DNA of 57,649 nt, counting the filler, from Squatina squatina (taxonomy: Eukaryota): the NCBI GenBank assembly GCA_031763465.1. It is 3 parts of 3 records of this genome, joined end to end, with 100 filler letters (N's around TTAATTAATTAA, not from the genome) between each part and the next. Parts side by side here need not be neighbours in the genome. Positions count along the whole stretch, not along the records: positions 1 to 20,402 come from JARFOE010000019.1; 2 more parts are not named here. One strand, 5' to 3'. Positions 1 to 57,649 of the stretch are shown piece after piece. Position 1 is the stretch's first letter. Each line of letters opens with the position of its first letter. A model generated the notes under the pieces. The model saw only the letters and a list, made by a program, of their open reading frames with translations, did no database searches and was not told where the DNA came from. Made by a program: the position numbers and the translations under genes.

Positions 1-869
1 ATCAGCGGAGGCCCAGCACCAGGCCTCACGTCTCGGCAGCTGTCACAGACACAGTTTGTGATTGCTCGCCTGAAGAGTATTATTTCCATCCTGCTATTAG
101 AAAAACTGTCTCTCTGGTACGAGCACTGCAAGGAAATAAAGAGCAGCTTTGGCTTGGAGTTAGCAGTAGGCTGCCAGCCCATCTGGCTGCATTTTATCCG
201 CAAATTGTCTTGTTATAAATTGTCTGTCTGTAACTATTTAAATGCAATTCGAAGCAAGGATTTATTGTACAAAAATTGAAATAGTTCTGAGAAAAAAACT
301 TTCAAAACCCTGGAGAATGAAGACGTTGAATTGGGAAAAACCACTCAATTGAGGGTTTCCTATGTTTACAAATTCAATTCAGCATCTTGATAATTCATAA
401 ATTATCAGCGTTGAGTTTTCATTTCCTGAGTTTCTGAGCAGTGTAGTAGTTAAGATGATTGCCTCACAGGGCTCTGGCTGTTGGTTCAGGTCACAGCAAT
501 GGCTGATGTCCAGGAGCACTGAGCTGCACCAACAATGGATCCCTTCGTTCTCAAAATTCACCAGGGAAAATGGAGTTGCCCCACATGACACCACACTGCA
601 GGAGTCAAATATATTTGTAATGATCTTCAAAATATTTGACCCCACCCCCCACTCCCAGCGCCCCCACAATAATGCGTTGAGCAAGAAAAAACATTTGGTG
701 CATTCCTTCTAATTCCAGTCAGCCCCCTCTCTCTTTGCTCCACTTTCGACCATAGGTTCTTCAGCTATTGCAGTCCCATACCCTGGAGCATTCTACCAAG
801 CCCCTTCCCTTATGTTATTTTTCTCCCCTCCAACAAAAGCCTCCTCAAAACCTACCATTTCAATCTTGC

Positions 870-1018
870 TTACATAAGAACGTAAGAAATAGGAGCAGGA
901 GTAGGCCATTCGGCCCCTGATCTGATTCTGACCTTAACTCCACTTTTCTGTTCCCCATAACCCTGGACTCCCCTGTTGCTCAAAAATCTGCCTATCTCTT
1001 GTTTTTGTCCACCTCCCC
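870..1018 (-). mobile_element. CR1-type LINE 3' end fragment
   Basis: CATAAGAACGTAAGAAATAGGAGCAGGAGTAGGCCATTCGGCCC is the reverse complement of the CR1 3' tail seen on the + strand at 50810-50858; truncated by a gap. Confidence 0.75.
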
Positions 1019-2029
1019 NNNNNNNNNNNNNNNNNNNNNNNNNNNNNNNNNNNNNNNNNNNNNNNNNNNNNNNNNNNNNNNNNNNNNNNNNNNNNNNNNN
1101 NNNNNNNNNNNNNNNNNNTGCTGTGGCCCGTGTAATATAGCGAAGCTTAAAGCCTCTCAGCATTCCTTTCAACATACATTAGCTTTGCCACAAAGTTAAT
1201 GGTTTGAGAAAAGATCTATGAAAGCCTGGTGAAATAAATATGGCAGCTTTAATCAAGAGAGTTAATTATAAGCCATTGACATGTCTGCTGCTTAATTGCT
1301 TTTTGAAGGTACAAATTAAAATAAAATCGACAGGAACAGTTCCAATTTTTGTTTGAGAGTAAAAATAGCTGCTGAAATTAAGCCAAGCCATGTAATATTG
1401 TGACCTCTGATAGCAAGCATTACTTCTATAGTACTGTAGGCTTGTCCTTGAGAAGTCAGATAGAAACCATGGCGTGCGAGATGTGTGAATGGTGACTCTG
1501 TTCATGCTTTAAGACGAGAAAGGGCTGTTATCATACAGAAGTGTTCACCCATGTAAGCGTGTTAGTGCCTCTGTTAAAATAGCAGAGGGAGAAATTTGAT
1601 ACAAGTGTATTAAGCATCCGTGTGACAGCGCACCCAACAGTAATTTCTGCCCTTTAGTCTGAAAACTTAAACAAGGTTGCNNNNNNNNNNNNNNNNNNNN
1701 NNNNNNNNNNNNNNNNNNNNNNNNNNNNNNNNNNNNNNNNNNNNNNNNNNNNNNNNNNNNNNNNNNNNNNNNNNNNNNNNATCCCATTGGTTCTCTCTGT
1801 GAAATGCTGTTCTCCTGTCTGGAGGAAAAGTTGACCCAAGATGTGGGGAACCCCATTAAACAGCATTCTCACTATTCGATGACTAACTAAATCTTCTTGG
1901 ATCAGGCACTGCCATCACTGCCTCTCATAGACACTAAAGTCATCTAAAGGATGGACCGATGTGAAAGTATTCTTCTTCATGTTTTTACATTCTGAGCTGG
2001 TGGGCACAGACAAACCGTTAGTTTCATTT

Positions 2030-2180
2030 GTTCACTGGATGTGACCAGCACGAGCAAGACTGCTTCATTACCCATCTTCAGTTGCCCTGCGGAGGTGGCA
2101 ATGGACTTTTCTCCTTGAAGCTCTGCAGGCCTTGCAGGGATGGCACTTCCACGATGATGTTAGGAAGGAGATTCCAGGGG
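2030..2180 (-). mobile_element. Degenerate non-LTR LINE 3' end (same family as 43745 and 48005 copies)
   Basis: GGATGTGACCAGCACGAGCAAGACTGCTTCATTACCCATCTTCAGTTGCCCT aligns by eye to GGATGTGGACGTCGCTGGCCAGGCCAGCATTTATTGCCCATCCCTAATTGCCCT at 48018. Confidence 0.55.
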
Positions 2181-2379
2181 GATCCTTTCGTCTTTAGATG
2201 CTAGTGTAAAACATGCGATAGTGGCTCAGCCATCCATTAATCATCCCTGCTGAGTTGGGGCGAGGTGTGTAATGTGTGGCCAGGCCGCTATCGTCCATTT
2301 TACACTATTGTCCAAAGTCAAATTTACCCCCCAAGGGTTCAACCCGGCCAAAGTGCAAAAAGTGGCAGAGGGTACGCCT

Positions 2380-2506
2380 GTACAAAAGCAGAACACTACA
2401 GAGGCTGGGAATCTGAAATAAAAGCAGAAAATGCTGGAATCACTCAGCATCTGGCAACATCTGACCTGCTGAGTATTTCCAGCATTTTCTGTTTTCATAT
2501 TATGTT
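2380..2506. mobile_element. Short fold-back insertion made of Penelope-type terminal repeat sequence, with a candidate 13-bp target-site duplication
   Basis: Arms CAGAAAATGCTGGAATCACTCAGCA (~2425-2449) and TGCTGAGTATTTCCAGCATTTTCTG (~2467-2491) are inverted. Flanking direct repeats AGAGGGTACGCCT (2367-2379) and AGAGGGTACACCT (2507-2519). Confidence 0.6.
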
Positions 2507-3781
2507 AGAGGGTACACCTCTCTCATAGATCAATAACTATTTTAACCTTTGGCATTTTGTCGTAATATGTTTGTCTATCTGATCCTGTGGTGATTGTCAG
2601 TCTCTTTTTTCACTTCCTCACCTTGTTCTCCACATTTCATTCCAACAATCACCTTTTAAAATCCCAGTAAAAATGTCACTAAATTGATATTTCCTTACTC
2701 ATCTCAGCTTTGCTTTGATTCATTTCAAGTTTGGCATGACCTGCTTTGTGGGCCTTGACCCATCCCTTTGGGTTTCAATATTTTTTATATATAAAAGTTA
2801 TGGTCTAGCTACTTGGGATGGGACTGCCCCTCCCCAGAACGATTGCCCTTCTCCCACCTTCAGATGACCCAGGAGAGACAGGCAGCCCTTTCCCTCGAGG
2901 GGATAGGCCTCATCCGACCATCAGCGCAGGTTAGAATTTGAACTCTGGGGTCTCCCTGCTGACAGTCTTGCATTATAGCTACAGGGGCCTTCTATACCTG
3001 CTCCATAATGCCGCACTATTCCACAAACGTTACATTTTGATGAGCCTGATGAAGCCTAATCATTTTTTGTGCGTTTAAAAAACAATTACATCAGCTCCAA
3101 GTCAACATAACAAACTGTATCTGTTCATTAACTTGCTTTACAATGAACTGTTTCCATTAGCAGTTAACAGCAGGGTTGGCCCTCTTTGTACAGGACAAGA
3201 TATCTTGGTGGCAGACTTGCACAAAGATAACTACAATTATTGTCTCTCAGTAGAAGCGCCACTGGGACTAGAATCTGTATCATGAGTCTTGATTGTGCCT
3301 GCCTGGTATCTAAAGTATATATCTCTTACCCATTGTTTACTGCAGAATTACCTTGAACCTCCAGAGCGCCCAGCTGTCATTCTGAATTGCCTACACGGCA
3401 GATACTGTCTGGGTCACAGAGTCACCTGGCACCAGGGGTAATGAGCACCTTTGTTGGAGGTTGCTGCTATTTATCATCGTAAATAATGGTGCTGAAACAT
3501 ACACTGTTTGATGACAGCCTCATCAGCTGACAGCAATTTAGTCTAATTTGTGTTGGGCCACTCTTTACAGTCAGGGCTGGTAACTGAGACAGAGGCTGCA
3601 ATGACACAGCAGACAGTCGATGACAGCCATCAGGTGACTACTGTATGGGGCTTGTTATACTCCGCCCTACTGGAACAGCGGNNNNNNNNNNNNNNNNNNN
3701 NNNNNNNNNNNNNNNNNNNNNNNNNNNNNNNNNNNNNNNNNNNNNNNNNNNNNNNNNNNNNNNNNNNNNNNNNNNNNNNNN

Positions 3782-3864
3782 TGGCAACACTCAACAGTTC
3801 AGGCAGCATCCACAGAGAGAGAAAAACAGAGTGAACGTTTCAAGTCCATGACCTTTCCTCAAAT
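3782..3864 (-). mobile_element. Penelope-type terminal repeat fragment carrying a degenerate hammerhead-ribozyme core
   Basis: Minus strand reads TTGAGGA-AAGGTC-ATG-GACTT-GAAAC-GTTCACTCTG...GATGCTGCCTGAACTGTTGAGT. Same repeat family as 2380-2506. Confidence 0.5.
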
Positions 3865-6800
3865 ATGGCCACTTGGACAAGGTAGCTGAGGGAGATCTGA
3901 TGCCCATAAAACCAAAGCAGAGTAGTTCAATGCCTATAGGAGAGGAGAGAAAAATATTACGAAACAAACTGCCTGTAGAATTGTTTTCAATTCATTCAGC
4001 CCTCCTTCCTAGTTCTGTGATATGCTTTGTATGGGCCCAGGGAAGGCTGGGGAATGAATCAAGCTGAATTTGCACTGTGTCACACAATTCATACTGCAGT
4101 GATATTTAGTTCTGTTTCAAGGACTGTTATAAAGAGCAGACTCTGTATGTATTATATTTTTAAATTAGCAAAGGTCCAATTCACATTCTTCCATGATAAG
4201 GCAAGCAAACAAACCCTATACTTAAAATTCTTTGAGGTTAGCAACTCAATGCTGCACTCCAGGACAAATAAGGCAGACATTTTTCTAATGTAAAGTACAA
4301 CTTCATTTGTGGCTGCGTTTCCTGTCAGTCGAGCTATGCGTGCTGTCAGGACTCAGTGGATACAACATATGGAGGAGGCTCCTGATCCACCCAAGCTCCC
4401 CAGCGCCTTCCATGTGAAATGAAAGGCTCTAGCAATGATATACTGCTGTGCCCCTGCTGCCCTTTCTTAATGCTGGGTTAAGAGTACTTTCTGAAGTCAT
4501 CTTTAACATCCAATTAAATAGATTCATTGTGCGTGTTACTAAATTGTGCAGATTATAATTTTAAGATTAGTAGAAAAGACCACTTNNNNNNNNNNNNNNN
4601 NNNNNNNNNNNNNNNNNNNNNNNNNNNNNNNNNNNNNNNNNNNNNNNNNNNNNNNNNNNNNNNNNNNNNNNNNNNNNNNNNNNNNGTACTTTTTTTGTAC
4701 TTAAAGCCGCCAACTTTCCATTGAAAGGCCTTTCATTTTAAGTAGCTCGAATTTATTAATCTCTTCTCCCTTGAGAAACTGAAGTATCAGGGGATGTAAA
4801 ATTCCACTTAGGAGCTGCACTAGGCTACCCATTCTTTAAAGAATTAACAAAACGGTTTGGATATTAAGCTGGTATTTATGCCCATGGTAACTTGCTTTAT
4901 AATTTAGGGTCCAAAATGCAAAATGATTCCAGCAAGAAATATTTTGGGACTGATTCAACTCAAGCACAGCTGGGAAGCTTTTTCTTGGCATGGGTCTGAA
5001 TGCGATTACTGGAGACTGGTCGGAACATGGTGAAGGTTTCCCTGGCAAGCTGGTCTGAAATTGGCATTCGAACCTCACCGGGTGCCTTATTTACATAGAA
5101 CACCCACTTTTTGTGAGTCAAGGCAGCTCTCTTGAGCAGCGTATTAATCCCCTTCAGTGTGGCTTAAGGTTAATTTCTTTTTCTCAGGTAAGACGCTCGT
5201 TGCAATAGCAAAACTGTACATTTGGTTAAAGGTAGGTCGTATCAGTCTAAATTGTTAAGCGTTAAACAAAAATCAGTTCTTGAAAAGAAAAAAAAAATGC
5301 CATTTTCTCATTCTTTCCAAAATTAAATAAAAAGTTCTTCAGCTTCAACAGTCGGGGATCTGTTTTCAGTAAGAAAGAACTGTCTTGTTGCAGAAAATCT
5401 TGTTGTCACCATTCTTACAAGGGGATTGGCTGCGTTGAGTCCAATGGACCAGACTAATTACAGGGTAAAGACTCTGAATAGCTTTCCATGAACCTTGTCC
5501 AAGTCTATTGTATAGTTAAGTAGAAATCTCTAAGCACTTAAGAGTCTCCTTATGGTTATGGAGAAAATGGATAGGAGCTACATGACACTCGGGAATATAA
5601 ACATGAAGCTTTTTTCACTGTGGGCAAGAAACAAAAATAAATGGACGCGGAGAATAAAGAACGCGCCCAATCATTTGAATTTATGTGGTATTATTTACAA
5701 AGTGTGTTTCTCATATTATTTTACCCAAGGGCTCCCGAGGGGAAACTGGCATGGGAACGCACGTCAGATCACTGCCCACAGCCAGGGGCAGTAAGCTGTA
5801 AAATTCCTCTTGATCAAACGGCACTTTAATCATTCAGCTAAAATGTAATTAAAACAATATAAAACATTCTTTCAAATAAAGATTTGAGGATGGGAGTCTG
5901 TTTGGATATCTATAGTACACAATTACGTTGGTTGGGGGGTGCGGGGGGGNNNNNNNNNNNNNNNNNNNNNNNNNNNNNNNNNNNNNNNNNNNNNNNNNNN
6001 NNNNNNNNNNNNNNNNNNNNNNNNNNNNNNNNNNNNNNNNNNNNNNNNNCCTGACCGCCCAAAGAGGATTGAAACAATCCAGAAATCCAGATTGAGTCCG
6101 GGTCAATGCTTTAATTCCTGGTGCCGATCTCGTTCTGGTGCAGTTAAAGTGAGCACTGCGTGAAGCCACCGTCAGCACCACACAGCCCTGCCGCAGTGGA
6201 TGCTAAAGCTGTTGCGAATAAAGTTAAGAGGCACAGGATGAAAAGGAGTCGAAATGGAGCAGCCTGGCGCTATTATCTCCGCTCGGTATGGGAGCTGCCG
6301 TTTCCGAGGTGCTGGCAGTGCTCGCTGAAGGGGTGGTGGTGTTACCATCACAGCCTGAGGACAGAGCAAATTATTTGGTACTCTCAGGCTTCAAAGAGAG
6401 CAATTATACTTAAGCAAAGCAATGACCTAATATTACAGCCTGCCAGAGGCTTTGAAGACAGTAAAGCTCTTTTTTTTGCTGAACACCACACCTTTGACTA
6501 ACATATCCTAGCACGTATAATAATTGAACACTGCCCTGCCCTGAACCAGAGAAACTCACGCCGACCATCAGCCCCTCATAATAGAGCCCAGTGCAGAATG
6601 GCTCCACTCAGTATGATCTGCATATTTAGTGAGAGCAGTCATTGTTGGAGGGACTTTGAACGGTGGCAGAAAACAAAGTCAGACTCGTTGTGAAGTCCTG
6701 AAAGAGTCTTTGATTGGAAATTGCTTTGGCAGGAGGGTTCACCTGCCGAGAGGGTTCTAAAGCCTTTCAGGACCAAGCAGCTGCCAGGGCTGTAAGTCTG

Positions 6801-6902
6801 GGCACCTAGAGGGATGAAGAATAGGAGATGAGGAGCTGTTGAATATGGGGCCACTTAGTAACAGAAGGCATGTGCCAAGCTTGCGAGAGGGAGGTTGGGC
6901 GG

Positions 6903-6958
6903 GGTGGTGTTGGTGCTGGGGTTGGTGCTGGTGTTGTTGTTGGCGCTGGTGTTGGTCT
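6903..6958 (+). repeat. Imperfect (GGTGYT)n hexamer simple repeat
   Basis: GGTGGTGTTGGTGCTGGGGTTGGTGCTGGTGTTGTTGTTGGCGCTGGTGTTGG running into a gap. Confidence 0.7.
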
Positions 6959-8476
6959 TNNNNNNNNNNNNNNNNNNNNNNNNNNNNNNNNNNNNNNNNN
7001 NNNNNNNNNNNNNNNNNNNNNNNNNNNNNNNNNNNNNNNNNNNNNNNNNNNNNNNNNNNAGTTTACTAAATATTTGCAGGAGAATCAGGTTTTAATTTGA
7101 ATTGCGGGGTATTTTTTGTTAGGATTGGGTTTTAGTGTAATTGTTAATTGTTGAATGTTTAACCAAAATATGAATATTTGCAGGCGACTCCTCTCTCTCC
7201 CATTGCGCATGACAATGATTAACAGAGCTGCATGACTGTAGAATATGCGAGCAGTTTGTAAATCACAGGATGAGGTGCACAGGCTGCAGCGAAACATAGA
7301 AAATGCTGCAGGAAAGAAGGTGGCTTCGTCTCAAGCCCCGGTCATGTGTTGCAGAAGTAGCTGCAGTGTATCAAATCATCTTGCCTGGAAGAGTGTAACA
7401 GTGCAATCCTTTATATTCGCTTCGCACTCCGTGTTCAGTGTATTTTTAGCCCAGTTGCCCAGTCAGGAAAAAAAAATGGGGCCAGCTCCTATTGAAATGG
7501 ACTGGCTTTTGATCCTTCATAATTTGCTCAGTGCGCCTGCGGGAGGATGTGCCTGAACACAGGCCCTGCACAGTGAACACAAAGGCACATCAATTTAAGT
7601 ATCTCGCAGCAGCTAATTCATGATGCCCTCAAAGCAACTTTCACAGCCAGGAAAGTGCAATTGTATTTTCCAGCTCATTTAGCAGGGCTGCAACAAAGCA
7701 AACCGCTCCCCCCCCCCAAAAAAAAATCTCAGCTGAAACAGACTCTCGCAGAATTAAATAAACGGAGTGGAGATCTCGGATGTCTTCTCCTCTCACGGAA
7801 ATCTGGCTGCTACTGAACCATGTATATTCCTCAAATCCCACTTCTTTTGAGGGCTGAGCGGCTCATTGTCAAAAGAAAATTTAATGCTTGTTTATTCAGG
7901 ATCCTTTTAACATTCCTCCCACTTATTGTTCCCGCGGATGGGAAGAATTCTAAACTGTAATCTGGGCACAATTGGGCCCACTTATTTGTTCTGACCTTTC
8001 TCTCTGCTAATCAAAGTCAACCCGTAATCACATAAACATCTGTCACAGTGGTAAAGGAAAAAGGGTTTTATGACCCTTTTTTGAGACTCCTACAGTGTAA
8101 TTATAACATTAAATGGTAGGAATAACTCTGTTGAAGGCTTTTATTTAAACAGAGGTCATAAAGCTACTGTGAAATGGCTACCATCGACAAGAGCAACCGA
8201 ACTGGATTACAATGTGCTGCACGAAAGCTAGAGATACAACAAAACTCTTGTTGAAATTGAGCTGAGGTTAGTTTCGCACTGTCAGTTGCTAGTTTACATT
8301 AATACAACACCAGTCAATCGAGGAAAAAAAGGATTTTTCTCGATAAAACAAACCTCGACACACTGGCATTGCTTCANNNNNNNNNNNNNNNNNNNNNNNN
8401 NNNNNNNNNNNNNNNNNNNNNNNNNNNNNNNNNNNNNNNNNNNNNNNNNNNNNNNNNNNNNNNNNNNNNNNNNNNN

Positions 8477-8969
8477 TTTCATTGTTGGAGCACCTTGTAA
8501 CGCTGCTTCTGTTGGATCTTCAACAGAATCCGGTAAGTCAAGCGCCGCCAGCCACAAGAGGTCAAATGTCTCCCCCAGGGGTCCAAGAAGCCCCAAGAAG
8601 AAGCGCTCACGAGCGGCGTTCTCGCATGCCCAGGTGCTGGAGCTGGAGCGGCGGTTCGACGGCCAGAGGTATCTGTCGGCCACGGAGAGGGCCAACCTGG
8701 CCGGGGCCCTGAAGCTCACCGAGACCCAGGTCAAGATCTGGTTTCAGAACCGAAGGGCGAAGGCAAAAAGACTGCAGGAAGCCGAATTGGAGAAACTCAA
8801 ACTGGCCGCCAAACCCTTGCTTCCCTCCTTCGGGTTGCCGTTTCCCATCGGCTCCCACCTCACCTCCCCATCTTTATATGGACCGTCCAACGCCTTCCAG
8901 CGCCCTGGTCTGCCCGTCCCTGGACTTTTCACAACTCCAGTCACATATGGAATGTATTATTTATCGTAA
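8477..8969 (+). CDS. NK-class homeobox exon, chimeric: NKX3-type homeodomain N-terminal arm and helices 1-2, MSX-type end of helix 3 and C-terminal tail; 5' end lost in a gap
   Basis: Open frame with homeodomain at 8598-8777. [46 protein letters not shown] matches NKX3-2/NKX3-3. [24 protein letters not shown]...YGMYYLS* matches MSX. Stop TAA at 8967-8969. Confidence 0.85.
8715..8969 (+). CDS. MSX3: MSX3-type C-terminal coding region (exon 2, 3' part)
   Basis: [14 protein letters not shown] and terminal YGMYYLS resemble Msx3 rather than MSX1/2 (KLKMAAKPML...MYHL). It lies upstream of TUBGCP2 on the same strand, as I recall for mouse Msx3. Confidence 0.75.
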
Positions 8970-9500
8970 ATTGTAACTGTTCCCCTGCCTTGAGAGAGAC
9001 ACAATCCTCCCCTCCCCCCATCCCCTTTTTCCCTCCCCCTTCCCCCTTTATTTCTCTCCCTCTGATATTGAAGTCAGCTAGCCAAATACTACAGCACCGT
9101 GTTCTGGCTACGAACTTGCTTTTTAAAAATTCAGATAGCCCTGTAGTGGTCGGCGCTAGCCGGCTTAACCCTCGCAAATATTTGTCCAAGTTATTCCATC
9201 AAAACTGGGTCAACTGCTGAGGTTATTTGTTATCCTATTCAGTTGTTGTTTCTCGGTATTATTAGACCCACAAGTGCAATTCAAGTTCATCAAAAAAAAT
9301 ACAGAATAATTTATATAGAAAGATAATTATTCTAAATCTGTGCCGTTCAACTTGATTTTTCTTTTTTTTAAAAAAAACTTTCTAAATTCAACAGCAAAAA
9401 NNNNNNNNNNNNNNNNNNNNNNNNNNNNNNNNNNNNNNNNNNNNNNNNNNNNNNNNNNNNNNNNNNNNNNNNNNNNNNNNNNNNNNNNNNNNNNNNNNNN

Positions 9501-9605
9501 AAATATATAAATTTTATATAAAATTTTCATGTTAGTATATGTTTTATATAAAAATACATATATAATTATATATTATAAACAATATTAATATATAAATATA
9601 TACAT
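9501..9605. repeat. AT-rich low-complexity tract
   Basis: Almost entirely A/T with TATA/ATATAA units next to a gap. Confidence 0.7.
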
Positions 9606-10564
9606 TTTCACTTAACAAAGGTCCTGTTATCTAGCAAATGGGGAAAAAACCACACCAAGTGTCAGTCTCTCACCTTTTTTTGTATGTCTACCAAAGGTGA
9701 TTCTTATCACCACCCTAACTAGGAGCTTGTTTTGTATTATTAGTTAGCATTCAATGAATTCACCACTATACACATATATGTGTTCTTGGGTCTGTATGGA
9801 GTTCAGACAGCTCGGTTCTCTAAATCATACATAAACACACATAGATTCAACAGACCAGTGAACAGCTCAAGAATTTTAGAGTTTCAGAGTCACTTGCCAT
9901 GTTCTGTTTTGCAGCCAGAATCTGGAAAAGTGAGTCGTGCCATTCCAGGATGTGAATATCTAGCAGATGACTGGACGGGAAAGAGCGCTTGCAGGAGGAG
10001 CAGACGTTGCGGTGGTATGTGTTATAATGATGTTCGTAGTTTTCTAGGGTATCGAACAGTTGACTGCAACCTGCTATATGACAACAGAATTCAGAAACCC
10101 TAGATTAAAAACAAATGATATACACAAGTTAGCACTTTAGGGGGAAAAAAAAAGAGGGGAAATTCAAATAGCTTTGATTCAATATAGTTAGAAAAGGGGC
10201 ATCCTTAAAAGCAAACATCTTTTCTTACTTGGGTCTTTCCACTTCTCCCACACTTGTTATGGCATTTCGCAGGTATAAATGTCTATGGATATCACCATCC
10301 TAAAACAAAATAAAAATAGTGAAACTAATTTCCGTAAACCATTAGCTTGCTAATTGCAGATTATTATAGTTACAAGTTAATCAATTACTTACAAACTTTT
10401 ATCCTTCATTGGTAAAAGCTTCTTGTGGTGGAGGCCGAGCAACAGTATATCTTACTGGCTAAATNNNNNNNNNNNNNNNNNNNNNNNNNNNNNNNNNNNN
10501 NNNNNNNNNNNNNNNNNNNNNNNNNNNNNNNNNNNNNNNNNNNNNNNNNNNNNNNNNNNNNNNN

Positions 10565-10880
10565 CAGTAATAGGCATTCCACTTGACCTACCACATGACA
10601 GGAAGAATGAGCAGTACAGAACAGGACAAGCTGTTGGAAGAGGGAGAAGGAGCAGGAAGGGAAGAAGGGCTCTCAGCAGGAGGCCATATCCACCCAGGGC
10701 GTTCAGGGAGCAATTCTCCTACCTGAACTTCAATGACGAACAATGTTTCAGACGTCTTTGCTTCACTAAGGAGATCGTCACTGAAATCTGCCAACTGCTG
10801 TTGCCACAACTTCACCCTCAGAGCAGGGTAAGAACTGCATTGCCAGTGGCTGTGAAGGTGACCATGGCTCTGAACTTTTC
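10565..10880 (+). pseudogene. Harbinger/PIF (HARBI1-like) transposase N-terminal fragment
   Basis: RRPYPPRAFREQFSYLNFNDEQCFRRLCFTKEIVTEICQLL.PQL...RTALPVAVKVTMALNF matches the HARBI1-type N-terminus (FRF/RLRF motif through 'KVT.ALNF'). Similarity stops before the DDE core. Confidence 0.8.
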
Positions 10881-10996
10881 TGTGTGCACCTCATGTCAAC
10901 TCTGCCATGTACCTGAACTGAAAAGGATTCCATTCCCCCAACACAGAGCTGGTGTGTGACCATAGGTAGCACATCATGCAGGTCAATGCCCGGTTG

Positions 10997-11335
10997 CTAG
11001 ATGAGTGATGGGGGTGTGGTGAATTGAGCAGTAGCTGAGGCTAGTGGTGCAGTTGGTGGGATATGGCATTTGAAGATGCCTTCACTGACCTTGACCACTC
11101 GTGTGAGGTTATTAAACTTCTTGCGGCACTGCATCCAGGTCCTTGGGGCTAAACTCATGGCATTGACCTCCGTGGCAACTGTTCCTACTGCCTTCTCATC
11201 ATGTGTTTGGGTGGCCTCCTCGCGCCCCACCCCCGGAGGAATCTGGACAGCTCTCCTCCTTTCCACCTGGTCTGCCAAGACCTCTAGTACAGCGTCTGAA
11301 AACCTGGGTGCCCGTTCTCTCCCATAGACAGCCAT
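10997..11335 (-). pseudogene. Harbinger Myb/SANT-like (trihelix) DNA-binding protein, first exon, degenerate
   Basis: RERAPRFSDAVLEVLAD.VERRR ... VATEVNAMSLAPRTWMQCRKKFNNL is a Myb_DNA-bind_5/MSANTD-type motif. Convergent with the transposase fragment. Confidence 0.8.
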
Positions 11336-11918
11336 TCTTCACTCTTTCCCAGGTCAGATTCAGTTGCAGAATGACTCCCAGCATCAGCTTCGGCCACAAT
11401 GCACCTCCTCTTTAAGAGGTGCAGGCTAACTTTAAGTTGTGCAAGTTACTAACAATTTTAGGCCCCCTGCTGATGCATGCAGTCAGTGAACATCGTGGTT
11501 AGCACTGGCTGCATGCAGAAATCATTATAATGAGCAGGCAGCGCAAAGGTAACATACTGCCTGCATTATACTGAACAGGCGCCAGCTAACCCTCCATGCA
11601 GTAATTATGTCCTAATGATGAATCCTTCAATTTGGATGTTATCATACATCAGTTGTGGATGAATTTACACAAGGACTGGAGGACTCATTCCACGATCAGA
11701 TACTCCACAGGAGTAGCAGTTTTGGCAGGCACTGCAGGTCAGGGAAATAATAGGTCCACGATTCTCTGAGCTGTGCTCCTGTGAGCAGTACTTGTTGCTG
11801 GAGCATCTGAAAGCAGAATCCACTCTTATCCCTCCACAGTGATATAAAATGCTCAGAATTCTTTACTGGGAAATTGATATCACTACCAGTTATAGTAATT
11901 GGTGGCTTAATAAAAAGG

Positions 11919-12064
11919 CTTGCATTGATATCGTGCCTTTCACAACCACTGGATGTCTCAAAGTGCTTTACAGCCAATGAAGCACTTTTGGAGTGTAGTC
12001 ACTGTTGTAATGTCGGAAACGTGGCAGCCAATTTGCACACAGCAAGTTCCCACAAACAGCAGTG
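11919..12064 (-). mobile_element. Deu-type SINE 3' tail fragment
   Basis: CTTGCATTGATATCGTGCCTTTCACAACC...AAAGTGCTTTACAGCCAATGAAG...GCAGCCAATTTGCACACAGCAAG resembles the reverse tail of shark SacSINE/AmnSINE-like elements (from recall). Confidence 0.6.
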
Positions 12065-14263
12065 TCCAAGTAGCTGTTCCTCAGGTGAGCCTGGATGATG
12101 TGTCGGCAGGTTATTTACTGTAGGTGGCATCACAGTTAAGCTCCTGATCCTGCCCTCACGTCAACGTCCACACATATGTGCTTTCCAACAGAGATGGTTG
12201 TGAACAGAAGTGGAAACCTTGGTTACTACGCGGGGCTTTTTAGAGGATTTTTAAATGCTTTGGAGAGAGATGAAAGTTGTTTCCCATGAGTAAGGAAGTA
12301 AAAAGTCCCCTCCATTGTTACAGAAGTCCCCCCACCCACCAAAAAAAAACTGAACACAAAATATTTTAGAACTGATTTTTAAAAACTGAAGAATCAGATA
12401 TTTAACAGGTAACTAAAATATTGCTGAACGCAATAGGAAGAAGGCATTTGTAGTACATTCAGGAGTTTTGATGTCTCATTTATGACATTCCATAGTTATG
12501 TTAAGTATCCTCTGTAATCATTTAATTTATCTGGTTAAAGTGTTTATGGTCTATGGCGTCATTTTTCATACTTTAAATTTTAATTTCTAGCCCCTTGAAG
12601 TAGTCCGAAAGCTTCTTCGTGACAAGCACAACAAGAGAAATCCAGGGCTGATTATCCCACATTTCCCACCATGGGTATATGAGAGGCCAGCTCTTCTGGG
12701 GGACTTTATAAACAGCTCCAGTCCAATCACTGAGACTGTAGTATCTATAGGTATGGAGAGTATACATCATTGGATGTTTATTATTATTGAGTCTCATTCA
12801 ACACTGAATTGAGTATTTGAAACTAGAAGTGCTATTTTTTCAGATATTGTCTGTATTTTTGGATTATTCGTTACTCAGCTTGTTTAACTTACTGCCATCA
12901 ATACACTTTTGAAAAAATCATACTTGCCCTTGTGTAATGTACTGCAACACTTTGTGCGTATTCTTACTTCATCACCTCAAATTCCACCAGCCGTCAATAC
13001 TTCACCCTACTGTAATAAAGCTCTAAATACTCTCTTCAAACATGACTCAAATTTTGAAGGATATGTACTTTTTTTTTAATTATTCAAGAAGGCTTAATAC
13101 AAAAATTCCACACCTGCACCATTACGCTTCACTGAAACCCTGTGACAATATAGGTTTACATTAAAAAAAACCTTTGTATGTGGTTCTTTATTCACTGTTT
13201 CGGAGGATCTAGCAAAAAAAAGTTTCTGATGTTGTAAGCCCTCATTTTGCTACATGGATGATAAAATAAAGCAAGTTTGACTAGAACCAGTCCAGTGATG
13301 CCTGTGTGACAGTGTCGTTTCCTCTCACACAGCAGGATTAATTTAAGCAAACAGGGCAACGTACGACTTGCAAGTTCAAGTTCTAACCTCAGAATGACAA
13401 CCAACATATTTTAATAGCATTCTGTTCATTTAAATTGCTCCAAGCAAGCAAGAAAATGAAATTATATACAGATCGAAGACTTGACAAAATTTCATTTATC
13501 AAAGTGGGGCATTATGGTTACTATCAGTCTCAGTTAAGATAAACAGTGGCCTGGCACAATCTTGGTGAGATCTTAGAGGGAAGAGAGAATGAGATGCCAA
13601 AGTCAAGTAGATCCACATATTTCCAAGTAGTTGGTTCAGAGTGACACAGATGAAGGCAAATCACTTGCCCACTCTTTCTGCATACACAGTATCTGCAGTA
13701 ATTAACTTCTCAGGAATTTTTTAAAGAAATATTCAGATTTTTTTTTTTTGTAACATTTATTTTCTATTTTTTTTTGGAGGGGGGCAGGGAGGAAAATAAG
13801 TTTTTAATTTGTATTGGACTGGATCTCCCCAGGCACGCATCTTAACCTATCTCCATTTGCACTGCTGACTGGAAAAAAATCTTTTATGTCTTCTGAGATC
13901 TATCTTTGTTCACCCATATTAACAGAGCTCCATCAATTTTCTTGATAAAAAGTTGATTGCTGAATTTCCATCTTGAAGTTGATGTTTTTTGTCTCCTCCC
14001 TTCCCCTTGCTTTTGCCAGGCATCTTCCTTTCCCCATCAAAACAAAGGGGGTTTTTAATTTGTTATTGCCACTTGGAACGCATGCTTCAAGATTGTTCCT
14101 AAGTATTTAGTGAAAGGGCCCTGTTGGAAGCACTACCTTATCAGCCAGCACTTTACATATATANNNNNNNNNNNNNNNNNNNNNNNNNNNNNNNNNNNNN
14201 NNNNNNNNNNNNNNNNNNNNNNNNNNNNNNNNNNNNNNNNNNNNNNNNNNNNNNNNNNNNNNN

Positions 14264-14599
14264 ACGATTGAATAAAAAATAAAATTAACGCTGATTTTCT
14301 TAAAAATAGAACTTAACCATCTGGCCGTGGTCACCGCTAGTTTTAAGACTCAGCAGCTTTATCGAATTCTCCAGTGGGCGGCCATTTTTGGCGTTGCGCT
14401 CAATGATGATGTCATTGAGTCCCTCTAACGCTGATCTCTGCGTTTTCAGCCTTAAAGCTTTAACGCCCATTTAGCACCAGAGTTAAGGGGGGATGAATTT
14501 CCTGTCGCTAAATTTAGCACCCTAAATCAGCGTTAAGCCCTTAATGCCGATTTAACGTTAAATTAACACCCCAAAAAAAAAGGACGAATTGGGCATCCC
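14264..14599. mobile_element. CpG-rich non-autonomous DNA-transposon-like repeat fragment
   Basis: CpG-rich and quasi-palindromic (TTAACGCC / GCGTTAA units), ending GAATTGGGCATCCC. Similar in style to the other GGG..AATT-terminated elements in the window. Confidence 0.4.
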
Positions 14600-14776
14600 T
14601 AATATTTACATGGCTTCTTTCTGCACCAGAAATGTTTGACATTTTAGTGGATGTTCCAGACCGTCATGCCCTCCAGACTGACTTAAGGGACTGTGATGTG
14701 CTAGACCGTGGTGGAAATAAGTGTGTGTGAATATTTGTTTTGAGCTTTAATAATTCTGCTTTGTGCGTCTGCTCAG

Positions 14777-14976
14777 GTTCATTGAAGACAAGTCCTCCTT
14801 TGAGCACGGTCAGGTAAACCATGCTTTGGCTGCAGCAATGCGGACACTCGTGAAGGAGTACATGATCCTCGTGACGCAACTGGAACACTTACAGCGACAA
14901 GGGCTGCTCTCATTACAAAAACTTTGGTTTTATGTTCAACCAACCATTCGAACAATGGAGATTTTGGCTTCAATAG
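14777..14976 (+). CDS. TUBGCP2: Gamma-tubulin complex component 2, internal exon
   Basis: ctcag|G TTC ATT...ATA G|gtat; encodes (R)FIEDKSSFEHGQVNHALAAAMRTLVKEYMILVTQLEHLQRQGLLSLQKLWFYVQPTIRTMEILASI. Confidence 0.95.
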
Positions 14977-15401
14977 GTATTGCTTTGTGTTGAACCTGTC
15001 TGTATTTTTTAAATAGCTGGCTTAATTGTAATCTCCATGTAAAGATAAAGTTCAAAAAATCTTGAAAAAAAATAAGGATAAAGTTCACCCATGCAGATTG
15101 GCCTGTTTTGGGGGGCGAAATCACTGTCAAAGCAGCAACAATAAATAGAATATTACTCATACACACTAAAATATTTATAATTGGAAGGAATCTTTGAGTA
15201 ATGTTTACTGTGAACAAGCCTCGGTTGAAGCATGGAAACTTTTAATTGCTGATCACTACAATATACATCGTCAACAAGATTTTTATTTTCCGGCAACAAA
15301 CAACTGCAATAAGTAATTTTTGCAAAAGAAATGATAGCCAAACAAATATAATTAGTAACTGATTCAACAGGACATTATTCCTCTTCTGTGTTTTGTATCA
15401 G

Positions 15402-15591
15402 CTACTTCTGTGGAGAAAGGAGAATGCATGGGAGGATCAACGCTAAGTGTGCTCCACGATCGGACTTTCAACTACACAGGCGACAGTCAGGCACAAGAGC
15501 TGTGTCTCTACCTGACGAAAGCAGCAAGTGTTCCTTACTTTGAAATTTTAGAGAAGTGGATCTACAGGGGAATCATACAAGATCCTTACAG
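15402..15591 (+). CDS. TUBGCP2: TUBGCP2 internal exon
   Basis: atcag|CT ACT...TAC AG|gtat; (A)TSVEKGECMGGSTLSVLHDRTFNYTGDSQAQELCLYLTKAASVPYFEILEKWIYRGIIQDPY; phase compatible with neighbours. Confidence 0.95.
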
Positions 15592-16062
15592 GTATAAGGT
15601 TACCCACTGGAAAAAGCATCACTCCCTGTCTGGTTATTTTAACATAGTATTTAATCTGTTGAGTACTGAGGCTCTCGCGCTTCTTCCCTATCCTTCCCCA
15701 CTGGCACCATTCTCCTCCCCATGGCCCCCTCCTGGGCTCTGCAGTTCATGGAGTCATTCTTTCCCAACTTCGTCACTCCTGCCGGATGTTGTTACTCCAG
15801 GAGATTAAATGTTGCTGCATGGTGTGACCTGGAATTCTGCATCTTATGAACTGGAAGTGTTGAGCTTAACTGTTTTGCAGAGGTAACAGGTTTGTATATT
15901 GCAAGTGATCTCAATCATTAGTGGGGCAGATAATGCTGTGTAAAGGAAAATGTATCCATCTGCTTTGCTTGGAATATTTTAATTACTTTGACATAGCATT
16001 TTACATCATAAGATTAACACGGTAATTTTATTGAAAAATTGAACTATCTTTGTGTTCTACAG

Positions 16063-16208
16063 TGAGTTCATGGTGGAGGAACATGAACTTCAAAAGGAGA
16101 AAATTCAGGAGGATTACAATGACAAGTACTGGGATCAGAGGTACACTATCATCCAGCACAGAATCCCTTCGTTTCTGCAGAAGTTGGCTGATAAGATACT
16201 TAGTACAG
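16063..16208 (+). CDS. TUBGCP2: TUBGCP2 internal exon
   Basis: tacag|T GAG...ACA G|gtaa; (S)EFMVEEHELQKEKIQEDYNDKYWDQRYTIIQHRIPSFLQKLADKILST. Confidence 0.95.
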
Positions 16209-17066
16209 GTAATACAATATTTTGTGGACTTTTTCCATTATCTATTTGTCCCTTCATATCATGTGGCCACCCTATAATCTGTTTAAATTGCAATTAAATA
16301 GATGTCTTTCTCTAATGTTGAAGTGAATTGATTTGTTTTTATTAAAATATTAAATTAAACCAGCTTCCTTGGTATCTCTATTGAGGAATGCCACTGTACT
16401 GTACACTATAGCTACACCCATTCAACTGTCATCAGCTAAGTTTGCCTCCACATTCAGGCTCTGAGTACCCATTATGTGCAACCACAATACTTTACACAGC
16501 CTACATGGATGAGTTCTGTTGAGAGAAAATTTTATGAAAGGAATGAGAAACAGTAAATGCACAGTGTTAATAGGGAACTGAAAATTCCAAGTTTCTGTAT
16601 AAAGATCTTGTTGCAGAGAAATATTTTCCTGGGTGGGGTTTGCACAACATAAGTTTAGTATTACTCTTCATTACTGCTTTTGTCCATAATTCTTAGCAGG
16701 AAAAAACCAGCATGACGACCAGGAAGACTAAATTGTTGCCTGTTTTGACTGTAGCGACTGAGAAAATGAACCTTTTTGAAAAAGAAACCTTAAGAACAGA
16801 CTTTATCCTTGGGCTCAGTTCTACTTAATAAACTTCAAATAAACAAACAAGGAAGATTGCTTTATGTCCTTGTGTTGCAGAAAGTTGATAGAATCTCCAA
16901 GGAAATGGAATTTTAGAATGTCCTTCTCTGATGTAAATACAAGCTCTTTATGAATTTCTACTATAGTTAGGGAAAAAATCCCTTCCTTCCCTTGCCCAAA
17001 CAAGATCTACTGATGTAACCTGCATTGTTTATAGCTCCTTTTAATAATTCAACACATATAAATAAC

Positions 17067-18222
17067 GGGCAGGATTTTTGTGCTGGTTTTTTCAGCCGAA
17101 ATTGGCCAAACCAGCACGAAAGAAGTAGGAATTTTAAGCACAAATTAGCTCAGCGCAAGTTGAGTTTCTGCGATCTTTTGCACTAATTTTAAAAAAACAT
17201 CGCGCTAGAAACGCACAAATCTAGCCACGCCCAGATCGAATTAATCACCATTGCTAGTTTCTGCTAATTGCAGGCCGTTGAGGAGGCTCTAAAATGTAAG
17301 GTTTTTTTGTATAAAAGGACAAAGACCACAAATTGGTACTTTTAAAAAATATTTTCAATTTAAATTTTATTTTTAATTTACTAGAACTGACTACCGTACA
17401 CCAATATAACTAGCAAATGGTTCTGTATAGTTTTTAAAAATCATTTCAGTTGTTTAAAACCGGGTTANNNNNNNNNNNNNNNNNNNNNNNNNNNNNNNNN
17501 NNNNNNNNNNNNNNNNNNNNNNNNNNNNNNNNNNNNNNNNNNNNNNNNNNNNNNNNNNNNNNNNNNNNNNNNNNNNNNNNNNNNNNNNNNNNNNNNNNNN
17601 NNNNNNNNNNNNNNNNNNNNNNNNNNNNNNNNNNNNNNNNNNNNNNNNNNNNNNNNNNNNNNNNNNNNNNNNNNNNNNNNNNNNNNNNNNNNNNNNNNNN
17701 NNNNNNNNNNNNNNNNNNNNNNNNNNNNNNNNNNNNNNNNNNNNNNNNNNNNNNNNNNNNNNNNNNNNNNNNNNNNNNNNNNNNNNNNNNNNNNNNNNNN
17801 NNNNNNNNNNNNNNNNNNNNNNNNNNNNNNNNNNNNNNNNNNNNNNNNNNNNNNNNNNNNNNNNNNNNNNNNNNNNNNNNNNNNNNNNNNNNNNNNNNNN
17901 NNNNNNNNNNNNNNNNNNNNNNNNNNNNNNNNNNNNNNNNNNNNNNNNNNNNNNNNNNNNNNNNNNNNNNNNNNNNNNNNNNNNNNNNNNNNNNNNNNNN
18001 NNNNNNNNNNNNNNNNNNNNNNNNNNNNNNNNNNNNNNNNNNNNNNNNNNNNNNNNNNNNNNNNNNNNNNNNNNNNNNNNNNNNNNNNNNNNNNNNNNNN
18101 NNNNNNNNNNNNNNNNNNNNNNNNNNNNNNNNNNNNNNNNNNNNNNNNNNNNNNNNNNNNNNNNNNNNNNNNNNGCACAATTTACACCCGATTGCCAATT
18201 GCGCCCTTAGTGAAAATTCTGT
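17067..18222. mobile_element. Non-autonomous DNA-transposon-like element spanning the 707-N gap
   Basis: Starts GGGCAGGATTTT, is CpG-rich, and resumes after the gap to end ...GAAAATTCTG. Termini resemble the GGGCYGGAATTT family. Confidence 0.4.
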
Positions 18223-18877
18223 TTAAACATTTTTTGTTCTAAAGGTGCTGTTAATTGAGGAAATTTTTAAGTACTAATATAGCCAAGGGTAAACATTGCA
18301 CATACATTAAATACTCTTGCCATTATTGTGGGGTTTCAGGTTAGATACGACAAGAAAATTGTCTGTTCGCTATTAAAGAACATGTTTACAATTCAGTTAG
18401 AAAGAGTGAACAGTGAAAGTCTTTCCCCAGCAAAAGTTACTGAAATTCAGGTATTTTCCCCAAGGCACATTATAAGAGATTCTCTGTTTCACACCAGGAG
18501 TGCATGATGGCGCACCCCAGCCTGTAACTTTCATTAAAATGAGCAGACAGAAAATCACTGGCTAGGTGTGTGCAATATCCTGATGTGCTGCAGGAACTCT
18601 GAAGTGGAAAATCTCCCTTACTGTCTGTCCCCCTCCTTCCCATTTTAAAGAAAGCACAAACCAAGAACTCCATTAATTATTCTCTCTCTCCTTTTGTTTT
18701 AATTTTATCTGATCATATTTTAATCAGTTTTTTTCTCTCAAATGCATTCAAATTCATTCTTCCACCATCCTGGACTGGATGGCCCAGGGACAAAACAGTG
18801 ACCTATAAGACAGAAGTGAAAGTGACTTATTCTGGCCTGTCAGTCTGAAGGTAAAGAACTTTGCTTTTTTTTTGTAG

Positions 18878-19058
18878 GAAAATATCTGAACGTTGTTCGA
18901 GAATGTGGTCGTGATGTGACCTGTCCTGATGCCAAGGAAGTGATCTATACTCTGAAGGAACGAGCATATGTGGNNNNNNNNNNNNNGTCTTACAACTATG
19001 CCAGCAAGGTTCTATTAGACTTCTTAATGAAGGAAAAAGAACTCCTGGCACGACTCAG
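18878..19058 (+). CDS. TUBGCP2: TUBGCP2 internal exon (contains a 13-N frame-preserving gap)
   Basis: tgtag|GA AAA TAT...CTC AG|gtac; (G)KYLNVVRECGRDVTCPDAKEVIYTLKERAYV[xxxxx]SYNYASKVLLDFLMKEKELLARL. Confidence 0.95.
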
Positions 19059-19414
19059 GTACAAGGCCTCAAATGGTTTATTGAAAAAGGAAATGTTTTC
19101 TTATGTTTATTGCCTACAGTATTTGAGTTGTCATAAAATGGCTCTTCATCTCCCAGTTTGGTTTAACAGCACGACTTTGTACTATGTACGTGCAATCTAA
19201 TGGATTACACAGCCAATACTCCCATGGGGGAGCTCTGAAATACTAAGCCATTTAGTGTGTTATGTTATTCCCATGAAGGGAATTAATAGTGCATTTCATA
19301 GTTCCCTGGTGAGGATCTACTTGTGTCATTAGTATCTATCCATGTAACCTATCAAGAATATATAAAGGATGTTTATTCAGAAATTAGTGCTCACCACCTT
19401 GAAAATGCCTGTAA

Positions 19415-19555
19415 TGGGGAGGGGGATGGGGGGGCAGGAGGAGAGGAGAGTGGTTGGGAGTGTGGTCGGAGTGGAAATGGAAGGGGCTGGGAGTGGGAGG
19501 GGAGTGAGTGGGATTATGAGTGAGGGGTTTGGGAAGAGGGAGGAGGAGGGAGAAA
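19415..19555 (+). repeat. G-rich purine tract
   Basis: Multiple GGG/GGGG runs (GGGGAGGGGGATGGGGGGGCAGGAGG...) in a TUBGCP2 intron. Confidence 0.6.
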
Positions 19556-20402
19556 TGGTTCTTCAGATTGGCACAGGCCTCCGTTTGGGAATGGTTGGTA
19601 CTAAAACTTGTTTGAGTGAAGGAGACATTTTATGAAGCATAAACGTGCTGTATTTAAAAAATGCCAAACTGCAGGATACAACAGCATGCATCGATTCTGG
19701 TTTGAGCAAATAAACAAAATTTTCACGGATTGCTCTATATTGTGTGTTTCAAAGAGACTCAGCTTGCTGCCTGGTGCAATAGAGCTCAATATATTATGTC
19801 AATCTAAAAAAAAAAATTAAAATATGAAGCTTAAGGAGCAGCGTTATAAATCATATCAATCGATCGATGCCCATTATTAACGCGCTTTCAACCAAGGCAG
19901 CTCACCTACAGAATGTCTGAGGGAAAGGGAGAAAGAAAAAAAGGGTGTTTATTTCACCGTGCACAACATTCAGGACTGAGTTTACAGAACGGTTACTGAG
20001 GTTAATTGTGAATATGAATCCCGGGGCTGTCATCGGTCCTATTAATCCTGCAACATCTTTAAACGTCTCGAAATTCAATTACAGCTGCTGTGTAGTCTCT
20101 CCGCATTCCTCTGGAGAGCAGGAGAAAGGTGGAGGTACCATCATGCTGCGGCAAGCCAAATAAATATCCAACATTTGACAAGCTCTGGTCAAGCGCTGTT
20201 ACATGAGCTACAGCACCAAAAGGCTTTTACTGCGCATTTTTACAATGCATTGGAGGAAAATATTATTGCTTCTTAAGCACAGAAACTACCAGTGGGATCC
20301 ATCCAACAGTAGTCCCTTGTTGGAACACTGTCTTTAGCCCAAGGCCCCAATAAATGATATATACTGCAGCATTATGGTTCTCTGCTAGTACAGCAAGCCT
20401 AT

Positions 20403-20502
20403 NNNNNNNNNNNNNNNNNNNNNNNNNNNNNNNNNNNNNNNNNNNNTTAATTAATTAANNNNNNNNNNNNNNNNNNNNNNNNNNNNNNNNNNNNNNNNNN
20501 NN
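20403..20502. other. Artificial scaffold-joining linker
   Basis: Exactly 44 N + TTAATTAATTAA (20447-20458; stop codons in all six frames) + 44 N. Identical structure at 41304-41403. Confidence 0.95.
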
Positions 20503-20600
20503 AAGGATGCGAGTAACTTTGGAGAGGATTGACTGGAATGCTCTTCTCCCACATTTTGTGCCGAGGCCTGCCACTCTGAGCCCGGAGATCAAACACTCAC

Positions 20601-20632
20601 TAGTGCGAGCTCTGCCAGAAGTTCCCCGCCAT
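20601..20632 (-). CDS. CCNC: Cyclin C, coding part of exon 1
   Basis: Minus strand gagATG GCG GGG AAC TTC TGG CAG AGC TCG CAC TA|gtgagt = MAGNFWQSSH(Y), the cyclin C N-terminus, followed by a consensus donor. Confidence 0.95.
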
Positions 20633-20900
20633 CTCCTCGCTCCCGGGCCCGGCCCGCCGGCCGGTTCACCTCCCGCTCCGTTCCACTCCGATCCTCCGGG
20701 TCTTCGCCGATTTATTCTGGGTTTTTTTTTTACTCCCTCCCCTTTTCTGGTTTAATTTTTTTTTGCGAAATGCAAATCCTAAATTTTCAGCCCGGCTCCC
20801 TCTGTAACGCCGAAATATTTCCGTCAAGCCACCCGGGGTCAGGATGAAAGTGCCCGGGTAGAAACCTTCCGGGGCGAAGTTAGACCTGCTGCAGAGCAGG
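20633..20900 (-). promoter_or_regulatory. CpG-rich CCNC 5' UTR / promoter region
   Basis: GC- and CpG-dense sequence immediately 5' of the CCNC ATG. Confidence 0.7.
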
Positions 20901-21429
20901 AGAGTGAGGGAGTTCTGCCTTCTAACTCTCAGCACTTCACCTGCAGGGCAGGGTTGATTATATTGATACAACACATCTTAGCATCATTTTACAAAAATAA
21001 AGTAAAATCAACAATAGTAGTTAATCGGTTGAGGACAATAATGAATTGTGAATTGGGCCTGTTATGTGCTGTATTTTCTATGTTCTATGTTCTATAGTTT
21101 TTAAACTGCATAAATAAATGTGTTTGTATTCTTTTTCTCTGGCCCGTTTAATAAGTGTTTAACTTGCATTAATAATGTTCATTTTTCCAGTTTGTTTTCA
21201 AAACATTTGAATGAATTAAAGAACTCCAGTTACAGCATCAAGATAGAGTTGTTTCAAGTTGTATGCAATCCTCTTAGTGCACAGGTATCATGGGGATTGC
21301 AGCCACTGTTCTAGTTGGTAACTCCCTTCAGTTCACAGAGTGAGCTTTGACCACGTTTTCAGCCAAATGGCAGCCTATTAGGAACAGAGTGACTGAGCAT
21401 TGCGCTGATCCGGGAGAACCAGCATGAAA

Positions 21430-21492
21430 TTGTAAAGGATAAGTCATACCTAATGAACCTAGTTGAATTTTTTGATGAGGTAACAAACGTGG
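21430..21492 (+). mobile_element. CR1 reverse-transcriptase fragment
   Basis: Translates KDKSYLMNLVEFFDEVTNV, similar to the CR1 RT motif KGKSCLTNLIEFFEEVT; truncated by a gap. Confidence 0.6.
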
Positions 21493-21592
21493 NNNNNNNN
21501 NNNNNNNNNNNNNNNNNNNNNNNNNNNNNNNNNNNNNNNNNNNNNNNNNNNNNNNNNNNNNNNNNNNNNNNNNNNNNNNNNNNNNNNNNNNN

Positions 21593-22389
21593 GAAAGTAC
21601 ATTAACAGAAATTTAGCATAAACATTGGATAAAATACCCAAGTGTGTTGTTAGTTGGTATGATTGGACAAGGATGAGGGTGAGTGTGAGGGGTGGCAAGT
21701 GAGATAGGAATGTGAAAATGTAGATAGAGAGAGAGGGATGGGTAGAGGTGCAAGATATGTTGGTGTCAGTAAGGATGTGCAGGAGTAGGGTAGGGAAGGC
21801 AGAGTGATGGGGATGTGATGAGAGGCCCATGATGAAGTTGAATGTGGCTTTGTACAAACGTTTCCTGATCTACGGAGATCATTGAAGTGTTTGTGGCGCT
21901 GCACCCAGGTCCTCCTGACCACATCTCTGCTTGTAACCTCCTCTGCAATGTGCAACCAGACTGTCTTGCTCTCCTGGGGAGGTCTCTTCCACCCATCAGA
22001 AGGAAAGAGGACCTCCTTCGTGCTCTGACTCCCTCCATAAGGATATGGTGGGAGTCACGAGAGAACCTGGGTGCAGCCCTCTGCCTCTGTGCAATCATTG
22101 TCAGTGTTTGCAGCACTCCAATGCTGTAGTGCACTGCCAACACTATGATTGATTAAGCTTCAAATGTAATGTGGCCATGATCCCTTTAAAGATCCGGCTG
22201 AAAACGCGTCATGGGTGACGTCACCAGACCTGCGCCATCCCATTGGGCCGGGTAATGCGTTGGGCAGGCTTGATAGGCCCCATTAAGGTAAGTTCATTTT
22301 CAACAGCAGGATGGAGCCAGCAGCGGGGTCCTGATCCGCCACGGACACCGCCCGCACCGGACCCGCTGCGGTAGGCAAAATTCCGGCCC
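21593..22389 (-). mobile_element. Harbinger element end with a frameshifted Myb/SANT gene
   Basis: Two overlapping minus frames give QRQRAAPRFSRDSHHILMEGVRARR... and ...W.HIAEEVTSRDVVRRTWVQRHKHFNDL. The element ends AAAATTCCGGCCC (22389). Confidence 0.75.
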
Positions 22390-22414
22390 ATGTTTATCTT
22401 TGTTCACTAATATA

Positions 22415-23171
22415 GGTCTGGAATTTTCTTGGAGCTGCTTCCATGCCATGCCATGCCATAACTTTGGCAAAAATGTAGCAGAAACTCCAAGGAAATTCCA
22501 AGCCATATTTAGTGGCCGCAACTGGTCTGACCTCACGCCCGCGTTGCGCTGAACAGCGGCGCAACGTGGGCGTGAAGTCAGCGTACGTGCCTAAAAATGT
22601 CAAATGAATTATTCGGCTTCGCGCGCTGGCGGCGTAGCCTGGAAGTGATGCGGCATTGGCCGGGTCAGCTCCAGTCAGCGCCGTATCAACGCTGATTTTG
22701 CCTTGCCATGCTACACTGGCTAGAAGCTAGCGGGGCGGTCTCCTGGCTGAGGGCCGCCAATACTGCGGCCAGCTTGAGCGCAGTCCACATAGAGGCCAAA
22801 AAATAAATAATTTTAGCAATGTAGCAACCACTTCTACCGCACTTTTCATGGGCATATAAATACTTTCCTTGGACAAAATCCTAAAATACCTCCATTTCCG
22901 GCCTCTTTTTAAAAAAAACCTTACTTGCATTTGTCAGATGGTGTGGAAACATTCCACCAGCCGTAAAATTTTCGGACGTAATTGCTGGGCAGTTGTTGGG
23001 CAATTAGCCCAACCCTGCGCCAACAATTAGTTTTTCAATGTCGGTGCGGTGTTGGTGCGAATGACCTGTCAAGTCCAAACTTGACAGAACGCAAGTTCGG
23101 GATTTAGCAAGTCCCGAACTTGCGGTCCATTTCTGAAAATGCACCGTCATATTCACCGCAAATTCTGGCCC
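22415..23171. mobile_element. Non-autonomous TIR element (probably Harbinger-derived)
   Basis: Left end GGTCTGGAATTT and right end AAATTCTGGCCC form an imperfect 12-bp TIR. CpG-rich, with an internal hairpin CGCAAGTTCGGGA...TCCCGAACTTGCG near 23090-23124. Confidence 0.65.
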
Positions 23172-23621
23172 ATTATTAATTTGGTAGAAAATAATATGAA
23201 ATGATCAGAAATGGTTAATATCTATGAAATATAATCTTATTCTGACCTAGATATTCAGAGGTAAGCTAATAACCTTTTGCTAAACCATGTAATACAAATA
23301 AATCTTGCAATCTAATTAGGCCTCTGCCAAGATCTCGTTAATTTGATTACATCACGTTAAGAGTGAATATTCTTAAAATCCAGAACAAAAAGAATGCAGA
23401 TGTCACTGAATGCTTGTGGGCTCTTATCAGGTAGACTGTATTACATGAGTGTGCCCTAAGTCCACAAAATGATTTAAAATGTCATGTATGTGTGATGTTA
23501 GGGAATAATAACCTCCTAACCTTTCTCAGATTTTGAACAGAATTATGCTGTACAAGGAGAGAGTACTTTGCAATGTAGTGTATTCCATTATTTCATATTC
23601 CTCTTTCAAGAGAAAAAAGAT

Positions 23622-24289
23622 TGGGGGGGAGAAATTGGAGTCATTTCCACCTCCCGTTAGCTCCCCCCGGGGGGGGTGCAAATGGGGCACAAACGACTCT
23701 GTAACCGGGTGCAGCGCCGCTAACGACTCCCGCTAGCGATGACACTATGGCATTGTGCCCTGATCTCCTGAGCCCGGATATTGTGATGTTATTGCCATGC
23801 GCAGCAGCCCGTTAGCGTACCAGATCCTAAATTGGGTAACACCTACTGAAGTTGCGTTGAGCGATGACAGCGACAGCTTCAGGGGGCGCGTGCCGGGTGG
23901 CCGGCTGCTCATCAAAAAATTGCAGGTTTTTTTTTTCGCCACCGCTGCTGTTTTGGGCGCGGGGTCCATGCTGCGATCGCTCAGCCCGGCACTCTGCTGG
24001 AGTCACCCCCGCTCCCCAGTGGTCCAGATAGGCCCTTTTTATTCTGCAGAGTATGCAGCTTGGGGCCTTCCCTTTCATTCAGGGAAGAGCCCCCTCCTCT
24101 GCAGCAGCACTACGCAGCCCAGTGGACAGCACTGCTGAGCCGTGCGCCCCCGCTCCTGCCCCAGAAAGGAAGTGGGGTGCTTGATTTCAGGGGCAGTAAG
24201 CCCAACTTATTGTGAGAGTCGAGACTTCTGCGCCTGGTGCAAACTCTAGCGCCATGTGACTGTTACCGCCCCGACCGAATTTCTCGGCC
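23622..24289. mobile_element. Non-autonomous GC-rich TIR element
   Basis: Starts GGGGGGGAGAAATT and ends GAATTTCTCGGCC. Its right end is the reverse complement of the left end of the 54328 element. Confidence 0.6.
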
Positions 24290-25399
24290 AAATTTGTGTT
24301 TTACTTCTTTCTAATTGGTCATTTTCCAGATTAGTTATTCACCAATCAGATTGTACAAAACCTTTCTTCCCAACTACAGTGTTTTTTCCTATTACCTTCC
24401 AGCCAAAGAAAGCCTACGAGATACAGATGCCAGTATAGTTCCTCACCCACTCCACTGTATACCCTCTGAACTTGATGCCCTGAAATTTCAGGAATCTCAC
24501 TCTGCCAGTGGAATCCTCGGATGCCCACGATGATGGGCCCGTTCCAAAATGTATTATTGCGGTCATTTGCAATGTCGGGCGGGAGGCTTTGTTGAGACGG
24601 ATACCCTGTTTGAGCTAGAGAGAAGGTGCAATCCTGTTGGGAGTGGCGATTCCAGGTGTCCAGGAAGTGGAAAATTGCTTTCAGCACCTTGCAAATCCAC
24701 CTTATAAAACAGTATAAGATCACCATGTGCAATTTCCTGGGAGAGCCATGAGTATATGTAAAAAATCTCGTGTTTGGACTTTTCACAAGCCCTATCTGAA
24801 GCTATTTGAAATCTGTAGAGGCAGTGAAACCTTGTGGGAGATGAACTTTGATAAAACTGGTTTTGTTATTGTTCATTGTCAAATTGAAATAATGAGGTTT
24901 GACTGTACTTAATTATCTGCTGTACGATCCTAATATATCCTTTTGATATATATGCTCGTGTTTTTTTCCAGCTGCACACAGGTAAACATTCTTCTTGCAG
25001 AATCTGGATTGTTCACCAGAGTTTCAAAGGTCTGTCCTCATGTGGCTGAGTAATGAGCCGAAGTGTTTAATAATTGAGCAATAATGAATAACTGTCTGCA
25101 CCGTATCAGAAGATTGAGTGCAGGAGATTTGTTGTCAACAAATGGTGTAACAAGTGAGTTTTAATAATACAAAGCCATTCTACATCCATATAAAACCATA
25201 CCTGTCTGCCCCTAACTCCTTACTGGCTGGAGGAGGCAATGTCTCCTCTCTCTGGCCCCTCAGCCAGCAATTAGCCTGCTGTCATAAATTCACAGATACC
25301 GTTTGAGGCACTTTATTTGTTAATCTGGCCATTTGCAGTTTTCACAGTTCAACGTCTAGATTCAAAAGATTTTTAGCAGCAAGTTTGTTATCATTGCTG

Positions 25400-25970
25400 G
25401 CTCACTGCAGGCTGTGATTGGTTGATGTCCGTCTTTTTCAACTATTTATCCACTTCACTTTTAAAAGCTGCTATGGATTCTGTGTACACCATTCTTTCTG
25501 GTAGATCATTCCCTATCCTGACAATCCCCTGCATATAAAGATGATAATGATCTTAAATATATGCCCCATAGTTATTGACTCATTAACCAATGGAAATAGC
25601 CTTTCCCTTATTAAAACCTCCATAATCGTAAACATCTGATATCCTCCTAACCGACTTTGTTCTAATGGAACCTTCAATTTCTCTGGTCTGTCATCACCAG
25701 TATAATTTTAGTGAATCTCTTCAGCGCCCTCTCCGTGGCCTTGACATCTTTCCTAAAGTATGGCACGCAAAATAGGGCCAAATATTCTAACTGAGGCCGA
25801 ACCAATGATTTGATATAGGTTTAGCAATACCTCTTCACTTTTGTACTCTATGCCACTAGTTATAAAATCTAGGATCCCATATACTTTTTACAACTTGTCC
25901 TACTTTTAAAGCTTTGTGTATCTGAACCTCTAAGTCTCTTTGCTCTTCTACTCCTTTTAAAGTTTTATCA
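25400..25970 (-). mobile_element. Old degenerate CR1 LINE fragment
   Basis: Contains AAATATTCTAACTGAGGCCGAACCAATGATTT..TATAGG and TTTTGTACTCTATGCCACTAG, the reverse complement of CR1 ORF2 (LYKSLVRPQLEY; RGIEYK). Confidence 0.6.
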
Positions 25971-26456
25971 TTTAGGGGTAACAGTTGATCTCTGAAATTG
26001 TGAAAAATCGGCGCAAACATGGCGCTAAGGCCTTTGCGCCCGCTGGCAGCGCGATGGACACCAGCTGTGGAATTGGTGTCCCAATTTTTTTAAGTTAAAG
26101 CTTTTTTTGGGCGTTTACTACTGGAGGCACAATTATCAGCAGCACACAGTGATTGTGACTTCATGCGCGCGCCGAGTTTCTTCCATGTTTAAGCGAATTG
26201 GTCAGCACCCTCGATGTAAAAGGGGGACGCTGGGACCGCCCTGAAACCGTGGCGCTGCCCTGCCGGTTGCAGGCAGTGCACCCCTATATAAAGTGCGTTT
26301 CATGGGCGTCATTTTAATTTTGGACATTTTTGGATGTTTGACCCGAAACTGACATTNNNNNNNNNNNNNNNNNNNNNNNNNNNNNNNNNNNNNNNNNNNN
26401 NNNNNNNNNNNNNNNNNNNNNNNNNNNNNNNNNNNNNNNNNNNNNNNNNNNNNNNN

Positions 26457-26579
26457 AAGGATATGGCAGTTGCTGCAAGAGATGCTACGACTGGACAACT
26501 GGAGACTATAAAGATCAAATATGAGGAAACCATTGTGGCTCGGAAGAAGGCAGAAGATGAAATTGAAGTTTTCCGTCCA
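26457..26579 (+). CDS. Intermediate filament protein (type III-like, probably ngs/notochord granular surface-like), coil 1B exon, 5' end in gap
   Basis: KDMAVAARDATTGQLETIKIKYEETIVARKKAEDEIEVFRP|gtaaat; phase-0 donor at the position equivalent to vimentin ...FRQ|DVD. Confidence 0.85.
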
Positions 26580-27022
26580 GTAAATAAACTGCTTGCTACC
26601 TATCTTCCTATCTGTCTATTAGTCTATGCTCTATAATATTTATCTCATGTTTGTATGCCTAACTGCCTCCTTCACTGTTTGTTTATCTTTTTACTTCCAA
26701 AAAGGCACAGTATTAAAATATCTACAACTCAATCTGTAATTAATAAGTTTATAGGAAACATTGGGGTGAATTTCTGAGAGGCTTCCTCCACTCGCCAGCC
26801 ATAACCTCAGTTGAAGGTCTGTGAAAACACTGTTTATGCTATTTTTCTGGGGTTTCCATGGATCTTCCATTGAAGTTACAGCGGATGAATAGGATAATCT
26901 CATGGAAGTTCATCCCTATTGTATTACATAACTTAAGGTCTACATACATACTGTTAGATAATCTTCCTTCATTAATTTCTTTTATATCTATCAGCAAGTA
27001 ACAGGATTTATAATTATTTTAG

Positions 27023-27118
27023 GATGTTGATGCTGCCACAGCAGCCTGTATGGACCTTGAAAAGCAGATGGAAAATCTTGAAGTTGAACTAGAATTCTTA
27101 CAGAGAGTACACAAAGAG
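27023..27118 (+). CDS. Intermediate filament gene, 96-nt exon
   Basis: tttag|GAT GTT GAT...AAA GAG|gtat; DVDAATAACMDLEKQMENLEVELEFLQRVHKE. Same size and motif as the type III IF exon [32 protein letters not shown]. Confidence 0.9.
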
Positions 27119-27334
27119 GTATAGTTTCATATTCAACATAACATATAGTCCGATTTAGAAGTTACACATTCATGCCAGTTTTATGAGTTCTAGTTATAAG
27201 GGAGGAAGAACCTAATAGGCAAATACAAAACTATAGATGAGTTATATAGAGGCGAGTATGTATAATAATAATATTGGTCAGTTCAACTGTTTCAGTTCTC
27301 CAACAACATCATATAGAATAGATACAGAAAGAAT

Positions 27335-28101
27335 GCTCGGAATATTACCAGCGTTGCAAGTGCGAGTTTGGAGGCGGGTCCACTGTCAAAAAGGCAGTGA
27401 TTGACAGCGGGACAGAAGTTTGCTCTGGACCCGCCTCCATGTCAGTTTCTCAAGTGCCGACTCTGCCAACGGTTTGCAGATGCGGCACTAAGCAATGGGT
27501 CAGGCAATTGAGATATTTAGAAGCTGCTTAAAGGTATTTAAGCAGCATTTTACAATGCCCTAAAGATCTTTCCAAGTTTTTTACTAGGTCCCCAGCACTC
27601 GGGATCACATCTGGTAAGTATGTCAGGTTCTCAATGATTCTCCATTGCTGTGAATAGTTGCCAGCTGCACAAGTGGTATAAAAGCTACCATTTCACAACT
27701 GTTCAATTCCCAATCTTAGAAGCTGGAGCCTTCAGGATTTAGAATACACTTTTCAAGTTTATGGAGGTTTGAAGTGTTTGCAATGAACTATCTATCCAAT
27801 ATCACCTACTTGGAGCAAACTCTCACACCATTCAGAGAATGCTTCTGCCATCTCAACTTCAGCTGTCATCTATTTGAGCAGCATCGGTGCCATTGAAAAA
27901 AATCTCACCTTGGTCCTCAGAGCCCAACCACGATCAGTCCCAACACCAACATCACTAGACACAACAGCACCTACAACAACAACACCAAACTTCTCCGCAA
28001 CCACCTGATGCTGCACAGGACACAGGGCATCCGACCACAGAGGGATGGGTGGAAGTGCAAGATAAGTTGGTGTGAGAAAGGTAGTGCAGTAGTGTAGGGA
28101 A
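27335..28101. mobile_element. Deleted Harbinger-family copy within the IF intron
   Basis: 28038-28101 (GAGGGATGGGTGGAAGTGCAAGATAAGTTGGTGTGAG...) matches 21733-21797 of the Myb-bearing element. Left end has a GGAATATT terminus-like motif. Confidence 0.5.
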
Positions 28102-29769
28102 NNNNNNNNNNNNNNNNNNNNNNNNNNNNNNNNNNNNNNNNNNNNNNNNNNNNNNNNNNNNNNNNNNNNNNNNNNNNNNNNNNNNNNNNNNNNNNNNNNN
28201 NCAGTCCTTCATCACATTGCTATATGTGGGATCTTCCTGTGTTCATATTGGCCTAAACAAGAACAGGTACTGTACCTCCTAATAATTCATTGTATGTTTC
28301 ATAGGGACTGTATATATGCAAGTCTTCTACTTTATTTTGCTTTTTATAATTAAAAGTCAGACAGCCTTTTTATATTGCCATGTTTTTTCTTCTAATTGAA
28401 AAGAGCTGATTTTAAAAAATTCATCTCTTCTCAATCAAAAGCAATACAGTGACGGTGCAAGATAGGGGACTGGTAAATTCTCTGAACATGTGTTTAAATG
28501 TGGATGAGTAGAGCTTTATCACCTGTTTCCTGCAGAGCACTATAAGCAGCCATTAGAATGGAATATCTTCTGAGTACATTACTACACAAGTGGTCCTGGT
28601 AATGTATTGATACTGCCAATATAATGGATGCATTACCTGGGTTAGAGTCATGTGTGGAATCGGCATACTGCACAGCTGGAGTACATCTGTGCTGTTCTTT
28701 GGTTGAAGGTGATGCACATCTGCAACAGCTAGATTATATGTTTGAACTGGAAGAGCTTGATGCTGTAACTGAGTCAAAGTTATAAGAAGTTCTTATACAA
28801 TGCCCCTCATCATGATGGAGGCAGACACCAAAATGTAAAAAACATAAAGGCATAGCATGTCAAAAGGAAATTGGATTTAGCTATAAGTCAACCATATTTA
28901 CTTGCACAGCATTTAACACAAATAATGCTACAGCTTTAATAAATCCATGTTTATATGGACAGTTAAGTGCTCATGCCCCAATAATTTCCTTGCTATATAG
29001 CTCTCCTCAAAAAACGATATTTGTTTCTTAAGTAAACGATTGAAACGTAAAATAAAACTCAACAAAGAAAGAAACATTATTAATAATTTTGTAAATGAAA
29101 TTTAAGAAATGAGGAGAACTGCTACGTGTGAGGAAAGAAACAACCTCTGTCCATTTCAATCCTCCACAGTTAGGCTGAAGAAACATTGTCAGGGCAGTCT
29201 GAGGAGAGCTATAACTTGGAATCAATCGCTTTCCATACCTGACCAAGATGTTGTTTTATACCATCAGGAGGTGCAAAGTGGAAAATGTTCCATTCTGCAG
29301 CACTATCATCCCTGACCTTGAGGAACACAATAAACCATCTGGTTCTATTCATGCGAATACAGTTACTTGTCAGGCTACTGACAGAGAGTTTGAATATATC
29401 TTTGTGTGCATTTGTTCGATGAACGCTCAAGGTCTGTCGAGGTGGTGTGCCATGCTATTGTGTATGCTGAAAGACTGTGGGTAAAAATGAAATAAAATTG
29501 TGAAAACAGTTTTTGACAAAAAAAGCAATAGAATATCTTTTTGATGAGGAAATGCTGCCAGGTGACAGGCTGCTCATCGCTTTGGTGTGGTGTAATGCTT
29601 ACATTAGGCTATTTTCTTGTTTGTAACTAGAAATTGCCATGAAATGTATGGTCACTAATTTTGACAAAAAATTATGCCAGAATCTTCAGTGATTAATAAA
29701 TTCATATTGCTTTGTTTACCTTTATTTACAAACTATCCTTGATTATATTTACTTATATGTTTCTCCTAG

Positions 29770-29821
29770 GAAATGGATGAATGGTATAAGACCAAATTTG
29801 TTGATCTGAATCAAACATCCA
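29770..29821 (+). CDS. Intermediate filament gene, coil 2 exon start (truncated by gap)
   Basis: cctag|GAA ATG GAT GAA TGG TAT AAG ACC AAA TTT = EMDEWYKTKFVDLNQTS, equivalent to vimentin EAEEWYKSKFADL. Confidence 0.88.
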
Positions 29822-29921
29822 NNNNNNNNNNNNNNNNNNNNNNNNNNNNNNNNNNNNNNNNNNNNNNNNNNNNNNNNNNNNNNNNNNNNNNNNNNNNNNN
29901 NNNNNNNNNNNNNNNNNNNNN

Positions 29922-30385
29922 CCGGAGTGAAGAGGAGACTGTTGGGGCCAGGGAACTGGAAACTGTTAAAGTGGTGGAGGGCATCAGAGGAGTCGCAGAT
30001 GTAGGTGGGAAGAGACTGGTCAAGGGGAGAAAAATATTCGAGATAGGAAGAGATCAGTTCCATGGGGCAAGAACAGGCTGAAACGATGGGTCTACCAGGG
30101 CAGTCCTGTTTGTGGATCTTGGGAAGCAGGTAGAAGCGGGCTGTGCAGGGTTGGGGAACTATGTGGTTGATGGCCGTGGAGGGAAATTCTCCAGAGGTGA
30201 TGAGGTTGACAGTCTTGAAGCTTGATGTTTGGTAGTGGGGCCATGGTCAGGGGAGGTAGGAAGAAGTATCAGAGAGCTGGTGTTCAGCCTCCGTAAGGTA
30301 GAAGTCGGTTCGCCAAACAACAATCGCGCCACCCTTGTCAGCAGGTTTAATAACAATGTTGTGATTGGATCTGAGAGAACAGGAT
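29922..30385 (-). mobile_element. Penelope-like retroelement reverse-transcriptase fragment (frameshifted)
   Basis: Minus strand gives IVIKPADKGGAIVVWRTDFY..EAEHQLSDTSSY and LLPKIHK...ELISSYL..F.PL.QSLPTYI.DSSDAL, typical PLE RT motifs. Confidence 0.85.
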
Positions 30386-31235
30386 TGTCATGTTGAGCAA
30401 TTTATGTCAATCTATTCCTCTGTGTTCATTTAAATAAATACATAAACCCATTGTTTATATTGGTGCTTTACAAATCCTTAAAACTAACGCAGAGAAGAAA
30501 ATATATAGGTTTGCTCATATTTGATAGTTGCAATTTCTTTATAGTGGGGACAATTTTAACCCTACCCGCCCAATGGAAAGCGGGTGGGTCGGCAGTTAAA
30601 ATCACTCTGGTTACATACTAAATCAGATGGAAATATCAGGAGATGTCCATTAACCTGCTCTACTGAGCAGGCGACAAGTACATCTGTCCAAAGTTGGCTG
30701 GGTCTATTTTTACATATGCATATCATGTCCCGATGATGTCATAAGGACATGACTGTAACTTTAATTGGACGGCCTGAGCAGGAAGCTACAGCCAAGTGAA
30801 GACTGCAGGGAAGCGGATCGGGGCCAGAGAAAGCCCAAACAGGTCATTTTTTTTTTAACTTGCAGGGCCTGTCATTATGTGCCCTTGCCCGTTTTTCCTC
30901 TACCTAATGCCCAGAAAATGGGTGGACATGCGGCATTAAGCTGAGGAAAATCGGTTCCATTTTTTTCTGACATTGTGAAGTACCACAATAAGTTAAGAGG
31001 TATTGCCTTCAGCTGGACATCAATGAATTATAAAAAGTATACACATAATGTTGCTTCACAACCCTTATTTCCACTTGGATACTATGGGGACAGATTTTCC
31101 GCTTCCCGAACCTGGGTGTATTGGATCATCTGGGCACAGCGCATAGAGATGGCACACCCACAAGGGAGTCCGCCTGATTTTCTGTCCACTTCACTGTGAA
31201 ACTGCTAATGCTGTAACCTTTTCTTTTAATCTTAG

Positions 31236-31323
31236 AACAGTTAAAACAGATGAAGACATGTTGCAAAAAGACACACAGGAGAGAACCATCACAATCTCTG
31301 GTGCTGCAGATTATAGCGATTGA
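31236..31323 (+). CDS. Probable terminal exon of the intermediate filament gene
   Basis: Pyrimidine tract + cttag|A ACA GTT AAA ACA GAT...GAT TGA; TVKTDEDMLQKDTQERTITISGAADYSD*. Resembles in phase and position the type III tail exon (IK|TVETRDG...). Confidence 0.7.
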
Positions 31324-31964
31324 AGAATAAGAATCTTGGAAACAATGCTGATGGTCAAACAGATTTTAAAAATGCTGCAAACATTTAAGTTATAATGCTT
31401 TGAGTCCCTTAACCAATGTGCCATTTTAAAATTTAAATTGCCCAGAATGCTGTGGCGAGACTCTGTGATGCTGCTTCTTTAAAGAAATAAAATTACAGGC
31501 ATTACATCATGTGGGAGTCGTCATGTCTGCTGTATCAAGCACTGCAGTTACTTAAACCAAATTCTGTTGCATTTTATGATAATTTTATGAAACTTTATGT
31601 GAACATTCAAAAGCACTAAAAATCAAAAAATATTTTCCTCTAACCATGAATACCTTTCGTATATGTAGCAACTTGTTGGCCATATTACACTCATCAGTTC
31701 CCAATGCTTTCCAAGCTTAGCACCACCTCCTTAGAAGCTTGCACAGGACAACCTCCTGCAAACTCCTTCTATGCACAGCACTTGTATGCTGCACTTTTCT
31801 ATCTTTACAATACCTAAGGAGAGCACCCTGTCACATGGGGAACTAAATAAAGACATGTCACTAATTTCAAATAAGAAATCCATGCCCATGCTTTTGTAGT
31901 AGAAGATAGCACATAACAAAGACAAGAGGAAGACTACTCAAGGAGGCATGACCACGTAATGAGA

Positions 31965-32317
31965 CTAATGGCAAGATAATCTGTTTCACTGATGTTGATT
32001 GAGGGACAACTGTTGGCCACGACACTGGGAGAACTTCCTTGCTGTTCTTCAAAAATTGCCAAGGGGCCTTTTGCATCCACCTGAGAGGGCAGGCAGGACC
32101 TCGGTTTAAAATCTCATTTGAAAGGCAGCACCTCTCAATGTGCAGCACTGCTTGGGGACATTTTAAACTAACTCGCCTGGTGGGAAACTGACCGGATTGG
32201 ATCAGCTGCCCAATTTACATCCCGTCCAATTTCCATTGACTTCAGCAGTGGGTTAGGTTAAAATTACCCCCAAGGTGTCGATCTTAATTACATACTCAAG
32301 TTTCTGGACTGGGACTT
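31965..32317 (-). mobile_element. Deu-domain SINE interrupted by a MITE
   Basis: TGATGTTGATTGAGGGACAA...CATCCACCTGAGAGGGCAGGCAGGACCTCGGTTTAAAATCTCAT..GAAAGGCAGCACCTC is a reversed Deu domain. The SINE resumes after 32271 toward a B-box-like GGGACTT. Confidence 0.65.
32154..32271. mobile_element. 118-bp MITE
   Basis: Imperfect TIRs GGGGACATTTTAA / TTAAAATTACCCCC. Confidence 0.6.
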
Positions 32318-35211
32318 NNNNNNNNNNNNNNNNNNNNNNNNNNNNNNNNNNNNNNNNNNNNNNNNNNNNNNNNNNNNNNNNNNNNNNNNNNNNNNNNNNN
32401 NNNNNNNNNNNNNNNNNCGTGCAATCTGCATCAAACTACTGAAGGGTTTACATTGTCGACGTGCGAATCAACTATTATAATAGATGTCTAATAATGCACG
32501 AAAACAGATATGCAATTAAGATAAAATGCAAAAAATAACTATAGCAGACACCAAATGCATACCTGATCCGCGCATAATTCTGATTCAAGCATGGAATTCT
32601 GAAGTACCAAACCACTTCCCATTCACTCATCTTGTATAGAGTTCCTGATCCAAGCATAATTGTTAAATACAAAATCCTTATCCAAGCATAAAATTTCCTC
32701 CAATTATCCAATAGGTTATGCTCAGCGCACTGAAAATGGTCAATCCGCCGCCAAATTTCACCCGCAGCCAGCAGGACATTTCAGAAATGTAATTCCTTCC
32801 GTGTAAAATTTAGTTTTTTTGTTGAGCGATTTGTTGATTCTCTTTGGGTTAAATTGTTGAATGCATTATTAAAAGGGTGGTAGTACAAAGCTTTGACAAT
32901 GTACTATTTTTTGACTGCAGTTTATGGAAATCCTAGCCCAAGCATAACATTTCTTGGCAAACTATTATGCCTTTATTAGGATTCAGTTGTAGTGTAATGA
33001 ATAACGTGTCCAGTAGCCATGCATATACAATAATTACCCATACAGTCATACATAAATTCCCTACGTGTAGTAGTGCCTAGTCCTGCTTGCAATGTTCACA
33101 CTGCTAATTTTGCCAATTATCTTAAACGCGTGGAATGAATTTATCTTAACTAGTTGGTTAATTAGTTGTGAACTATTTTTAATACACAATGCAAAATCCA
33201 TATTATGTGCAATCTACATCAATATATAGTTGTCAGCAGTGCATGAAAAATAGCACTAATTTAAAATGTCCGAAAAAATCTCAGGCAAGACAATGCCTCT
33301 CTAAATTCACTCCAAGTATTTTGAAGCTCCTTGCATTTACAGTACAACGCTACAAAGCACATTGTCCATATAGAGTTAACAAGTCAACTGGATTTGCTCC
33401 TTTGAAGGAGGTAGCACAAGCTAATTAGCTAGCTTGTCTTTCATCATGAGAGACATGAAATTGTTGGCCTCTTGCTGCTGAGCCAGTGCCATGATCCAAG
33501 TGACAGCATGGGACAAAGTAAGGATATGGAATTCAAGCAATGTACTCACCATCTGCTGTTCTTAAGTGCACGGACAGGCACGGAGGTTAGTGAAGGATAT
33601 TCAAACCCTGCTTCACACTCAAGTTACGTGATGTAAAGCCCAGTTGATCAACTAATTTGATACCAGTTACAATTAGGAGCGTGTACTAGTTAGAATCCTG
33701 AATGGCTTCTGCATATAAACAGCTGACATTNNNNNNNNNNNNNNNNNNNNNNNNNNNNNNNNNNNNNNNNNNNNNNNNNNNNNNNNNNNNNNNNNNNNNN
33801 NNNNNNNNNNNNNNNNNNNNNNNNNNNNNNACCTTCCTGCATGTTGCTGTAGTTTGTGGACACGTGAGATGATCAAAGAATACGCCAAACCAGATCCAAT
33901 AATTAACTAAAGTAAATAAGAATTGCATCTCATTGCACTGTATTATAGATCAAATAAAGGTATTAGCCATCGCAGACATCTGATTATACAATGTGGTCTC
34001 AACACACAAATAGAATAAAAATCTATGCCAAACTTCGCAGTTTTCTAAGTTGCTTTCTGGCAGAACCACCAGGCCCCATTTTATGGCGCTTGTGTGTCAC
34101 TCAAGTTGCGGGGCATAATCAGGTTGTTTATTGGTCTACAGCGTACTGACATTTAAAAGGCTGCGGTCGCTTTTGTTCGTCTTCTCAGACATGTGCTACT
34201 CAAAGCAAAGCTCTGAAAGCAAGTCGTTCGGTTCTGAGCAGTTTTGCAAACTCTGTAAACTTTGTAGATAGCAATAACATAAAACAGTTCATGTCTCCAT
34301 CCCGTTGGTTCCTTCAAAAACTACATCAATCAATATCTCGAACGGAGGAAAATCTAGTTATTTTTTCAAACGTCCTTCCTAACCATTTCAAGCAAATTTT
34401 GTAAATCTCCATATTTTAAAGAAAGGCTCATGGATTAATTTGGCAGTATCTTAATTTCTAAGGCGAGTATATTGAAATAATTACGCTGATATGCTTTTCG
34501 CGTGCTATTTTGGCTATATAGAGTTACAATGGAAGCCAGAAAAACGCTGCGTGTCTTTTATTGAAAAGGTGGTTTTATTTTTGATTTTCCCATAGAGTTG
34601 AAAAACGGCCTAGGTATGCCAACAAATAAGCCTTAGACTGTATTGTAAGCAGCTATGTTATTCAGAAGGATGGCTGGAAATTGGCTGGTTACTGATCTTG
34701 TCGTGTTATACAATGAAACCTGAGAATTTCCTGAACTGCATGTTTCAGTGACTCACTGTGTAAACTCACTGAGCAAACCAGGGCAGCATCAGAAGTAGGA
34801 TTTCTCAAAACTTAGTCAAGTTTCCTGCAATTACCAAAACACAATGTAAATGTAATTTCATTGTGATTGCCCTTTTAATATTATTGTAAGTTAGCTTTTG
34901 TGCAAACTTGGCTGGAACATAAATAAATAGCTAAAGTGGGAGAAAACCTCTATGTAAAATGTGCAGCCAAGTGCTGTAGCATGTGGCAATTGCATTTGGC
35001 ATTACTTACTTTGTCAGTTGCTGATTGAGATATGCTGTTTGATGGATACTTGACACATTATCGAATTACAGTGGGGTAAATCTTTAGCCACTGAGCTCGT
35101 ACAGGGAATATTCCACTCTGAATCAAGGCATACAGATAATTACAAAAAGAGAGCTTCCAAGTAGAGACACAGACAAATATGCAGACCTGGGCCAGTCACT
35201 GAGAGGAACAC

Positions 35212-35319
35212 CGGAACAGGAATAAGCCAATTCAACCCCTCAAGCCTGTTCTGCCATTCAATTAGATCATGACTGATCTTTATCAACTCCATTTGATCCA
35301 TCTCTCGATACCCTTACTT
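35212..35319 (-). mobile_element. CR1 3' end fragment
   Basis: GGAACAGGAATAAGCCAATTCAACCCCTCAAGCCTGTTCTGCCATTCAATTAGATCATG, reverse complement of the tail at 50780-50840. Confidence 0.7.
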
Positions 35320-36800
35320 NNNNNNNNNNNNNNNNNNNNNNNNNNNNNNNNNNNNNNNNNNNNNNNNNNNNNNNNNNNNNNNNNNNNNNNNNNNNNNNNN
35401 NNNNNNNNNNNNNNNNNNNAATTAACACACAGGTTTTGTATTTTATTATCATAGGTGGTTTTCTGAAAGATTATGGAGCTCTTGAGATGAATAGAGACAC
35501 TCCTGAATGTATGGGGAGTTGCAAATTGCCCATGACAGTAATCTAAGCTATGAGAGTTGAAATAATCTCGAGTGAGAAAAGGTATGAATTTATAAGGTAC
35601 ACCGAAACATTTCAATTCAGCCACAAGTCTCTGGCCTTTTATCTTCATCACGTCAACCGAAAACGAAGTAAAAGTTAGCGAATTCTGTTAAAAGGACAGT
35701 TGACTTCTTGCATACTGAAATCGTGGCATAAAGACATCTTCAGCCTTAGGTAGGGGTTTAAAATCTTAATTTTAGATCCGCTTAACTTGCACGGGAAGAA
35801 TAAGTACAGCCCATGCTTGTTTACTTCAACAGATGTGAAATGTTGTATTAATTATAGTGCTTAAAATGTAAGTAGGTCATGTGGCGGGATCCACAAATAA
35901 CCTCAATTTTGACAAAAGCTTAATAAATGACTAGCAACCACCAAAGTGTGCTGCTGTTTCTGTTTTTCTCATATGACTGCTGTATTTAGTTCAAAATAAA
36001 AAAAACAACCTTTTAAAATGTTTAAAAACATACTTACCTNNNNNNNNNNNNNNNNNNNNNNNNNNNNNNNNNNNNNNNNNNNNNNNNNNNNNNNNNNNNN
36101 NNNNNNNNNNNNNNNNNNNNNNNNNNNNNNNNNNNNNNNAACCTTTTTAACAGTCATTCACGATGGATTTACCTCCTATATCTTTACGTTAGGCTAGAAT
36201 GAGGATGTATTTCCCGTATATTTGATACTCTTTCTCGATTCTTACCATATTGAATACCTTTGGTAGGTTACAGCAATTCCCTTCATCCAAAATACAGTAA
36301 TAATAGTCTGTGAAGCCAAAATAAATAATGTTTAATATAATTAATAAGCAACATCAAAACTGTCTTTAAAATTACTTGAGGAACACCGCAGGGAGCCGTA
36401 CAGTACCAAAGTTTCAGAAGGGTTAAATTAAGAAAGATTCCCTTATACCCAGGAGTTTGCGAGAACTTCTGATTTATTCCACTGTTTGCCTATAATTAAG
36501 TTGGCTCTATATACAGGCATTCATGCTGGTTTGAATGTAATGTTGAACCTTCTCTAGCCAGGAGCATTTTGATGTGTTGAATGGAGCTCCCTGGTGGGAC
36601 ATTGGCCCAGGCTGCTGTGGCTCTGGACGTCTGTTGTTCTTCAACATTCATGGCTGATTATCGGGCAACCTGTTAAATCAAAAAGAACATTATGCCAAAA
36701 NNNNNNNNNNNNNNNNNNNNNNNNNNNNNNNNNNNNNNNNNNNNNNNNNNNNNNNNNNNNNNNNNNNNNNNNNNNNNNNNNNNNNNNNNNNNNNNNNNNN

Positions 36801-36940
36801 TGTTACTTGATGGTGATGACAGTTCAACGACACGCGCAAAAGAGCTCAAGCTGGTGCAGGATCTCTTATCAAACTATATTTTGTGCAAACCCGATCATCT
36901 TTCGTTGGTCCTTGCAAAATATTGTTTTGCCGCCAGTTAA
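36801..36940 (+). CDS. Possible unidentified terminal coding exon
   Basis: Protein-like open frame LLDGDDSSTTRAKELKLVQDLLSNYILCKPDHLSLVLAKYCFAAS* from the gap edge, with AATAAA at about 37002. No family recognised. Confidence 0.25.
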
Positions 36941-39569
36941 AAGTCTGTGACAGCAAGCCCTGGAATGTTTTGATTATCCCCAGTCCACAACATTGTCCTG
37001 GAATAAAGCTGAAACCATGTAATTAATGTGTCCTTTTATAAGACACAATACAGTCGTTCAAGCTATTTAATTTCATTTAATTTTCCATCCCATTTGCTTC
37101 GAACACTGCTTTTACTTTTAACACCCCGGCTTTCATTCTGGCTCCTGCTCCAGTGGACACATTAGATTGGTTTCACCCTTGCTTTTTATTTTTTTTTTCA
37201 CGGGGAAATATAAAAGAAAACGTGTTTCTTCGCTCTCCTCCGGCCAATTTATTTCACTTGGAATAGTGCATCTTTGAGCCAGAGTGGAAAAAATTGCCGG
37301 GCTGGTGTGAATGATTTCAGAACAGGGCCTTTTATTTTTTGTGGCTGGGAACCAGTCACAATTGGCGTACATTAATAAATAACTTTCCTCCCAGTCAGAA
37401 TTTACATGGTCCTATTGATAAAATTGTTCGCGTGTCGTTCACGCTTTGAGATCATTAAATAAAGTATGGAAATGCTCCACAAATGGAGCAGTGGGGTACC
37501 TTGCAGTCCAAAGCCATCTACCTCTGCTTGTCCAATTTAACTTGGTGTCATCCTAAAGTCGCCAGGCCAGAGGTTACAGGGACATGTTCATGGCTTAAAT
37601 TTATTGGCCCTAACTTCTTGTTTCGTTTTTCCGCCATTGAGAGAAATACCAATGAAGAATTATCAAAGAAGTCAGATCCGACTCTTTTTAAAATCCCTGC
37701 TCCACGTACTCAATCATTCGATATTTTAAATAAACCATTATTTAACAATGAATACAAAAGGAATTTGTCCCCAAAATTGTATTGATATAGCTATATGCAA
37801 TCGTATATGGTTCCCATTAAATTTTAATTTGATTTTCCAGATTGGCGAAATCCTTAGAAGGATAGACGTCATACCCTTCTGTATCATATGTATTGGTGTA
37901 TTGTTGATAATTGAACATATATGAAACAAAAAAGAAATCTATCCTGATAACCAAGTGCCTATTGTTTCTGTCAAATTCATATCCCCCTTACGATCCAACG
38001 ACAAGTAAGAAGATGATAGCTGTCGACAAAACCCAAAGCCTTTGTAAAATAACATATCGGAAGAATTGACGGTTTTTTTCAGCAGAGTGGATGGGCTGTA
38101 TGTGGTCTCCACCAATTTCACAATGCGTCTGAAGAATCACTAACCGTTCTGGTATCACTTCACAATAAAACGCATGTACCTAAACATTAAAAATATAAAA
38201 TATGACTATTAATATTTAAAATTATCAACCTTTTTTGCACTTCAGTTGTATGATAAAGAACTGGGCATTTGGCACAGATCATTTATACTTCCTCCAAATG
38301 TATGACATAAAACCATTTTCCCATTTAGTTATTTGATATAATACATTTAAAGTTGCTCTACAGCTGGCGTGCTACGTGCATGAGGTATAGTAAATCAAAA
38401 GGATCATTGCCAACACCTCTCAGTGCTGTTGAATTGCAATCCGTTGTAAAGTTATTCTTACATTTTAATATCTTTTCTCACTAATGGACCTTTGACAGGA
38501 TATTAAATGCTAGCCTTCAAAGAATAAAAAAAGCTTACCTGATTTACATAAAATGCACCAAACACTGCCTTAATTTTTAAAATCGAGTGTTTGAAGTACA
38601 GCAGAGGTTAGCAAAACACTCTACAACGCATTTTCATGTTCATTGGTGCAAATAAAAATATGATCACGTTTCTTAGTATGACATAAATAACGTTATAAAC
38701 GGCTTTAACTTCGATAGAAGGTTGAACTACTGAACGATTTATTTCACTTTAGTAAACATTTAGCTCATTATTACCCCCCGAGGGGGCAAAGGACGAGAAT
38801 CTTTCCATTGACCTCAAATTATCTTTCTTAACCTTCAAGTGGAAAACAGATGCTGAATTATTCAGTGCGTTTAATTTCACCTGTAAACGGTTAGATTCAA
38901 AACCATTCATAATCCAAAAGATATGTAATAAGAACAATAGCTAATAAACGTTGTGGCGATCATGCTGAGGAAGAAAATCTTTTTAAAAAAAATAGTTGTT
39001 CAAAGGGATAAGGCATCAACTAAAGCTTTCGAATTCTGAAGCAGTTATATTACTACGAAGGGTGGTTGAAATCCGAGATATTGCATTTGTTCCTCTAGGA
39101 AAAGCTAGGACATGGAAAGCTGAATCGCTGTTTGTTTTAAGAACATGGGTCAGTCTGAACTTCCCAATCGTCGTCCCAAATAATCTCTGAAATAGCCTAA
39201 TATTGGCAAAGGTTGTATGGAATCGCTGGGTTAAAGTCATTCGCTCAACTGTATGGACCAGCAGTTTAACGGAAGAGCTGGACAAATGTAGATGGTGGTT
39301 ATGTTGAGAGGGTAGCTACTTTTCTGGTGNNNNNNNNNNNNNNNNNNNNNNNNNNNNNNNNNNNNNNNNNNNNNNNNNNNNNNNNNNNNNNNNNNNNNNN
39401 NNNNNNNNNNNNNNNNNNNNNNNNNNNNNNNNNNNNNNNNNNNNNNNNNNNNNNNNNNNNNNNNNNNNNNNNNNNNNNNNNNNNNNNNNNNNNNNNNNNN
39501 NNNNNNNNNNNNNNNNNNNNNNNNNNNNNNNNNNNNNNNNNNNNNNNNNNNNNNNNNNNNNNNNNNNNN

Positions 39570-39955
39570 ATGTCCTTGGAGCTCTGTGGTTTGTTGGAAC
39601 TCTTCGGGCCTCCAGATCTCCTTGTGGCACTGGACAGTAAGGTTTCAATAGCTGAAACCAAATCATTGTTACATCCTTTCAGCACCAGCTCCAACACAGA
39701 CTGTTTGTGGTTCGGAAATACCCTGGCTAGAACCTCTATGGGAGGCCTTTTGGATTGCCCTGCAGGAGCCACGTCCTTCAGCACATCTTCGGACTTAAAG
39801 AGCTTCTTGATGTCGTTGAAATTATATCTGGTGGCACCTTTAATCTGTTCCTTGTTTTCCTTCTTCCGCTCTTTGTCATTGCTTGGTTCCGGGAGGGGCG
39901 ATAGTGCATCGCTATTTTGGGTATCTATGGATGAAACGGGCTCTTCCACGTCACT
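39570..39955 (-). CDS. DMRT-family protein exon with DMA domain (DMRT3/DMRTA-like, divergent); DM-domain exon not present
   Basis: [41 protein letters not shown] matches the DMA domain (cf. DMRT3 [39 protein letters not shown]). The frame is open into the 240-N gap. The 5' boundary is uncertain. Confidence 0.85.
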
Positions 39956-39983
39956 TTGCAGGCGGAGACCAGTCTGTGCCCAT

Positions 39984-40002
39984 CTCTCTCTCTCTCTCTC
40001 TC
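39984..40002 (+). repeat. (CT)n microsatellite in the PRDM13 5' region
   Basis: TCTCTCTCTCTCTCTCTC seen directly. Confidence 0.8.
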
Positions 40003-40077
40003 ATCTGTCTCATCTCGCTGTCAATCCATCCCTCTTCCTTTGCTCCTTCTCTCCCCCCCTCCTGCATCCCCGGAGCC

Positions 40078-40218
40078 ATGCAAACCCCCCGGAGCTCGGC
40101 GATCACCGTGACCGCGGAAAGCATCATCCCGGCCGGACTGCGCCTGGGTCCCGTGCAGGGCGTTTTTAGGCTCGGAAAATATATATCCGATCGCAAGGAG
40201 CATTGCAGCAAGAAAAAG
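40078..40218 (+). CDS. PRDM13: PR/SET domain 13, coding part of exon 1
   Basis: gccATG; MQTPRSSAITVTAESIIPAGLRLGPVQGVFRLGKYISDRKEHCSKKK|gtaacc matches PRDM13 IPAGLRLGPVPGTFKLGKYLSDRREPGPKKK. Head-to-head with CCNC as in human. Confidence 0.93.
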
Positions 40219-41303
40219 GTAACCGATTTCGTTGCATTGGCATAAATATTTGAAATGCAATTTCCCTTTTGCTTTANNNNNNNNNNNNNNNNNNNNNNNN
40301 NNNNNNNNNNNNNNNNNNNNNNNNNNNNNNNNNNNNNNNNNNNNNNNNNNNNNNNNNNATAATCAGAGTTTATTTTTCTCCCACAAAACCAGGCAAAACA
40401 ACATAAAATAAATATATTAAAAAGTTACCAGTCAAAAAAAAATCCATGACCTTTGTGCTCAGCAGGTACTGTTTTAGGTTGTCTAATGCCATGGATCTGA
40501 ATTCATCGCTTGCTCGCTAATTGTTAGTTAATTGTATTTTCCTGCAAATTACCATACTGTGTTAACTTCTGTTAAAGTTATTGACAGACCGCTTTAATTG
40601 AATCTAATTTCTGCTCTCGTGTGCTGCTAAAGGGTTCAATTTAAGGTCTACAATTAACCGTGCGGTCAGACTTCAATTAATTTATTTTACTCTTGTCGGG
40701 ATCCATAACCGAGATCGAAAATGCTTATTGTAAGTGATTTATTATTCATCTTCGTGGCTGGAATTGTAGCAGCTACTTGGCAGTGTCACCCATGCCCCTG
40801 ATGATCCAGGTATCCGTTTTTTTTAAACCTTGATTAAAATAATCCAATGATAACTAATTGGATCATTTCAGTTTACACATTAGGCAATTTAGAAGAACAG
40901 TTTTTAATAACTAGACACTGGTTGCTCCATAAAGCCATATTTAGTTATCAGTGGCTGAACTACATAGCGCAGCACAGTCAATCGCAATTGATGCAGCTCA
41001 GTTACTGATAAGACTGTATACATATATACGAGTAATATACACCGCATCATACAGAGGAAGAGTTATTGAAGCTTGATGTTTCCATTATCTAATGCCACAT
41101 ATTGTCACGGGCTTCCTGAACCAGGTGCAGATGCCGTGTCGTACGTCATGGTCAGATTTTTAATTTGTTAAATCCATTTTAAACGGTCTGACAAACTATG
41201 TTATTTATTTCTCGTCTGTTTCGATTTTATTTCTTGCCGAAGAACCGTCCTGCCTAATTATGGCTAACTTTTCCCCAGCGACTCGAAATGACCGCATTTA
41301 CTC

Positions 41304-41403
41304 NNNNNNNNNNNNNNNNNNNNNNNNNNNNNNNNNNNNNNNNNNNNTTAATTAATTAANNNNNNNNNNNNNNNNNNNNNNNNNNNNNNNNNNNNNNNNN
41401 NNN
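41304..41403. other. Artificial scaffold-joining linker
   Basis: 44 N + TTAATTAATTAA (41348-41359) + 44 N. Confidence 0.95.
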
Positions 41404-41965
41404 CAACTAACTCAGGACATTCTGGAGTTCGAACCCAAGAACCTGCCTGATCCACATAGCTCAGAGTCACACGTGAAACATTTTCCAACTGGACTATGGT
41501 AACTTGGAGATCATTATTTTAAATTGTTTCATGTTTTAATACAGACTTAAATTCATTGTACAGTGATGCACCAGTTGGATAAACTGATAAGATCATATAT
41601 TATGCTTCATTTTGTTCCTAAATATAACCTAAAAATGATGATACATTGTTCAGATCACTACTTAAGGTGTATAATTCAATTGTCCCATGAAGGTAGTCCT
41701 CTATTTATGGAGTGTACTTATACCTTGTCTCAGGTTCTGTAACTTAAATAAAAGGACATTTTTTAATTAAGAAAGGGAAATAAATTCTCAATGGAATCAG
41801 TACTTGCACAGCTTCTCCCAGGGCTCGAGAATTTTCCTTTACATTCTTAGGCACAGAACTGCACGTGCTTGGCATCAAATGGCAGATGAATATACTTTCC
41901 AGATTTCTCTTTTTAGTTTTGTTTTATAAGATACATTCCAATAAAAAGATATGAATTGTACTCAC

Positions 41966-42023
41966 CATCAAATTCTGCTTGTCCAACTCCAACAATGATA
42001 ATTGACATAGGAAGCTTAGCAGC
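41966..42023 (-). CDS. CPNE5: Copine-5 exon (VWA domain)
   Basis: atgtag|GCT GCT AAG...TTT GAT G|gtgagt; AAKLPMSIIIVGVGQAEFD. AAK and GQAEF fit CPNE5 rather than CPNE8 (ASK/GPAEF). Confidence 0.88.
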
Positions 42024-43067
42024 CTACATAATGAGAAAAATAAGATAACAAATTTAGGATTTGAATAGTGGAGATAATCTAGGGTAAAGTTCCGAGGATT
42101 GATTGATTGTTTTTGGTGGGTACCCAAGATGAGTGCAGGGCACACTAACCAATAGGGCATGCAATGCATACTCGCCGCTGAATGAGCGCGTGAATGCCAT
42201 ATTGGACTCTTTAGCGCCTGATTTCACCTGAAAATCGTGTGCTCTGTGTTCCAATTTCTAGTCCCATGAATCAAATCTGGAACCTTTTGGTTTTTTATGG
42301 CTCTGTACCACAGTTGTAGTGCATTTACCATCACAGACTTTGGCTTTATTATAAAACAGCATGTACTGAAGAAATCAATAGAAAGTGGCAAGATTTCAAT
42401 TTAGTTAAAGTACAAAGGCCCAGTCAGGCCCAAATTATACAAGACAACTGCTTTTATCACACCAGTATGTGCATACTAATTAAATTGTTGGCTGTTAATC
42501 AAAAAAATTAGACTTATAATGTTAGCCATTAAAATGCCATGTACAGCCACTGTGCAATTCAAATCAATTTTCAAACTGTCTAAAGGTTAAGTATTCCAGA
42601 TAAACTACATTAACTGAGATTATAATTTAAACAGAAATAATTAAAAATAGACGGACCTAATTTCTAATAAAACGTTCAATAAATGTGCCACTTTGGGTAT
42701 TGTTTCTGACAGTAGACACAGGCAGTTGGACTCCAATTTTTTTTGAGGACTAACCTTGTTCCAGTTTACTTTATTTAAAATGTGATAGTGCAAAATTGTA
42801 TAGGAAGTTCTTGAACCTTTCACGTTGTCTTGCATGTACCATGTGACTGTACTAAGAAAGCTGATAAAGTATTCGATATATATAGGAAGTCCCTGTCCTC
42901 AAGAATATGATTAAAAAACAATCCTGACAACGGCTTGGTTTTAAAAACACAAGTGCTGCATAAATCAATGCTGCCCTGTTATCACAGACCGGGATAAAAT
43001 TTCCAATTTGCAAAGTTGAACCCATTCCTAATCGATGCTTATGTGTATTTATTATTCCTACAGTATA

Positions 43068-43334
43068 GAAGGAATCATAGATTCATGGAAGGATTACAGC
43101 ACAGGTGGAGGCCATTCGGCCCGTCAAGCCGGTGCCGGATCTCTGGAAGAGCATTTCAGTTAGTTCCTCTGCCCCACCGTTTTCCCGTAGCCCTGCAAAT
43201 CCTTTTCCTTCAAGTACTTATCCAATTCCCTTTTGAAAGCCATGATTCAATCCGCCTCCACCACCCTTTCAGGCAGTGCATTCCAGATCCTAGCGACTCG
43301 ATTCATAAAAAGGTTTTTGCTAATGTCGCCTTTG
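43068..43334 (-). mobile_element. CR1 LINE 3' end
   Basis: Minus frame KGDISKNLFMNRVARIWNALPERVVEAD (CR1 ORF2 C-terminus) plus the GGAGGCCATTCGGCCC tail and GAATCATAGATTCAT terminal repeat. Confidence 0.85.
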
Positions 43335-43744
43335 NNNNNNNNNNNNNNNNNNNNNNNNNNNNNNNNNNNNNNNNNNNNNNNNNNNNNNNNNNNNNNNNNN
43401 NNNNNNNNNNNNNNNNNNNNNNNNNNNNNNNNNNAAACAAATGTTAGGCTTCCTATGTGCACAAGCAAAGTGTCTAATGCTGGTTTCATGCACAGGCCTT
43501 GACACAATACTGGCCTTTACCAATAGGGCGAGCAGTGCGCTTTCAGCATGGAATGCCACGCGCACGCCACCAGCCATATTAAATATTTAACACACCTGTT
43601 TAGCGCCTGTACAGCACCAATAAATTTCTCGGCCTAACATTCCACTGCCAGATCCTGCCATTTACACTATTAAACCCAGCTTCTTTATCATAGCAACAAA
43701 ATGGCAGATCTATGAGAAACTGGGTCTATGATGCGACTTTTTTT

Positions 43745-43975
43745 CTATTCATTCTCTGAATGTGGGCATAGCTGGCAAGTCCGGCATTTATTGCCCATCC
43801 CTAGTTGCCCCGCAGAGGGTGGTGATGGGACTTCTCGAACGGCTGCTGTCCGTGTGGTGAAGATGTTCCCACAGTGCTGTTAGGTGGGGAGTTCTGGAAT
43901 TTAGGCCCAGCAAAAATGAAGGAAGGTCGATATATGCCCAGATCAGGATGGTGTATGACTTGGAGGAACTTGGAT
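43745..43975 (-). mobile_element. Non-LTR LINE 3' end fragment
   Basis: Minus frame ...HHPDLGIYRPSFIFAGPKFQNSPPNSTVG...HHHPLRGN*; homologous to 48005-48405. Confidence 0.75.
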
Positions 43976-46900
43976 AGCTCCAACAATTCACATAAAAGCA
44001 GCTGTTACAGAGCAGACGTTTGAGTATTTGTATGGAAGCTCCTCAGAAAAGGTGATTTGCAGATTTTAGTCTCTTGCCAGTAAATCATTTTTGAGGTGTC
44101 AGGTTACATCAACATCAAGGTTTACCAACTTCGTGCTTGAGAGGAGGTATCTCAAAGTGCCAAAATGATGCCCCTAACAGTTAGGACAGTAGTGGAGGTG
44201 TGGAAATAGCTTTGCGATATAAATAAGTCATCAAGGTAAGAGATTCCAAAGCAAAAGGTATCCTGCAATGTGTAATATCATGGATAGAGATTACGAGCTG
44301 TTGCTATAACCACAGGTATCAAATATTATGCCTTAGAGGGTGAAAAAAAAATCAAGTGAAGCTGTCATCTCAAAGTCTTATCATATAAAGAGATGGGTTC
44401 AGCATGAATGAATGACTGAACATAATCTACAAAAATCTGCAGGAACAGCTGAGCACTTTATGCGCATTACAGAGCACAATNNNNNNNNNNNNNNNNNNNN
44501 NNNNNNNNNNNNNNNNNNNNNNNNNNNNNNNNNNNNNNNNNNNNNNNNNNNNNNNNNNNNNNNNNNNNNNNNNNNNNNNNTTTTTTTCTGAATTCACTAC
44601 TTTGGAATCAATCTGTTGAGAATAGGACAAGTATATGTCTAAGCGTAGCAGAGTAAAACAAATAAAATTGCTCTGAAACATATTGAAAAATATCCTGATC
44701 CTGAATTGAAAAGTAATATAAAAAGAAATTGAATTAAGTTAAGATTTCATTGTTCTACTGTTGAAAAAGAACTGCAACAATGACATGAGAAGCAATTACT
44801 GTTACGGGTTTTACAAACTGAATTAAACTAAAAATCATTAGCTCTAATGATTAATGAATGTAACATCAAATGCCCAGTTGAACAAGCTAGGAGTGATTAT
44901 ATGAATACAGTACTGGATTCAATTGCATATCATCACTTTACATATCAGATGAAAGGCATGTATACTTTTGATATTAAAATCATGGAACAGCTAGACTATT
45001 TCCTTTTAAGATTGATAAAATAATAGAAAGTTAGCTGGAAACATACAGGTGCGTCAATTGGTCTGACTTCACACCCGCGTAGCGCCAAATCAGGTGTGAA
45101 GNNNNNNNNNNNNNNNNNNNNNNNNNNNNNNNNNNNNNNNNNNNNNNNNNNNNNNNNNNNNNNNNNNNNNNNNNNNNNNNNNNNNNNNNNNNNNNNNNNN
45201 NATTTTGACTTTTTAAAATCTTTTAAAATGTATAAAACTATACTTACCTTAATGGGCATGGTTTTTAACCAATGTTCCAGTAATTTTGTTTATTTTTATA
45301 TTTTTAAAAACTCTTATGCTGGCAAAAGAAATTAAAGAGCTTTCTATGGGCAACAGTATAGCCCAACTCTCCGCTCAGGAAAGCTCTTTTGCAGGCCAGG
45401 CGTATGATCTATCAAGACAAATCTTGGCAGATCACAAGTTCTGGATTTAGGGGCATGCGCAGTGCAGCCCTAAACCCAGAACTTGCGGGGTCCCTATGGG
45501 TGCGTGTGAACATCGTATGCACCCGGAGGGACTGCAAATTCTGCTCCATAATTTATATTTTTGAGTAAATTGAAGTAGGTGCTGGTCGCAATTTTTTTTT
45601 TAAATTGAAAAGGCAATGCTGTGGTACTTTGGGATGGCAGTCCCAATGATCCATGGTGTGACAAGACACAAATCTACTCCTATAATTTCAATCACGTTGT
45701 GCTGATGATTTATTCAGACAGCCATGGAGTTGACAAGAGAAGTCTCTGAAGTTTCCAAAAGAAGAAAAGGGAAATAAAATGATCGGTCAGCTTGGAGTGT
45801 GTTTCCTAGAGGCTGGTTATAAAGCAACCAAGGCAAATATCTGCAACCAACTTTTCAATACAAGCAAAGGCTTGGGGGCAGGGCACCTTTCTGTTCCCTC
45901 GACCAGGGAACAGTGCATGATGGAAGGGAAAGAAGAAAGGTTAGGAAAACAAGTTGAAAACTTGATGAAGATTGATGCAGGGGCTGGAGAACCAGAATAA
46001 GTTGAATATAATGGGTTGACTGAGTCTAAGCTTTTGTCACGAGACTGATCTGGAAAAGAAACTGCAATAGCAGCTCATCTATTCAGAAAGAGCACATGAC
46101 ATTTAACAGTTTCTTGAATAATTTTGAGGCTTATTTCCTCCACTACCTTAGTCAGAATCCACTCCAGGTGTTGCTGCTCCTTGGATGCAGCTGGGCTTCT
46201 GAAGCATGGGATTTCATGTAGCAATGGAAAGCCAATATAAATCTGCCCGGACTTGCCAGGCATGCTGCTAAAAATTAGTCTTCTCAGCAGCTTTTCATTT
46301 GGCTTGCCGCTAGCTGCATGAGAGCCACAACTGGAGAATCTGGTGGCACCAATGCGGCTCTCATGTAGAGTGCCATCCTGACATCAGTACTAAACTTAAG
46401 CTTGAATCTGCGGCCTCTGGTGCCAGTGTCACATTTATTTTTGAGAGCAATTTCCATCCAACCACTGAATGCTCCTGATACAAAAAATAAGAACCCTAAG
46501 GGAATAGCAGACTCGTAACAAAACTGTAGTTTAAAATTATGGAAAGTTATAATTGCTATGTAATGAGGTAGAAAATTTGGACAATAAAAGCTATTCATAT
46601 CTGCTCTGGAGGTTGGTTTCTTCAACTATTTTGAGTGGAAGATTGGTCTGGAACATTGCAGGCACTTCTGACAACAATATTTTTTCTTAAAAATCACACA
46701 TGCCACCGGGCGAACATTCCAAACATAGTTATTAAGAGAGTCACGGCGATTTGATTACTTAAATAATCTCTTGGTACCGTGTTACTCCATAGGTTTTCCT
46801 GCAGGCGATTATAGTGATTCCATTTCATACATCGCCTTTCAGGCAGCCTGCTGCTTTAATGGTGCCTTTGTAACACTTAGTTATGCAAAGTATTGGTCTG

Positions 46901-48004
46901 GTTAGCTCTCTTTCATTACAGTTCATCAACTGTTCAGTGCAAACATTCTGAAATAAAACATTCTAGTTTAAAAACTCATCTCCAGCTTATTGGTATAGTG
47001 CCAGTTTTATGTCTTAAACCCACAAAAGAATCAGTGCTAATATAAACTGTAAATAGTACCATGCCTCCAGGCTCTCTTTGCAAGAAATTACCCTCAGGAT
47101 GCAAAGTTTAAGAGTCAGTAAGCAAGGTAGAACAGTTAGCATTATGTAAATAGTTTGGCAATGTCCGCTATAAGCTGGACGGCCTGCTTCCCCCAATGTG
47201 TGGCCCGTTCATATTTTTGTGCATGTGAGCTACCTAAATGGAAATGCTGGTGAGCGACTGGCGCAGGACCTTACAGATCACTGTGCGGCCAAACATTGGT
47301 GTTAGGCTGGATTGGATTGGATTAACTCACACTTTGGACACACAGAGATCGGAGAACCAGCAGTTCGGAGTAGGCTGGTATGGGAGTAAAATGTTAGTTG
47401 CTGTATGAGCACTAGAATGTCTGGTGAACATGAGGGCAGTGTAAAGGAAGGAAAAGCCTCTCTGTAATAAATATCTAGGGAGATAAGGAAATGATGTTCT
47501 GAAGGACAACTGTGGTCGCTCATGTGGGTGAATTGTCCGGAAAACAATAAACAGATATTAACACTAAAGAGCATGCGCGAGAGGGGGAAGTGGTCTATGT
47601 GATTATTGATGCACTTGCATGTTAGCTCGGCGTACTTATGCATTAACCACACGCATTAGGATCGCTCTTGTGGACTAACCTTATGCTTACCTTGCATAAT
47701 TAACCATTTAAAAGTGCAGCTCACTGATACATTTTAGGAACTCTACTTAGTCCTGCACAAGGCTGCCATGAGCAGTCAGAGGAGTCAGTTTGCGAATCCC
47801 CGACAAGCAAAAACATTTACTTTGATTTCATGAACACGGGATGTGATGAGTTGTATTAGTATGTTTACTAATAAAGGTTATTAATTAGACATCTCTATGT
47901 CTTGAGACCACATGCCTGCATTACAAATAAAGGACAAGGTTTATCCTAAACTGAACACAAAGTGGATCTTTTAACAATTGCAGATTCAATCTCACTTTTT
48001 TAAA

Positions 48005-48405
48005 TTTATTCTTTACGGGATGTGGACGTCGCTGGCCAGGCCAGCATTTATTGCCCATCCCTAATTGCCCTTGAGAAGGTGGTGGTGAGCCGCCTTCTTG
48101 AACCACTGCAGTCGGTGTGGTGAAGGTGCTCTCAAGAGTGCTGTTAGGGAGGCAGTTCTGGGATTTTGGCACAGCGACGATGAAGGAACGGTGATATATT
48201 TCCAAGCCAGGATGGTGTGTGACTTGGAGGAGAACTTGGAGGTGGTGGTGTTCCCATATGCCTGCTGCCCTTGTCCTCCAAGGCGGTGGAGGTCACACAT
48301 TTGAGTGATGTTCTCTAAGATGCCTGGATGGGTTGCTGCAGTGCATCTTGTAGATGCCACACACTGCAGTCATGGACCACCGGTGATGGAGGGACTGAAT
48401 GTTTA
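48005..48405 (-). mobile_element. Non-LTR LINE (CR1/L2 group) ORF2 C-terminus and 3' UTR
   Basis: Frameshifted minus frames ...EIYHRSFIVAVPKSQNCLPNS... and LQWFKKAAHHHLLKGN*; three copies in the window. Confidence 0.8.
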
Positions 48406-48681
48406 GATGATTGTTTTGAACCTGACAGGTGAGTTTTGGGCTTGGTTGAACTTTCATTCTGAGCACTGAAAATCAAACAGCAATGGGTTTCGTTGCTGTA
48501 TTAAAAAAACATGCTGTAGTAGTCCCAGCTTCAGTCACTTATTAATTGAAGTTGTGGTATGAGAATGGCTCAGACGCAGAAACAACACTTTCAACTCAAA
48601 GCACCATGTGGCAGAGTGGCTAAACGACAGCCAAAGTGCAAAGCTGATAAAATAACAACTGTAACAGAGCATCACACTGAC

Positions 48682-48822
48682 CAATGTTCCCCCTGAGGTG
48701 CATGAATGCAATCTTAAGGTCCCGCGTAGTCCGCACACCAACTGCTGCTACTGAAAGAGATACGACGCATGCAAGGCAAACTTAAAGGATCCATGTAGGG
48801 AAAAACATTGCAGGGAACATTG
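48682..48822. mobile_element. 141-bp hAT-type MITE with 8-bp TSD
   Basis: TIRs CAATGTTCCC / GGGAACATTG, flanked by a perfect direct repeat ACACTGAC (48674-48681 and 48823-48830). Confidence 0.85.
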
Positions 48823-50350
48823 ACACTGACAATAACTGGGACTCACACTGAATATAACCGGGATTCAGANNNNNNNNNNNNNNNNNNNNNNNNNNNNNNN
48901 NNNNNNNNNNNNNNNNNNNNNNNNNNNNNNNNNNNNNNNNNNNNNNNNNNNNNNNNNNNNNNNNNNNNNGCTTTCAGTATTTTTGACATTTTGATTTATG
49001 TTGATGGATAAACACTAATTCCTCAAAGTGCTTAAGGAAATGGAATTCACCTTGAAATGATTGAGTGACCCAGTCTTGCTACTTTTGACATGTCCCATTG
49101 GAGTCGCTGCCTGTGTTATCAAAACAACCTTATTAATATACAGGAATCAACAGTTGACTATTGGTTTTAGAAATGGAACACATTCAGTTCTCAACTTTAG
49201 TCATTTTACCTGGGTACATTCAACTCTTAAAACTAACATTGTAGGATACAATTCAAAACATTTGCAAACTTTGTTAATGCATTATTTTGCAGTGTTGCAA
49301 AGTTGTCAGTCATTCTTGTTGCATTTCCCTGTATAGCAAGTCCTTTCTGATCTTGGCTATATTTATTTCAGCACAGCCAAGAAGCTTTCTCTCGAAGGAG
49401 AGAACTGAAAATGGTAGTCGAGTCTTCTAGCCCTGGCTCAAGAGTTTATAATTAGAGGTCTAGGAAACGTTGCCTGCCGTACCTATTGGTTAAGAAATGG
49501 TGTGTGAAGCTGGGAAACATAAAGAGCATAGTGGGTGGGCTGAGGAAGAAAAATAATTCATTTCGAGGGGAGGGGGAATAAAACACCTTGGAAACAAAAA
49601 CAAATGGAGTGTCACAGATTACAATCAGCTAACGATTAATTAAACGCTTTTAGATAGCAACGCAAAAAGGTGCATTAACAACCAAGATGGTGCTTATATC
49701 GAGGCATGCCTATCTACATATTGTAATACCTTTATATAGATTCTCCATTACAAGTAACATGCACAGCAGCCCTAAAGCACTGTTGCTTTTTATAGCTCTT
49801 GTATCTGCAAGACACACTAGAGTAAAATTTCCAATCGGGCCTTGACCTTGCATGAATTTTGTAAAATGAGCATCATTTAAATAATGTGAATGACTTTCAG
49901 GCCCATATTAGACCTGATGTTGTGTGTTTGCTTCAGTGCAGTGGGAAATCATGCACAAGTAGCCAAGGGCTGCTTAGAAAGGGTGATGAGTAACTTTAAT
50001 GAAATGTGGCCACTTAAAGGTACATTGCTACATATCTGGATAAAGATCTTACAAAGGCTGTGAATATTTTTATCTTTTAACCTTTGCAAAAGGTGTTTGG
50101 AAAACAAAAATACTGGACAAAACTCAGTGGCTTGCACAGTACGGAAGCAGAAAATGATGTTTGTGGCCAAGCGATGGAGGGACTTAACCAGCCAGCCCCT
50201 TGATAGCTAGTGGAGCTGAGAAAGTGGAGAAAGAGATGGTAATGAGGATGNNNNNNNNNNNNNNNNNNNNNNNNNNNNNNNNNNNNNNNNNNNNNNNNNN
50301 NNNNNNNNNNNNNNNNNNNNNNNNNNNNNNNNNNNNNNNNNNNNNNNNNN

Positions 50351-50858
50351 CCATAGAAGGAGTGCAACAAAGGTTCATCAGACTGATTCCTGGGATGGCG
50401 GGATTGTCCTATGAAGAGAGATTAGGTAGACTAGGCCTGTACTCTCTAGAGTTTAGAAGAATGAGAAGTGATCTCATTGAAGCATATAAAATTCTTACAG
50501 GGCTCGACAGGCTTGATGCAGGGATGATTTTTCCCCTGGCTGGGGAGTCTAGAGCCAGGGGTCACAGTCTCAGAATAAGGGGTTGGCCATTTAGGACTGA
50601 GATGAGGAAAATTTCTTCACTCAGAGGGAATTGAATCTTTGGAATTCTCTACCCCAGGGTGCTGTGGAGACTCAGTCAGTGAGTATATTCAAGACAGAAA
50701 TATAGATAAATTCCTGGATATTAAAGGCGTAAAGGGATATGGGGATAGAGAGCGGCAGAATGGCGTTGAGATAGAGGATCAGCCATGATCATGTTAAATG
50801 GTGGAGCAGGCTCAAGGGGCCGAATGGCCTACTCCTGCTCCTAGTTTCTATGTTTTCT
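50351..50858 (+). mobile_element. CR1 LINE ORF2 C-terminus and 3' UTR
   Basis: IEGVQQRFIRLIPGMAGLSYEERLGRLGLYSLEFRRMRSDLIEAYKILTGLDRLDAG...RGHSLRIRG; tail GGGCCGAATGGCCTACTCCTGCTCCTAGTTTCTATG. Confidence 0.92.
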
Positions 50859-51304
50859 AGGACATGGGCAGAGGAGATGGAAAAAAGAGGAAGGGAGAGA
50901 GAGGAATGGGGAGGTTGGAATATAGGGGAGAGAAACAGTGCAGATGAAATTTAAATCAGAAAGAATTGTAAAGTATTACACATGGCAAGAAAAAAAATCA
51001 CGAAACTCATACTCCATGACGGGTAGAAATTATGATGTTGAGGATGAGAGATATCTAGGGTTGTAAGTAGGCTTGGACTTAACGTGTCAAATCACTATAG
51101 CTGCAATCAAGATAATACTGTACTATAGTTTAGAGATTACTACTGGTGATATTCGTTGAGGAGTTCCTTTGTCTGCTATTTTAATATAGATGCCAATCTA
51201 CTTATTTTAAAATCAGTCAGTACTACGGTAGAGGAATATACTATGTTAAGCATTTATCCACTAATATCAGCAACTTTAATTTCTAGACTAATATTCACAA
51301 ATCA

Positions 51305-51800
51305 GCAGAATACAAGTCAGAGGAAGTTGTGCTGAGTCATATAGTACTATGGTCTGACCACGCCTTGAGCATTGTGTCCAGTCTTGGCTCACCAAAATAC
51401 AAAGGAAACACTCGAGTTCTGAAGACAATACAGAGACGATCCATACAGCTGATCCAGAGTGTCAGATGGCTGAGCTACAAGGGAAGAGTAGGGAAACCGA
51501 GGCTCTTCAGCTTTGAGATCAGAGGACCTTATAGAAGTATGTAAGATATTAAATGATCTAGGAAAGGCAAACCTTGAATATCACTTCAAGGTAACTCATG
51601 GCAGTAGGACAAGAGAGTAGAGTTCCAAATGCTGAAAGGANNNNNNNNNNACAAAGTGTGATCAATATTTGGAATAGACCTCTGGGTGAATCAGGGAGGT
51701 AAAAGCCTCAGAGTCATTTTCTAGCCTCTGTAGGTTTTTTTTATGAGGGATGGATGAGCTGAATGAAATGGTTGAAAGCATGCTCCTTCAATCCTGTTCT
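51305..51800 (+). mobile_element. Old degenerate CR1 fragment
   Basis: AGAATACAAGTCAGAGGAAGTT...GGTCTGACCACGCCTTGAGCATTGTGTCCAG; LKTIQRRSIQLIQSVRWLSYKGRV.KPRLFS. Confidence 0.65.
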
Positions 51801-52485
51801 TTACTGTTGTCTTACGCATCCAATTCAGTAATTTGGGATATTCACAGCCAGTACATTAGGGAAGCAGCATACATGGAATGGTTAAGTGCAAGCTATTTCA
51901 ATCCTATTCCTTACTGTTGACGTACGCATCCTATTAATCTCTGCCATTACGCAATGGAGTTCCCATTCCTCTTGAGCTCCATTGGCAATTCAAATATAAT
52001 CTCAAAATTCAGATCTGCCTACCACAAACTGTCACACAATCTGTTCTGCTCATTTTTTTTCTCTGTCTCCTTCTGTTCTGAAATCTGGCTAGCAACGATC
52101 CTATTAACACTTGGCATTCTGCAGCTTATTAATTGTACGAGTCATAGCAATTTACTCATGTTTATCAATGTAGTATCTTCAGTTAATTTATGCTACCCAT
52201 TATTGTCTGTTATATTATACATTATTATGTGTGTTCTTCAGCAAACATTTTATCAAGATTTCCTAAGGGGTGTCTTTAATTTATTGCTCGATCAATACTA
52301 GGTCCATCTTATATAATTTATTTCCCCCTCCTTGACAACTTGTACTGTGCTGAAAGTGACTGAACAAAAAAATCAAATTGTTCCACTGAGAAAGTGTATT
52401 AAATTACAATACAATTCGCATATACAGCTTCTGAGCATTTCTAAAGAGTCGATTTCAAATACTGGTATCAGTAGGATACGCTTAC

Positions 52486-52561
52486 CTCATAAACATTGAA
52501 CTGACTTTGTCCTCTGGCAAGTTCTCGATAGCTTGTTGTAAATTCACCAATGAAGTCATGG
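52486..52561 (-). CDS. CPNE5: Copine-5 exon (C2B)
   Basis: ttcag|C CAT GAC...TAT GAG|gtaagc; (S)[25 protein letters not shown]. Confidence 0.9.
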
Positions 52562-53853
52562 CTGAAATCACAAAGAGGAAAGTATCAGCTGCATTCTGTA
52601 CAAACTGTTCCATCCCAGCAATGCAGCAAACACAAACTTACTTTGCAAAGCTTCAGCTGGACACTTAGTAATAATGCCAATGAGGAAAAAATGATCTGCC
52701 AACATAATCTGGTGAATCACAAGAAGAAAACACAAACGTATGACTCATTAGGCCTTCAACCACGTGCTTCTCACATCTTGATTGGATAATTTTCATGTAT
52801 CTCATTGCTTTCAGTTGGTTATTTTATTTATACCAATGTATTAGCAATTAGATTAAAGGACAGTATGGTGACACACTGTATTGGAGCACCACACAGACAA
52901 AGGGAGGTTATTTGGAAAAGTAAATGAGAGAACATAAATACCTCAAAGAGGGGGTCTCGCTGAACTGCAATATCAATTGATATGATTTTTTTTAAAAAGG
53001 ACTGCAATGCTTCTACAAGTTTGATTATACATACTGAAACTGAAAACATTTATAATTTTTTTTTTTAAATGTGTTTTAAAAGGTTTCAATCCTGAGGTTG
53101 ACACCAGCTTAGCCCTGTGACACCATGGGCCAGAATNNNNNNNNNNNNNNNNNNNNNNNNNNNNNNNNNNNNNNNNNNNNNNNNNNNNNNNNNNNNNNNN
53201 NNNNNNNNNNNNNNNNNNNNNNNNNNNNNNNNNNNNCAGGTTTTGTTCCTGTGACTCTGTGTAAGTGACCATACCAAACATTAGGTGAAAACAAAAGCAA
53301 ATTACAGTGGAATTGGAGATCCTCCATCTGTTGTGGTGAATGTTTTGTTGAAATTTAGGACCTGACAATTATGCACAGAATGCTTCTGCACAGCTTCTGG
53401 TTCATTGGCAGCAGTCGCTTCGTAATAGGAATTACGTAGGTTGAAACCTTCTTGCATTCAGTAAATTTAGGAACGAAGCAGATTGAGTAAAAAGTGGTAT
53501 AATATTGAGAAAAAGCACCAAAAGATGATTTATCTGTATTCAATGCTGCACTAAGGAATCCTACTGCAGAGAAAATGAAGTAAAAAGACCATTGAAAAGA
53601 AAGCAACAGAAAATCAGATTTTTTTGCTTCCATGTTAAAGGCCATTAATGATAAACTTGTGCAACGCTCCACAACCAGAGTCAAATCTAAAGGTGAATAT
53701 TCAACTTCAGGACTGACCTGAAATTAGTGGTCCTAATAATGGGAGACATGTGGAAGCATCAGGACAGAAGTGAAAGAACGATTAGCACCAAAGAAGTTCC
53801 CCAATACCCAAGCAAAATGCCAGAATGTCTATCTATCACGTCTTCAACCTGGT

Positions 53854-54060
53854 CAACAACTTGCAGTTACCCAGTGCCTTTCGTGTAGGAAAATGTCCCA
53901 AAGCGCTTCACTAACAAAAATGCATGCTGAGCCAGAGAAGGAGATATTAAGAGGGGTGACCAAAAAGCTTGGTCAAACAGGAGGGGTTCAAGGTTGCTGA
54001 AGCAGAAGGAGATTGAGAGGCAGAGGAGTTTAGGGAGAGAATTTGACTAAAGGCACAGCT
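53854..54060 (-). mobile_element. L2-type LINE/SINE 3' tail fragment
   Basis: CAACAACTTGCAGTTACCCAGTGCCTTT...GTCCCAAAGCGCTTCAC...GGTGACCAAAAAGCTTGGTCAAA. Confidence 0.55.
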
Positions 54061-54327
54061 AACCTGAGGGTGGGGTGAACTATGGGAGTGATGCGGAGTT
54101 CTTTTTCAAGAGATGACACATCTTTGGTTCTAGCAGCACAAGACCATTTTGTTCTGCATAATATTTGATTATCTCAGTCTACCACTATAACCTTCAATCC
54201 TGTTCCTACTCATATGTTGATCTAGTTCTTATTAAAAGGAGTTAATCGACATAGCATTAACTCTTATTTTACCCTCTGCTCCTTTCAAAATTTAATACTA
54301 ATGGTAACATAATCATGGAAGAAATAT

Positions 54328-54996
54328 AGGGGGAGAAATTCTCCAGCCCCGATTGGGGCGGTAACTGCCTCAGGGTGGGGCTTCTTGTACCCGACGCGGA
54401 AGTCCCACCTGGGCTGTGAAATTGAGGTTACCGCCCTTCACGGGAAGTGGAGCGCAATCTCGTGCGCTCCACTTCCTGCTGGGGTGTGCCCCAGGGTGAT
54501 ACTGCGGTGCGACCGGCAGTGCTCCACGTAGCGCTGACCGATTTCAACGTTCCCCTCCCCTCCACTGGGTCACCAGGGCAGTGTGGTGCCGAGGCCGCAG
54601 CCAGCATCCCAAACGGAGTGTAGGGCTGCACGATGCAAGGGAGGCAGAAGTTGGGTCGACTGGTCAGTCGGCCAATCTGCCAAGATGGTGGTGTGGGGCG
54701 CTCCCCACTTCTTTAATTTCTGCCCCACGAACGGAGGTCAGTCCGGTTCGCGACCCACGAGGCTAGCGCTGTCACTGCCCGCGGCAGCCTCACAGGGCAC
54801 AGGGCAGTGTCCGACACAGGGCGGAAGGAGGATGGTGCACGGCACAAAGGGGTCACTACACACTGCTCTGCTGACTCCCGTGCAATTTCATGGGAGCCGG
54901 TAGCACCCCCCCCCCGCCGGTCGAAAACTGTTTTGTGCCCGGTTAGCACCCCTGAAGGGGTTAATGTGCATTGCAAAACAGGGTAATTTCGGCACC
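54328..54996. mobile_element. Non-autonomous GC-rich TIR element (family of 23622-24289, opposite orientation)
   Basis: Starts GGGGGAGAAATT and ends AATTTCGGCACC. Shares GGGGCGGTAAC...GCGGAAGTC with the reverse complement of 24220-24280. Confidence 0.6.
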
Positions 54997-55424
54997 ATAG
55001 ATTTTTCTTAACTGAGGAGATAGGTGAAGGCCAAGAAAAAGTTAGATTACCAATAGACATTAGACTTCAAAATTTGACTGAAGTCCTTTACCACAAGTAT
55101 TTAGGACCAACTGTGACACATATGATGCTGCTGTGAATTGCACTGAACCATGCAACAGTTAATCTGCAAGCCGCAGTGAGCCAAACATTAAGAAGCTACA
55201 CACAGCAGAACTTGTGGTAATCGCATTGATATCTGCCAGCCTGACACAGAAACTGCTGCATACCAGATGGTATCTGATTTTTCTAAAGCTCACAAAACAC
55301 CTCTTAAGTTGCAGAATGTAACAGAACCTGGCTTTTTGGCTGATCAGAAAAAACTATAATAGCATCCCAGTGGATTATCCGTCTTCTTTCTTGTGTCATG
55401 AAAATGCGTGACTCCAAGGCTTAC

Positions 55425-55466
55425 CTGCCGTCTCTGTCCCAGTCGTACACCTCTACCTTGATCGTC
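55425..55466 (-). CDS. CPNE5: Copine-5 42-nt exon (C2B)
   Basis: ttacag|G ACG ATC AAG GTA GAG GTG TAC GAC TGG GAC AGA GAC GGC AG|gtaag; (R)TIKVEVYDWDRDG(S). Confidence 0.9.
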
Positions 55467-55919
55467 CTGTAATGAAAGAAAAGCAACTAGTTAGTACCCT
55501 ATGTCAAACTGGAGATGAGTTAAGTATTTAAGATGATTGCCTGTTACAGTTAAAATTCTTTGCAGAATTCTGAAAAAAGAGGCTGTCTGAACTGTGTGAT
55601 TCAACATTTTTTTTTTTGACAGCCACTGAAATTGTGAACATCATGCTACATGATTCCGAATCTGAGGAATTGTTGCGACCTAATTATAAAAGAAGCACAT
55701 TCCAGTGATAACTTAACTCCTTTGAGTATTGCGGACAGGATTACTTGTCTAAGTGCTGCTGGCCCATGGGGATAACTTGAGCGTTCGAGATTGATGAGTT
55801 TTTTACATACAAAGAAATGTACAGCGTGATCAGGTTAATCTTTAGAATATGGATGCTCAATTGGTTGGAAAATTTGCCTTTAAAGCAGATGCTTAGCCAA
55901 TTCCAAAACACTTTTCATC

Positions 55920-56053
55920 CTACAATTTTAAAGAGGGTGCAATAACAGAGAGACCTGGGGGTGTTTGTGCATGAATCTTTGAAAGTAGCAGGACAAGTTA
56001 ACAAAGCAGCTGATAAAGTATATGGTATCCTGGGCTTTATGAATAGAGGCATA
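55920..56053 (+). mobile_element. CR1 ORF2 fragment
   Basis: QRDLGVFVHESLKVAGQVNKAADKVYGILGFMNRGI. Confidence 0.8.
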
Positions 56054-56505
56054 GGGCTGGAAATTGATTGCCGCCCTGTTGGGGCGCTCACGAGGCGGGA
56101 GAGGGCATTTCTTGCGCTGGCTCCTGCCCTGCCCCGCCCCGCCCGCTGCAGGATTCATTGCTCCGGGCCGCCTGCAAAACGCAGCGTGCTCCTGGACGCA
56201 ACTGGTCTGGCTGGCCTTGGACGCCGCTGGCGTGGGCTGTGCACCACGCGAGCGACGACAGAAGCACTATGTCAGCGCGCAGCACGCTGATGTCAGCAGC
56301 ATAGCCAGGCCTCCCCTAAAGGGGAGGGCCACTGGCCATCCTGACAGCACGCCGCAGCTGGAAACTGGGCTACCAGGGACACCGGCGACCGGGCCACCAG
56401 CGTGCCAGGCGAGAGGATGGTGGCCCGATCCGGCTGAGGGCTGCCATCAGTTGGCCGACAATGAAGCCGGCCGATTAATTAAGATGGCGGCCGCAGGCAC
56501 ACAGG
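56054..56505. mobile_element. GC-rich TIR-type element inserted at the end of the CR1 fragment; truncated by gap
   Basis: Begins GGGCTGGAAATT exactly where CR1 similarity stops, with an abrupt rise in GC/CpG. Confidence 0.55.
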
Positions 56506-57395
56506 NNNNNNNNNNNNNNNNNNNNNNNNNNNNNNNNNNNNNNNNNNNNNNNNNNNNNNNNNNNNNNNNNNNNNNNNNNNNNNNNNNNNNNNNNNNNNNN
56601 NNNNNAAGATCTAACTCTTTCTGTTAAAATAACAAAACCAGAATCTGTTTGTAATGATTCAGGCAGGCTAAGTGAACAATTTCAAGCAGCAGAATGTAAT
56701 TTCATTGTCAGGATCCGTCCCCCAACAACAATGCACAGTAATATATCAAAAATGGAAACGTTTGAAAAATAGAAACAGTTTCATATTGCCATCGGAATTT
56801 TAATCTGCAGAAAGATGAGATCCATGTACTGTAGTAAATGATGCAAAAATATAATTCAGTTAATTTTTTTAGCATAAAAAGAGTAAAATACAAAAAAAAG
56901 CATGTGGTCAATGAACTGAAATTTGCATCGACAGAAATTCTACGTAGCTTTTTCCCACGTCACTTGTGAATCACCTAATTCAGTCTCAGCAGTGTCACTG
57001 TCTGCCTTGAGCCCCTCAACAGCAAGCAAAGAAATGGAAAATGGTCAAAGGAGAAATGGTAGATCATTAATCAACCTCTTTTGTAGCGAATAACTGCGTG
57101 TTTCAAAGAAGTACCACTCGGTTGAGGTAATGTTCATAGATCTGACTGAAGGAAGGGAGGGGAGGGTTGGGGGGACTTGAAGCCAAATTTATACAACGTG
57201 TAGAATGGGGACTACTTACTTAAACTATAATTAAATCAACAACGGCATCATGTTAACTCATTTCCTTCATTTTCAGTTATGACCGCTTGCACTATAAAGA
57301 TACCTTTCCCTTAGACTAATCGTCACCAGTTATTCACTTGCTTATGCACTGATTCTGTGTACCAGCACCCAGAAGCCAAAATTCTATGAACTTAC

Positions 57396-57500
57396 CTATC
57401 ATAGTCACCATTGCAGAGGGCTCGTACTGGAATACAGAACTGCTGCCACACAGGATTCAGGGTATTTTTCACCACTTCTGTTTTATGGCAAATTGTGAAG
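57396..57500 (-). CDS. CPNE5: Copine-5 exon (C2B)
   Basis: tttcag|C TTC ACA...GAT AG|gtaagt; [34 protein letters not shown](R); phase compatible with 55425-55466. Confidence 0.9.
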
Positions 57501-57649
57501 CTGAAAACATAAATAAATAAATTGTGAATTCTAAATTGTTATCTATATATTCAGGATACTGAAGAGCAACCGCAGCAATTATGAGGATTTTTGCCAAAAT
57601 TGTGGCTTCAGTTTTCTTACTCCTGTTAATAGAGCAGGAAAGTCTTATG

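Follow-up and report, generated by a model that had tools for sequence, protein, structure and literature searches.

An in-frame NKX3-1/MSX3 homeobox in the Squatina squatina assembly, probably a misjoin within a helix-3 block common to both genes

In the stretch of Squatina squatina DNA analyzed here (57,649 nucleotides, filler included; hereafter, the window), a single open frame encodes a homeodomain that begins as an NKX3-type and ends as an MSX-type protein, which raises the question of whether the animal carries a real hybrid gene or whether the frame is an artefact. The frame is contained in one gap-free piece of 924 bp (8477-9400), which is bounded by 100-N scaffold gaps on the left (8377-8476) and on the right (9401-9500), and a DNA search of the assembly returned one exact place for it (G000 C19:1508793-1509716) among seven matches. 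The initial annotation had described a gap-free open frame, and this description holds except for its first position: the frame runs on the plus strand from the N gap to a TAA codon at 8967-8969, that is, from 8478 (instead of 8477) to 8969, and contains no N. Its homeodomain (HD) occupies positions 8598-8777 (Pfam PF00046, E 6e-22).

Sequence comparisons give good support to the view that the 5′ part of the frame is genomic NKX3-1 with the end of its intron, rather than NKX3-2 or NKX3-3. For instance, residues 17-79 of the frame produced 168 matches, with Nkx-3.1/koza proteins of cartilaginous fishes on top (up to 86%). HD residues 1-39 (8598-8714) had been annotated as NKX3-type and are indeed so, as they agree at 33-37 of 39 positions with eight NKX3-1 proteins of cartilaginous fishes, at 33-34 with four NKX3-3 proteins of bony fishes, at 31 with NKX3-2 of the same genome and at 15 with MSX proteins. 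Additionally, residues 101-200 of the NKX3-1 protein P0121 match 8478-8771 at 82% in a tblastn search, reaching back through the intron-end sequence, and, in the tree of the 5′ half, the NK3 fork stays open (88/77) while the five nearest rows are NKX3-1. NKX3-3, which was initially named as the donor, was consequently dropped in favor of NKX3-1 on the basis of the protein matches, the match of the intron end and the pre-homeodomain residues to P0121, and the nearest tree rows.

Two further NK3 homeobox pieces occur separately in the assembly; one is NKX3-2-like (L009), and the other (L038, G000 C144114:457-549) is probably NKX3-3 and reaches the end of its contig after HD31. According to PMC12019251, nkx3.1, nkx3.2 and nkx3.3 each have a vertebrate locus of their own next to NK4 genes. 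Three of the proteins retrieved (P0127, P0131 and P0241) have NK4-type and NK3-type homeodomains in tandem and are likely models in which two adjacent genes were fused.

The intron end of NKX3-1 would occupy 8477-8526 of the plus strand and finish with an acceptor AG at 8525-8526, in phase 1, which fits a donor candidate in NKX3-1 exon 1; the boundary at 8526/8527 was inferred by comparing P0126 with the contig that bears that exon (L045). The 5′ part of exon 2 would then extend from 8527 to 8714 (plus strand). Exon 1 itself is found alone on an unplaced contig of 1079 bp (C554893), so that this eh1-bearing exon is unlinked to exon 2, and it is absent from the window and from C19:1450000-1530000. 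The piece thus has in common with NKX3-1 of cartilaginous fishes (P0121, P0122 and P0123) the intron end, the acceptor, the 24 residues that precede the homeodomain, and HD1-53. By contrast with those genes, it lacks the whole C-terminus of NKX3-1, its exon 1 sits apart on an unplaced contig, it has Thr at HD29, where 18 of 18 NKX3-1 proteins of cartilaginous fishes have Pro, and, in the place of the Tyr54 expected of NK3, it has Ala54 (GCG, 8757-8759). Tyr54 is named as a feature of NKL proteins in a passage of PMC8615965.

From 8757 onward, the sequence, judged by its matches, is MSX3 and is sited at the MSX3 locus. Frame residues 94-163 (HD54 to the end) gave 717 matches, with MSH-C/MSX3 proteins of sharks and chimaeras first (93-97%). 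Residues 54-73, for which an MSX-type sequence had already been noted, agree at 19-20 of 20 positions with MSX3 (20 of 20 in five proteins from shark, chimaera, coelacanth and caecilian) and at 3-7 of 20 with NKX3, and the tree of the 3′ half places the window inside the MSX3 clade, apart from MSX1 and MSX2 of its own genome (99/98). The 3′ coding part of MSX3 exon 2, from Ala54 to the stop (8757-8969, plus strand), is 97% like MSH-C of Heterodontus. It is presumably followed by the 3′ UTR up to the end of the piece (8970-9400, plus strand), since a contig of a relative (X8 record 10) matches 8773-8987 and spans the MSX3 stop; the remainder would be UTR by extension. HD40-60 and the entire C-terminus are common to the piece and MSX3 (MSH-C) of cartilaginous fishes (P0001 and P0003), at 97% over 70 residues. 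By contrast, the N-terminal arm and helices 1-2 are not of MSX type (only 15 of 39 positions in HD1-39), and the searches of the assembly yielded neither exon 1 of MSX3 nor the 5′ portion of its exon 2.

The surroundings of the piece also correspond to MSX3. Exons of PAOX and ECHS1 lie upstream on C19, and exons of TUBGCP2 (gamma-tubulin complex component 2; 14754-16294, plus strand) lie downstream. There is, in addition, a ZNF511-like C2H2 zinc-finger exon on the minus strand (9850-10104), with weak zf-C2H2 and DUF7565 matches under the curated cut-offs, which we take to be ZNF511, and we assume that these four genes are the usual neighbors of MSX3. Section 16 of PMC2655272 places Msx3 in a 10q26-equivalent paralogon with Calcyon and Adam8. 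The neighbors of the piece would likewise be those of the 10q26-type MSX3 region, a position that rests on neighboring genes and on scaffolding instead of contiguous sequence. As 100-N gaps flank the piece on both sides and scaffolding placed it, its location is not independent proof of a real insertion.

Two other features of the window may be mentioned here. At 10567-11338, a fragment similar to Myb/SANT (PF13873), likely a remnant of what is presumably a Harbinger-type transposon, lies opposite another open frame, and, in the second stretch of the window, an exon on the minus strand (39572-40000) carries a DMRTA motif (Pfam PF03474).

The two halves meet in a block of 42 nt (8715-8756, plus strand; HD40-53, helix 3) whose 14 residues are the same in both families, as the initial annotation stated and as the comparison of the halves confirms at the protein level; hence, the junction falls in a stretch common to both parents. 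In a 645-nt contig from another organism (X14 record 1), the match covers 8718-8837 with four differences and the sequence upstream of it is a normal MSX helix 2, which indicates that the letters of the block are MSX3-like from 8718 and that MSX3 is intact in that relative. Differences between the parent families suggest upper limits for the shared block of 42 nt in the window and of 21 nt in a second hybrid of the assembly (L119, see below), both of which fit a word size near 21. A fall in third-position GC had also been put forward as a mark of the junction. The fall itself stands, as G or C closes 35 of 39 codons in HD1-39, 12 of the 14 block codons and 41 of the 70 codons that follow, but the intact MSX1 of the same assembly falls likewise (32 of 39, then 31 of 74); consequently, this shift was dropped as evidence for the junction.

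The same block proved to be a point of switching elsewhere in the assembly. A family search scored 150 of 216 candidate homeobox loci and gave 124 matches, part of which were fetched. Helix 3 was present in 60 pieces, of which 40 passed a filter that called for HD5-39 and at least seven residues after HD53 (including L094, which is interrupted by an intron), and these were screened by comparing the nearest neighbor of the 5′ half with that of the 3′ half and scoring their discordance. Five of the 40 pieces switch family within this helix-3 block: the window, a TLX/HMX, an NKX1/NKX2, a Hox13/Hox4 and a Hox11/Hox9-type hybrid. The top discordance scores belonged to L119, L030, the window, L023 and L021, four of which are true switches; L030 was rejected as a false positive of the screen, its partner (L102) being without its 5′ part.

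In L119 (G000 C100:9203594-9203870), the 5′ half is of Hox13 type (PDB Hox-A13 and Hox-B13), while the 3′ half is Antp-like and 93% like the Hox4-type piece L103; a Hox13 exon 1 lies just upstream, across a 10-N gap. This piece is likely a misjoin of the same kind. In L023 (G000 C189:5852915 onward), a TLX-type 5′ half precedes a 3′ half that is 93% like the HMX-type piece L012, at 13 kb from an intact HMX gene; the protein atlas gave no name to this 3′ half, so its HMX2 label is presumed from its likeness to L012. The third hybrid, L021 (G000 C115:12276086-12276250), has a 5′ half that is 91% like the NKX1-type piece L019 and an NK2-type 3′ half with His52 and Tyr54, which we take to be of NKX2-1/2-4 type; it lies 10 kb from a gene that is presumably NKX2-2-like. 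The last one (L114, identical to L075; G000 C192:12304412-12304585) was missed by the discordance score. Its 5′ half is 97% like the Hox11-type piece L115 and is followed by MKMK, a motif that mostly follows Hox9-type 5′ ends, whereas all 40 Hox11-type segments among 147 newly retrieved proteins have MKEKK; a Hox9 piece at C192:12279097 ends at a gap before helix 3. HMX2, NKX1, NKX2-4, HoxD13, HoxD4 and HoxA11 are the names that we presume for the parts of these hybrids.

Five real exchanges in one animal, each of them replacing half of a conserved developmental gene, would be implausible. Other homeobox loci of the assembly were also noticed. For instance, L157 (G000 C100:9192581-9192920), whose homeobox is split by an intron in helix 3 and is open in both parts, lies between an EVX-type exon and the Hox13 gene and is presumably HoxD14. 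Three HMX-type homeoboxes (L022, L013 and L014, at G000 C1:7417865, 7434020 and 7436327) occur within 19 kb; the first of them (L022) has diverged further, and a 10-N gap interrupts its helix 2.

The state of the assembly makes switches of this kind understandable. Among 54 helix-3 segments of the genome, 19 of 1431 pairs have exact, in-register runs of 21-30 nt over Trp48, and such runs between paralogues would be expected to tangle a small-k graph at helix 3. The assembly consists of 1,152,659 contigs, gap-free pieces in the window have a median length of about 1.3 kb and around 40% of the fetched regions is N. Furthermore, near-invariant residues are changed in five of 47 helix-3 segments (L024, L033, L035, L097 and L118), several of them close to the ends of their pieces; two further rows were set aside from this count as natural LIM-class variants. 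These single-residue changes are likely base errors rather than signs of divergent genes and, with the Thr29 of the window, they suggest that coverage is thin. According to PMC3663818, chimeras are common in de novo short-read assembly of transcriptomes. The hybrid resembles chimeras of paralogues from short-read de Bruijn assembly in that the switch is in register, falls in the most conserved shared stretch and recurs across a gene family within one assembly; it differs in that the assembly is genomic, the reciprocal product is missing rather than present and the joining step is inferred.

Separate trees of the two halves, a search for the reciprocal product and for the intact parents, and a check of relatives had all been proposed with the initial annotation. 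The trees set the 3′ half in the MSX3 clade and the 5′ half nearest to NKX3-1, as given above. Whole proteins, their unshared parts and sequence patterns were used as queries against the genome, about 40% of whose fetched regions is N, and neither the 3′ end of NKX3-1, nor the MSX3 sequence upstream of the block (exon 1 and the beginning of exon 2), nor a reciprocal product or an intact donor was found with them. A degenerate, exact helix-3 pattern hit 13 places, none of which is an orphan half of NKX3-1 or MSX3. An intact donor would be expected after gene conversion, and a reciprocal product after a clean two-way misjoin, and neither was met; given the proportion of N, the absent halves weigh little on their own.

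Relatives carry normal NKX3-1 and MSX3. The motif WFxNRR is present in 297 of 314 fetched proteins, in which an NKX3-type 5′ half is always followed by YK (99 of 99) and an MSX-type one by AK (190 of 190), so that none of the 297, many from sharks and rays, is a hybrid. A search with HD1-85 of the hybrid returned 3645 proteins, and the best 120 of them (lengths 89-286) consisted of ordinary MSX3 and of records with homeodomains in tandem, with no likeness greater than 78%. Among 14 sequencing runs, none contained more than 0.08 of the words of the query and no RNA data set was on record as containing it; eight of the 14 were compared with the window, all from organisms other than the source. 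Of these, X14 and X8 yielded MSX3 pieces and X2 gave only partial homeobox matches less than 90% alike; X1, X9 and X11 matched only in the helix-3 blocks of other homeobox genes and a C-rich stretch, and X6 and X7 gave no match. The switch thus recurs at other loci of this assembly (five of 40 pieces) and is absent from the 297 proteins fetched from other species.

We consider it almost certain that the NKX3-1/MSX3 frame is an artefact of some kind, and we assign a probability of roughly 0.93 to a computational misjoin between the 5′ part of NKX3-1 exon 2 and the 3′ part of MSX3 exon 2, both of which most likely belong to ordinary, unlinked genes in the animal. The initial annotation leaned slightly towards a path switch by the assembler, and that lean is strengthened by the recurrence at other loci, the lack of an intact donor and of a reciprocal product, and the normal genes of relatives. 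With thin short-read data, the paralogues would have an identical word of at least some 21 nt in common within the block (the assembly contains the block of neither parent in its own context); the assembler would enter from NKX3-1 and leave through MSX3 at this word, and the two remaining branches would be lost, either trimmed as dead ends or discarded because their contigs were too short. Scaffolding may then have set the hybrid at the MSX3 locus through its 3′ part, the longer of the two.

The same sequence pattern would be expected if the switch had occurred at the bench, by PCR template switching between the paralogues at the shared block, and the resulting molecule had been copied by the assembler at very low depth, such as the five near-invariant changes in 47 segments and the Thr29 of the window suggest. 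Nevertheless, five of 40 pieces is a high rate for such a route, and the exact shared runs already give the assembler its opportunity, so we regard a library chimera as very unlikely. In whole-genome libraries, PCR template-switch molecules are rare against true templates. The other alternative, the real recombination or conversion considered initially, would have moved the intron end and exon-2 sequence of NKX3-1 into MSX3 in the germ line. Its product would combine an NKX3-type arm and helices 1-2 with Ala54 and a C-terminus of MSX type, and its first exon would come, by splicing, from either MSX3 or NKX3-1. In fact, the join is seamless, gap-free and in frame, the acceptor and stop are intact, and the phase of the NKX3-1 acceptor apparently equals that of the MSX1 intron; as a consequence, a real hybrid could in principle be spliced. 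The absence of an intact MSX3 or NKX3-1 in our searches and the position among PAOX, ECHS1 and TUBGCP2 would also suit a real fusion, but that position comes from scaffolding across 100-N gaps on both sides, and conversion should have left an intact donor, whereas none was found and the piece has one exact place. Additionally, four unrelated chimeras have the same junction block, the MSX3 of a relative is normal across it and no such protein exists among the 297 fetched. A small literature search for natural homeobox chimeras formed by gene conversion met only a preprint on fungal mating types, which does not imply their absence from print. An event in the germ line seems to us even a little less probable than one in the library, and the assembly misjoin is clearly preferred.

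It is highly improbable, then, that ectopic recombination within helix 3 has given a shark lineage a real in-frame NKX3-1/MSX3 hybrid in the place of MSX3. NK2 and NK3 proteins prefer AAGTG-type sites and MSX proteins TAAT. If the gene were real, an NK3-type N-terminal arm joined to the MSX-type, Ala54-bearing end of the recognition helix would be predicted to bind DNA as a natural swap of specificity between unlinked NK-class genes, and it would be a rare instance in which DNA-recognition residues are exchanged between unlinked developmental regulators. As biology, the frame is most likely unimportant, its halves being ordinary NKX3-1 and MSX3. Its value is rather one of caution, as about one in eight of the full homeobox pieces screened (five of 40) combines two families in a clean open frame. 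Odd homeodomains and in-frame fusions of paralogues in this genome need the support of reads before they are believed, and the same holds where MSX3, NKX3-1, HMX2 or Hox genes seem to be lost.
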